Source: Octopus vulgaris (Eukaryota). Taken from it: a DNA stretch of 64,000 bases. Positions 1 to 64,000 of the stretch are shown piece by piece (within the stretch, counting starts at the first letter, position 1; every line of letters begins with the position of its first letter). A program made the translations under genes and the position numbers. The notes under the pieces were generated by a model. The model was not told the origin of the DNA. It saw nothing but the letters and a program-made list of their open reading frames with translations, and searched no databases. The stretch covers positions 65,720,001 through 65,784,000 of the forward strand of contig OX597815.1 in the NCBI GenBank assembly GCA_951406725.2. Direction: 5' to 3'.

Positions 1-113
1 AAAACTAGTATGATACAAAAATACACTCGAAATGTTGGTATTCAAAATAAAACCAGCAACATCAGACACATTGCTACAAGCATACAGATAAACATACATA
101 CATACATTCAATT

Positions 114-150
<37 letters not shown>

Positions 151-1089
151 CTTTCACCATCTTTACCAACTGTTCCATCAGATTACGTACCCGAACCACA
201 TCAACTTGACACCTTCTCAAACTTGGAGGAGAAACTTCAATACACACGAGACACTCTGATACTCAGAGACTCAAGATAACAGACTAGGTTAATGGTTATT
301 AATGCTTTTTGATTTCATGACGTCCTAAAGATTAAACAAACTTGCTGGTACACCTCGTACGGGAAGTTAGAAGTCACTGGAGCACTTTGTGATAAGCTAT
401 GTATCGAAGTTAAAAAAATTAGAAAAATACAACAAAGCTATTACTTATCTTGTTTTAATTAATCATTTATTTGAGTACAACAGTTATTACTAATATTTCT
501 AAGATGCTCAAGCAGTAGTATAGGTTTTCTAAATTATAACTTTCACTGTTGTACATATACTTATTGAAATAATTAGAGATGCACCGAAGTATTATATGCG
601 ACAAGAACAATCTAAACATATAAAAGCTTGACTACACAACAGAAATAGTAACCTTGATGAAGATCAGGAACAACTCAAACAGTAACACTACATGCAACAG
701 AAATATCACTCAGCATTGAACAAGGACAATAAAAATACACTAACTGGTAAACGTTTGTATCTAACATAAGCCACCGATAACGATAAAGCACTGAACAGAG
801 TAATTAGCGATAATAACAGTATCATACCATGCTCCATGTCATAATGCCATTCTTAAATAACACATTCACAGTAAACTTATACCATTAAATATTTCTGGAA
901 AAATCAATCAGCAAAATCCCCTCAGAAGAGAGGGACACTAAATGAAAATTTACATTTTTGATCTCTTCTTTCAATAAGACAATAGACTTAGACTAGTCAT
1001 GAGCTCTTGGACACATAAAGCTAGAGTTTAACCCAGTTTGTATGGTGTATAAGTGACTGACATTACAGCAACACCTCCGCTATCATCAT

Positions 1090-1259
1090 CCCCTACCATA
1101 GACGGGGGACAGTCCATCACAGAGTTAACTTCTCAGCTGACTAGAGCAACGTGAAATGAAGTGTTTTGCTCAAGAACAAAATTATCCTTCGGTGATGGAA
1201 TGGAAAACACGATCGTATGATGGTGAATGCAATTCCTTAACCATTAGACCATGTGCCTT
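1090..1259 (-). mobile_element. Degenerate tRNA-derived SINE (family C, GGCGCATGGCTCAGTGGTTAG-type head)
   Basis: Reverse strand reads AAGGCACATGGTCTAATGGTTAAGG...TTCTTGAGCAAAACACTTCATTTCACGTTGCTC, matching copies at 10865, 17455 and 34495. Confidence 0.65.
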
Positions 1260-1647
1260 GATAGAGATAAAACATAAATCTAAAATCTAAAAAAGAAAAA
1301 CAAAAACAAAAAGAACAAAAAGGTGGTGCTGTCCAGTGTTCGCTGTTGAGGCATTAACATACTTCACACTTAACTTTTTCTTCTGCAAACACTGCATAAT
1401 TGACGAGTGTTTTGTATTAGTTGAAAATCCTGAGTTCAAATTTAATTCTATTTCATTTTCTTGTCCCTCTTTCCCTCTTTCTTTTTCTGTTACTTATCCT
1501 AAGCGGGGTCAGAGGTGAATTCAAGGGTATTTCTGTAAAGCAAAGAGAGATAAAACAGATTATCTACTCCCCAAGGTCATTCATTGAGATAAACATAAAG
1601 TAATTATCTACAGTAAAAACTAACATTGAAAATGTTGGCCTGGGATT

Positions 1648-1905
1648 ATAGCACATGGGGCAGCCCTTCTTTCTTTCTTTCGTTCTTTCTTTCTTTCTTC
1701 CTTCCCTTCTTTATTTCTTTCATTCCTTCTTTCCTTCTTTCTGTCTTTCCTTCTTTCTGTCTTTCCTTCTTTCTGTCTTTCCTTCCTTTTTTCTTTCGTC
1801 TTCCGCTCTCTCTCTCTCTTTCTCTCGTCCCATCCTCTATTCCTTTCTTTCTCACTATATCTCTTTCTTTCTTGCTGTCTTTCTTTCTTTCTTCCTTTCT
1901 CCATT

Positions 1906-1938
<33 letters not shown>
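1648..1938. repeat. Pyrimidine-rich (CTTT/CT)n low-complexity tract
   Basis: Directly visible. Confidence 0.9.
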
Positions 1939-2282
1939 ACTCTTATCGTCTGAAAAGCTGTTTGCCTGATAACCGGCCGTCGCCTGACAACTTGTGATTC
2001 TATTTTAATCTGACGATATTATATAACAAAAGACAAAATTAAGGAAAACTTGTAACAGATTAGGTTATCAATGTCTCCCTCCACCTCTCTCTGTCTCTTT
2101 CTTTCTCTCTCTCTCTCACACATATATATATACACAAGTACATACATATATATATATATAATACATATAAGAGGGATGACCCTTATGCTAGAAGTAGATC
2201 AGCTATGGTCTTACCACTAAGAAAGTAATGTTCTCTTTAAATATATCGGTGCGAACGTTTTTTATACGGCGCCGTTTTTACA

Positions 2283-2613
2283 ATCCTTTAAATAATAATA
2301 ATGGTATTTTTATATAAGCTTAGAGCTTATGCCGATCACCATGCAATGACTAAGGAAAATTGTCTAATAAAGGGGCATATAAGTCCTCGGCAGAAAAAAA
2401 ACGTAGGCTTTCCTATCTGCATGAGAGTCGAACCCACATCCCTTTGTTAACGTGTTAAGTGTGTTACTTTTACACCAGCGAATCAACTACCTTTTTCCTA
2501 TCAAATTTAAGAACTATTATAGTTTTTAAATTTGACAGGAAAAGGGAGGCTGATTGCAAGGTGACCGCCACGAGCTTTAATCTAATATAAAAATACCATT
2601 ATTATTATTTACA

Positions 2614-2617
<4 letters not shown>
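2283..2617. mobile_element. Non-autonomous element with ~65-bp imperfect terminal inverted repeats, an internal hairpin and a tRNA-like A/B-box segment
   Basis: 2283-2347 is the imperfect reverse complement of 2553-2617; hairpin 2481-2555; minus-strand A box TGGTGTAAAAG (2467-2477) and B box GGTTCGACTC (2425-2434). Confidence 0.7.
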
Positions 2618-2650
<33 letters not shown>

Positions 2651-2739
2651 TATATGTATACATACATATAATATATAAATATATATACATATATATATGC
2701 GTGTATATATATATACACAAACACACAGACATATGAATA

Positions 2740-3647
2740 CTGTGGTATCAAAAGGCCCTGGGCTAATGTTTAATAAAAAAGCACTTATTTACCTAAGTTT
2801 TAACATCATCTCCTTCAAAATAGTCACCTTGCATAGGAATACACCAGTCCCAGCGTCCCTGTCGCAGTTGGAATCCGGCCTGGAAGTCGGTTCCCGTAAG
2901 CGATTCGAGAACCATCTACGATTCGCTCTGGATCTCGACAACGGTGTTAAAACCGTGACTTTTGAGCTGCATTTTCATCTTGGAGAAGAGATGGAAGTCT
3001 GCAGGTGTTATATCTGGCAAATAAGGCGGGTGCGGAAGCGATACAATGTTGATTTGGGCGAGAAAGTCACGAGTGAGGAGGGCTTGGTGACAGGATGCAT
3101 TGTTGTCGTGAAGAATCCAATTGTTCGCGCTCCCCAGATCTGATCACTTTCGCCGAATGTCCTCCCTCAAACGCTTCTAAACGTCACTGTAGAACTCTCA
3201 ATTGATGCTTTGGCCCTGAGGGACGAATTGTTGATGCACAATACCACATTTCCGGGAGTGATGCTCGTGACAGGTCTTCTAGTTCGCTCATCGTCGTCCA
3301 GAGAGGTTCTTCCTGTTTTGAAGCGCCCGTACCACTCGAAACATTGCGTACGTCCCATTGCCTCATTGCCGTACACTTGCCAAAGCATGCTCAATCTGTG
3401 TCAGACTTCCCAAGTTAAAGGCAAACTTTCACGTTGGCTCTTTGTTCTTGTCCATGACAAAATCGCAGACTACAGCATACACGTGATCACAAAGACACAA
3501 ATTTCACAACTTGTAGAGTAAACACAGCGATGTCACTCAGCACACTGCCTTGTGACGGTTACTGCTAGTTCTCATTGCACTCTCAAACGTGTACTACAAT
3601 CTGCTGGCGCGCTACAGAACTTGTCCGGGAACTTTTTGATACCACTT
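2740..3647 (-). mobile_element. Internally deleted, decayed mariner transposon
   Basis: TIRs GTGGTATCAAAAG...CTTTTTGATACCAC; fragments VYGNEAMGRTQCFEWYGRFKTGRTSLDDDER (HTH region), WILHDNN and LPHPPYLPDITPADFHLF (catalytic region). Confidence 0.88.
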
Positions 3648-5669
3648 TTTGATATGGCTATATCTATCTAATTATATATTGATCTATTCATCTATCTCAG
3701 TTATTTGCATATAGTATAAAATCTATGTGCTAGTATGCCCGGACAAAGCATACGGAAGAATAAATTCAGATATGAAATAGAAGCAGCGCCAGTGTAATAA
3801 ACATTATCGACCATGCATACGTAACTCAGGTAGTCAGTAACATGGAGATTTCTCCCTCAAAGTGTTAAAATACCTGGAAGTCATGTGCTTTGAGGGAGCA
3901 ATCCCCACCACGCATAATTTCAGCCTACAGGCAAACATACGAGGCATTTACGTTAAGTATGTGAGTTCGATAATGTTTAAAATATAAAATATTTTCATCA
4001 CCTATTTTTCTCTTCCGCTCTCAGCTTCTATCACCCCCTTTGTTCTCATATCTATTTCCCCTTCTCTCATTCTCTATGTTTCACTGTTTTACAAAATAAC
4101 ACACTAATAAAAATGGATGTTCCCACCATGAGTGTTCAGTTTGTTCAATCAACAGAAATGTCCAGTCTCACTGAATTAACGTACACGTGGCTGAGTATTC
4201 CACAGACACGTGTTGCTTTAATGTAATTCTCAGGCGGAATCATCATGATACTCTATTACAAGACTGGTTTTATTAAAACACAGGTACAATCCACCTGACA
4301 GACTTCTATGCAGTTACTGTTTGCCCAGTTTCACTTATAAAGAATGGGTCGAGCTGAGGTCATAGAAAATGAAATTTGCCCAAGATTTTACGCAGTGTAA
4401 TCGAAACTAGAAACTCGTTGTTGTGAAGTGATCTTCTTAACTATTTGATCATACTGCACCTACAAGACATACTAATACATACACAACAACTATATTTAAT
4501 TCACCTTTACTGATTTCTCTTTACTTCTATTATCCATTTTCTCGAATTGATATTATTTGTCTATTCGCTCTTTGTTTTTCTGTTCATGTGTATGCGTGTG
4601 AGACTTCTGATTACCAAATGGATTGTATACCTTAAACCATGGGCTTCAAGTCAGTATGTTATTGAATCTTCTTAGCCACAGGTATTCAAGGGAAAGAATT
4701 CTATAAAATGTACCCCTATTGATAATGTAGTCAAATTTCTACTTTGCTTTCAATTGTCTAATTTGCTTCCTATTCTAAACTCCATACCGACGACAAAATC
4801 TCGAATTCATTTTCCCTTAAACATTTTCGACTAACTCTGTTCCACAGTCTCCTAATGTGAAAACAGTTTGTTAAAAGATCACCTACTAGTACATTCACTT
4901 AATTGACCAACTAGAAATAGTGGCGAGATCTTTAATCTATACCTTACTGTTTTAAGAAAAAGAAGAAAATATTTTAAATATGCTATGAGAAAAACGAAAC
5001 GAAGTGTTCACGTCTGGAACGGTTTTCATATGCTCGTTTAGAACTTTCTGAACTACACATTATATTTTAAGAAAGACTAAAGTAGGCAAATTAGGAAATG
5101 GTAAACAGACGATCAGCCAGTTAATATCTATGGATGACCTGAAGTAAATAAGTAAGAACGAAAACAAGTGAACACTTAAACAATGAACAATGTTCGATTA
5201 TTCAAAGATACAGCTTTAATAAGTATAGTAAACTAACCATGAAGAGTGACAAACTGTCTGAGATAAGAGGAATTGAGATTCCTACTGGTGAGAGTAGAGA
5301 GCAAACTGATAATGAAATTAGGTAGAAGTATGTAGTTTTAGAATCCGATATCATGAAACATACCAGAATGAAGGACACTTTGAACAGCTGAGCAGTAACA
5401 ATGTTATCATAGCTAATAACTCACACGCTGTGCGAATCTTCTTATATAGCATTGGTATCATCAAATGGAACAGCGAAGAACAATAGAATTTTTATTGCTT
5501 AGTCTTGGGTGCCCAAGTTTCTGTTGGTATCATGGTGGTGCCATGATTAAATACGGCGTCTCCTCGGCAAAATTTTTATTCATTTTTAGACCTGGCGGAG
5601 TTGACCATCAAAGCCACCGGTTTCTTTCAGAAGAGAGAAACAGAGACACACAGAAAGAAAAAGTGAGAG

Positions 5670-5858
5670 ATTTTACCCCCTGAATACGACTGGTGCTTTA
5701 TTTATCGCTCCCGGAAGAAGGAAAGACTAAGTTGACACCGGTGGGGATTGAATTCAGAGCGTAGAGAGCCAAAGAAATACCGCTAAGCATTTTGTCCGAC
5801 GCGCTAAGGATTCAGCCAGCGCACCACCTTAATAATGATGATGATGATGATGATGATG

Positions 5859-5931
<73 letters not shown>

Positions 5932-6190
5932 CGACGATGACGACGACGATGATGATGATGATGATGATGATGATCCTTTCTACTATAGGCAAAAGGTTTG
6001 AAATTTTGGCGAGAATGAGTGAGTCGATTACAACAATCCCAGTGATTAACTGATACTTATTTTGTCGACTTCGTAAGGATGAAAGGTAAAATCGAACACG
6101 GCGGGATTTAAACGCTTAACTAAAAGACGGATGAAATGCTGCGAGGCATTTTTCACGGCGTTCTAACGATTCTTCCAGCTCACCGCCTTA

Positions 6191-6246
<56 letters not shown>

Positions 6247-6510
6247 AATAATAATAATAATAATAATAACAACAACAACAACAACAACAATAAACCTTAC
6301 TACTAAAGACACAAGGCCTGAAATTTGAGGGGAGAGGACTGGTCGATTACATCGATCCCAGTGCATAACTGGTACTTAATTTATCGATCCCGAAAGGATG
6401 AAAGGCAAAGTCAACCTCGGCAGAATTTGAACTCAGAATGTACAGAGGGACGAAATACGGCTAAGCATTTTGCCCTGCGTGTTAACGATTCTGCCAGCTT
6501 GCTGCCTTAA
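5670..6510 (-). mobile_element. Three family A SINE copies (GGCGGCGAGCTGGCAGAA head) separated by (ATG/AAT)n tracts
   Basis: Repeated CGAAAGGATGAAAGGCAAAGTCGACCTCGGCGGAATTTGAACTCAGAA-like cores at about 5710, 6070 and 6390. Confidence 0.85.
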
Positions 6511-6513
6511 AAA

Positions 6514-6628
6514 CAAGAAGAAGAAGAAGAAGAAGAAGAAGAAGAAGAAGAAGAAGAAGAAGAAGAAGAAGAAGAAGAAGAAGAAGAAGAAGAAGAAGAA
6601 GAAGAAGAAGAAGAAGAAGAAGAAGAAG
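6514..6628. repeat. (GAA)n microsatellite
   Basis: Directly visible. Confidence 0.97.
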
Positions 6629-7758
6629 CCCAAAGGCAGTTTAAAAGTCAGTTATTAATGTTGTCAATTACCGTTTCAACTCAAAAATGTCCATTCATTA
6701 ACTTTGTTCATCCTGACCGTGCAGTATATTAGCAAATTAATTATCATTGCTGTAATTAAATTTCTCTAAAGAAATTGGATTAAATGGTGAACTACTTAAT
6801 CAATCAAATTCTATAACCGAACAAGGTCTAGGGAGACCGTACGTGTACACCAAGAAGCAAAACTTTCGCCCTCTACCTTTCCTCGTCATCAACCAGCGTC
6901 CAGTTTTCTATCATCTTCTTCCCTGTCCAGCCACAAAGGGAGGGAGGGCTCGATGTTTCTCAACTATTTCCTATTTTTGGATCTTTTCGGTTTAACACAT
7001 TTCTTCAGTAACATATCTATTTATTCATTCTTAATACGTTCTGGTAGATTTCAACACGAATATCTCATCGCTGTTATTTTTCGACATCAGAGAATACTTC
7101 CTCCCTTTACATAATGTCTCTATTCAAACACACGATTCACCATTGTAAGGTGACTTGTGTTTAGTTTATAAACTATTCATCAAAAAGGGAAATAAATGTC
7201 ATACTTCCAAAATCAAAAAATAATAACAAAATGGCGCTTTACATAAGGTCACGACGGTGTGTCGAGAGTGAATTGGCTAAAATTACAAAAAATAATAAAA
7301 AATGCTGTCTTTAAAGATTCAAAACATTTTTTATTTATTGATGTAGTTATGATTTTTGTAATTGGCAGGACAAATAATATCTATAGAACTTTTCAATAAA
7401 ATCGGAAGAAATATTTCGAACCGAAAAAATTCTTAGCTTTTCACCATAGACTGTCCATTCAAGACCAACATTCATCTAGATATAAGATGTCTCAGTATTG
7501 TGTTACATAACCAAACCACCTCATTTTCCACGCTTTTAACAACTGACTGAAACATTTCCGAATTCACCATCTTCCAAACAATTTCTTTCCTAACATTTTC
7601 CACGTCCTTGTTGTGTCTAGGGTCGATTATTATAACAATAAAAATTGAAATAAATACATGCATTGATTCAATACCACTTCTATATTTTTACCAGCTAAGT
7701 ATCCAATCGTTTGTTTAATGTGTAGTTTAAACAATTAGTCGGTTGTTAGTTTTTCTCT

Positions 7759-7799
7759 ATCAGAGTCCTTTCCTCACTATTCGTAACCTCATCAATGAC
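7759..7799 (-). ncRNA. Type I hammerhead-like motif (U3 core variant)
   Basis: GTCA TTGATGA G GTTAC-GAATA-GTGAG GAAA G-GA-C TC TGAT. Confidence 0.5.
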
Positions 7800-7922
7800 A
7801 TGCACTCACTCTTCAAGGTCTGCTTTGAGTCTGTCCGAGGACATGTCTTATGCCTGTGTGTGTCTGTGTATGTATGTACATACACATGCATACACGAAGA
7901 CACACACACAATACTGCACAAT

Positions 7923-8339
7923 AGGCGGCAAGCTGGCAGAAACGTTAGCATGCCGGGCGAAATGCTTAACGGTATTTCGTCTGCCGTTACGTTCTGAGTT
8001 CAAATTCCGCAGAGGTCGACTTTACCTTTCATCCTTTCGGGGTCGATTAAATAAGTACCAGTTACGCACTGGGGTCGATATAATCAACTTAATCCGTTTG
8101 TCTGTCCTTGTTTGTTCTCTCTGTGTTTAGCTCTTTGTGGGTAGTAAAGAAATAGGTATTTCGTCTATCTTTATGTTCTGAGTTCAAATTCCGCCGAGGT
8201 CGACTTTGCCTTTCATCCTTTCGGGGTCGATTAAATAAGTACCAGTTACGCACTGGGGTCGATGTAATCGACTTAATCCCTTTGTCTGTCCTTGTTTGTC
8301 CCCTTTATGTTTAGTCCCTTGTGGGCTGTAAAGAAATAA
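7923..8339 (+). mobile_element. Family A SINE with an internally duplicated body
   Basis: GGCGGCAAGCTGGCAGAAACGTTAGC head; body GTTCTGAGTTCAAATTCCGC...GTAAAGAAATA present twice. Confidence 0.9.
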
Positions 8340-8643
8340 CAATACTGCACACACGCAATCATACACAGATGCTAACCTATTCAAAAACAACCGACGACAC
8401 TGCACACATACACATAAGCACGCGCGCACATGAGCACACACACACACAAACAAACACACACACATAAGAGAACGCGTGCACATAAGTAAGCACTCACACA
8501 TCTACACACACACACACATCCACATGCACATGTATAAGTATATACATACATACACGCACAAGCGCGCGCGCACACACACACACACTGGGGCACAAAACTA
8601 GTTCTTAGGCAGACTCAAAGCAGATCTTGAAATGTAAGGGTAT

Positions 8644-8684
8644 GTCATTGATGAGGTCACGAATAGCGACGAAAGGATTCTGAC
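8644..8684 (+). ncRNA. Type I hammerhead-like motif (U3 core variant)
   Basis: GTCA TTGATGA G GTCAC-GAATA-GCGAC GAAA G-GA-T TC TGAC; helix I GTCA/TGAC. Confidence 0.55.
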
Positions 8685-9094
8685 CGAGGAAACTAACAAA
8701 CGATTGATTGTTCAAGCAACGCATTAAACAAACGATAGGATACTTAGTTGGTAAAATAAGGAAGTGGCATTGAATCAGGGTCTGTGTTTCTATTAACATA
8801 ATGACCCTACCAAAACACAAGACACGAATTCACACCAAGAATCTGGCAAACTAAATACAAAATTGTCCATGCTCTTTATATATGGAATGAGAAGTATCTT
8901 TCTGTAACATTAGATTTCAAAAGCCATAATTAATCTTCTTCTCACTTTCAGCATCAAACATCTACGATTCACACCAATACAATCCAGTTGAATTCATAAT
9001 TCCTTTAAAAAGAAAATAATTAAAGAATTATTTAAATCTAAAGCTAAAACCGCAGCAAATGCAGACATACGATGGTATATAAGTCAGCATCTTA

Positions 9095-9445
9095 AATAAT
9101 TGTATGGTTAACAAGTTCGTTTCACAATCACGTAGTTTCGGGTTCATTCCCACTGCGCAGCACTTTGGGCAAGTCTTTCTACTATAACTCTGGATCGGCC
9201 AAAGCCTTCTATGTGAATTTGGTACAGGAATCTGTGTGGAAGCCCGCTGTATACCTACGTACATATATCTAGGTGTGTGTGTGTGTGTGTGTGATTCGCT
9301 TGCCCGATGGTGGTTTGTTTACATTCCCGCAACTTAGCGGGCCAGTAAAAGAGGTGATGGAATAAGTAGCAAGTTCTGGCGAAGATTTGTTCGACTAACT
9401 CAACATTGTGGTGCTCCAACATGGCCCAAAGACTGAAAGAAGCTA
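9095..9445 (+). mobile_element. Family B SINE (GGCTGTGTGGTAAGAAGCTTGC-type head, internal TG tract)
   Basis: GGGTTCATTCCCACTGCGCAGCACTTTGGGCAAGTC...GAAGCCCG, matching copies at 11650, 45226 and 50010. Confidence 0.8.
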
Positions 9446-10679
9446 ACTGATATATCGAAAAATCACTCTGTATTTTATATGCGAAGTTGGGCCTTCCATA
9501 AGCTTTGGTGCGCTAAAAATCCCTCCACCCACGCACTTAAAAACATGCCCTTGCATCTTTTTCGCTTAGAAATACTATAAATAAAATAACCCCGGCCTTA
9601 CAAGAAACAAAAATTACATTCACCGTATCAGTGCAAACTATTACAATTAGACATACTGAAAGAAATATCCTGAGGGAAATCCTTCTTTTATGAAAGGACT
9701 CTACATGGAATTTTCTTTCGAAGAACCAAAGAAGGTGCCGTTAGTCTGCATATCAGCAAAGTGAGCGTAGCGTGATTTTTATGGTATATCGGGGCTACAA
9801 AGCAACAGATGGCTTTTTCTGGCCAACGGAACCTGTTCATTACATAAAATCCAGGAATGATGGCACACATTTTTGATCAGTACGCTACAATTGCGATCAT
9901 TTGGAAATTGTACGTGCGTTCGTGTGCATGTGCAAGAAAGTGCGTACATGTGTGTGAGTGGTTGTGATTGTGGTGCCCTTGCTGTGTTTTGCTCATGCAG
10001 TTAGTAGTAGTAGTAGTAATTGTTGTTGTTGTTGTTGTTGTTGTTGCTGTTGTTGCTGTTGCTGCTGTCCTTGTTGATGTTGATGATAAAGCTGTTATTT
10101 CTTAGTTGCTGAAATATTAGTGGATTTTTTTTTCTGATTTGGCAAATATTTTTTCTGTTTACAAGTACACAACCCCACCCCACTTTTGTCATCTTTGTTG
10201 AAAGACATGCCGCACACATATGCAATTAACCATCTCTCTTTCTTTCTCTCTCTCTCTCCCTCTCTCTCACCCTCTCTTTCTCTCTCTCTCTTCATTCCTA
10301 ACGTATTTATTCCTTCGCACATTCTTCTCTCATACTTTATTCACTTGTTTACTTTCCATTCATACTATTTTTGACTATACAATTTTAAATATCTCACTGT
10401 TAATAAACTCCTCCTCCTCTTTATTTCGCCATCTTTCTTAACTTCCCTCCATCCACTCACCCCTCCACCACTTGTTTATTGTTTTTGTCTCATACCTTTA
10501 TGTTTTTGTTAATTATTTATTTAGAAGAAGAGACAGTGACCAAGGATCTTTAAATGCTCGTCTGCCCCATCCCACTCCAACCTACAGGTGAGGTAGATGT
10601 GGTTCAACACCTCGAGGACAATGGCTGCAAGTAAATAAATAAATAAATAAAAAATACATTCCTTCAAGGTAAGACTATT

Positions 10680-11175
10680 TTAGGCGCTTCCTTGACTGTG
10701 GGGTTAAGAAGCTCGCCTTTCAGCAACGTTGTCTTGGGTTCAGTTCCGTCCCCCAACATGGCATCTTGGGAAACCGTTTTCTACTATAGCCCCAAACCGA
10801 TCAATGCCTTATGAGTGAAGTTGGTAGAGGGAAACTGTGTGAAAGCCTGTCGTATATACGTATACATGGCTCAATGATTAGAGCGCTGGGCTTAAAATCG
10901 TGAGATTGTGAGTTCGATCTCCATATCTGTCTGTGTGTGTTGCGTTCATGAGCATGACACTTTATTTCACGTTGTCCCAGTCCACTCAGTTGTAGAGATA
11001 ATTTGCGATGACGTCACTGGTGCCAAGCGGTATCGGCATTTACCTTTCACTTAGACAACATCCGTGGTGTGGAGAGAGGACTGTTCTTTCACAAACATCT
11101 GTGCCCGGATGTGTCCCTCGAACGGGAAATTTCTAGGTGCAATCCTATAGTCGTTCGTGACCGAAGGAAATCCTT
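10680..11175 (+). mobile_element. Family B SINE head followed by a family C SINE
   Basis: GGGTTAAGAAGCTCGCC...AAGCCTGTCG, then CATGGCTCAATGATTAGAGCG...GAGTTCGATC. Confidence 0.8.
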
Positions 11176-11196
11176 ATATATATGTATGTGTGTGTT

Positions 11197-11250
<54 letters not shown>

Positions 11251-11607
11251 GAAGAGCTTAAGCACGAAATGTCCTGAATGTCAAACTAATACACCTGGTT
11301 TGTTGTTTCCTCACCTGCCGCTGTCTTTTGGCTTTTGGAGGTGTTTTTTGTACAATCTTGAACCTAATATACACATGTGTGTGTGTGTTTGAATGTGCAT
11401 TTGAGTGTGTGTGTATGTGTCTTTCTGTTTATGTCTTGTCCCCCACCCTTGTGTTAGTTTGTTTACGTCCCTGTAACTTAGCGCTTCAACAACAGAAACC
11501 TATAGAATAAATACCTAACTAGGCTCAATTTGTCCATCTAAGCCCTCTGAAGCGGTGCCTAGCATGGTCGCAATCCAATGAATGAAACAAGTAAAAGATC
11601 AAAGGTA

Positions 11608-11649
<42 letters not shown>

Positions 11650-11652
<3 letters not shown>

Positions 11653-11864
11653 CTTTTACTTGTTTTATCTATTAGACTGCGGCCATGCTGGGGCACCGCA
11701 CTGAATAATTTTTAGTAGAACGAATCGACTACCAGTACTTTTTTAAAGCCTGATACTTATTCTATCAATCTATTTGTCGAACCACTAAGTTACACGGACG
11801 TAAATACACCAACAGCGGTTGTCAAGCGGTGGTGGGGGACAAACACAGACAAAGAGACACACAC

Positions 11865-11902
<38 letters not shown>

Positions 11903-12065
11903 GACGGACTTCTTTCAGTTTCCGTCAACCAAATCCTCTCACAAGGCTTTGGTCGGCCTGAGGCTATAGTACAAGACATTTACCCAATGTACCATGCAGT
12001 GTGACTGAACCTGGAACGATGCGGTTGGGAAGCAAGCTTCTTACCACACAGCCACTCCTGCGCCT
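11650..12065 (-). mobile_element. Full-length family B SINE
   Basis: Minus strand starts GGCGCAGGAGTGGCTGTGTGGTAAGAAGCTTGCTTCCCAACC and ends in the AAACAAGTAAAAGAT tail. Confidence 0.9.
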
Positions 12066-12089
12066 ACATATGTCTCTCATTTTGTTTTT

Positions 12090-12292
12090 CTTTTACTTGC
12101 TTCAGTCAGTGGGCTGCGGTCATGCGGCGGATCCGCCTTGACGGGTTCAGTAGAACAAACCAACCTCAATACTAACATTTTGCTTTAAGCCTGGTACTTA
12201 TTCTATCCGTTCTTTTGTCGAACCGATAGGTTACGGCTACCTGAACAAACCAGCATTGGTTGTCAAGCGGTAGCGAGGGACAACTACACGCA

Positions 12293-12355
<63 letters not shown>

Positions 12356-12535
12356 GTACATAAGTCCTTTCCACTATAGGTACAAGTCTTTGGGGGAGGT
12401 TCTTATTTTATCAACCCCAAAGGATGAAGAGCAAAGTCGACCTCGTCGGAATTTGGACGCAGAACACGAAGACAGACGAAATGCAGCTTAGCGTTTCGCC
12501 CAGAGTGCTATCGATTCTGCCAGTTCGTCACCTTT
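12090..12535 (-). mobile_element. Family B SINE 3' half and a family A SINE copy
   Basis: Homology to other copies in the window. Confidence 0.75.
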
Positions 12536-12626
12536 ATATACGTAGGAAGGCTATAACTGAGGTATTTCAAAGTCTTCCATGCCTCGATTACCCTAGCGAT
12601 TGAACGTTATTTCACTTTAACTACGA

Positions 12627-12999
<373 letters not shown>

Positions 13000-13259
13000 A
13001 CAAGACTGACGTACCACAGTGTTGACACGGTGTCAGGAAGAAAGTCCAAGCATATATTAATTATTCTGATATCCAAAGAAACTGACTGGGTGAATGTTCG
13101 TGTTTCTAACCATAATAAACACCTCTACTTGAACCAACTCGATCGAAATCCTTATCGTTTGGTTATGAAACCTACGTGTTTTCTGTGCGGTTAATAACCT
13201 CAAAGCATTTTTCTGTTTAGCAAACATTGATTCAGTAACTCGGTACAATGACTGACATA

Positions 13260-13622
13260 TTCTCTCTCTCTATCATTCTTTCCCTCTTTCTCTCCCCACT
13301 CTCTCTCTATCTCTCTTTCTATCTCAGTATCTCTCTTTCTGTATCCCTCTCGTTCTTTCTCTTTCTCCCTTTTTCTCTGCCTCTTCTTCCCTCTCCCCTT
13401 TCTCTTTCCCTCTCTCTGTCTCCCTCTCTTTCTCTCTCCGACTGTCTGTTTCCTTCTCTCCCTCTCTCTTTCTGTATCCCTCTCGTTCTTTTTCTCTTTC
13501 TCCCTTTTCTCTGTCTCTCTCTTCCTCTTGCTCTTTCTCTCTCTCTCCCTTTCTCCTTCCCTCTCTCTGTCTCCCTCTCTTTCTCTCACCGTCTATCTGT
13601 TTCCCCCTCTCTCTCTCTCTTG
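13260..13622. repeat. CT-rich low-complexity tract
   Basis: Directly visible. Confidence 0.9.
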
Positions 13623-13854
13623 ATTTTTTTATTGTCGTTACTATGTACACCTGTCTCTTCTGAACTAGCTATCCTCCACTCTATCCACGCCTTACATATA
13701 CCTATATCCACTCCCTTCCCCACCCGCTATGCTGTTCCTTACTTTGATTACCTCCTTTACTTTGTTTACTAGCCCTTACATCCAATCCTTACTCCCTAGC
13801 TTCATTCCCACCAGAATTTTTTTTTTAACCCACGTTTATTTATTTTGTATACCT

Positions 13855-14151
13855 TTTATCTTTTACTTGTTTCATTCATTGGACTACGGCCATGCTGTGG
13901 CATCGGTTTTAGCTATTATTTCCAGTACTTATTTTTCTTATTTTCCCGATCTTTTATGCCGAAGCGCTACCCTACAGGGATGTAAGCAAACAATAACCGG
14001 TTGTCAAACGGTGGGCAGGGAGGACAAACGCATACACAAACATATTTATACTACGGGTTTACACACAGTTTCCGTGTACCTAATTTACTCAGAAGTTACT
14101 GGTCTGTCTGGAGCTATGATAAGAGACACTTTCCCAATGAGAAGCGCAGTG
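13855..14151 (-). mobile_element. Family B SINE truncated at the rearrangement junction
   Basis: SINE homology stops at GCGCAGTG, where the inverted duplication starts. Confidence 0.75.
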
Positions 14152-14369
14152 TCTTGTTTAAGATGACACTGCTTTCCTCCTATGGAGGAGGGGTCAAGAA
14201 AATGCGACCCAAAAATTGTTTACCCGCATTGCTCGTTGTCATTAGGTGCAAATGACTGGGTACCCAAACCTGCACCAGAAAATTAAGTAAATTGAAAGCA
14301 GAAAACCACTTTATTGCATTTTAGAATGTGAGAGCTCTTCAGGACAGCAAGAAAATATAAAACACACAC

Positions 14370-14463
<94 letters not shown>

Positions 14464-14534
14464 GAAGGCGCATGACTCAGTGGTTAGAGCGTCGAGCTTA
14501 CGATCGTGAGGTTGTGAGTTCGAATCCCGGACCT

Positions 14535-17365
14535 CTTTATTGCATCTTTGAATGTGAGAACTCTTCAGGACAGCAAGAAAAATATAGAACGTAGGACCGC
14601 TTTGGTTGCCTGTGTCTTGAAGGAAAAAACATCGGAATAGCAGCTCTTTCAGAAACCAGATTAGCGGACTGTGGCCAGCTACAAGAAATTGATGGTGAAT
14701 ACATCTTTTTCTGGATGGGTAAACCTCAAGAGGTAAAAAAAAAGGCAAGTGTTGGGTTTGCTATTCGGAATGACCTGGTGAAACAACTTGAATCTCTGCC
14801 TGTTAGCATTAGTGAAAGCCACATGTCATTGCGCATTGGCAAAAATAAACATGCACCTATTTTCAGCTGCTATGCTCCATCCATGAACTCAAATGAAGTA
14901 GTCAAAGAGCAGTTCTACTCTGAGCTACGTAGCCAGTTGAGAGGTGTCTCCATCCATGATAAACTTCTCCTCCTTGGTGATTTCAATGCACGTCTAGACT
15001 ATGATACATCTATATGGAGTAACGTAATCGGGAAGTATGGGGTTGGCAAGGCAAACTCAAACAACCATCTGATGCAATCGCTTTACAGAGAGACTTTTGA
15101 TTACCAGTACCATTTTCCAACTCCCCAAACACCACAAAACTACCTGGAAGCATCCCCAATGAAACCATTATCACCTCATAGATTACATAATTGTGAGGTT
15201 TTCCATGGGGGAAGATGTCTAAGTAACACGTTCTTTCTCCATTGGCGAGTGCTGATCTGACCATAGGCTGATACTATCAAAGGTGAATTTTACTATCCGC
15301 AGCCCTATTCGTAGCAATCGCACTCGACCAATTCAAAAAGTGGATGTAACAAAGCTGAGGAACAATGACAACCTCATTTCAAACAACCCGTGACAACATA
15401 CTTGCTCGTATCTCAGACAACACAGATATTGAATCAGCGTGGTCTACTTTTAAAAATCTTGTATTTGAGTCATCTTGTGAAACACTTGGGTGCGTTAAGA
15501 GGAAGTACCAAGATTAGTTTGATTTAAATGATCGTAACATCTACCCTCTTTTGGACAATATGCACAAGTGCCACTGTCAATGGATGTCAAATAGAAATAA
15601 TGCCACAAAATGCAATGAGTTTTAATAGGCCAGAAATACATCCCAATCTCAACTGAGGCAAATGAAACAGATATGGTGGCAAAGAAAGGCACAAGAATTG
15701 CAAGATGCTGCGGAGAGAAGTGACTCCAAGTCATTCTGCCAGAATTTAAATAGTGCATTTGGACCTGTGTCTGGTGGCTCAACTCCCTTACTTTCGACTT
15801 AGGGTAATCTTCAGACAAATAAAAAGGAAATCACGAAGCGCTGGGCAGAGCACTTTTCAAATGTTCTGAATATGAACTCAGTTGTTGATGAATAACTGAT
15901 CATCAACATACTACAAAGGCCTGTCCTTAAAGAACTGTCAGTCGCTTCATCAGATGCTGAAATAAAAAGGCCATAAAACAGCACGAATGGAAAGTCGTCT
16001 GGAGACGATAGCATACCAGTCGAGATGTATATAGTTGCAGTCTCCAGCTGAACAAGTTATGTGAACTTTTCTCCTTAATCTGGGAATCAAGATCAGTCCC
16101 ACAGGAGTTCAAAGACGCTTCTATTGTCCACCTTTATAAGCACAAAAAGGTTAACTTAAATAAAGTAAATGTTGCCTTTGCCAGCTTAGTGTTGCCTGAA
16201 TCTCAGTGTGCATTTCGGGCTGGTGGAGGCACAGTGAATATGATTTTTAGCCTTGTAGACCTAACTAAAGCTTTCGACACCGTATCTAGGGATGCTCTTT
16301 GGGTTGTTCGTAGAAAGTTAGGTGTTCCAGAAACGATGTTCAATGTCCTGATTTCTTTCCACCAAAGGATGATGGCTTCTGTCAGATGTAGCGGGGGAGT
16401 ATCCAATTCATTTACAGTCTCAAATGCGACAAAACAAGACTGTGTTCTTGCACTACTATTATTTGCTTTGTATTTCTCCGTCATGTTGGAAACAACGTTC
16501 GAGGATGATAAAGAAAACTGAGCTTGTCTATCAGGCCATTCGTGACCATCTTCTCGCTGTATATGTTGATGGAAAAGTATTAAAACTTGTTTCTTTCGTT
16601 ACTTATCTTGGTTCCATTTTACCCGATGATGCGAAAATGGATAAAGAATCGAGAAGGCTAGTCCTGCTTTCGGTAAGCTTTATCACAGGCTGTGGAACAG
16701 CCACGACGTATCGTTGAAGGTGAAATTTAATGTATATAAGTCGGTGGTCTTGACAACAGTGTTCTATGGTGCTGAATCTTGGACTTTGTACCGAAAGCAC
16801 ATCAATCAGCTTGACGCTTTTCATATGCCATGCTTGCGTACTATCTCCAACATAAAACCGAGTGACCATATTCATAACAGTGAGGTACTCACAAAATGCA
16901 ATATATCAGGTATTGAAGCCATTCTCATCAAAATACAGCTTAGCTGGTCAGGTCATCTATCACGTATGAGTGATATTAGAATTCCGAAGCAACTTCTCTT
17001 TGGCTAATTTCCAACAAAAAGGTCAGTTGCAAGGCCCCTCTTCCACTTTAAAGACAAACTAAAAGGCAATCTCGATGCATCATTTCCTTTTTTTCCTGCT
17101 TCTCCTCAGTTCAAAAATTTGAGCAAAATCGACTCCAACACCGGGACCAACTTCGTGCAAGCATGAAAGTATGCTGGTAAAACACTGCTCCTCTAAATGG
17201 AAACCTTACCTGTCATTGTAGTTTTGTGGCACGAAGCAAAGCAAGCCTAGTCGTCCACTCAAGAAAACACACAGTAAACTAAGTCCTCAACTTGTTCCAT
17301 TTGCCAAAAGGCTTGCAAGGTACCAGCAGGCTTTAAGAGACACGTTTGTGTCCATAGAACATGAT
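14535..17365 (+). pseudogene. RTE LINE ORF (APE endonuclease + reverse transcriptase), many stops, frameshifts and deletions
   Basis: NVRTL, VGFAI, CYAPS, LLGDFNAR (APE); LPESQCAFR, VDLTKAFDTV, KQDCVLA (RT); YGAESWT, WSGHLSRMSDIRIPKQLLFG; C-terminal CxxC...HxxxH. Confidence 0.92.
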
Positions 17366-17454
17366 CAATGCTTTATTTTACTGAACTATCATTTGTCGTT
17401 CACGACAAGAGAATCCATCCATCCACACACACATACACACATATATGGAAGACC

Positions 17455-17681
17455 AGCAGTCGCCCATGCATACTAGCCTCCCCTCTCCACACCACCAGTG
17501 TTATCCAAGGGAAAGGCAAAGGCCTATACAGCTTGGCACCTTTGACGTCGCAACTCATTTCTACAGTTGAGTGAACTCGAACAACATGAAATAAAGTGTC
17601 TTGCTCAGTCTGGTCCGGGATTCGAACTCACAACCTCACGATCGTAAGCTCGATGCTCTAACCACTGAGCCATGCGCCTTC
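17455..17681 (-). mobile_element. Family C tRNA-derived SINE
   Basis: AAGGCGCATGGCTCAGTGGTTAGAGCATCG...GAGTTCGAATCCCGGACC with A and B boxes. Confidence 0.88.
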
Positions 17682-17684
17682 ACA

Positions 17685-17794
<110 letters not shown>

Positions 17795-18365
17795 TGTGTA
17801 TGTGTGTGTGTGTTTTATATTTTCTTGCTGTCCTGAAGAGCTCTCACATTCTAAAATGCAATAAAGTGGTTTTCTGCTTTCAATTTACTTAATTTTCTGG
17901 TGCAGATTTGGGTAGCCAGTCATTTGCACCTAATGGCAACGAGCAATGCGGGTAAACAATTCTGGGTCGCATTTTCTTGACCCCTCCTCCATAGGAGGAA
18001 AGCAAGTGTCATCTTAAACAAGACACTAATTACACAATTACCCGCAGATGTTGCGTAAAGCGGCCATCTATCTTTCACCACCTATGTGCAAAGTTCAAGC
18101 TAAGTACGTCTAATGATATCCTTCACCTGTTCTCGTCGCTATCCCTTCATCGTCATAGGATCTCTTATGGGGATGGGGGTGGGGTAGACTCTCTACACCA
18201 AAACATGATGGTGGTATTTGCTGATAGCATTTTGCTGAACTACCTGCATATGGTTTTGTTTATAGCGGTCATTGCCTGTGCAGTACAATGCACACTCTTT
18301 CCATCAAAAAAGGCATTTACCTGCTCTGATACGTGTGCCACGTATCAGATGCTAAATCGATCACA

Positions 18366-18563
18366 GATTTGAAATCAGAGTGACCTTCTCCTATTCTAGT
18401 GGCTCAAAAGCTACAGAGCCCAGACTGCCCTATGAGTAAGTAGATACTGATAGGGCACATCAACTAAGGGGACTGTTAGCAACCACAAACCTGGTTTTAT
18501 ATCAGAGATTTCCTCCTCCTAGATGAGTTGCCCGCACCAAGGCTAAGGAGCCCCATCTGCCCC
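18366..18563 (-). ncRNA. Two tandem copies of a pseudoknotted motif at the RTE 5' end (candidate ribozyme or cis-element)
   Basis: Copies 18493-18563 and 18366-18431 share GGGCAG..GGGCTC..TAGC..GC.AC..TAGGAG.AGG...CTCTGA with pairing mostly preserved. Confidence 0.5.
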
Positions 18564-18747
18564 ATACATATATGAAAATACAAAAAAAAACGAAGTAAAA
18601 ATATATGAAATTTCAAAATATCAATAAGATATATAAAGCAATATATACATATATACATGTCTACACACATTTTGTTGGATGACCGTTGACTACTCATGAG
18701 TTCCTCCGCCCTTTGTATATATATATATATACACGCAAACATACGTA

Positions 18748-18793
<46 letters not shown>

Positions 18794-18834
18794 TGTATAT
18801 TTATACCTACATATATACATTCATACATACAAAC

Positions 18835-19741
18835 ATACTATGCAAAACCTATGGCCTCAAAATACCTGATCCACCGGAACTCAGCCATTGCGGGCAATGC
18901 CAAATTCAATATTTTGATGGCAGACCTCGTCAGAATAATGAGAAATGTGTCACGCATGTGCGAGCCTACAGAATTAAAGAGACACATACAGTATTTCATT
19001 CACCGCATGCAGTTCTCAGGTTACAGCCATAAAGAAAGGATCAGAGTATACAAAGGAGCCATGAAGAAATTTGATAATATATTATGTAATGATAGGAATG
19101 GGATTTGCCCACTCTATAGGAACAAGTCATGGAACACTATAGAAAGGACAAAAAAGAAAATAAGGAAGGCCAACTCTTGGTATGATAGCCATAAATACCA
19201 GAGTGTCATGTTCGTTGACACCACCCCTGGAGGTGAACTAGCGTACCGCTTTAGAAGGACCGTAGATAAACTTAAACTAAGAATTAAGGTTGTTGAAAAG
19301 CCAGGCAACCCTATCAGATCTATAATTGGTAGAACCTATCCTTTTAGTAGAACTCTCTGTACGGATAACTATTGCACTGTATGTAGATTTAGCCCACAAA
19401 CGAACTGTAAAGCCAGAAATGTGGTCTATAGTATAAGATGTATAGAGGGACGATGCAGTAACAAGACAGTAACATACGTAGGGGAAACTGCAAGAAGCAT
19501 TGGTGAGCGGGTGAATGAACATTGGAGACAACTCAAGGAAGGTAAAAGCTCATCGATTCTGTACCAACACGTCGAACAAGAACACGGGGGATCAATCAAT
19601 AACATAGAGATTAAGATATTGTCCACACATAGAACAGATGCAACAATTAGACAAATTACAGAAGCTACACATATAATAGAAAATAAACCTAGCCTGAATA
19701 GAAAACTAGAATGGAGCAATAGCGCACACCACAACATATGA
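18835..19741 (+). CDS. 5'-truncated Penelope-like retroelement ORF (RT thumb, linker, GIY-YIG endonuclease)
   Basis: YAKPMAS...RMQFSGYS; CTVC...[12 protein letters not shown]...[16 protein letters not shown]...H...EH...RQITEATHI...LNRK; the ORF-track N-terminus is microsatellite. Confidence 0.88.
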
Positions 19742-20287
19742 CAATAGTGGATCCTGCAAACATAATAAATACACAGGTAATTAAAGAAATAGAAATGAAT
19801 ATCTATATATATGTATATGTGTATATATATGTATATGTATATGTGTATATATGTGTGTATATATGTATATATATATATATGTATATGTATATGTATGTAT
19901 ATATATATATGTATATGTATATGTATGTATATATATATATGTATATGTATATTCTTTTTTTTTTTTTTTTCGATTAGATTTATTATTATTATTATTACTA
20001 ATATTGTTGTTATACATACATACAAGCATATGTAATGATAATAATGGGTGGATGTAAACACATGAACAAAATTAGAACAAAAGCAACAACAACAAAAACA
20101 AAATACAAATTACAAGAATGTATATAACCAGAAGATACAAATATTACAGGTATCCCCCCCACACACACACTAAATAAACATAGACGCACATAGAGATATA
20201 AGCATGCGCAAATGAAGACATACAATAGAAATACAAAATGGCTGACGGTTAGTAAGGAGAGACACAAGTAAGTGAGAAGAAAACAAA

Positions 20288-20332
20288 GGACCACTGATGC
20301 GGTCACAGGAGTGTGACGAAAGAACTTTGGCC
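20288..20332 (+). ncRNA. Type I hammerhead-like motif in the 3' UTR of the PLE (A9 mutated to C)
   Basis: CCA CTGATGC G GTCACA-GGAG-TGTGAC GAAA G-AA-C TT TGG. Confidence 0.6.
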
Positions 20333-20478
20333 GAAATAAGATTAAGATTAATGTAAAAAATAAATATCACTGAAGCAAAATAACACCAAATATATAGTGC
20401 GTGTGTTTTTATTGGCTAAACTGGCAATATGACCATTCCGAAATATAACAATATGTATATATATATATATATATATAT

Positions 20479-21064
<586 letters not shown>

Positions 21065-21418
21065 GTTCGAGTTATGAAATGTTATGTGGATGACCTTGCA
21101 TTTGTTTGTTCTATAACCTTAGTTTGATATATTTGACTCTTTCAATTGAGCACTTCTATAGCAGTCCTATTAAACATTTTGTTCCTGATAAGAAACAATC
21201 ACTGTATTATTGATATATATATATATATAATAATATATTATTATTATTAGGAAATCAATATAAAAACTCTTCAGAAAGATATACGTGTGAAAAATAATTG
21301 TATTAAAAATATAAAAATATATAGATATAAATATGTATAAAAATATATGTAAATATGTATAAGTATAAATATATAATGTATATGAGAGTTTAAAAGTTTT
21401 GAATTAATTATTTAAAGC

Positions 21419-21508
21419 ATCTTACGATCGTTTCACAGAAGAGTTGTCCCTGTAATGAAATCCTATATTGATAAGCATTTATAGACAACGCTTCTGCTCT
21501 TCAGAGAT
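21419..21508 (-). ncRNA. Type I hammerhead ribozyme with canonical core
   Basis: ATCT CTGAAGA GCAGAAG.GTTGTC...GACAAC.CTTCTGT GAAAC-GATC-GTA AGAT; palindromic helix III ACGATCGT; GUA site. Confidence 0.8.
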
Positions 21509-21789
21509 ATAAAATTTGAATTCTGTATAACATATCGAATGGTAGTTCTTTTTAAAAATTTGAAGTAAAACTGTAAAATGGTGTTTGTTTGAAATCTAAA
21601 TTAAAAATTAAAAATTACTGCTTTTGATGAAAGTCTTTAAATCCATATATACTTCCTTGGTTATTCTTGTGCAATAATCCATAATATTCATATGTAAAAT
21701 CCGTTATATTATCTTGTATTCCAAATATAGTTCATATAGTTAGTTTAGAAATGTGAAATTTGTATAAATGAAACCATTTTACTTGAGAC

Positions 21790-21994
21790 ATGACTACGTT
21801 AGGCAGGACAAGTTGACAGGATAAAAGACCACCGCCTGCCCATGATCATCATGTGCGGTGAGCCCACCAATGGGCACCGCAACAGGAGGGTACCAAGGAA
21901 GCGTTACAAGGACTGCCCTTAGCGTTTGTGACATGGATTATCGTGAGTGGTCCACTCTAACAGCTGACCGTGTTGCTTGGCGCCATACCATCAG
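21790..21994 (+). pseudogene. RTE LINE 3' fragment
   Basis: AGQVDRIKDHRLPMIIMCGE...RKRYKDC...TADRVAWRHTI. Confidence 0.75.
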
Positions 21995-23155
21995 GTAATT
22001 TGAAGCCCTCCATTTCTATTGCACACTCCGTTCATTTTCATGAATTATATAAGAATATGGAACTTTTACATCATGTCATTGCCTATGAAAGATACTCATG
22101 GAAAATATGTGGAGATTTAAAAGTCATTGGAATGTTAGTAGAGATGCAGTTAGGTTTCAAAAAATTATGTTGTTTCTTGTGTCTATGGGATAGCCGGGCA
22201 ACTGACAAACATATTCGGAATCAAACTGTCAGACAAGAACATCATACCAGCCAGGACTGTCTAGCGTCAAGAATACACCTCTTATAGATCCATGTAATGT
22301 CCTATTGCCTTCTTTGCACATAAAGCTTGGACTGAGGAAACAGTTTGTAAAGACACTAGGGAAGAGATATGCCAGAGGGTTTGAGTGTATTGTAGACAAG
22401 TTTCCCCAAATCACAGGCGAAGTTGAAAGAGGGTATCTTTGTCGGACCCCAAATTAGAGAAGTACTCAGAGATGTCAACTTCAAGACAACACTGGACGAG
22501 CTGGAAGTGCCGGCCAGAAATGCTTTCAATTGCATCTGTGAGAATTTATTGGGTAACAAGAAGGGAATGGACTACAAAGATGGCATCAAGAATCTTCTGA
22601 AATGTTAGTCAGTAATGGGTTGTCGCATGTCACATAAAGTTCATTTCTTGGACTCGCATCTGGATTTCTTCGCAGATAACCTTGGAGCAGTGTCTGATGA
22701 ACATGGTGAAAGATTTCACCAGGACATTAGTGCTATGAAGAAACGGTAGCAAGGCTTCTGGAATGACAGTATGCTGGCTGAGTACTGCTGGCCACTTTAC
22801 CGTAATCAACCAGATCAGGAATACCGTAGGAAAATCTAAATCACGTTTCTAACTCTGTTGTTCTAACTTTGTTTATTTTGTCTGGCCTATTTTTTGTGTA
22901 TTCACTCTTTGTAGAATGACAGCAATGATTTTTAACTCAATAAGTTCATTTACTTTCCAAAAATAATGTCCTTATTTATTACGTAAATAATTTCATATAT
23001 ACAAATATGTAAATATTTGCATGTATCTACTGAAAAACCGATACGTGCTGCATACAAGTGGAGTGAAATTTTGAAAAATCAGCATGAAAAATTAGTCTAA
23101 AAACGTTGACTTGCATTCATAATAAGTATAATATATTTAATTTTGTTGACCAGTG
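21995..23155 (+). mobile_element. Chapaev (CMC, Chapaev3-like) DNA transposon 3' half with decayed transposase
   Basis: WKICGDLKVI, CFLCLWDSR, LHIKLGL, KEGIFVGPQIR, KVHFLDSHLDFF, SDEHGERFHQDI, MLAEYCW; ends GTTGACCAGTG. Confidence 0.82.
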
Positions 23156-23204
23156 TTATCAAGCCTATCACGCAGAACATCGGTGTTCGCCTCCAAAATG
23201 GAGA

Positions 23205-23205
23205 C

Positions 23206-23257
<52 letters not shown>

Positions 23258-23306
23258 TATAGATAGATAGATAGATAGATAGATAGACAGACAGATAGAT
23301 AGATAA

Positions 23307-23380
<74 letters not shown>

Positions 23381-23430
23381 GGATGGATGGATAGATGGAT
23401 GGATGGATGGATGGATGGATGGATGGATGA
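23205..23430. repeat. (GATA)n/(GGAT)n microsatellite
   Basis: Directly visible. Confidence 0.97.
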
Positions 23431-23620
23431 ATAGTAATAATAATTCGAGAAGCAAATTACGGGAGTTATTTTATATACTGGGATACAAAATATATTGATT
23501 ATATTTTTAAGTCGATTGGTGCATCACCCATACTTCATCATGTGCCTGAATGCCATAACTAAAAGTGATTCGTTCCATGACTCATATAAACTTCCGTCGC
23601 CGCCTCTTCCTCCTCCTTTT

Positions 23621-23635
23621 CACCATCACCATCAC

Positions 23636-23690
<55 letters not shown>

Positions 23691-23715
23691 GTCATCATCA
23701 TCATCATCATCCTCG

Positions 23716-23755
<40 letters not shown>

Positions 23756-23770
23756 CGTCGTCGACGTCGT
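23621..23770. repeat. (CAT)n microsatellite
   Basis: Directly visible. Confidence 0.95.
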
Positions 23771-24510
23771 CCTCATTATCACCCTCATCCTTATCGGTCG
23801 AGCAATATACCATATTCACCTGGCTTTACTCTTTAAACCCCACCAAACAGACTAGGTTTGTTATTCCTAATAACTTTCTATTTATTCACTGATAATGTTG
23901 GCTTTCACACCAATGAAACGTTATTATATTTCCAACATCTAAAGTCGTCATCACAAGAACATAGTCTTCGTCGTCGTTGTTAGTGGTGGTAGTACTGCTT
24001 ACGACTGTTGCTTCTAATCTTGTTCTTGGTGTTACTAATATCATTACTACTGATGCTGTTGCTGTTGTTGCTGTTGCCGCCGTTGTCGTCGTCGTTTTTG
24101 CTTTTTCTTTTCCTTCTTTTCCCTTTTCTTTTCCTTCACAAGACACAGTATTTAGCCCATAAAAATAAACCCAAACAATCCCCCTTTCACGGCACTTTCC
24201 TTACCTTATCGTATCATTACTTCCAGAGAACAGTAAATTACTATGGAACAAGATTGGACTTTTGTTGTTGTTGTTGTTTAGCCCAAGGTCAACAGTGATC
24301 ATGAAGAGTTATGATCAAACATGTTCCCTATATACCCTGCTCATTATTGTCTAACATCCAACATCATCCTTTTTGTACATGAGGGAAATTTGGCTGTTAT
24401 TTCTAGCATTCACCAACTCCACTCCTGTCATGGCTATCCATCCTTTCTTCTTTATGGCTCTTCTACTGTTTTTTTTTTTAATCTTTTTGTGTTTTACTTT
24501 GTATACTGTA

Positions 24511-25022
24511 ATGTAATGCCTCATTATACGAGTTAATTTGTTCCTTGATACCACTCGTAAAGCAGGGCAAGGATTTTCCATAGTAGCGATGTTATAAATC
24601 GTAATTTGTTCCCACAAAAAATATTTTACCTATAAAATTTATAATACTCGTAAATGAATGGAAATAAAACAACAGTAGAATCGAAAGAATGTAAAGTAAA
24701 AAGTATGTCAAAATCATTTATAAAAAAATATATTATCATAATCATTTTCTGAATCACTTTCACTCGCACTAGACTCACGCACACCATCACTAGTAGATGC
24801 GATCGCCGTTTCACAAGCACTCGTAGACAGGCTTGTAGGTTTCTTTTCAAAAAACAAGTCTAGAGTTGTTTGCTTAGAAAAAGCTTTCTTTCGCTCTCTA
24901 TAAACTTAATGTATCATGTGCTTGAACAATTTCAGCTCACCATACAAAAGTGAGCTGAAAAATAAAACTCGTGAACCCGGAGTCTCGTAAAGCGGGTCGT
25001 CGTAAAGGGAGGTATTACTGTA
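24511..25022. mobile_element. Tigger/pogo-type MITE
   Basis: Termini GTAATGCCTC...GAGGTATTACTG-TA with repeated CTCGTA subterminal motifs. Confidence 0.55.
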
Positions 25023-25235
25023 CTTGTACTTCTATTATTGTCCTATTCCTTTACTAGGCTTATTGCTGCTTTCTGTACCATCTTTTGCACTATATTCATT
25101 AAGCTCGTTGTTGTTGTTGTTATTATTATTATTCAGTAGTCTTATTTTTATCACGTGCTTTCACTGCTCTACGAGTGCAACTGTGTGTGTCTTGAGTATG
25201 TGCTGTGTTTTGTTGTGGTGCTCTTATTTTCACTC

Positions 25236-25322
<87 letters not shown>

Positions 25323-25327
25323 CATCA

Positions 25328-25778
25328 TTGAGTGAGAGAGCAGTGCATGCCATCAAAATGACACTGAGGTAAAATATACGAAGTCCAGTATACCCATCAT
25401 GACTACCCGTCTGATAAGGATATACTAGGCACATGCATCACAACCATATGTGCGCGACATGGTACTCTCATATCAAGATAAACAGCGCATGACCTAGCAG
25501 GTGGGGCCCAGTCAGAATTTTCTTCAGGTTGAGTAGCCCATCTCGCTCCAAAGGTCCCTGAATAAGGCTTGTTTAAGGATGTTGAACAAAACACCCATCT
25601 TTCCAAAGGTGAATTATCCCAAACTCCAAAGAATTCCTCTCAACACATGGCTATGATGCTCCCCCACTACTTCTGTTCGTGATCAGAGATGCACATGTTG
25701 TCAGCATTTAAGAGGCATGCTCAACTAGTTAAGGTCAAACAACTGACAAGAAAATTTGTGGTATTGAGCAGAATATTT
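25328..25778. mobile_element. Interspersed repeat embedded in (ATT)n tracts, probably a LINE UTR or SINE-like element
   Basis: Complex sequence flanked on both sides by ATT microsatellite; family not identified. Confidence 0.4.
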
Positions 25779-25810
25779 TATTATTATTATTGTTGTTGTT
25801 GTTGTTGTTG

Positions 25811-25849
<39 letters not shown>

Positions 25850-25851
<2 letters not shown>

Positions 25852-26290
25852 TGTCTTCCTGCTTCAATTTTCTTCCTATTTCTTGCAGAGTGTCTTCCTG
25901 ACACCTAGGACAAAGAAAATCATTGTACACATTGATAGGCCATTAAGATAAACACTCCAGATTGTTCAGTTACAAAATCAAATAAGTTTTGAAAAACAAA
26001 GTTATTTGCATGAAAACTTATCGTTTTCATAGTGACAATGCTCTTTTGAATACGTATGACGTACCAGTTAAAACAATTTTTGTACTTCTTGCGGGAATGG
26101 TAAGCCAAATATCATTCTCAAATAATTTTCAGTTCCTTCTTTTGATCATTCCCGATGCTTCTACAATCATTTATATTGCAGCCGCCTTGAGATGCCACAT
26201 TTATTTTCTGATTTCAGTGAGCAAATTTAAAAAGATTTTTCAGACAGTCTAATATTTTTGACAAGATATTACGATCACAAAGGCTATTAA
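25850..26290 (-). pseudogene. 3' end of an R4/Dong-type RLE non-LTR retrotransposon ending in (TAA)n
   Basis: Frameshifted EIRK.MWHLK...IVEASGMIK...KIVLTGTSYVFKRALS, then UTR and TAA repeats. Confidence 0.7.
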
Positions 26291-28732
26291 TTTCAATCAA
26301 TAAACAGACTTTATTATTTTGGTCTTTTACAACAACAATACTCCATTTATTAGCTTTTATGTTTTTGTCCCAAGAGCAATTAATAGCGTTAAGTTGGATG
26401 ATGTATTAAGTCTACCACCCATGAAGGCCCTGGCGAGATTTGAACTCAAAGCAAGAAATACGGCAAGGCATCCGGTCGCAATTCACACACACACACACAC
26501 GCACAAGCACGCACACACACACACACACATACGCACACACACACACACACACATACAATGTACATACACGAACATGTCCATCCACACTCGTATATTTTTT
26601 AATCTCTTTAAATTCTCTAAGAATTCTCTTCCTTGCTCCTCCTGCTTCCTTCATTGCGATTTTCCCTCCACCCCTGTCGTTCCCATCAAACCATCGTTTC
26701 TTTTCTTTTCCTTCTCTTCCTTTTTTCATTTTCTCTGAATCTTATCCCACCACTCCTCCTTAATTCCTTATTCTTCTACATCCATCTCCTCATCTGACTA
26801 TACTCTCACTTTTTCGTTATATCTATCTCCTGAACAACATCCCACCACTTTCTCTCGATGTCCTGAGAAGTTTAATGAGATAATTAGTGACATCAGATAA
26901 TCTGTGACAACGGATGATTTTTCAATATGGACTTATTAACGTAGTTTCATTTCCTCCGCTACAGACGTGCAATGATTACAAGCACACACACAATCTTATA
27001 ATCATATCATTTACCCATAGTTTGCGCACTAAAGTAATTACGTATAGGTACAATTGGAGACGTTTGCGTAAACATTCATATATACATACACAAATAGTGA
27101 CTCTTAATGTATAATGTATGTATATATGTATTATGTACGCTTGTGTGTCTGAACGTCTGCATGTAAGTACGTTTATATGTATGTATGTATGTACGTATGT
27201 ATGTATGTATGTATGTATGTATGTATACGTCGGGTCGCTTAGGAGTGCTACTGGTAATGTAATCAAGTACAGCCTGATACATGGTCGGGTCGTCGGTGAC
27301 TAACCCAGACCTATCACCACTACCAGGTTTGCTTGGTGGGAACGGTTGATAGAGACACAAGAAGACGAAGAAAACAGTTCCTGTCAAAAGGACGCATGAA
27401 CCCAACGCAGGGTCACTGACATCACAGTTTAGGAATTGCACGTATACAGCAAAATACTCGTGGAAGGAACGAGCACACTGCAAGACCACCAATATGATAA
27501 TCTCTCTAGAAAAAGAATACACTGACGTAAGACCTGAGGAACGGTCGGCTTCTGGCCCTCGTATTTAAAACCGGACAACCAGGAGGAAAGTTGTTCTTTC
27601 ACGGGAACTTTTTGGAAAACACACTACGAAGGTAAGCTCCTGCAGAGTGGGGGAGACGTAGGACATATAGGTGCGACCAGCTAGAAATATAGAATTACAA
27701 ACTGGTTGCTTCTTTTCGAAAGTATGGCAATGGAGAGAATCAGTAGCACCTCAATTGACTGAGAAACCCTTTCCAAGGATAGCACTATTCACCTATTAAT
27801 TAGGAAGGACGAAGAAAAGGTAATTTTTAACATTGATTACATACTTCTGGAAGTAGCTAGTAGCTTCATGGCTGGCGGTTTTCTTCTCTTGAAGGTTTCT
27901 ATGGTAACGCCCATGAAATTTGCAACGTAACAAGGGATGATTGTACTCAGACATGAGTTAACTTTTTCAACATTCAATGATACGTGACTATGATGCTTTT
28001 ATTCTTTTATACTTCAGTTATATGCTGAGGTACCATGTATATATGCATGTATGCATGTATGTATGTATGTATGTATGTATGTATTTATGTATGTATGTAT
28101 GTATGTATGTGTATGTACGTATGTATGTAAGTATGTGTACGTATATATTTGTATGTATGTTGGTAGGTAGGTAGATAAATTCATATATATGTATGTATAT
28201 ATGTATATGTATTTAGATTTGTGTGTGTCTGTGTGCGTGCGTGTGTACCTGTGTGCACGTGTGCACGCGCACGTGTATACTTTTACTAAATCACTATTAT
28301 ATTGGATTTAACCATCCAGATTATTTTAAGTGACGTGGTTCACATTCAGTAATGTTATTAAGGAGCTAAACTGGTAGATCTGTTCTGTCCCACACTGATA
28401 TACGTAGATATATGAGCTAAGTTGGTGGAGATTATATATATATATATATATATAATCACAGTAACTTACTCCGTCATCGCTACCAGAAAAACAACACACC
28501 ACTTTCAAAGAACATTTGGAAGCCAAAAGACTAAGGAGAGACCAACAGTACATGAGCAATGTAATATACAGATATTAAGTTGATAAACAGGTATTAAAGA
28601 ACAAATCACAGTTATCTAGCCTCTTCCCATTTTATATGTCATGAAAAGAATACCGACTTGTGGAAACACACATTCTACGGTTAAGTCTATGGTGAAACGA
28701 TTGAACAAAAGCACGGTTTAAAATATAATATA

Positions 28733-28780
<48 letters not shown>

Positions 28781-28917
28781 GTCCTTGTGCGCGTGTACGT
28801 TTCTGTGCCTGTATGTATGTGTATGTGTGTGTGTACATGTGCATGTGTGTGCGCGTGTGTGTGTATTAATTGCATGTTTTCTTTATGCGCTTATTGGCGG
28901 CTGAATAGTGTCAGAAC

Positions 28918-29135
28918 AAAATCCCCTGACGACGCCGAGTGTTAAAAAAACACTAAAAACCTCAAATCAAGAAAGACAACTTGCCTTGTAGGTGATCGAG
29001 CCTTAAACCAGCGATAGCAATTCATTCCGAGGTGACTCGAGTATAGAATACTGAAAAGCTACAAAAAGAGCGAAATATTGATAATCATCGATCTCGATCA
29101 ATGTTCTTTAACACTTGGCGTCTCAGAGGGATTTT
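28918..29135. repeat. Short element bounded by ~29-bp inverted repeats
   Basis: AAAATCCCCTGACGACGCCGAGTGTTAAA / TTTAACACTTGGCGTCTCAGAGGGATTTT. Confidence 0.65.
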
Positions 29136-29240
29136 TTCCCTTTGATGTTATCCCCCAACCAAAGAGCGCATAAATAAAACACGCACAGTAAGTATGTGAC
29201 ATCAGCATGTGACATCATTATTAGTGTTGCTTGTAATTCG

Positions 29241-29282
<42 letters not shown>

Positions 29283-29287
<5 letters not shown>

Positions 29288-29941
29288 ACAAGAAATGGAA
29301 CAAGAACGTAACAAGCGACGATAAAACATCCGGACAGTTAGACGATAGAAAAAGGACAGGAAAAAACAAGGATGACTTATTTGGAGCTTTCTATCTTCAG
29401 TCGAGTTCCAGATTATCTCAGCAGTTTCGGCCGGTTACATTCGAGACTGCTCCACTCTGGCCGGCCCCAAGAAAATCTAAGCTAAGAGCACTAGGTTCCC
29501 GGGAAGAAAGCAAGCAGATGTTTACGGACAAATGGTGCACAATTACAAATAAAAATAACAGGTATCTTTCGACTAAGGACGAATTAAATTAAGCTGGCGT
29601 GTGTGGAAGTGAAGCCTTACGGCAAGGGCATAGCTGATGAGAGTCATAGGAAGGAATATAAGAGATGGTACACGGATGGTAGTTGAACCAAGAAAGAAAG
29701 GTCAGGCTTGGTGGAACACCGGTCACGTGGAAGGAGAGGAGAGTGGTAGGGGCAAAGGGATAAAAGAATTAGGAAGGGACGAGAGAGAAAAAGAAAAGAA
29801 AAGGGACAGAATGAGGTAAACGAGGAGGGAAAGTGAGAATGAAGGGAAAGCCAAGAAATGTGAGAGAGGGAAAGCGATAAAAGGAAAAATGGAAAGAACG
29901 AAGTGTGAAGGGACTAAAAGAAAGAGTAAGAGAGTCGTACA

Positions 29942-29944
<3 letters not shown>
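29283..29944 (-). mobile_element. Non-autonomous PLE-type element inserted in (TA)n
   Basis: (TA)n on both sides; a truncated second copy at 30285-30414; contains hammerhead segments. Confidence 0.65.
29383..29466 (-). ncRNA. Candidate rearranged, pseudoknotted hammerhead
   Basis: GGCCGG CCAGA gt GGAGCAGT-C-TCGA atgtaa CCGGCC-GAAA-CTGCT gagataa TCTGG aac TCGA-CTGAAGA ta GAAA GCTCC. Confidence 0.6.
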
Positions 29945-29994
<50 letters not shown>

Positions 29995-30041
29995 TGCATA
30001 CATATATATATATACATAGGAGATAGGGGTACGTTACGCCG

Positions 30042-30150
30042 ATCCGGTTCCGACTGAAGATTAGAGTCTTCGAGTGACCCGTCTGTTTTTTTGTGTCGTC
30101 TCTTTGTGTGTTTTTGCGTTCTTGTCCCACTTTGTAATTTATATTTTATA
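30042..30150 (+). mobile_element. Truncated copy of the 37321-37606 family terminus
   Basis: GATCCGGTTCCGACTGAAGATTAGAGTCTTCGAGTGACCCGTC...GCGTTCTTGTCCC matches 37508-37600. Confidence 0.7.
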
Positions 30151-30164
30151 TTTTATATTTGATT

Positions 30165-30239
<75 letters not shown>

Positions 30240-30284
30240 TTACATATAAGAGACCAAAAGTGTACTACGTCGCTACATGTATAT

Positions 30285-30414
30285 ATAAAAAAGAAATCAA
30301 AAAATTAACAAGAACGTAAAAGCCGACAACAAAATATCCGGACAGTTAGACGATAGAAAAAGGACAGGAAAAAACAAGGACGGGTCATTCAGAGCTTTCT
30401 ATCCTCAGTCGAGG
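30285..30414 (-). mobile_element. Truncated copy of the 29283 family terminus (core CTGAGGA)
   Basis: CCGGACAGTTAGACGATAGAAAAAGGACAGG is shared with the copy near 29330-29360. Confidence 0.75.
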
Positions 30415-30471
30415 ATATTAACTCTATTCATCAATAAAAAAATACGTCAGAAACAGCTGTAGTAAGTCAAC

Positions 30472-30523
<52 letters not shown>

Positions 30524-30618
30524 GCATATATATATATATATACACACACATATATATATACATACATTAATGAATATAATGTATGTATATATATATTATA
30601 TATATTGGATGCCAAGAG

Positions 30619-30652
<34 letters not shown>

Positions 30653-31079
30653 CTCTTTGCATCCAACTTAATGTTGTATTCAACACTTTTGCGTTTCCGT
30701 ACTCAAACAGAAAAAAAGCTCTATATCCAATTCAACGTGATAGATTGCTTTATGTTCACTGGTTAAACGCATGTTGTATTTTCAACACCACCTGAGGTAT
30801 AGAATGGTCGCAGAAACAAACGTTCACCGCAGAAGGACAGTGTGCTAGTCACACATACCTCTTATTTATTTAGTATATTTGAGATTCTTTCTATACTTTT
30901 TATTTCTTATTTTTTACACTTACCCCGGGTAATTGATGAATGTTGCACAATAATGTATATTATTGTTCTTCGAACATTCTTAGTGAGTCTCATTATCAGG
31001 CAAATAAAAAAACATCACAGACACACACACATAAACACTACAGGCACATACGCACACGTATATTTAATATGTACATATT

Positions 31080-31486
31080 CTTTTCTACTCTAGGCACAAG
31101 GCCCGAAATTTTTGGGGAGATTGCCAGGACTTTTAGATTGACCACAGGATGCAAATTGTACATATTTTATCGACCCCGAAAGGATGAAATGCAAAGTCGA
31201 CCTCGGCGGAATTTGAACTCAGAACGTAAAAACAGACGAAATACTTATTTCTTTACTACCCACAAGGGTAGTACTTTACTACACAGAGAGGACAAACAAG
31301 GACAGACAAACGGATTAAGTCGATTATATCGACTCCAGTGCGTAACTGGTACTTATTTAATCGACCCCAAAAGGATGAAAGGCAAAGTCGACCTCGGCGG
31401 AATTGGAACTCAGAACGTAGCGACAGACGAAATACCGCTAAGCATTTCGCCCGGCATGCTAACGTTTTTGCCAGCTCGCCGCCTTT
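31080..31486 (-). mobile_element. Family A SINE with duplicated body
   Basis: Homology to 7923-8339. Confidence 0.88.
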
Positions 31487-31743
31487 TAATATAAACATAT
31501 TCGTGCACAAATGCATTTGTACAAACAAGGATAAATATATGTAATAATACACCCGCACGCACACACACACACACACACACGCACACACACACAAACACAT
31601 ACACACCGTGATCACGCGTCAAAATGAGCACGTGTTATCAGTCTGTTCTACATATAACGTTAGAGATGGGTTCCGTCTCTCTCTCACACACCCTTCCTGC
31701 CTCTCATAAATATACGTGTTTTTGTGTGTTTGTGTGTGTGTGT

Positions 31744-31796
<53 letters not shown>

Positions 31797-32034
31797 TTTG
31801 TGTTTGTAGATAACAAAGTGTTTCAATTCATACGATTGAAAACTTATAACTTTCAAATGTTAGACAAAGGTGAGTGGGGGCAGTATCTGCGAACCTTTTG
31901 AATACGCTCTGGAAACCGGGTGGATCTGGTCGAGGAAGACCTCTGTATCCTAAAGCACTATCCAAACTATGTGATTATCCGGATTAAGTTACAGGATATC
32001 GAAAGGAGCTCTCAATGGATAGCTTGTAATTATG

Positions 32035-32238
32035 GCTTTAAATTTGGCATAAGGCCAGCAATTTCTAGATAAGGATTAAACCGATTAGATCACCCCTAGT
32101 GCCCAGCTGGTACTTATATTATCAACCCCGAAAGTCGACCTCAGCGGAGGTTGAACTCAGAACGTACATCTGGACGAAATACTGCTAATCACTTTTTTTT
32201 TGCCCGACGTGCTAATAAGTCTGCCAGCTCGCCGCCCT
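32035..32238 (-). mobile_element. Family A SINE
   Basis: CCCCGAAAGTCGACCTCAGCGG...CTGCCAGCTCGCCGCC. Confidence 0.8.
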
Positions 32239-34149
32239 AGACAAGTAATAGTTAACAGAGCGACAGTTAAATCAACCCTTCGACAATAGTTCCATCCAAA
32301 GGGATTCAGTATAGTATCCTATATCTTTCAGAGCAATTTCACTCACGCTTGTTTGAATCAGTTGAATCAGTGATAAAAGATACTTAGCCAAGGTGTTGTG
32401 CAGTGGAAATTAATCGTAGATCACATGGCGGTACCGATTTAAATTTTTCAATTTCTTGGTCATGTTTGCATCCATTGTTTCATGCAAGTATCCGTGTGGA
32501 TATCAGCGGTCGTCAGTAATAAGGAAGTGATACTGGAATAAAGCGTTGGAGTAATTTATAATTATACTTACTTTTATACACACAGGGTATGTATGGATGG
32601 ATAGATCGATGATTGGAAGGGTGTATGTATGTATGTATGTATGTATGTATGTATGTATGTATGTATGTATGTATGTATGTATTATGTATGTATGTGCATG
32701 TTTGTGTATATGTATGAATGAATGGATAGATAGATGGATATGTCTTTGTGTTTGTCCTCCACCGCCGTTTAGCAATCGTTTACATACCCCGTGATTTTCT
32801 GCTTCAGACTAATAGAAACAAAACAAGTACCAGACTTAAAATGAGTAAACTAATATTGTGGTGCCGTTTTGTTCAATTACGCTCTAAAGACCATGCTGTA
32901 GCATGGTCGCAGTCCACTGACAATAAACAAAGATTGAAAAGAGGAAAACAAGGAATTTATATATCAAATTGTCTTTATGTTTTGCTACCAATTGTACTGA
33001 ACTTAATTGAAGAAACATTATTCAAATTATACAAAATTTACACGTCACACATTAGGCAAAACTGTCATCTTCAAACAATACAGTTTATCGTCGTACAATA
33101 GATTTACTAACCTATATCGAACCTTGAATCTTCTATTTGCTGGCCAAGCGAGGAACTATCAGTTAGTCTGCATTGACCTTAGAGAATAATATCTGGCTGG
33201 AAATAGTTCACACGTGTCTTATCTATTTTTATTGAGAGTTACGTCGACATTGCCCTTGATTGTCTTACAGGATCTAGGCCAAAGATAGGCCTAAATCATC
33301 TCTGTATTTGTCAGTATATGAGTGTACGTGTGTGGGTCTTAGTGTGAGTTTGTGTGTTTCTGTGTTTGTGTGTACATGAGATAGTAACATGACTAATACA
33401 TTTACAATTAAACCTGAGTTTTAACTCGTCTAGTTATCGAATAACGAAGGCGTTAGTCTGCTATATTAAGTTATTACAAACTATGCAATATTGTTATGGC
33501 CGTACTGTCTTTTTTCTGGGGGTTTTTTTCCGATTGGTATTGCTTTTTCAGGATAGCATATCCTCAACTACATTATGTCTTCTTTTTTAAGGTGGGAGGT
33601 TAGGATTTGAGGGAGATTTGTCCGCTATTTTTTGCTGGTCGAGTGATCACTAAGAGGCTTATTCCTAAATAATATAGTTCCAGATATACACAAAGATTGG
33701 ACGGTCATGGCTGGAATTTTTTTTTTATCTTAAGTCTGCTTGATCAAGGATGATATGGGTAAAACATTAACAACAACAGCAACAAAACATAAAACGTTCT
33801 CGTGACAGATGATTGTGGATTTTATTGATGAGAAGGGCATTAGTTATGTTTTCGATGAAGTTTTCAAAGACGATAAGCATCAGTTGGTGCTGTGGGAGAG
33901 CAATGATGTCCGCTAGATGGCACTTAACGGAAACCGAAGGGCAGATATTGGAAAGGTAAGAGTAACAGACTCAAACATTAAAGATGTGCATCTTTACGTT
34001 GATCCCCATTACCTTTCAGATGTTACGTCAACAGTAACTGTGCTCGAACAGGAAGATTAGGGAGTTTGTTTTTTGGAAGGGAACAATTTTACAGTCACGT
34101 GGTTCCATAAAATGGTAATGAACCCTAGACCAGAGAAACATAGAATATG

Positions 34150-34440
34150 TTTTTAGAGAGCCCAGGCAATACCTATATTACAACGTGACTCATTGTGATA
34201 CCATCATTTAAGAGTAATACATGTAGAAGCACAACAAACTAGAAAATACAAAAAGATCAATACTCTCAACCATTAAAGAAAAGGAAGCTAAAATACTTTG
34301 GTCACATAGTAAGAGCAAACGGTATACAAAGACTATTATTAGAAGAAAAGATAAACGGCAAACATTCGAGTGGAAGACCTAGAACAAATTGGTTCGATAA
34401 CATCTAGGATTGGAGTAAATATCAAATGGTGAATAATAAC
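34150..34440 (+). pseudogene. RTE-type LINE 3' fragment
   Basis: KKRKLKYFGHIVRANGIQRLLLEEKINGKHSSGRPRTNWFDNI. Confidence 0.75.
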
Positions 34441-34489
34441 AGATAAAAGATCTGGAATAAAGATTTTTGATATTCAACCAGTTGAGAGG

Positions 34490-34765
34490 GTTCCAAATGG
34501 TTCGATCAACGGAACAGCCTGTTCGTGAAATTAACGTGTGAGTGGCTGAGCACTCCACAGACACGTAGTTCTCAGGGAGATTCGGCATAACACAGAATGT
34601 GACAAGGCTGGACTTTTGAAATTACTGGTACTACTCATTTTTTTCCAGCTGAGTAGACTGGAGCAACGAGAAATAAAGTGTCTTACTTATGGACACAACG
34701 CGCCGATGGTGATCGAACTCCCGACCTTACGACCGTGAGCTGAATACCCTAATCACTAAACCACT
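34490..34765 (-). mobile_element. Family C-related tRNA SINE
   Basis: Matches 35790-36176 (GATCAACGGAACAGCCTG..CGTGAAATTAACGTG); tRNA-like head at the right end. Confidence 0.8.
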
Positions 34766-34941
34766 AGATAATACGTACTGAAAGAATGAACAAAAGTGGT
34801 AAACTAGCAGAATTGTTAGTGTTGAAGAGAATACCTGGCAGATTAGTTCCGGCTCTTTATGTTCCGAGTTCAAATCTCGCCACGCTCCGCGATCGATAAA
34901 ATAAAGTTCCAGTGAAGTACTAGGGTCGATGGCTTGCCTTG

Positions 34942-35026
34942 TGTCTACAGACCCCAACGCGTATTTAACAAATGTTTCGAATTTAATTCGAAACCTTTGT
35001 TAAATACGCGTTGGGGTCTGTAGACA
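34942..35026. repeat. 85-bp near-perfect palindrome
   Basis: 42-bp arms with one mismatch and a 1-nt centre. Confidence 0.92.
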
Positions 35027-35200
35027 GACAGAATCGTTAAAGCGTCGGAAACAATGTCTTGCGGTGTTTCTTCCTCTTCTTTAGCTTCAGAGTTCAAATT
35101 CTGTGTAAATTCTTCCTGTCTTTCCTCCGGGGTTGATAAAATAAAATGTACCAGTTAAGTTCTGTGGTTGGTTTAATTCACTCACCATACATACATACAT

Positions 35201-35241
<41 letters not shown>

Positions 35242-35789
35242 TAGACAGACAGACAGTCAGACAGGCAGACGGGCAGACAGGCAGGCAGGCAGACAGGCAA
35301 ACAGACAGACAATCATGCATACCCAGAAATGAAGATGCGTGGCCTAGTGGTCAAGGAATTGGGTTTATTATCATAAGCTCGTGGGTTCAATTCCTGGATC
35401 GAACGGTGCCTTGTATCCTTCATACATAGAAATTAGTTCTCGTTAGTACAGTCTACTCATCTAAGACGACTATTAACCGACTGCTGGTACAAACTCCTTT
35501 CTTTCTCCCTCCATGGGTCAAATCTCCAAATCACATGGACTTTTCACAACGCCCTCATCATATGGGACGTTCACAAAACGATCTTCACCACATACATACG
35601 TAATCTACATAGTAGACATATTGTAGAAACAGGGTTAATTTAGCTCTTTCTTCGTAGAGGAAAAAAATGATGTAAAACCTCAAACGATTGTTGAATCTTA
35701 TTAGATTCTCGTCAGGAACGTCTACATCAACTTGAGTAACCTAAAACAAACGGGCAACCAATCTGTTTATATACTCAACAGTTATAGTT

Positions 35790-36176
35790 GGGGGAAGCAC
35801 TCCGTCGGTTACGACGATGAGGGTTCCGGTTGATCCGAATCAACGGAACAGCCTGCTCGTGAAATTAACGTGTAAGTGGCTGAGCACTCCACAGTCACGT
35901 GCACCCTTAACGTAGTTCTCGGGGATATTTAGTGTGACACAGAGAGTGACAAGGCCGGCCTCTTGAAATACAGATACAACAGAAACAGGAAGTAAGAGTG
36001 AGAGAAAGTAGTGGTGAAAGAGTACAGCAGGGATCACCACCATCCCCTGCCGGAGCCTCGTGGAGCTTTCAGGTGTTTTCGCTCAATAAACACTCACAAC
36101 GCCCGGTCTGGGAATCGAAACCGCGATCCTATGACCGCGAGTCCGCTGCCCTAACCACTGGGCCATTGCGCCTCCA
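35790..36176 (-). mobile_element. tRNA-derived SINE
   Basis: Minus-strand head GGAGGCGCAATGGCCCAGTGGTTAGGGCAGCGG...GGTTTCGATTCCCAG. Confidence 0.85.
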
Positions 36177-36670
36177 CTACAGTTATAGTAGCTACTAAAA
36201 AAACTGCCGCTACTAATTTGCATATCGCAAGTGTTAACACTATCTAACATCAAGGGTCCGTCAACGGGGATCTCAGTCCAGACAGTATCAAGGTGTGATA
36301 TAATATATGTAACTTGTACATTACATACGTACATACATACATACATACATACATACATACATACATACATACCTGCATACATTCAAACATTACATACACT
36401 CATACATGCATGCATACATACACACGTGCACACATTCAAACATTACATACATGCACACACATATACATATACTCATGCACGCACGCACACACGCATGCGC
36501 ACACACACACACATACATACATGTACATCGAGAAGATGCGTGGCGCAGTGGTCAAGAAGTTGGGGTTTTAGTCATAAGCTCACGGGTTCAATTCCCGCAT
36601 CGAGGGTACCTAGAAATAATTTTTCATTGGTGCAGTCTACTCGTTTAAAATGACTACCAACTGACTACCG

Positions 36671-36749
<79 letters not shown>

Positions 36750-37044
36750 CAAATCTATGATGTTGCGCTGGGTTAAAAGTGTGAGGGCCGAGATGGTGAC
36801 TATGTCTGCTTGCGACTTCAAAGACACCTAGAACAATTAGCAAAAGTGTAGTAAATATTAGCAAGACATACGTACTAGCGAGTGAGATATCCGCCTATAC
36901 ACACAAACGCACGTGTGCATAGTGTTCGGTTTGTAAGATGTGCGTGTGTGTGTGTATATATAATTACTTATACAAACATAGATGCATACGTACACACACA
37001 CACTCATGCACACACACACACACACACATATATATTATATATGA

Positions 37045-37080
<36 letters not shown>

Positions 37081-37082
<2 letters not shown>

Positions 37083-37262
37083 CGGGAAGCTTTATGAAAA
37101 TAGACAAAAGACGAAGGCAGGTTTACGGAAATAAACAAAAGACGAAGGCAGGTGGAATACAAACAAACAATTGTATTAGTATGGCGCTCAGGAAATATAA
37201 ATAAAACAAGTCTTTAACGTTTCGAGCCTACGCTCTTCAACAGAAAGATACACAGAGAAAAA
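37081..37262 (-). mobile_element. PLE 3' terminus (same family as 53202) abutting (TA)n
   Basis: AACGGGAAGCTTTATGAAAAT...GGCGCTCAGGAA...CAGAAAGATACACAG is near-identical to 53202-53345. Confidence 0.8.
37211..37248 (-). ncRNA. Minimal type I hammerhead-like motif with CUGUUGA core
   Basis: TCTTT CTGTTGA A GAGC-GTAG-GCTC GAAAC GTT AAAGA. Confidence 0.6.
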
Positions 37263-37320
37263 ATATATTTATTTATTTATTTATTATGTATATATATATG
37301 CATATAGATGTATATATACG

Positions 37321-37606
37321 TTTTTGTCCTATTCTTACTATTATTGTTTTTTGTATTTATATTCGTGTGGCATCGTCCGTTTTTCTGTCCTTGTTTCGTA
37401 TACATTCGATCCTTTTTCCAAGAAATCTAATGCTCGTAGCTTAGTTTTTCCTTGGGGCTGGCCGGATCGGAGCGATCTCAAGATTAATCAGCCGAGGTTG
37501 CGAGGATGATCCGGATCTTGACTGAAGATTAGAAGCTTCGAATGACCCGTCCGTTTTGTGTGTCGTCTATTTGAGTGCTTTGCGTTCTTGTCTCATTTTG
37601 TATTTA
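37321..37606 (+). mobile_element. Non-autonomous PLE-type terminus ending in (TA)n
   Basis: Diverged homologue of the 29283 family. Confidence 0.65.
37456..37540 (+). ncRNA. Candidate rearranged hammerhead, covariant homologue of 29383-29466
   Basis: GGCTGG CCGGAT CGGAGCGAT-C-TCAAGAT taa TCAGCC-GAGG-TTGC gaggat GATCCGG ATCTTGA-CTGAAGA tta GAA GCTTCG. Confidence 0.55.
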
Positions 37607-37624
37607 TATATATATGCATACATG

Positions 37625-38298
37625 TTTTTCTACACTGGGCACAAGGCCCGAAATTTCGGAGGAGGGTGTCAGTCGATTAGATCGACTCCAGTATGCAACT
37701 GGTACATAATTTATCGACCCCGAAAGGATGAAAGGCAAAGTCGACCTCGGCAGAATTTGAACTCAGAAGGTAAAAACAGACGAAATGCCTATTTCTTTAC
37801 TACCCACAAGGACAGACAGACGGATTAAGTCGATAATATCGACCCCAGTGCGTAACTGGTACTTAATTTATCGACCCCGAAAGGATGAAAGCAAAGCCGA
37901 CCTCGGCGGAATTTGAACTCAGAACGTAACGGCAGACGAAATACCGCTAAGCATTTCGCCCGGCGTGCTGACGTTTCTGCCAGTTCGCCGCCTTCCTTAA
38001 AGAATGAAAGGCAAAAGTCGACTTCGGCGGAATTTGAACTCAGAACGTAGCCGCAGACGAAATACCCATTTCTTTACTGCCCACAAGGGGCTACACACAG
38101 AGGGGACAAACAAGGACAGACAAACGGATTAAGTCGATTATATCGACCCCAGTGCGTAAGTGGTCCTTAATTTATCAACCCCGAAAGGATGAAAGGCTAA
38201 GTCGACCTCGGCGGAATTTGAACTCAGAACGTAGCGGCAGACGAAATACTGTTAAGCATTTCGCCCGGCGTGCTAACGTTTCTGCCAGCTCGCCGCCT
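37625..38298 (-). mobile_element. Tandem, nested cluster of family A SINE units
   Basis: The core GAAAGGCAAAGTCGACCTCGGCGGAATTTGAACTCAGAA recurs four times. Confidence 0.9.
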
Positions 38299-38929
38299 TG
38301 TATATACATAAATACATGCATACATACACACTGATTTACACGCACATACATGTTTATGCAGACAGACAGACAGACAGACAGACAGGCAGACAGACAGATA
38401 GACAGACAGGCAGGCAGGCAGGCAGGCAGGCAGACAGACAGACAGATAGACAGATTGATAGATAGATTTGTGTGAGTGGATGAGTTTCTGTCTGTATACA
38501 TGTCAGCTATCAAATTCCAACGTTTTCACGAAATACGATACAAGTATGATAGCGATGATAATAAATAAATAAACAAATTTATAAATAAATAAACAAATAA
38601 AACAAAATAGAAGGTAAGTTACCGGTGAGTCAAACTCTTCGGTCCGGTTTCAGTTTCTATTTAAAGCTATTTTAATTTAACACTCCTCTCCGCCTCCCAT
38701 TCTATAAACTGTATTATACCGCTAGTATATAATTGTAATACATCTAGGAAATTATAATAACATCTCTAGTATATTAAAGTAATATCTCCAATATTTTATA
38801 GTATTGCTCTAGTAAGTTATAGTAACATATCTAACATAGTATTTCTCTAGTATAGATTCAGTTATGGATCTCACTCTCTCTGTTCTGTACATTACATTAC
38901 TATTACTTCTCACAACATAACTTCCTAAA

Positions 38930-40270
38930 TATCTTTAGCAAATGAAGCGATGTAGCAACTCTTTTTCTACTCCATACATTTCGTACAAAGACACACTGCC
39001 ACGTTACCAAGACACCTGACGTTTGACCTTTAACATGAACAAAAATTTTTAAAGAAAGCTTCCAATGGCGAGAGGATAACCGCCGTATCTACCAACAAGA
39101 CAACAAACTCACAACAAATGCTAAGCTACAAAATAATCTCTAGTGATCTTTAACAACGATCGGACATTTATGAAGTTACAAAAAAGGCATCCAAAAATCT
39201 AAATTACTTCTTTACGGCCCCAAAATATTTTAACTTTGATCTGATCTGAACTGGCTCCTGAGTACAGGAGTGATATTTGCTGAATTACTGCTTATATATC
39301 TAAGACGAAGTTGCTACTACAAACACCCATTTGACTGATTGATGAGAAAAGACTCTTTCACCAACACACTACAACTGTCGGGTAAGGGCGCTTTATTTCC
39401 TTTCCCTGTCTCTTCCGTCGATAATATAACGATTTCTGATCCTTTGAAACATCATGATGTGTACTACCTCCGTCCAAGCCCACTCCATCCAAACCCACTC
39501 CATCAAAGCCCACCTTTGTCACCTCCTCATTCCCATTGTTTCAACAAACAAACCCCAAATGTCACACAATAATTTCCCACCCACGATTACAGCCCTCTGT
39601 CTATAGTTTCTTTTAAGTTGAACAGCTACTGCATTAACCAACACCAGCAACCTAGATTTACTTTTTAAACTTATAGGCATTGCTTTTCTTTTCTCATCTA
39701 AATAGTAATCTTCTTTCAAAAACCCATAAACTCTGTAAACCCTACCAGACGGTACGTTAAGACTCTGGGCTTTATATTTCTCTTGTAAAAGGTAAACGGA
39801 ACTATTTCTGTTATCTTACCTCAGATACCTCTGTTGCAGAATCACAGGAAGTAGCATCATGTAAAAAAATGTATTGGAATGTAGAGAAGTAACCCCAAAT
39901 CCCTTCTATTTTCTTAGCATATCTATTTCGTCACTCTCTCATCCATCACAACATGAGTTTCCTTTCACCATTTCCTTCATCTTGAAATTATTATTTTCAC
40001 AACCTGTCTAATAACTTACTATATCTTATATCAATCTCTCTAACATAATTCTGTCATCACCATCCGCTACACTGCAGTCCTGTCTTGATATCCTTTTTAT
40101 CAACATTTAACCATTTACACAACACGTATTCAAATGGTCTTTTGTTTCTTTTCCAACAATGGCTACCGTTCGAACAGTAACTACTTTCCCGTCTTGCACC
40201 ACATCAATATACAGTATTTTGCGGCATTGTAGACGTGGTTTCATTGATGACTCACTCAGATTTTGGAAAT
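38930..40270 (-). pseudogene. Highly decayed LINE reverse-transcriptase region
   Basis: Only scattered, frame-broken similarity to RTE-like RT motifs. Confidence 0.4.
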
Positions 40271-41541
40271 GCAATTCTGGAAGAAAAAAATTATACTTAT
40301 CAGAGCCTTGTTCACATGATCAGACAATGCCCGGCTGGTACGCGCTAAAGGCTTGACAGACAAAATTGGCAGGCAAACCAGCGGAGTGCTCATACCCGTC
40401 GTTGAGCGAAATCATAAGCAGTTGCCACCTACCTAGTGGTTTTCTGCTAGATATTATTGTAGTACACAACACTATGCTCTTCGCTTTAACTACTCTGCGA
40501 ATATCTATGCGACACACCATGATGGTTGTACGACATCCACCACTGCTGACCACCTACCCACCAGTGCTCAACTACAACTGCCGCCATCCACCCCGTGAAT
40601 ACAGCAACACAACACCGGGCACTGCTCGATTATGTGGACAGTCGTGAATCTGTCGTCATTTTTAAAATAAAGAATCTGTAAAAGGAGTGGAGATCTTTAA
40701 TATAGCATTCCTTTTCTATGTATATAACCGGTTATAGAGTTTTTTCTGTTTAACATTGATGAAAACTAGTTACCATTTGTTGAAAACTATGGCAACTTCT
40801 CAACTAGCATTGTGAAAGAAGCATGCTAATTTCTAAAGTATTTTGTTTACGGAAAATTGGCGCCATTCTTGCCGTATTATTCCTTTTATTCTTCTATTTC
40901 CAAACTGATTCACACCGAATCAGATCACTTCTAGCCTACACACATCAATGGCTTTGCTACTTATCTCCCTCCCACAACATCACATGAAAGACCAAATTTA
41001 ATCGAGAAGGAATGAAAGGAAAAGTTAAATTCGACAATAGATTACATAATCTATGGGACTTCAAACTTGATAGTGTATGTAATCTTCTATATTGTCACTG
41101 CTAGTGAGTAGGCTGTTTGCACTGACCTTTGAACGAACGTACAATAATGAATGCTTTAATGAAGTTACAAGGTCACAAGTTTATAGGGAAAGAGATCGAG
41201 GCTATGCGACTCTCCTAGCTTTCTCCCTGACATTACTGGAACACAAAACAACCGAAGTGACGTAGTTTCTAAAATTCGTCGAAAGCAGGGCATATAATTA
41301 CATCGACAAACAGACAGATTTTCAAACAAACAATCATTGTATCTAAAGAAAACATTTAAAAAATTATTCAAAACAAAGGAAACTTTGAACTGTTAAATAC
41401 ATCGTTTTGGTATGGCTTTTCCTGATCTTTGATTTATGTCAAAAATAGCCTGTTTTGGATTGCAAGTTCAAAACCGATGCATGCATAAGTTTTGAATATT
41501 TATTATTTGGTGGTCCAATTCCTTCCAGTGATCGGGAATAT

Positions 41542-41888
41542 ACAGGAGTTGGACAAAAAAAACACCTTATTCAATGGAAGTTTTATTATTTTATTTAATA
41601 TTAATTTAGGATGTCGAGTAATTGACTTGTACAGGTTCTGAACGGTTGCTAGGGGAATTTTGAGCCATCTTTCAAGTGAAATCAGCTTTAGTTCTTTCAG
41701 CGACTATGGCGGAAAGAAGTGCTCCATTCTTGCTCCTTACTTCAAAATGCACCATAAATGTTTAATCATTCTGAGATCTGGTGATTGGGTGGGATGGGGG
41801 GCTATCCAAGTGGTCTATCTCACTTTTGTGCTCTTCATACCAATTCTGAATAACACTGGCCATATGAGTTGGTGCACTATCTCCTAGG
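41542..41888 (-). mobile_element. Tc1-like transposon fragment
   Basis: TA-CAGGAGTTGGACAAAA terminus; GDSAPTHMASVIQNWYEEH...HLD followed by a frameshifted QSPDL-like motif. Confidence 0.65.
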
Positions 41889-41889
41889 A

Positions 41890-42345
41890 AGATTACATTA
41901 CCATAAGAAAACAATGCTTGTATCATAGACAGGAACAGAGAAGAAAAATATGTAACATTATAAAGATTGGCTGCCCTATTGATGTGAATATTTCTTCGAA
42001 AATTAACGATAAAAGCAATAACTACAGGCAACTGCCTCGAAACCTCCAGTTTCTATGCACAAATTATAAATTCATATTTATATCAATAATAATTGGTGCC
42101 CTTGGTTTTGTGAATAAATGCCTAAGTGATAATCTGGAAAATAGGTTTTCATAAGAAAAAAATCAACCACTAAACTATCAAATTACGAATACAATCTGTA
42201 AGTGGAACAGTAAAAATATGTAAGTCTTTTGTCAAGTTCAACATGTGCTATTGTTTTTGCTATCTACATTTCAACGACGGAGCGCTATATCTTTGTTAGA
42301 AACCAGTTCCTTCCTCGGAGGAATATTTCTGAGAATCAAAAGTAG
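41890..42345 (+). pseudogene. RLE-type non-LTR retrotransposon C-terminal fragment and 3' UTR
   Basis: IGCPIDVNISSKINDKSNNYRQL..NLQFL..YKFIFISIIIGALGFV. Confidence 0.7.
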
Positions 42346-42489
42346 AATATACATATATTGCATAAATACATACACACATCATATATATATATATATATAT
42401 GCATGTATGTATGTATGTATGGATGGATGGATGGATTGATGTATATATATGTATGTATATATATGTATATACATACATACATACATACA

Positions 42490-42523
<34 letters not shown>

Positions 42524-43064
42524 CATACATAAAAGACTTAGCTGTCTTTCACACGCTAGTATGTCTTGGTAACATGTACCGTGCTTTCATTAATTGTTTT
42601 AGGTGCCTGTGTAGTCATAGCAGGCATAGATACTCTTTCCATTCTTTTTGTGTTATCTGATGGAACGTTGAGATTGTGACAGCTAAAGGGAGAAAGAGCT
42701 GAATCTGAGGTGACTGTTACTGATTTTCACCTGAAGAGAATGAAGTAATGAGAAACGATGACATTTGATAAAGAACACAACGCACCATCCGGTACAGGAA
42801 TCAAACCCACAAGCTTATGAACATGAGCGCAATACATTATCTAGTGGGTCACGCGCCTTCACATACATACATATATACATGCATACATATATACATAATA
42901 CATACATACACGACGCGCTTCCTCACAGTTTCCGCCTACCAAGTTCATTCACAAAGCATTAGTAGGCTTGGGGCTATAGCAGAAGGCATTTAGCCAAGGT
43001 ACCGCGCAACCAAACTGGATCAGAAACCACGTGACTGCACAGTAAATTTCTTAACTATTCGACC

Positions 43065-43117
<53 letters not shown>

Positions 43118-43121
43118 TCTA

Positions 43122-43166
<45 letters not shown>

Positions 43167-43781
43167 CTCTAAGAAAAGCTAAGAGAGTAGCAGAGAATAG
43201 CAGAGAGAACAGAGCGACAGATTTAGAATGCTATAGTATTCAATTCCATTTCTTTAATTTCTTACCCCAGGTTCTACCGAGATAGAATTTGCCTTTCATT
43301 TATCAGAGACCGATTATACAAATTGCATGCTTTCAAATATTTACTAAAGGTTTCGAAATTTCGCAGTAGTCATTGTGTAGCAAGTGATTTGATGTGAGAC
43401 CATCCAGTCCTCTTTGCCGCCCACTATTCTTGGGCGCATCACGGGGGGTAGGGTCGTCAAGTACTTCCTCCATAGATTTCAATCAGAAGGGACCGTCATT
43501 ACACTTACCTGGTGCCTGTTGCGAATAAGAGCACCAAAAAATTGAAATAAAAGTTCATAAGAATAAGTATACTGCTTTGTCCGTTGCCCGAATTAACAAG
43601 GGATGCGTTCGTATCTTAGACAGCAGGGTCCGTTCGAAAAATATATTGTAGTCTCCTCCCAACGCTGGTACAACCAGCAATAAACCTGTCCTGGGCTGGA
43701 TGTGGGAGTAGCACAAAATACGCATGTTCAGAACCTCAAAGAGGGTCCAAGAAGAAACAATTATTTGTGATTTAATCTGAG

Positions 43782-44080
43782 ACTGTGTTGAAACTGAAAG
43801 AACTCCCGTTTGGAAGAGTAATTTTAGTCATTTAATTACATTTAGAGCTGTTAAAATTAATTTTAAATTTAAATTTATTTTATGAGATGTTAATATTTTT
43901 CGTTGTCCGACTGTGATCTGGTCAACGACACAGCTCCACTAACTTTTGAAGTGTAAATACGTCGGGGACCAGACCACAATTATGTGATGGAATGAACTGA
44001 ATATTAATTCATAATGAATTTAACAGCTTTATGTACTTGCACATATTACTCCTTTACCAGAAATTAAACTTGTTCACAGT
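43782..44080. repeat. Degenerate fold-back/MITE-like element
   Basis: Nested inverted blocks ACTGTG/CACAGT, AGCTGTTAAAATT/AATTTTAACAGCT and TGTGATCTGGTC/GACCAGACCACA. Confidence 0.5.
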
Positions 44081-45224
44081 ACATAAAATTATAATTGCGT
44101 AGAGTTTGGTCTTTTCAGAATCTAAATGATTTTATCTTTTAATACATCTGCATTTTTGTGATGTGAAATCATTTATAGCGAGTAAATGAGTTTCAGATTG
44201 TTTTAGTTATCATTAGATAAAGCAGAGATGTTGAGGTCAACAACCGCTCAGTCATCCCCCATTTTTTCGCCTCCTATTATTTTTTTATTTTTTCTCATGA
44301 AATAATATTTTCGTAACAAATGTATGTATAAATCTTGAAACAAAATTTGGTTTGCGTTATTAGTATATTTGCTTAAATTTACGACAAGCAGCGTAGAGTA
44401 AGAGATATAATGAGGCTGATGAGGAATTTGCTAAATAAATGTAAGGAGATATCTTATATTTTTTAACCAAAGTAACTGGGTTAGAAACATTTAAATTGTC
44501 AAAACAGTATGGGCTGGGTATAATTATGGCAACAGTCTACTTGCACATATATAACAAGACTAGATTTTTTAACTTAATCAAAATGAAAATCTGATCTAGT
44601 TCTGATATTGTAACAGTATCCTAGTACAGACGCACGCGAATAATTTCTTATTACCCAGCCTTTATAGATGTGAAGGTAATGATCTCCAGGAGAAAATGAA
44701 ACATTTAGTGCTGTAATTATTATATCTCCGCCAAAGTCATAATTGATATATTTATTTGTATAAGATAATATCGCTATAACCAACAGCAGGCAAAAGTAGG
44801 TCGAAGAGGATTAAACTCGTTGTTTTTACAAGTGAAAACTTATTGTTTGTTTTGATTAGAATGTTAATTATATATATATATATATATAGCGTATTAAATA
44901 CATATACATCAAATATCTCAGACTAATACACTTTTTTAAGCATTCTTTAGCGTAATATCATCTGATTGCATTAAATGAAGAGGAGAAGAAGGTAAGCTTT
45001 GAGCGAATAAATATAGTCGAGTGATTACTTATGGAAGTAGTGGATTGACTCTGTACGGATCAGAATGAAAATAATTAACATATCACTATTGTAAATTCTA
45101 CAGGAAATCACCGGGATTGCAGATATTCAGTAAGATTACGCAATCAAAAATTATACGATTTATTATATAAACCTACAAGTTAATAAATGCAAACAAAAAG
45201 AACATTTTCTGTACATATAATCGA

Positions 45225-45385
45225 AGGCGTGGCTGTGTGGTAAGCTAGCTTCCCAACCACACGGCTTTGAGTTCAGTCCCACAGCATAGCACTTTGGGCA
45301 AGTGTCTTTTGTTATAGCCTCGGACCGAACAAAGCCTTCTGAGTGAATTTGGTAGACGGAAACTGAGAGAAGCCCGTCGTGTGTG
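45225..45385 (+). mobile_element. Family B SINE 5' half
   Basis: GGCGTGGCTGTGTGGTAAGCTAGCTTCCCAACC...GAAGCCCGTCG. Confidence 0.85.
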
Positions 45386-45397
45386 TGTATATGTATG

Positions 45398-45448
<51 letters not shown>

Positions 45449-45736
45449 AGGCAGTGTTCCAGCAAGGCCACAGTCAAATGAATATATATAACAAATTAAA
45501 AGAATATACATATATATATATATATATACATATACGTTATATTAAATCTATGAGTGAGAGGTAAACAATAATAGTACGGAATCGTAAAATATATACTAGA
45601 GAAGGGAGTGATCACCTCCCCTCGCAAATAATAATTGGACACAGACAGTGTGTCGTCACCTATATGGAGGAGATGTCTTCCTGGGGCTAAAAACAACAGT
45701 AACATCGTCCTCTACGGGGCTGCCACATATAGTTGG

Positions 45737-45816
<80 letters not shown>

Positions 45817-45852
45817 TACACACACACATCTATCTATTTATCTATCTATATA

Positions 45853-45911
<59 letters not shown>

Positions 45912-47205
45912 GTACATATATACGGTGATCTTTCCTTCATGTACATCCTCAAATAAAACAACTTGAAACACAACTAGAATACCTATATCTATGTATACTT
46001 ATGTGCACCCACTACTCATAAATTTTTTATTCTTATATTCACCATGCACAATGACCTTCTACTTGAATACTTTCTTACATAATATTACTATATGCTTCCC
46101 TCTCACTTTATGCCAAGCTAGCTTCTTAATTCATACTTTTATTTATACCTAAACATAGCCAATGTATTACATATCGATACTTATAATTTAAAATCTTTCT
46201 ACCCTTCATTCCTAGCTCTCTTATCTGCCCTACATTGTTATTTTCAGTTTACTACATCTAATTAAACCTCTGAATGTTCTTTTTAATATTTATTGCCATA
46301 GCAAGTATTTACTATATAAATCTGTAATATTAACAATTAATTTCCTATTTTTTATTTTTTTTAACCTTAGATTAAATGCATACAAACAGATATTAGTTCT
46401 TACACTATCACAAGACTTTACGTAGCTCTTTAAGCATTTCTACCCTTAATACTGATTTTCGTTACATTCTAGTAGCCACCTATATACTACATTCTCTAGT
46501 TTAATTTCAGTCTCACGCACAATTTTTTTTAAATACACACCACACCTAATATTGTTTGTAACTGTCAGGTCATATCCTAATTCAAACATAATTATGCTTT
46601 TCCATTGGACATTTCTATAAAATGTCCTTACATACATGACTTATTTGGAGTTTGAATTATCTATCTTTTTATTCTTCTATAGAGGAACCTTTCATAAAAC
46701 CTTTTCCACTTATATTTTCAAATAACCGTTAGATGCCTTAGTTTTAGTTTATACATAACTAGACTCACATTCTTTAATATGATGCTCGTATTTTTCATAA
46801 GTATGAATACCGAAATTATTCTTTGCTATTTCCTTTATCAAGTCCTCTGTAATGATAATTTTGAACAGTGATATATAGTTAATTTAATTTGATCAAATTA
46901 ATTTAGTTATTTCTATTCTACCATGAATTTGCATGTTTTAATATCGCTGTTTGAAACGATCGTATGCATGAATTAAAATTCTTTCAAATTTTAACATCTT
47001 CTCTTCTCCATTTTTAACAAATTTGTTGAGTTTTATGAGATACCTTTCCATAAATTCACATAACACACCATATACAAGTATTATTTTTATATTTGCAAAC
47101 TTACGCCAGTAAGCTACCAACAAAATATGAAGAATCTTTATTAGAAATCGTTTTTTGGATCATCCAAATTAGAGGACGAAATATAATTCAACCTTTTCCT
47201 AGATG

Positions 47206-47308
<103 letters not shown>

Positions 47309-47309
47309 G

Positions 47310-47520
47310 TGTGTGTGTGTGTACTTGTCCCTCATCACCGCTTCACAACTGATGTTGGTGTTTTTACGTCCGCGCAAGTTATCAGTTCGGAAATAGAAAT
47401 CGATAGAATAAGTATCAAGTTTCAAAAAGTAAAAACAAGTTCTGAGTCGATTCATTTGACTAAAAATTCTTTAAGGTGGTGCCCCAGCGTGGCCGCAGTC
47501 TAATGACTGTAACAAGTAAA
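47310..47520 (+). mobile_element. Family B SINE 3' half
   Basis: GGTGGTGCCCCAGCGTGGCCGCAGTCTAATGACTG. Confidence 0.8.
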
Positions 47521-48520
47521 ACTATTTGAAACTTCTTTCTACAGCTATCGTTATCGTAGAGGGTGCGGCAGAAAAACCTCCTATAAGTATTCTCCGTTGC
47601 ATTCTGGGGTTAGTGACGTTAGCCAGGTGGTAGTGGTATATTCTTGTAATTAATGAATTATTGTTTCTTTTCTATTTTCCATCAGGGTTTCAGGCAGTCT
47701 ACATTGTGCTTTTGCTGTTGAAACATTTAACAAAAATTGTGAATCTGAAACTTATTTTTGTCCCACTCTGAATTATTGATCATGATCCGCTAATTTACGG
47801 GGAAATCTTTTATAAATACATGACCAATGGACTCTTGCTGTTCGTTTTGTTTGTAAGGTGGCCAGATGTCAAGAGTGATGGTCAATTTCTTTTCTACCCG
47901 TTTCAAGAAGTAGAAATTGTTTCTAAATGTTTTTTGCTTCAAAATTATTTTTTTGTTTTGAAATGTTAAATTATCTAAACAATATGGTGCCTATCGTAAT
48001 AACACATGAGATGTGTGGGAAGAGTGGTGGTAAGAGGAGTAGGCAAACTAGAGTAACACTGTGATAATTGGCACCGCTATCATCATCTCCACCCAATCAC
48101 TTCCATTCTTAGTAACACCAACCAATGTTAGCGATGGTAACAGCGACACCTACCATCACCAATTTCACCACTATCACAGCTGACGAGTACACACAAACCA
48201 ATTGAGTGAGAGAGCTACAAAAACATATGTAAATTCCAGCTGCAACAGCAGTAGGAACGTAAACAAAACTTAAGAGAAGCAGTAGCTGCAACAATTATGC
48301 TAGCAGCAGAAACAACTTTTGCCAACGCTTGGATAGAGCTAGACCTTTAAAAGATCCAAGAAAATGGGGGGGAAATAGGTGAAGTACGTAATAGAAGACA
48401 TGATTAGCTTGTCGAGAAAAGGGTAAATGGACAGTGGTGTAATTTTTGCGTGGAAGGTATTTATAAGCCATTTAAGAAACACACAAAAACCGTTAGATTC
48501 ACTTCAACATTTATATTTAA

Positions 48521-48571
48521 TTTGTCAACATATTTTCGTCGCTTCGAGACCGCGACCTGTTCACTGACAAA
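48521..48571 (-). ncRNA. Type I hammerhead-like motif with G3-C8 swapped core
   Basis: TTTGTCA GTGAACA G GTCGC-GGTCTCGAA-GCGAC GAAA ATAT GT TGACAAA. Confidence 0.6.
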
Positions 48572-48610
48572 ATTCCGTCTGTTCACTGACAAAATTCCGT
48601 AGCACGGAAT

Positions 48611-48661
48611 TTTGTCAGTGAACAGGTCGCAGTCTCAAAGCCACGAACATATTTTGACAAA
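48611..48661 (+). ncRNA. Mirror copy of the G3-C8 hammerhead-like motif
   Basis: TTTGTCA GTGAACA G GTCGC-AGTCTCAAA-GCCAC GAAC ATAT TT TGACAAA. Confidence 0.55.
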
Positions 48662-49325
48662 TTAAATATAAATGTTGAAGTGTATCTAACGTTTTTTGTG
48701 TGTTTCTTAAATGGCTTATAAACACCTTTCACGCTGCAATTGTTTTCATTCCAGCACACGATCTCAGATCAGGTCACTTGCTATGCAAGTACATCTCCGG
48801 TGTAATTTTTCTTTTCCTTGAAAAGCATCTCGGATTTCTCCATGCCCCCGAAAGTTTATTTGAAAAGGCCCTGTCCAGTTTGTAGCAAGAGATCTGCTAT
48901 ATTGGACGGAGCAAGACTTTTGGAACTATAACCTGGTTCTAAAATCAGAAGAGAAAGCTAAGAGAATATTAAAGCTCATGAATTCTACAACGACCCATAG
49001 GTTGATGCAACAACATATGGCGTCAACAAAGCGTGAGGACCGCAGTCAAAACTTGGACAAAGAAATTCACCCTCGGTGGATTTTCAAATATTTGAAAATA
49101 AGAGCTGTGGTGGAAAAACGTGAGGACCCTGCGCTATACATGTGGCAGCGCCAAAAATCAAACTTTGTATTTTATTCCAATAATAAATACGAGGCCTGTA
49201 CTGGAGCCAATTTAATTGATTATATTTTCTCTTTATAAGATATTGGACTTCTGAGAAAATTAATGTTAATAAAGAGGTATTTTGACACAAATAATACTAC
49301 ACTGAAATTTAAGTTTAACAGAACC

Positions 49326-49530
49326 TTTATCTTTTACTTGGTTCACTTATCAAGAAGCGGTCATGCTGGACGGTCAACCATGTAGGATTTAGTCTAACAA
49401 ATCCACCCCAATACTTCCTTTTAAATCTGGTACTTATTCTTCGTTTTATTTTGCCGAACTGCTAAGTTACAGGGATGTAAAGAAACCAGTACCGGTTGTC
49501 AAGTGATGGGGATGGCAAACATAAATGCAG

Positions 49531-49597
<67 letters not shown>

Positions 49598-49748
49598 CAT
49601 ATACGATAGACTTTCACAGTTTTCGTGTACCAAATTCACTCACAAGGCATTGGTCGTGTCGGGGCTAAGTAGAAGACACTTACCCAGGATACAGCACAGT
49701 GGAACTGAACCCAAAACCAAATGGTTGGGAAGCAAACTCTTAACTTCT
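49326..49748 (-). mobile_element. Family B SINE
   Basis: Homology to 11650-12065. Confidence 0.82.
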
Positions 49749-50009
49749 TAACGACATCCCGTTAGTGAGAGCCATCTTACCGTTGCTAATGTCTTTGGAA
49801 AAATCATAAGTACCACAACTTCCCATTTCCTTTCCCGTCTATAACAGAGTACCTTGTTTTAAGTATAGGAAACAATACAATTCTTAATTCTTTGCTTGAC
49901 ACATTTCCCAGGCTTCCAGGTATCATACAGATATGCTACACATTTCCTTTTCTTTTCTTTTTTTTTTTTTTGCTTTCAGCCACCGGAGTAACTTGGTACT
50001 TATGAAATA

Positions 50010-50422
50010 AAAAGCTTGCTTCCCAACTACATGGTTCCGGGTTAAGTCCCACTGCGTGACACTTTGGGCAAGTGTCTTTTACCATAGCCTCAGGCCGACC
50101 AAAACCTTGTAGGTGGATTTGTTTGACGGAAGTTGAAAGAAGCCCGTCGTGTATGTGTATATGTATGTGTTTATGTGTGTGTCTGTGTCTGTGTCTGTGT
50201 GTGTATATGTGTGTGTTCGCTCCTCTCTTCACATCGCTTGACAACCAACGCTGGTGTGTTTGCGTCCTTGTAACTTAGCAGTTCGGTAAAAGTGACCGAT
50301 AACAATAAGTACTAGGCTTGCAAAGAATAAGTCCTTGGGTAGATTTCTTCGACTAAAAACTCTTTAAGGCGGTGATACAACATGGCCGCAGTCAAATGAC
50401 TGAAACAAGAAAAAGAAAAGAT
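50010..50422 (+). mobile_element. Family B SINE
   Basis: AAGCTTGCTTCCCAACTACATGGTTCCGGG...GCCGCAGTCAAATGACTGAAACAAG. Confidence 0.88.
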
Positions 50423-51054
50423 TTACTCAGGATGTATGAAACAAGGGCTAACTAAAAGTTTGAAAACAAGCATGGATGTTTAAAACAAACTTTTGAAAAT
50501 GCTTTGGACAGGCAAAGAGTTTAAATACGAAGAAAAGAGAAACAAATATGGAGGTCTGAGAACACAAAACATGCCAGTAATTCTAGTATCAGAAAAAGAC
50601 AAAGAATTTTTGCGAACTTCTTTTTCTTGATTTCGGTTTTGTCAGGTTTCTAAAGCCTGTTTGCAGTAGTTGTTGCTATTGTATGAGAAGAATTTATATT
50701 TTTATATTTTATTTGTGTAATCCGTTTCTATGAGAAAATGTAATGTAGAAGGAGACATTTTAGATTCTCGAGATGTTTGCCAGTGATAAAAGCTCTGTCG
50801 TCTAGTTCTTAATATAGCGACGCGAAAACTTATTAGATCAGCACTTCTCGTCTCCTTCTTGCTCTTGAGGCTATTGTAATTGTCAGTGGTGTTGGAGTTG
50901 TTGTTGGTTGGTGGCGGTGATCGCGATAATTGTATTGTTGTTAGTTTTGTTGCTGTTGTGATGAACCTTTTCTTCTTCATATTCAGCAAAGTTACTTTAA
51001 GTGTCTCGACGGAGACGTTGTTAATTTGTGCAATAATATCATTGTCATCATCAA

Positions 51055-51105
<51 letters not shown>

Positions 51106-51382
51106 ACTAAGTGCTTTTCACCCACTCCCTATCGTTTTCTGATTGTTCGTATGTATCTGTATCAAGATGGAAATATCTTTATATATGCTTGTGTGTGTGT
51201 GTGAGAGAGAGAGAGAGTGTGAGAGAGAGAGAGAGAGTGTGAGAGAGAGAGAGAGTGAGAGAGTGAGAGAGTGAGAGAGAGAGAGAGAGAGAGAGTGTGT
51301 GTGTGTGTGTGTGTGTGTGTGCATGTATTTACATTTGAGTGTATGAATCTGCATGCCTACATATCTATCTGTCTATCTGTTT

Positions 51383-51420
<38 letters not shown>

Positions 51421-51421
<1 letters not shown>

Positions 51422-52192
51422 TAGCTTAAGGTGACCCGCTCTACGCGCGGGTAAGTGTGTGGTTGTTACTTTCTGTTGCTTCCTTTCTGTTTTTATCACC
51501 ACATTCTCCCTCTTTCTTTCTCTTTCCTTTCTCTCTCGCATTCCCACTCTCTTACTCTTCCTTTCTCTCGGACTCTCCATCGCTTTCTCTTACTCTCTAT
51601 CCTTCTCTATCTATCTATCTCCCATCTATAAACAACAAAAGATCTTGAGTAAGTTGAGAAAGAAAATGTTTTGAAAGATCAATCATAAATATCAGGCAGT
51701 GACAACGGAAAGGTTTGCTTCAAGACAGACAGCAAAACACTAACATTTCAAAGGGACAGACGAACTTGCGAGCTGAATAAAAAATTTTTAAATATTGGAA
51801 ACCAAAGTTTGAAGGGATAGAATCTGAGGATAGTAGAGTCACCATGGCTGGCATTTCTTAACGACGGCCAGCAACTTAGTGGCAGTTTAACCGCTGGCGT
51901 AAAATTTTAAACTTGATGTAAAACAAAATTTCTAAACACCAAGTTTTGAAGTGATTCTTTCTCACAACGGTAGACTCACCATGGCAAGCATTCAAAACTT
52001 CTTCATCATTGATGGCAACACATTGAAGATTTAAAGGCTGGCGCAAATTTTTTAGTTTGATGTAACAGAGAATTCCTAAACACCCGCTTCTGTAAATTTT
52101 AATCCGCTACCAGCCCCATTTAGACCCCTTTTCACATTTTGGTTAATATAACCCGATTTCATTCGGGTCTACTCGGGCCGCATTTTATAAGA
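51421..52192 (-). mobile_element. Non-autonomous Helitron with internal ~140-bp tandem repeats
   Basis: Minus strand A|TC...hairpin ACCCGCGCGTAGAGCGGGT...CTAG|T; the repeated unit is marked by TCACCATGGC and GCTGGCG. Confidence 0.75.
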
Positions 52193-52416
52193 TGAGGTAT
52201 TTTGTTCTAGAAGTCACGCCTTTCATTTGAGGAAAAACATAGTTGCCATGCAAACTCGCCAGCACTTTTAACATAGGTGTGCATATTTTCAGCTCAACGG
52301 ACCACATAATGCACACATTATATATATATATATACGCATTAAATATTTATATGTACATACATACGCATTATATATATGTGTGTGTGTGTGTACGCATTAT
52401 ATAAACAAATGTATAC

Positions 52417-52464
<48 letters not shown>

Positions 52465-52890
52465 GATATATACATTTTGTATATATACATTATATATACA
52501 TATTTAAATATAGAACACACACACACACATATATAAATTAACCCAATAAATATCTGATTCATAATATTTGTTCTCATAATTGTGTGGTGGTGGTGGCGAT
52601 GATACTTCTCTCTATGAATGCAGACAGACGGAGAGAGAGAGAAAGAGTGACAACACTGGCGAAGGCGGCGGGGGAAAGATAGTATACGCTGTCAAACGAC
52701 GTTATAGAGAGAAAGTGAAAGGAAGGAAGGAAAGAGAGAGAGAGAGCCGGAGGAAGACAGGCACATAAGAGAATGAGAGAAGACTTGTCAAAGTGTGCGT
52801 TTTTTGCCCTAGTAGTCAATCCGACGGGATCTAGTGCCCTTTAACCCGTTCCAATGCCAAAACCAGACAAACAAACTTTTCGCATTTCAG

Positions 52891-52956
<66 letters not shown>

Positions 52957-52959
<3 letters not shown>

Positions 52960-53183
52960 CAATATAGGGTAGCAAAAAATTCAAGAAAAAATTCAAGAAA
53001 AATTTTCTGCAACCAGCGGTCAAGTGAGAAAATAGAAATAGTCACAGACTATATAATATATTCAACAAAATATTAAGGAAAGACCCTTACAGGTCGTTCG
53101 ACTCACTTGAAAAGAGCAGCCAAAACTCAAACCGCAAAAAGTGAGTCGAACGACCTGTAAGGGTCTTTCCTTAATATTTTGTT
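52957..53183. mobile_element. Short PLE-type terminus with a perfect 45-bp inverted repeat
   Basis: 53064-53108 is the exact reverse complement of 53139-53183; (TA)n on both sides. Confidence 0.7.
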
Positions 53184-53299
53184 ATATATATATATATATA
53201 TAACGGGAAGCTTTATGAAAATAAACAAAAGACGAAGGCAGGTGGAGTACAAACAAACAATTGTATTAGTATGGCGCTCAGGAATATAAATAAAACAAG

Positions 53300-53337
53300 T
53301 CTTTTACGTTTCGAGCCTACGCTCTTCAACAGAAAGA
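53300..53337 (-). ncRNA. Minimal type I hammerhead-like motif with CUGUUGA core
   Basis: TCTTT CTGTTGA A GAGC-GTAG-GCTC GAAAC GTA AAAGA. Confidence 0.62.
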
Positions 53338-54104
53338 TACACAGAAAAGAAACACGGAGAGAAACAAGGAGAGAAAAAAATGCGTGCAGAAGCTAGCGAT
53401 TCAACATGGCGATTCTGGCCAGAAGTCAGAGATCAAACGTGAGACGCAAGAGCGAAAATAGGGGAGATAACAGGGTCAAATGACTTCGCCCCAACTTAAG
53501 GGTGCGTGTGTGTATGAGAGAGTGTATGTATGTATGATGTATGATGTGGTGTGTAATGTCCTATGGTGTAGTGTAGAGAGGGGAGATGAGGGGGAGAGTG
53601 AGAGTGGAGGAGGAGAGAGGAGGAGGTGAGGGGGGAGATGAGAGTGAGAGGGGAGGAGAGATGAGGGGAGGATGAGAGGGGAAGAGGGGAAGAGGGGGAG
53701 AAGGAAAGAAGGATGGGGTGAGGGGGAGATGAGATGAGGGGGAGGGGAGGGGAGATGAGATGGTGGAGGAAGAGAAGGGGGTGAAGGAAAGAGAAGAGGG
53801 GGAGGGGGGAGGGGGAGAAGGAAGGAGATGAGAGGAGGAGTGAGAGGAAGAGAAGGGGGAGAAGGAAAGAGGAGAAGAGGGGGAGGGGAAGGGGGAGAAG
53901 GAAGGAGAGGAGAGGAGAGGAGGAGGGAGAGGGGAAAGGAGGGGAGAGAGAAGGAGAGTGAGGGAGCAGAGAGAAAGAGGGAAGAAGAAAGAGGAAAGAA
54001 GAGGAGGGAAGAAGGGAAGAGGAGGGAAAGAGAGTAGCGGTGAAAAGATGAAGGACCGAAGAGAAGCAGGAGTCGGGGGTAGAGGTTAGATGAGGAGGGG
54101 GGAA

Positions 54105-54559
<455 letters not shown>

Positions 54560-54655
54560 ATAAAACGGTAAGATAACAAAAGAAAGAAAGAGACCTCAAT
54601 ATTATGTAAATAGAGGAAATTTATCTATACAATATGTTACATTACTCGGTAGTCA

Positions 54656-54718
54656 AGATAAAACTCTGAGTTTCAGATGCCGAAGTGGAAATCCACAACA
54701 CCATCTCTTCGGTTATCT
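54656..54718 (-). ncRNA. Type I hammerhead-like motif (C4 variant) in the pLTR
   Basis: AGATAA CCGAAGA GATG...CATC T GAAA CTC-A-GAG TT TTATCT. Confidence 0.65.
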
Positions 54719-54913
54719 GGCTATTTGAAAACGTTATGAAAAAATACCGTTAAAAATGAAGGGAAATTACTCTGTTATAACTCTGCTTTGCCTGCGTACT
54801 TATACATCGCTCGCATTTTTCGTCATAAAAATTATATAAAAATACATAAAAAATATATAAAAATATATAAAAATATATAAAATCTTCTTGGGACATAACA
54901 CAGAAAGCATGTT

Positions 54914-56538
54914 CTATCCGTTTTCTTTAGGGGACCAAAAACGTAACAGAAATTTAGTCACATGTGGGCATGATCCGAAAAGTTCTGTCCTTGTATTTAG
55001 ACATGTGGTAGGGTCTAAGCTGCTTTTCCAGATAAGCCATCTCTCCATGTCGCATAAACCGCACCTTCCGCTGCCGTTAGTATAGGGCTTACATCTGGCC
55101 AAAATCTTCCATTGTATGTTATAATCGACACCTTTATCTCTTAAAGACCAAATATGATTGGATAATTGTGTCGCTTTTCTTTTGTTCCAGTGCCTAAAGC
55201 TCAAAGTGTGGTTATTGAACCTGGCCTTGAAATTACCCTCTGTCAGGCCCACGTATTTCTTCGTCAAAACGGTGTCTTTAGTGGTTATAGAGTTTACGGT
55301 AGCCTCATATATGATGGTCTTGGACATGCAAGCTCCATTTAGCGGGCACAATTCTTTATTCCTGCATGAACAGCTGTTTTCTTCTTGTGTTTTTTGTATG
55401 TTATGATTGATTATGTTTTTAAAATTGGTAGTTGAACTAAAACTAATTTTTAAATTGTGTCTATTGAAGAGTTTCCTATAAGCATGGTTAACTGGAAAAT
55501 GTCTATCTATCAGTGCTAGGAAATATTTACCTATATTGAAGGCCACCTCGGGTGAGTAAGGGGGCGTAAACCAGATGACCTTCCTATTTCTATTATTCCT
55601 TTTCTTTATTGTTGGGCTGGTGATAGGTGTATATTTTATTTTTTCGCTAAAACCACTATCTTTTAAAGCTTTATTATAAACTGGGGCAACGCTATTGAAG
55701 ATGTCCTCATTAGATGAGAGGCTAGAAATCCTCTTACTAATATTTTTAACTAAATTTTTGAATACTATAGGGGGATGGCATGAACCTACATTAATATAAC
55801 TTAGTCTATCATTGGGCTTCCTATAAGGCTTATAAATATTATTATTAAGATCTAAGGAAACGTCTAAGAAATTGACAACCGTCAGGTTAGTGTCTATAGT
55901 TATACTAAGTCCGAAGTGTTTCATTAACTGGATAATATCCTTCCTAAAACGATCTTGTGCTGGTCCATTTGTATTAGCTGTTAAGGCGAGGGCATCATCT
56001 TTGTAGATGGCGAAATGTACGTTAGGGAATGTCTTACTGAAGGTATCTAGGAGAAAGAGTCCAATTAGATCACAGATGCCTGCCCCATCATATGAACCCA
56101 TGCTCACATCGAAAGCGCCCTCCGTGTCGGTGTTTTTTACCCACTTTGCATTCTCACTGAAAAGTAATGTCTTTCTAGCATGGAAGATTATATCCTTATC
56201 ATTGGTACTAATTTCTATGAAGTCACTAGCGAAGATTAGGGCTTTATCTAGCAGTTCTTTAGAGATAGAGGCATAAAAATCAACAATATCGAATTGTGTA
56301 AACCTCGCTTTTTTCTTATTCTTAATAGCTTTAAACCAGTCTACGACTTCTATACTATTGGACCATTGCACTAGCCTAGTATCGGTCTTAATTTTCGTAT
56401 TTATTTTATCTAAAATTTCTTTGCTAATAATCCCTAGTTCTGACTTGGCTGGGTTGATAAGCCTACATTTAGGATTGGAAAGGAAGTTTTCTTTGTGGTC
56501 TTTAATAGTAATAAAGGCCTCTTTTTGGGGGAGGGTTT
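54914..56538 (-). CDS. PLE reverse transcriptase + GIY-YIG-type endonuclease (N-terminally truncated, frame open)
   Basis: KDHK...CRLINP, QFDIVDFY, MGSYDG, IYKDDAL, NFLDV, YRKPN; CSCR..CPLNGAC..IIYEATV...YVGLTEGNFKARFNNH...CGLC. Confidence 0.93.
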
Positions 56539-57010
56539 CTGGAACAAAAGAAAAGCGACACAATTATCCAATCATATTTGGTCTTTAAGAGATAAAGGTG
56601 TCGATTATAACATACAATGGAAGATTTTGGCCAGATGTAAGCCCTATACTAACGGCAGCGGAAGGTGCGGTTTATGCGACATGGAGAGATGGCTTATCTG
56701 GAAAAGCAGCTTAGACCCTACCACATGTCTAAATACAAGGACAGAACTTTTCGGATCATGCCCACATGTGACTAAATTTCTGTTACGTTTTTGGTCCCCT
56801 AAAGAAAACGGATAGAACATGCTTTCTGTGTTATGTCCCAAGAAGATTTTATATATTTTTATATATTTTTATATATTTTTTATGTATTTTTATATAATTT
56901 TTATGACGAAAAATGCGAGCGATGTATAAGTACGCAGGCAAAGCAGAGTTATAACAGAGTAATTTCCCTTCATTTTTAACGGTATTTTTTCATAACGTTT
57001 TCAAATAGCC

Positions 57011-57073
57011 AGATAACCGAAGAGATGGTGTTGTGGATTTCCACTTCGGCATCTGAAACTCAGAGTTTTATCT
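57011..57073 (+). ncRNA. Type I hammerhead-like motif (C4 variant) in the inverted pLTR
   Basis: Mirror of 54656-54718. Confidence 0.65.
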
Positions 57074-57100
57074 TGACTACCGAGTAATGTAACATATTGT

Positions 57101-57276
<176 letters not shown>

Positions 57277-57647
57277 ATAACGAACTTCTTAAGAAAATTC
57301 TATCGGCCGGCTTCCCCGATTTCAGTTCTTTGTGTTTTTCTGTACCGAGTAAATAAAATGTGGAAATTGACGATTTAAAAGTCTGTTATCAGCATATTGG
57401 CATGGAAATAATTTTCTTTAGCCCTTATATATAAGTTGTATATATATATATATATATGTATGTTTATACACACACACATATATATATATGTATGCGTTAA
57501 TACGTATATAGTTTCTCTTTATATATATGTATGTATATATGTATGGGGGAGTATTGTATGTAAAGAATAAAATATTTTGAATGACACAACAATGCACTAT
57601 AATACAAACAATGGACTATAAGAACTCTTGTAATTTAATCATCCATA

Positions 57648-57690
57648 GTCTGATATGATATTTCAGAATAAAATTCCTTCTTCTGATATC
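57648..57690 (-). ncRNA. Degenerate hammerhead-like motif
   Basis: CAGAAGA A GGAAT-TTT-ATTCT GAAA TAT-C-ATA TC; helix I is poor. Confidence 0.4.
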
Positions 57691-58345
57691 CCTAGGAATT
57701 GATGGAATCGCTGCTATAATCGGTTTTCCGACAGCTTTCCTTTCCTTTTTCGGAAGCGTCTCAACATTGGTCTCACGAAGCTCCTTCCGGAATTCCTCAT
57801 GAGATGTGCGTGAGATTGGCCATGTCTCAATCTCGTGTGTGCTGGCACATCCTCTAGCGCTGCTTCTAAGTTATGTGTTATTCGAGATATATATGTATAC
57901 TTTTATGTATAACTGCAAGGGGGTTGTGTTTGAGAGGCGGTGAGTGGGTAACGATATTTAGCTTATCTTTTCCATTTACAACATTCAGTTTCTTCATTTA
58001 GACTAATTTTATTAAACAAAACACACAGATGGATACACACAGGGACACACACATGCACATAAACATACAAAGGCACATACATACACTCAAACCCTCAAAC
58101 ACATACACATAAGCACACATTGCACTCAGACACATACACACAAACACACACATAAACACACGCATACGCACACACATACAAACATACATACATACGTATA
58201 TACATACAAAAACAAACATACACACAAACACATACAGATACATGCGCAAAAGCACACACACTCACACACACACACACACACATACACACAAGCAAACGCA
58301 CATAGAAACACATACACATATTTTCTAACGCCGAATTTTATATTA

Positions 58346-58379
58346 CGCAACATAGTTTCACGTCACCGATCTTCAGGCA
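58346..58379 (-). ncRNA. Minimal type I hammerhead-like motif
   Basis: TGC CTGAAGA T CG-GTGA-CG T GAAAC-TAT-GTT GCG. Confidence 0.5.
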
Positions 58380-58582
58380 AAAGATGAAACGTGCTATAAG
58401 AAATCCCGTATTTATAAATAGAGGAGAACCAGGAGAATAATATAGTTTTTGATTGGTTGTAGAAGAAGGAACTGAAATATAAAGAAATTATTTCACATTA
58501 TGTAATGGAGAAATAGTGTATTTGAGGTAAATGAAAGAACAATAAGAATTACTAATGACGATAAAAAATAAAGGGAAAAATA

Positions 58583-58784
58583 CGAGGGTGTGCTGGAACG
58601 TTTCTAGCTTTAAGGGTAGCGAAAGGCCTGGTTGGAAGTCCAACCTTCCCAGTTCTTTTACGGGTCTTAAAAAACTGAAGGACTCTTCAGTAAGTGTCTG
58701 AGAGAAGAATATGCTGAATATCAATTAACTGATCCTCCTGTATTTTGTTTTACCCAAAGCCAAGAACTTTTCAGCACCCCCTCA
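58583..58784. mobile_element. Mariner-derived MITE
   Basis: TA|CGAGGGTGTGCTGGAACGTTTCTAGCTTT...AAAGCCAAGAACTTTTCAGCACCCCCTCA|TA. Confidence 0.75.
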
Positions 58785-58899
58785 TATAAAAAATAAAAGA
58801 TGAATGAGAAAAGAGAAAATAGGAACATTCACAACTTTTGACGACCAAACAACACGCACTACCTTATTGCATTTCGAAGTGTTAACGAATATTTGTGCG

Positions 58900-59121
58900 T
58901 ATGTGTGTGTCTGTGTTTGTCCCACCACTACCGGTAGACAACCGGTGTTGCTGTGTTTACGCCCCCATAACTTAGCGGTTCGGTAAAAGAAACTGATAGA
59001 ATAGGTACGAGTTTTAAAAAGAAAATAAGTACTGGGGGTCGATTAGTTTAACTAAAATTCCTTATGGCGGTGCCCCAGTATGGCCGCAGTCTAATGACTG
59101 AAACAAGTAAGAAATAAAAGA
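58900..59121 (+). mobile_element. Family B SINE 3' half
   Basis: GGCGGTGCCCCAGTATGGCCGCAGTCTAATGACTGAAACAAG. Confidence 0.82.
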
Positions 59122-59317
59122 TATATATATATATACATATATATTGATATTGATATTGATATTGATAATTATGCTTTAGTCATCATCAGTCCCTTGTCTC
59201 CATAGCTTTACACTGTCTACATCAATATTTGTCATTATTGTGACCTAAAGCCAAAATCTTTGAAATGTTATCATTTCAAAGTTCACATTATACACCCTAT
59301 ATATTATTATACTAGTA

Positions 59318-59702
59318 CTAGCAGTATCGCCCGGCGTTGCTCAGGTTTGTAAGGGAAATAACTTTAAAGCATTTTTAGAGAGTTATAGCCAAAAAATAGC
59401 AAAAAAATGGAAAAAAATAATGGTAAATTTTTTTTTGAGATTTAAAAAAGGTGGAGTTGCGTCCCCTAGACAGTTTGTGGTTCGTGTTTCTGATTCTCGA
59501 CCCTATGTCGAATTCATCGATTTTTTTCAGAACTGGGGGAACTTTTCAAAATTTTCGCTGCGTTAGTTTTGAATTATGACATTGGGCTATGTGTGTGTCA
59601 AGTTTCATCAGAATCGGTTGAAAGCCGTGGTCAGGGTGAGGGTACAAGCAAACAGACACACAGAAACACGCACAGACAAACTGCCGTTTATATAGAGAGA
59701 GA
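59318..59702 (-). mobile_element. Non-autonomous Helitron
   Basis: Minus strand A|TCTCTC...subterminal hairpin (CCCGGCGTTGCTCAGG on +)...CTAG|T. Confidence 0.75.
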
Positions 59703-59884
59703 TGTGACTATCGATTCTTAAAATCTTATTACTTATTGCTTTTTACATGCACAGCTTCTACTGGCAATTACTGTATTTTCTTGTGTATAAGTCGGACTAT
59801 ACTTTGCTTGATTTTAATTGATAAAATCTCGAGTACGACTTACACACAGGTATATACTCGCACACACGCGTATATACTGGTATC

Positions 59885-60093
59885 AAAGTTTGGCACAAAG
59901 CCAGCAATTTCGGGAAAGGGGGTAAGTCGGTTACATCGATACCAGAGCTCAGATAATACTTATTTTATCGAATCGGAAAGGATGAAAAACTAAGTCGACC
60001 TCGGCGGAAATTGAAGTCAGAACGTGACGACGGACGAAATGCCGCTAAGCATTTTGTCCGGCGTGCTAACGAGATCCGCCAGATCAACACCTT
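59885..60093 (-). mobile_element. Family A SINE
   Basis: GGAAAGGATGAAA..AGTCGACCTCGGCGG...GCTAAGCATTTTG. Confidence 0.82.
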
Positions 60094-60302
60094 GCATACA
60101 AGCATATATAATACTCAATGTCTTTTTTGATAGGCAACATTAAATTTTTACAGTGAAAATCTGACGGAGGCAAGCAAGCCGAGAGTTCGGAGAAACTGTC
60201 ACCCCGCTTCTTGTAAATTTTTCACGTGTGTGTGTGTGTGTGAGTGTGCATGTATATATATATGTATGTATGGATGGATACATACGTACATATATATATA
60301 TA

Positions 60303-61594
60303 CGAGGGGCGTTCAATAAGTAATGCCCCTGACCCATTTCCCATAGCAGTAGAGCAACGAAACTTGGCACAGTTATTAGTCTTTTTCTACATAGGAACCA
60401 CCAAGAGTTACACATTTTTCCCATCGTTTCATGCAACTCTGGAGACCGTTTTTGTAGAACACCCCAGCTTGGTCCTCCAACCACAACGTGACTTCAGAAA
60501 TCAAGGCTGCATCATCTGGGAAACACTTTCCTTTCAAAAACAACTTCATGGCTGGGAAGAGGTGAAAATCAGAGGATGCAAGGTCAGGAGAGTAGGGGGA
60601 GGGGGGAGGAGTTCATAGCCGCACGCCTGTGCTTCTGATCTGGCGACACGCGAGTTGTAGACCGGAGAGTTGTCCTGCAGGAGGAGGATGCCTTTGCTGA
60701 TCTTGCCCCGCCTTTTGATTTTGACAGCTTCTCTTAATTTCCTCAAAAGTGAAGCATAATAGGCTCCTGCAATTGTGGTACCCTTTGCCAGGAAATCTGT
60801 CATCACTACTCCGTCCTGGTCCCAGAAGACTGTGAGCATGACCTTGCCAGCGGAGGGCTGCACCCTTGCCTTCTTTGGAGGAGGTGAGTCACGGTGCTTC
60901 CACTGCATTGATTGGGCTTTGGTCTCTGGATCATAGTGATGGACCCAGGTTTCATCCTGTGTAATCAGTCTTTTGAAAAATTTTGACTCATCTTCTTGGC
61001 ACATCTCCAAATTCATCCTCGAGCACTCGACGCGTTCTTGCTTCTGGAAAGGTGTGAGCAACCTGGGAATCCATCTGGCAGACACCTTTTGCATATGCAA
61101 ATGGTCATGAATGATAGTTTCCACAGACCCGGTACTAAACTTGACCTCATGGGCTATTTGGCGAATAGTTATGCGTCGATCTTCCAAAATGACAGCCTCA
61201 ACTTGACGAACAGATGCCTCATCAATGGCAGAAGGGGGGCGACCAGATCTGGGAGCTGTTTCCACAGAGTTCCGACCATGTTTGAATTCACGATGCCAGC
61301 GTTTTACAAGGTCATATGATGGGGCATCATCACCATTAGTTACTTTCATTTCATCAAAAGTCTCCCGTGGTGTGCGTCCTTTCAAATACAAAAACCGGAT
61401 CACTGCTCGACACTCAACAGGCTCCATTTCACACTTGACTCAGTTCAAACACCTGTATATCAGAGACCACAATTAGTTCAGAGCTGTAATTTGCCACTTA
61501 ATCTATAGAGATATAAATAATTGCACATGTAAATTTTCAGCTAGATCAAACAACTGCAAGTGGGTCAGAGGCATTACTTATTGAACGCCCCTCG
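60303..61594 (-). mobile_element. Full-length mariner transposon (1292 bp)
   Basis: 34-bp TIRs with one mismatch; TA target duplication within a (TA)n tract. Confidence 0.96.
60376..61427 (-). pseudogene. Mariner transposase (DD34D type) with one frameshift near 60600
   Basis: WIPRLL, TQDETWVHHY, KVMLTVFWD, LQDNSP; after the G-run the other frame gives YSPDLAPSDFHLFP...KRWEKCVTLGGSYVEKD*. Confidence 0.93.
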
Positions 61595-61621
<27 letters not shown>

Positions 61622-61625
<4 letters not shown>

Positions 61626-62460
61626 AATCCAAACGGGAAACAAAAAAAACAACAACAATGGAACAAAGAACAGTATTATTATTAATAGGCGCTCAGGAAA
61701 TGGAAGCAGGGAGGTATGACGTTTCGAGCGGAGCTCTTCGTCGGAAACATAAAGAAGGAAGAGAGAGGAAAGAAAGATCCCAGAGCGGGCAACGGAGATA
61801 GAAAAAAAACGACTGGTGTTTAGGAGTTACACATGGTGAAAGGCGGATGTTTACGATAACAAGAGCAAAGTGGGTTTTTAAAGGCAAAAGAGTGGAGACA
61901 AGGTTGGTAACGCAACAGATGTGTGTGTATGTGTGAATGTGTGCGTGTGCGTGTGTGTATGTGTGTGTGTGAGGCGAGATAAAAAAACAAAAAATATATG
62001 TATGTGTTAGTGTGTGCGTCTGTGTGTAGGCGTGTGAGGTAGGGCGAGACGGTGGTCAGCATAGCAGCAGCATAGCAGACAAAGGTCAGTAGTAAGAAAA
62101 GGAAGGAAGGAGGAAGGGAGGGAGGGGAAGGGGTGGGGGCGTATGTAGCGTGCCAGCGTGTGTTGAGTAGTAGTGTGTGTGTGTGTCCAGTGTCGTGGTA
62201 GTATTAATGGCGAGTAGATTGAATGTGTGTAAGAGTAATGTATATATTTAAGCAGTGTGTGTATATGTGTGCGCGTGTGTGTAACGAAAAAGGGGGGGGG
62301 TAAGGAAAAGGACTCCAGCTGAGGGGAAGATGGAAGAGTGGTCCCGCGGAGACGGGCGTGGGAAAACCCAACGACAAGCGACGATCTCAGGAACGGGTGG
62401 GAGGTCTCGTCGGGTCCAAGGGCGAGGTGCATGCGGCGCGTATGCGTGCGAGAACCGGCG
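61622..62460 (-). mobile_element. PLE-type 3' region related to the 37081/53202 family
   Basis: Starts at (TA)n with AACGGGAA, shares GGCGCTCAGGAA and has a hammerhead at the same position. Confidence 0.6.
61714..61748 (-). ncRNA. Minimal type I hammerhead-like motif (C4 variant)
   Basis: GTTT CCGACGA A GAGC-TCC-GCTC GAAAC GTC ATAC. Confidence 0.58.
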
Positions 62461-62612
62461 CAAGCGCGTGTGTGCGCGCGCCTGCGAGTGTGCGCGTAAG
62501 TATGTGTGTGTGTGGATGTGTGAGTGTGTCTGTGTGTATGTCTGGGTGGCAGTGTGTCCGATGAATGTATGTGAGTATGTGTGTATATATGTGTGTGCAT
62601 AGATGTATGTCC

Positions 62613-62643
<31 letters not shown>

Positions 62644-64000
62644 AGTGTGTATGTATGTACGTGTGGGTGTGGGGAAGTGTGTGTATGTGCATGTGTGTGC
62701 GCGAACATACAGGTGTGTGAGTGAGTGTGTGTGTGTGTATGTATGTGTGAGTGTGTATGTATGTGTGTGTAGGATGCATGTATGTGTATGGGTGTATGTA
62801 TGCGTGTGTGTATGTATGTATGTGTACGTGCGTGTGTGTGTGTGTATGCGTGTAGGTGTGAGCGTGTGCATGCGTGCATGCATGTGCGTATGTGTGTGTG
62901 TGTGCATGTGTGTGGGTATATATGTATGTGCGTATATGTGTGTGTATGTGCGTACATGTGTGTGTGTGTATGCATGTGTGTGTGTAGGTGTGTAGGCGTG
63001 TGTGTATAGGTGTATGTAAGTATGTATGGGTGTGTCCGTGTATGTGTGTGTATGTATGTGTGTGTATGTAGCTGTGTGGGCGTGTGTATATGTGTGTGTA
63101 TGTAGGTGTGTGGGCGTGTGTATATAGGTGTATGTATGTATGTCTGGGTGTGTCCGTGCAGGTATGTGTGTGTGTGTGTATGCATGTGTATGTAGGTGTG
63201 TGTGTACGTGTGTAATGTATGTGTGTATGCGTGTGTATGCGTGCGTGTGTGTATGTAGGTGCGTGTGTATGTGTGTGGGAGTGTAGGTGTGTGTGTGCGT
63301 GTGCGTGTTTACGTTGGTGTGTGCGTATGTGAGTGTGAGTGTATGGGTGTTTGTCATGCATGTGTGCGCGTGCAGGTGAGTGTGTGTGTAAGTATGTGTG
63401 TATGTATGTTTGTGTGAGTGTGTATGTGTGTATGTCTGTGTGTATGTATGTGCGTATAGGAGTATGTAGGTATGTGTGTGTGTATGTATATGGGTGTATG
63501 TATGTATGTGTGTGTGTGTGCATGTGTATAAGTATATGCGTGTGTGCGTATGTGTGTGTATGTGTATGTGTGTGTGTTTATGTATGTGTGTATGTATGTG
63601 TGTAGGCGTGAGTGTGTAGATGTATGTATGTATGGGTGTGTGTCAGTGTGTGTTTGTGTGTGTGTGTAGGTAGATGTGTGTGTCTGAGTGAGGGTATGGC
63701 TGTGTAGGTGTGTGTGTGTATGAATGTAAGTGTGTGTGTATACAAGTGTAATGTATGTATGTAGGTGTGTGTGTGTGTGTATGTGTACGTGTGCGTGTGT
63801 ATGTGTGTGTGTATGCGTGTGAGTGTGAGTGTATGGGTGTATGTCTGTGTGTGTGTATGTCTGAAGTGGGTATGTGTGTGTATGTATGTATGTGTGTGTG
63901 TGTGCGGGTATGTGTGTGTGTGTATGTGTGTGTGTGAGTAGGTGTGCGTGTATGTATGTGGGTAGGGATGCATGCGAGTGTGTGGGTATGTATGCATACA
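62460..64000. repeat. Long degenerate (TG/TATG)n low-complexity tract
   Basis: Directly visible; runs off the window end. Confidence 0.95.

Follow-up and report, generated by a model that had tools for sequence, protein, structure and literature searches.

Hammerhead ribozymes of type SGC carry a clamp helix and a linker of about 3 nt, and their cleavage has been shown experimentally (Eckert et al. 2023, PMC10085705). Hammerheads of Penelope elements and retrozymes are proposed, in the accessible parts of two reports (PMC4209133; 10.64898/2026.07.22.740005), to trim transcripts and give rise to circles. Naiads are described in the available text of Craig et al. 2021 (PMC8557442) as lacking a canonical hammerhead, eight of them being labelled half-core with no proposed fold; other hammerhead permutations are mentioned by citation only in the available portion of PMC13725137.

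The locus described here lies within a window of 64,000 nt (the whole stretch of Octopus vulgaris DNA analysed, on contig OX597815.1), which consists of AT-rich, microsatellite-rich animal DNA from a 2.8 Gb assembly. Its minus strand encodes an RNA whose blocks follow the type SGC order (site, GAAA, CUGANGA), but in which the 5′ strand of helix II precedes all of them instead of following CUGANGA. Read 5′ to 3′, the RNA consists of the 5′ strands of helix II, the clamp and helix III, the NUH site and the 5′ strand of helix I; after a linker of 3-4 nt come the 3′ strand of helix II, the GAAA box, the 3′ strands of helix III, the clamp and helix I, and finally CUGANGA. The 5′ strand of helix II is thereby displaced about 60 nt upstream, and the bases 3′ of the core pair in a closing helix, P0. 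All the sequence words on which a previous sequence-only reading had built its hammerhead are found at their minus-strand positions (Table 1), as is the GUC site, with the cut predicted, in agreement with that reading, between 29445 and 29444; its proposal that A9 is not covalently joined to helix II, a non-standard hammerhead architecture, is likewise supported. Comparison among copies lends good support to this structure, a split hammerhead in a non-circular permutation, which is very probably correct.

Table 1. Candidate ribozyme, its parts and its neighbouring copies in the window
Feature	Positions	Strand	Remark
Whole RNA fold (hammerhead blocks and flanking scaffold)	29378-29520	minus	
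Closing helix P0, 5′ strand	29505-29520	minus	
Hairpin P-up	29467-29504	minus	ends immediately before G10.1
Helix II 5′ strand GGCCGG	29461-29466	minus	starts with G10.1, upstream of entire core; 3/6 pairs with double changes
Clamp helix 5′ strand ("I" interaction of type SGC)	29454-29460	minus	one mismatch in window copy; 4/7 pairs with double changes
Site block (helix III 5′ strand, GUC, helix I 5′ strand)	29439-29450	minus	
Helix III 5′ strand	29446-29450	minus	
C17 of GUC site	29445	minus	predicted cut 29445/29444
Helix I 5′ strand	29439-29444	minus	
Short linker, helix II 3′ strand (C11.1), GAAA box, helix III 3′ strand	29421-29438	minus	
Helix II 3′ strand	29429-29434	minus	
GAAA box	29425-29428	minus	
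Clamp helix 3′ strand	29408-29414	minus	covariation
Helix I 3′ strand and CUGANGA box	29394-29406	minus	
Helix I 3′ strand	29401-29406	minus	
CUGAAGA	29394-29400	minus	
Closing helix P0, 3′ strand	29378-29392	minus	includes the "second GAAA" of the sequence-only reading; distal half decayed in window copy
ORF-less repeat unit body (pyrimidine-rich part, ribozyme fold, 3′ end on (TA)n)	29285-29945	minus	unit start reaches about 30039
Inverted 3′ fragment of subfamily B	30040-30165	plus	abuts unit start; read from sequence
Second copy, 5′-truncated	30231-30413	minus	what remains is the helix I 3′ strand with CUGAGGA, the 3′ end and the tail
Third copy, subfamily B	37380-37615	plus	compensatory changes in all four helices

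The window copy diverges by 12-15% from its relatives, carries one mismatch each in the clamp and helix I, has a broken distal P0 and may be dead; the third copy is likely inactive, because its GAAA box reads GAGG. A second copy had been placed at 30391, and CUGAGGA is indeed present there, but the piece starts at 30413 and contains neither the site nor the GAAA block. The circular block order, nested helices and Rfam match of classical types I, II and III are all absent: a scan of the window returned 129 Rfam matches to E=1, all of them microsatellite-driven and of miRNA or snoRNA type; none is a hammerhead and none lies at the locus.

Comparison among copies reveals four covarying helices, a conserved NUH site, GAAA box, CUGANGA box and G10.1-C11.1 pair, and a conserved flanking scaffold. 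The pattern CCGAAA..GACTGANGA..GAAA, which represents the GAAA and CUGANGA blocks and also requires a downstream GAAA, matches the genome 2820 times, against 9 for the reversed control; loci drawn from this list represent, besides more distant families, at least five subfamilies (A-E) that are related to one another, and 29 indel copies were added as extra loci. At least 17 of 19 pairs of the descriptor are formed in 98 of 153 motif instances (a set that includes truncated copies and chance matches) and in none of 765 controls with the upstream part shuffled. Covariation, whose absence the sequence-only reading had named as a ground for refuting its fold, was assessed in 31 copies of equal spacing, taken from 57 such copies among the 98 and preselected for good fit, so that the percentage paired is inflated: 93.1% of cells are paired, against 13-43% for slid partners in the same alignment, and 14 of 24 pairs are double-changed, which none of 500 shuffles equals. 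Helices I to III as well as the clamp all covary, helix I (6 bp in most copies) and the clamp (7 bp) being longer than originally recognized. Because the copies share ancestry, the double changes within subfamilies A-E come down to about six to ten events, of which two are located at CpG sites.

The core bases are retained as a hammerhead would need them. A U-A pair (A15.1-U16.1) is present in all 31 aligned copies; by variant count, CUGA-GA is kept by 27/30 members of subfamily A (26 with exact CUGANGA) and 30/30 of subfamily B, the N7 position, described as free in the sequence-only reading, taking all four bases across copies; and the first GAAA box is intact in 24/30 and 26/30, respectively. 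The site is GUC in 26/30 copies of subfamily A (GUC or GUU in 27/30) and AUC in 29/30 of subfamily B (AUC or AUU in 30/30). Of 86 distinct variants, 80 begin helix II with a G-C pair, the C11.1 side of which was partly forced by the search seed. In subfamily D, each clamp strand is one base shorter. The descriptor also caught families that are unrelated and differ entirely in their helix sequences (L114, L128, L100, L050, L156 and L170-184). Across families, helix II reads for example GGCCG, GGCUG, GGGCA, GCACC, GACAC, GAGCA or GAAGG, and the site is GUC, AUC, GUA or AUA. Such retention of one geometry across families that differ in their helix sequences argues for the fold more strongly than the covariation in the 31 copies.

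The bases 3′ of CUGANGA pair with the stretch upstream of helix II to form P0, and the P-up hairpin ends right before G10.1. The mean folding energy of this scaffold over the 98 instances is -21.9 kcal/mol, versus -15.6 for shuffles, with 43/98 below the 5th percentile; among 27 copies, 85.5% of its cells are paired, with 13 double-change cells (0/500 shuffles) and, counted by pair, 7/25 double-changed (19/500 shuffles). The scaffold is common to the unrelated L050, L156 and L100 and weak for P0 in family F (see below), and the alignments back it less strongly than they do the core. The family at L050 and L156 displays the same split fold together with the scaffold, and a possible decayed instance of it lies in the window at about 20726-20770 on the plus strand.

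Taken together, these comparisons suggest that the hammerhead-type fold at the 3′ end of this short non-coding Penelope-like repeat probably cuts itself after GUC (29445/29444). P-up, which ends at G10.1, and P0, which starts 0-2 nt after A9, would stack into a single long stem, with the ribozyme inserted in its 3′ strand, an arrangement that could keep A9 beside G10.1 without a covalent link; the usual hammerhead core would then form and cut after C17. It is usual for Penelope-element hammerheads to have one more base between positions 9 and 10.1, according to the available text of PMC4209133, which makes a backbone break at this junction plausible. As in other Penelope-like elements, the role of cutting, whether slow or protein-assisted, would be to reduce tandem or read-through RNAs to single units, perhaps as circles.

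The 5′ ends of integrated copies bear on this proposal. No spike is seen at the predicted cut among 87 copies of subfamilies A-E and 75 of family F, and 62/87 and 62/75, respectively, reach at least 50 nt upstream of GAAA, i.e. across the site, so that most integrated copies would derive from RNA uncut at that position. In subfamilies A-E, 16/87 ends fall within 15 nt upstream of GAAA, 3′ of the cut, compared with 8 over the following 30 nt (naive p 0.0009), an excess that the AT-rich linker, inversions, deletions or reverse transcriptase (RT) stalling at the knot would explain equally well; the values for family F, 6/11 and p 0.048, are subject to the same confounders. That most integrated copies span the site would suit a fold that is real and selected but does not cut itself, acting as a hammerhead-derived RT binding or initiation signal or cutting in a protein-dependent manner at a negligible rate. 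This reading, which is also compatible with the unjoined A9 and with a Poseidon hammerhead that, in the accessible part of PMC11167929, needed protein, was dispensable for in vitro insertion and gave no reads ending at the cut, appears unlikely: the catalytic bases and the NUH site (GUC, AUC, GUA) are conserved while the helices are replaced across families and phyla, and in vitro cleavage is documented for type SGC RNAs, which have these four helices too (PMC10085705).

The sequence-only reading had further proposed a switch, in which two GAAA strands compete and a type III core devoid of helix II, formed by GGAGC/GCUCC pairing, acts as a second active fold. The two words can pair in the window copy, with 80.6% of cells paired over 31 copies, and hammerheads without helix II cut slowly (available portion of PMC13725137); against this, none of the five pairs is double-changed and 500/500 shuffles are at least as good. 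In sets of 30 copies per subfamily, selected on similarity alone, 15/30 have GAAA as the second tetramer and 12/30 have GGAA; subfamily B lacks this second GAAA and reads UUAGAG in 24/30. Moreover, the second fold would require a 2-nt bulge beside the A15.1-U16.1 pair, and the purine stretch that contains the tetramer is instead the 3′ strand of the long-range helix P0, whose upstream partner CUUUC lay outside the coordinates originally considered; neither the second fold nor the switch stands, and both are very improbable.

It is hardly credible either that the complementarity is a coincidence within a repeat undergoing decay and that changes at CpG sites imitate compensation: two of the double-change pairs are at CpG sites, and nested folding of the window copy, a model that leaves pseudoknots out, is no better than that of shuffles (z -0.31), but transversion swaps (U-A to A-U in helix I), the paired indel of the clamp and the unrelated families with different helix sequences already contradict it. 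An HDV-like double pseudoknot, a type of ribozyme that features P3/L3 and P1.1, is the least tenable alternative, for although the GGCCGG start, two long-range helices that fit P1 (helix II) and P2 (clamp) and a GCUAA before the clamp in subfamily A are compatible with it, the proposed P3 is 66.7% paired with 1/5 pairs double-changed and 244/500 shuffles as good, helices I and III and CUGANGA are left unexplained, and the Rfam scan gives no HDV-like match. Separately, a dimer-type minimal hammerhead on the AGCU palindrome was dropped, because the other subfamilies do not preserve AGCU and it is not followed by a partner for helix I.

The split hammerhead resides in a high-copy repeat. Segment 29285-29520 has 3237 first-look candidates in the genome, the best 40 of which are 85-88% identical, and subfamily B, that of the third copy, is younger (3690 candidates, 95-97% identity). 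Units of subfamilies A-E are ORF-less, about 0.8 kb long and present in thousands of copies; tandem periods of 776-853 nt occur in seven loci, other copy spacings (180-1331 nt) being ascribed to broken copies, and the tail of one unit runs into the next, with inverted fragments also occurring. At L133 and L135, units of 829-853 nt form retrozyme-like head-to-tail arrays. With TATATA at most 35 nt from the 3′ end in 27/30 and 23/30 loci and copies free of ORFs, the original suggestion of TA-targeting elements is supported, and truncated, tandem and inverted copies, a tail and microsatellite targets are together features of a Penelope-like derivative. A hairpin with a GAAA tetraloop and a CACGUGAC word, conserved in subfamilies A and B, are located 5′ of the ribozyme fold (29562-29573 and 29719-29729, minus strand).

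No coding parent emerged for subfamilies A-E: an ORF scan revealed none, no Naiad or other Penelope ORF is joined to them in 139 loci, and when L001-L139 were queried by tblastn, six proteins of Penelope type and C-terminal pieces of Naiads hit unrelated neighbours only. Thirty GIY-YIG loci encode C-terminal endonucleases, none of which is followed by the motif on the same strand. The link of the window's own family to Naiads is therefore one of shared architecture, and this family may be a non-autonomous passenger of Naiad enzymes.

Other mobile elements populate the window. A Penelope-like element at 54600-57100 (minus strand) consists of RT followed by a short endonuclease, with a 549-codon open stretch and inverted flanking ends on (TA)n; from its motifs, we take it to be Hydra-like. 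A Penelope-like element of the C-terminal GIY-YIG kind is represented at 53200-54420 (minus strand) by its 3′ piece, which has a pyrimidine-rich tail and, near 53320, an ordinary minimal type I hammerhead-like word. Three remnants are, presumably and by their motifs, another Penelope-type ORF (about 18850-19740, plus strand), a LINE endonuclease (14595-15260, plus strand) and a mariner-type transposase (about 60550-61440, minus strand).

In the octopus genome, the fold is tied to Naiad ORFs for family F, whose motif is that of Naiad_Obim and Naiad_Ovul and has 256 genome matches versus 0 in the control. Unrelated in sequence to A-E, family F adopts the same fold, with a GUA site in 60/75 copies, and lies about 1.0-1.4 kb behind the Naiad RT on the same strand in 11/30 RT loci; it is also found behind the Naiad N-terminal endonuclease in L207, L209 and L214. 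The combination that marks the Naiad clade, an N-terminal GIY-YIG and an RT ORF in the same element, is thus present for family F, and no ORF was found for A-E.

Inspection by eye of the last 350-450 nt of 53 of 54 Naiad consensus sequences (supplement of PMC8557442) extends the fold to other animals: it is clear at 9/53 3′ ends (Naiad_Amil, _Aacu, _Anas, -2_Movir, -3_Chem, _Plae, _EuTe, _Obim and _Ovul) and weaker in Naiad_Esco and _Bfor, with nothing of the kind within the 350-450 nt of the remaining ends, apart from the plain SGC and CSG orders described below. Because the three coral sequences are near-identical within this portion, as are the two octopus ones, the nine Naiads amount to about six lineages. 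These we take to be coral, box jelly, hydrozoan, acanthocephalan, clam shrimp and octopus, several of the species names being our expansion of abbreviations. The 3′ end of Naiad-1_Movir and of the mussel and clam Naiads is presumably twister-like, as a candidate resemblance. These ends and those of oyster and hemichordate Naiads, which share another conserved 3′ motif without CUGANGA, belong to the same part of PMC8557442 File S5. There, also by eye, the spider Naiads Naiad_Sdum and _Smim have the plain SGC order with long inserts, Naiad_Sdum with a U3/A8 core variant, and helix II of the spider Naiad_Ptep is a closed hairpin. In the same portion of File S5, six nematode Naiads (Naiad-1/2/3_Nbra, _Hcon, _Hpol and _Asuum) are by eye of type CSG (CUGANGA, then site, then GAAA) with full helices, a type previously known from two sequences only, both metagenomic.

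On the evidence of these sequences, the octopus fold may well represent a seventh natural hammerhead topology, whose core works with a backbone break between A9 and G10.1 on a stacked two-helix scaffold, and may be the missing ribozyme of many Naiads across animal phyla; the Naiad 3′ slot would then be occupied by a split-SGC, plain SGC, CSG or twister motif, and non-circular permutations would be abundant in animal genomes and not metatranscriptome rarities. If so, hammerhead topologies would number more than the six block orders regarded as possible, and the core would not need the A9-G10.1 link, a directly testable structural claim that would be useful in ribozyme design. It would also overturn the view that Naiads, among the most abundant invertebrate Penelope-like elements, spread without a hammerhead, and undercut the argument that hammerheads merely ride on Penelope-like elements; standard descriptors and Rfam would miss thousands of ribozyme copies per genome (2820 pattern matches here). 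Neither the split form nor permuted hammerheads in Naiads are described in the open literature searched, in which PMC10085705 was covered by its main text; further eukaryotic or split variants may be listed in its supplements.

Compared with known systems, the reading of Naiad 3′ ends presented here starts from the same words that carry the labels "HHR_core" and "HHR_half_core" in the available part of PMC8557442, where Naiad_Ovul and Naiad_Esco are half-core and the second half lies 35-50 nt away, on either side; no fold is given in that part by Craig et al., and the helices and predicted cut site are what is added. With the Penelope-like pseudo-LTR hammerheads (Cervera and de la Pena 2014, PMC4209133) and non-LTR retrozymes (10.64898/2026.07.22.740005), as far as their accessible text goes, the octopus fold shares a position near the 3′ end of a Penelope-like repeat, as well as truncated, inverted and tandem copies and ORF-less tandem units. 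Those hammerheads, however, are a type I circular permutation whose helix III, short and palindromic, is believed to require dimers; in the octopus fold, helix III has 5 bp and lies within a single copy, helices cross and no palindrome is needed. Closest are HRIMA-1 and its type SGC variants (PMC10085705), with which it has in common the block order, all core bases, the short linker between helices I and II and a fourth helix joining the far sides of these two helices. In type SGC, the helix II strand stands directly 3′ of CUGANGA (with at most 1-2 inserted bases), as a block assumed to be uninterruptible; in the octopus fold it is found at the 5′ end, P0 and P-up being located where the break occurs, and since this block rule is broken the fold is filed as hammerhead-type and not as SGC proper. 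Finally, type SGC ribozymes come from metatranscriptomes and, by the account of Eckert et al., not from genomes of known organisms, whereas the octopus fold is carried by thousands of copies in an animal genome.

Follow-up and report, generated by a model that had tools for sequence, protein, structure and literature searches.

A candidate hammerhead ribozyme opened between A9 and G10.1 in a high-copy Penelope-like repeat of Octopus vulgaris

Non-circular permutations of the hammerhead are the closest described relatives of the motif analysed here. The passages of Eckert 2023 that deal with them (PMC10085705) place type SGC only in metatranscriptomes and type CSG in only two metagenomic sequences, report that SGC and CSG RNAs cleave in vitro, and assume that block C cannot be interrupted, i.e. 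that the chain is never broken between A9 and G10.1. According to the relevant section of PMC4209133, the hammerheads of Penelope elements consistently have a base bulged out between positions 9 and 10.1. Naiads are described as being without canonical hammerheads in the corresponding section of Craig 2021 (PMC8557442), which mentions eight “half-core” cases and gives no structure for them. Within the literature searched (subscription journals outside its scope), we found neither a hammerhead with an open A9-G10.1 link nor a description of permuted hammerheads in Naiads.

We analysed a 64,000-nucleotide stretch of the Octopus vulgaris genome (the window; assembly GCA_951406725.2, contig OX597815.1, forward-strand positions 65,720,001 to 65,784,000), in which a first-pass annotation had recognised two diverged copies of a rearranged hammerhead. 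The motifs it listed are present in both copies, at 37456-37540 on the + strand and at 29466-29382 on the - strand. We refer to the type of the 37456 copy as family A and to the older type of the 29383 copy as family B. Numbered from the first nucleotide of the window, the 37456 copy comprises the following parts:

37456..37461, + strand: stem II 5' strand GGCTGG, with G10.1 as its first base, moved to the 5' end of the motif; pairs with 37488-37493
37462..37468, + strand: clamp 5' strand CCGGATC (stem I-stem II interaction helix); pairs with 37508-37514
37468..37473, + strand: 5' strand CGGAGC of an optional distal helix, overlapping the clamp end and helix III; pairs with 37535-37540
37472..37477, + strand: block S, i.e. 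the helix III 16.x strand (GCGAT from 37472) with U16.1 at 37476 and C17 at 37477; register fixed by the hammerhead core
between 37477 and 37478, + strand: predicted cut, in the hammerhead-core register
37478..37483, + strand: stem I 1.x strand (TCAAGAT from 37478); pairs with 37516-37521
37488..37493, + strand: stem II 3' strand TCAGCC (C11.1 last), from the family alignment
37494..37501, + strand: block G, i.e. G12-A13-A14-A15.1 (GAGG at 37494) and the helix III 15.x strand (GTTGC at 37497)
37508..37514, + strand: clamp 3' strand GATCCGG, from the family alignment
37516..37529, + strand: stem I 2.x strand (ATCTTGA at 37515), CUGAAGA (37522-37528) and the U after A9
37535..37540, + strand: distal helix 3' strand GCTTCG (tail); its family-level change is one-sided only

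The strands thus follow one another as stem II 5' strand, clamp, block S with the cleavage site, block G with GAAA, clamp, and stem I joined to CUGANGA. As read from its predicted pairing, the motif is a circular permutation of the SGC/CSG connectivity, opened between A9 and G10.1. None of the known permutations (I, II, III, SGC, CSG and GCS) matches it, CUGANGA having no stem II strand within 1-2 nt. In the 37456 copy, the stem II strand does not come after CUGAAGA and its U; CUGANGA is preceded, at a distance of about 66 nt, by the stem II 5' strand. In all but one of the lineages compared here, the core end of stem II is closed by a G-C pair, though G10.1 is 60 nt or more away from A9. A second GAAA-like word, after CUGAAGA, was considered as the core and rejected; it is a linker that varies freely.

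Standard tools do not single out the motif. An Rfam scan returned no hammerhead or other ribozyme among its 129 matches at the window, which are low-complexity matches, and the nested minimum free energy (MFE) is unremarkable (z -1.27 and -1.17 for the motif strands of the two window copies). We attribute both results to the crossing helices of a multi-pseudoknot, which neither method handles. In the predicted nested MFE structure the partner of the stem II 5' strand is the tail, which speaks against the split-core fold, and the clamp and helix III are joined into one nested hairpin.

The motif belongs to an abundant repeat. Its copy number is at least 2,491, counted as exact matches to a 29-place pattern over the motif 3' half in the 2.8-Gb assembly, with 0 matches to the reversed pattern as a control; motif candidates at first look numbered 2,582. 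Units of about 795 nt occur in tandem, with spacings of 763-837 nt and one of 574, and a (TA)n or TA-type microsatellite stands at the 3' end in 29/29 copies. Long copies contain partial duplications upstream as well as truncated copies in inverted orientation. None of the 20 long A copies, which are arranged as tandem or inverted units, has an ORF, and no coding ORF is apparent in the listed output for the units. Families A and B therefore combine what is expected of a non-autonomous Penelope-like element, namely partial tandems, inverted 5'-truncated copies, microsatellite targets and no ORF, the first three being hallmarks of these elements in the passages of Craig 2021 that describe them (PMC8557442). 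Four fragments lie in the window:

37320..37615, + strand: family A fragment flanked by (TA)n tracts, 5'-truncated so that the final ~295 nt of the unit are left; identity of 94.6% to the 3' region of L108, a natural full unit
29261..29964, - strand: near-full family B unit, motif at 29466-29382 with GAAA intact; 77.7% to natural unit L040
30041..30157, + strand: second family A fragment, 5'-truncated inside the motif
30272..30413, - strand: second family B fragment, 5'-truncated inside the motif

The three A/B fragments at 29261-30413 alternate in orientation within 1.2 kb of microsatellites, a cluster that suggests repeated insertion into the same tract. Directly after the 37320 fragment, an abundant SINE-like repeat is inserted at 37605-37800; further copies lie near 5977, 6310, 8000-8280, 31059-31436, 37828-38247 and 59892. 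A Penelope-like end of another kind, bearing a motif that resembles a minimal type I hammerhead, is found at 37211-37247 (-) and 53301-53336 (-); the motif reads CUGUUGA instead of CUGANGA at both places, and the variant may therefore be family-wide. Beside a (TA)n tract at 53069-53178 stands a near-perfect inverted repeat with arms of ~43 bp, possibly a small foldback element.

Core conservation was counted in 127 distinct ungapped full copies (87 A-like, 40 B-like), with gapped and truncated copies dropped; this set was seeded on part of CUGANGA, whose conservation is therefore partly built in. GAAA is present in 79/87 A-like and 31/40 B-like copies. GAGG occurs in a single A-like copy of the 87, the 37456 copy itself, and the 29 best other genome matches comprise 28 with GAAA and one with GAAG. 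The first-pass annotation had raised the question whether GAGG is a change private to this copy, which is borne out, and had reckoned that a consensus without GAAA at both positions would leave a structured RNA other than a hammerhead; since the family keeps GAAA at the first position, that objection falls away. GAGG changes both A14 and A15.1 (A14G, A15.1G), which are consensus hammerhead core positions in the part of PMC3088659 that defines the core. Because both are altered, the 37456 copy is likely a mutated, inactive hammerhead, in keeping with the earlier suspicion.

At the family level, the pairs U16.1-A15.1 and G10.1-C11.1 are kept together with CUGANGA. U16.1 itself is retained in 126/127 full copies; at H17 the sets examined contain C, A or U but no G; and N7 is free, with A, G, U and C all occurring among the 127. 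The full set of core positions (C3 U4 G5 A6 N7 G8 A9, G12 A13 A14, A15.1-U16.1 and H17) is in place family-wide, though not in the 37456 copy. The predicted cleavage-site triplet is AUC in family A, GUC in family B and GUA in a further family, C, described below, so that the annotated change from GUC to AUC holds, as does the retention of CUGAAGA at 37522. A subfamily (L063, L080, L154, L156, L161 and L175) has A at position 17, giving an AUA site, and an altered stem I; some of its copies carry an extra base in both helix III strands.

Helices I, II and III stand in register around this core, with 94-97% of cells paired and double changes in all three. The 7-bp clamp, which sits at the position of the stem I-stem II interaction of types SGC and CSG, is the weakest helix (86% paired), with an A-C mismatch at one pair in 29/87 A-like copies. 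Between families A and B, the commonest letters differ at 24/97 columns, 15 in helices and nine in linkers or N7. The 15 helix differences resolve into six double changes and three G-U/Watson-Crick swaps, and 0 pairs are broken. Paired changes in four helices, the central argument of the first-pass annotation, are thus found at the family level as well (helix II one, clamp two, helix III one, helix I two), and stem I shows further double changes in subfamilies. When 24 changes were placed at random, all 27 pairs stayed intact in 3.5e-5 of 200,000 trials, and no trial among these 200,000 combined zero broken pairs with at least six double changes. The A/B divergence is essentially one event.

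Some details of the earlier comparison require adjustment. The change of helix II from GGCCGG/CCGGCC to GGCTGG/TCAGCC stands as given, with its one double change. The clamp is compensated by two double changes, but the family B clamp measures 7 bp and not the length of CCAGA/TCTGG. In helix III (AGCAGT/ACTGCT to GCGAT/GTTGC) the double change is sound, whereas the G of GTTGC is private to the copy, the family reading ATTGC. Helix I (TCGA/TCGA to TCAAGAT/ATCTTGA) likewise keeps two double changes, but the seventh pair is private (T-T in 80/87) and the family B helix has 6 bp; in family B, both helix I and the clamp are longer than in the decayed 29383 copy. The distal pairing (GGAGC/GCTCC to CGGAGC/GCTTCG) is present in the copy, but its only change at the family level is a one-sided G-U/G-C exchange, and this helix competes with the clamp and helix III for end nucleotides.

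A structural alignment was built from the two window copies and 48 copies taken from the first pattern matches on contig 1, giving 48 distinct rows. In these rows 93.1% of cells pair and 11/27 pairs show double changes, the structure having been derived from the aligned sequences themselves and the tail columns fixed by the search pattern. Shuffled alignments equalled the real one in 0/500 cases on four of five measures and in 50/500 on the fifth, and slid registers pair only 16-50% of cells.

The same layout recurs outside families A and B. We searched the Craig 2021 supplement for CUGANGA (60/62, 25/25, 30/43 and 23/23 places listed, the Naiad file covered); the search misses words that run across line breaks, contexts were read by eye and unscored, and names not printed beside a passage were assigned by file order. 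Within the supplement passages so covered, at least 11 of 54 Naiad consensus records carry the split layout: one in the ctenophore section, one in the Clytia section, three from Acropora, two from Morbakka, one from a crustacean, and, in the cephalopod section, Naiad_Obim, Naiad_Ovul and one more. Their helix sequences are unrelated in the passages printed there; stem II, for example, reads GGCTCC/GGAGCC in coral, GACGCC/GGCGTC in the crustacean and GACACC/GGTGTC in Octopus. Stem I of the ctenophore-section record, as printed, is only 2 bp long, and the record that precedes Naiad_Plae comes close to the A/B layout, with the distal helix included. Six nematode Naiad consensi (file S5, parts 13-16), read by eye, show complete type CSG with an interaction helix of 8-11 bp. 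In the record before Chlamys-8_cSch and in arthropod Naiads (parts 17-19; CUGACGA), the printed sequence has CUGANGA with flanking helices and no GAAA in a parsable position; these are possibly further variants. Among 30 of 105 places listed for U3-type cores (UUGANGA) in the Naiad supplement, none was informative.

In the same genome, the octopus Naiad end, which we term family C, gave 703 pattern matches. Its helix sequences differ from those of A and B, the registers are the same, and core and helices are kept in 28 copies. The family C 3' end matches Naiad_Obim and Naiad_Ovul in the portion of Craig file S5 compared. Its motif lies in sense downstream of reverse transcriptase (RT) remnants in 28/83 RT loci (RVT_1 E 2e-4, below cut-off), as against 0/83 with A or B, and family C therefore appears tied to a Naiad-type ORF. 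By architecture only, we infer that A and B are non-autonomous Naiad derivatives. An autonomous A/B partner was sought near the 83 RT loci, where neither A nor B sequence occurs. A pair spaced by 3.7 kb was rejected as a partner because it represents a duplication of local sequence around (TA)n; no match was returned for a short pattern taken from the beginning of the Naiad_Ovul ORF, and Pfam gave nothing significant on five short Penelope-like element (PLE) fragments.

We thus observe a repeat structure, a conserved core, a divergence that preserves pairs and a layout that recurs at Naiad 3' ends. On this basis we propose, at a probability of roughly 0.75, that the locus is a decayed high-copy Penelope-like repeat whose intact copies would fold into a self-cleaving, non-circular hammerhead without the A9-G10.1 link. 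Because intact copies keep every part of the hammerhead and the same layout ends Naiads of several phyla, the split arrangement is likely the self-cleaving RNA that Naiads were reported to be without. The clamp would hold together the far ends of the stem II 5' strand and of the stem I/CUGANGA strand, and so replace the missing link. The predicted cut falls after H17 (C17 in the register of the 37456 type); cleavage there would serve to trim tandem transcripts of the element, the role proposed for hammerheads of other Penelope-like elements, and would set a preferred 5' end for reverse transcription. The 5' ends of the inserted copies give an indirect sign of such cutting. Among 98 copies anchored on the motif 3' half, from the first 100 matches listed, the 5' end of 29 falls 24-44 nt upstream of the anchor, with the predicted cut at 42. 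The truncation rate in this stretch, an interval chosen after inspection of the data, is 5.2-fold that of the next 106 nt upstream (p 2e-8) and drops just past the predicted cut site. The peak is centred 5-18 nt 3' of that site, and the stretch 36-44 alone is not significant (p 0.07). Given the post hoc interval, the offset and this last value, the pile-up may possibly reflect polymerase stalling on the structure or TA microhomology. It is quite probable that Naiads across animal phyla carry non-circular hammerheads, CSG in nematodes and a cleaving seventh topology in ctenophores, cnidarians, crustaceans and cephalopods, the latter possibly acting only as docked tandem copies.

Whether one copy would suffice is the most serious alternative. 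Rough helix geometry suggests that the clamp and helix III, joined by short linkers on both strands, strain the monomer fold, and Eckert raises a similar concern for some SGC RNAs in the part of PMC10085705 that discusses their geometry. Because of this strain, docking into a second copy is a real, if rather less likely, alternative: the arms above one clamp (the stem II 5' strand, and stem I with CUGANGA) would fit into the hairpin loop of another, the chemistry would be the same, and only tandem transcripts would be cut. Such action is a sub-case of the reading proposed above and competes only with action as a monomer. It fits the single nested hairpin that the clamp and helix III form in the MFE structure, the occurrence of the elements as partial tandems, and the dimeric action proposed for metazoan Penelope hammerheads in the relevant section of PMC4209133; in two Naiad records, as printed, the clamp and helix III are nearly continuous (linkers of 0-1 and 0-3 nt), which by rough geometry would make a monomer hard to form. 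Nevertheless, single constructs of SGC and CSG RNAs, whose links are similar, do cleave in the experiments described in PMC10085705, and in families A and B a monomer folded side by side could use the distal helix to span the gap.

An unlikely reading is that the conserved structure, though derived from a hammerhead, has lost the ability to cut and now acts, for the Naiad protein, as a signal for recognition or pausing. The broken A9-G10.1 link would be in line with such a role, as would the 2-bp stem I of the ctenophore-section consensus. Insertion ends also bear on it, since most inserts read through an intact motif and truncations peak within the structure and not exactly at the cut. However, all catalytic residues, the UH rule and a free N7 appear to be kept across phyla, as would be expected of catalysis, and the nematode relatives in the supplement sections compared carry a type already shown to cleave.

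It is very doubtful that stem II of family A is instead made by the tail, with GGCU following a 5-nt insert, which would turn the motif into type SGC with an insertion and leave the 5' strand incidental. A 4-bp GGCU/AGCC helix is possible in most A-like copies (closing pair in 70/87), yet the closing pair exists in only 6/40 B-like copies, this tail helix is less stable than the 5' strand helix (-4.2 vs -8.3 kcal/mol), the pairing is absent from family C and the Naiad records, all of which have the 5' strand, and this strand co-varies. Chance pairing in a repeat, which would agree with the unremarkable folding energy, the lack of an Rfam match and a loose descriptor that gives two unrelated matches in 528 kb and 0-1 per shuffle, is effectively refuted by the pairing statistics (27 pairs, shuffles, random placement) and by cross-lineage covariation, the layout recurring in unrelated Naiad sequences.

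If the self-cleaving split hammerhead is real, a further topology joins the six considered possible, and hammerheads can do without the backbone link between A9 and G10.1. For the non-circular permutations, it would be the first case with a known host element, one present in animal genomes in thousands of copies. Naiads would no longer seem to thrive without a hammerhead, and the ribozyme would be near-general in Penelope-like elements. CSG, SGC and the split form can be converted into one another by circular permutation, and a tandem-repeat element therefore offers a route between them.

As regards the host element, families A and B resemble Naiads, as far as these are described in the sections of PMC8557442 consulted for comparison, in their (TA)n targets, partial tandems and inverted truncated copies, and differ from them in having no ORF and no link to any of the 83 RT loci. 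They share with non-LTR retrozymes a non-coding tandem unit with a hammerhead and a proposed derivation from Penelope-like elements; the parts of that preprint compared here (bioRxiv 10.64898/2026.07.22.740005) mention no cephalopod or mollusc and no permuted ribozyme, and Naiad appears there only as a PLE class in coral. As in the minimal type I Penelope hammerheads, in the account of them given in PMC4209133, the motif lies on the sense strand in a terminal repeat near the 3' end, in high copy and with a base after A9. Those hammerheads are of circular type with a vestigial helix III, whereas here we find a full helix III, a clamp and a non-circular order. Finally, the motif shares with types SGC and CSG, in the descriptions of PMC10085705, the cyclic order S-G-C, a short stem I-stem II link, a far-end helix and the core. 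It differs from both in that the chain is opened inside block C and the stem II and clamp strands stand at the 5' end, and, in contrast to the SGC and CSG sequences of those descriptions, which come without a repeat in a known organism, it is present in thousands of genomic copies in a retrotransposon.
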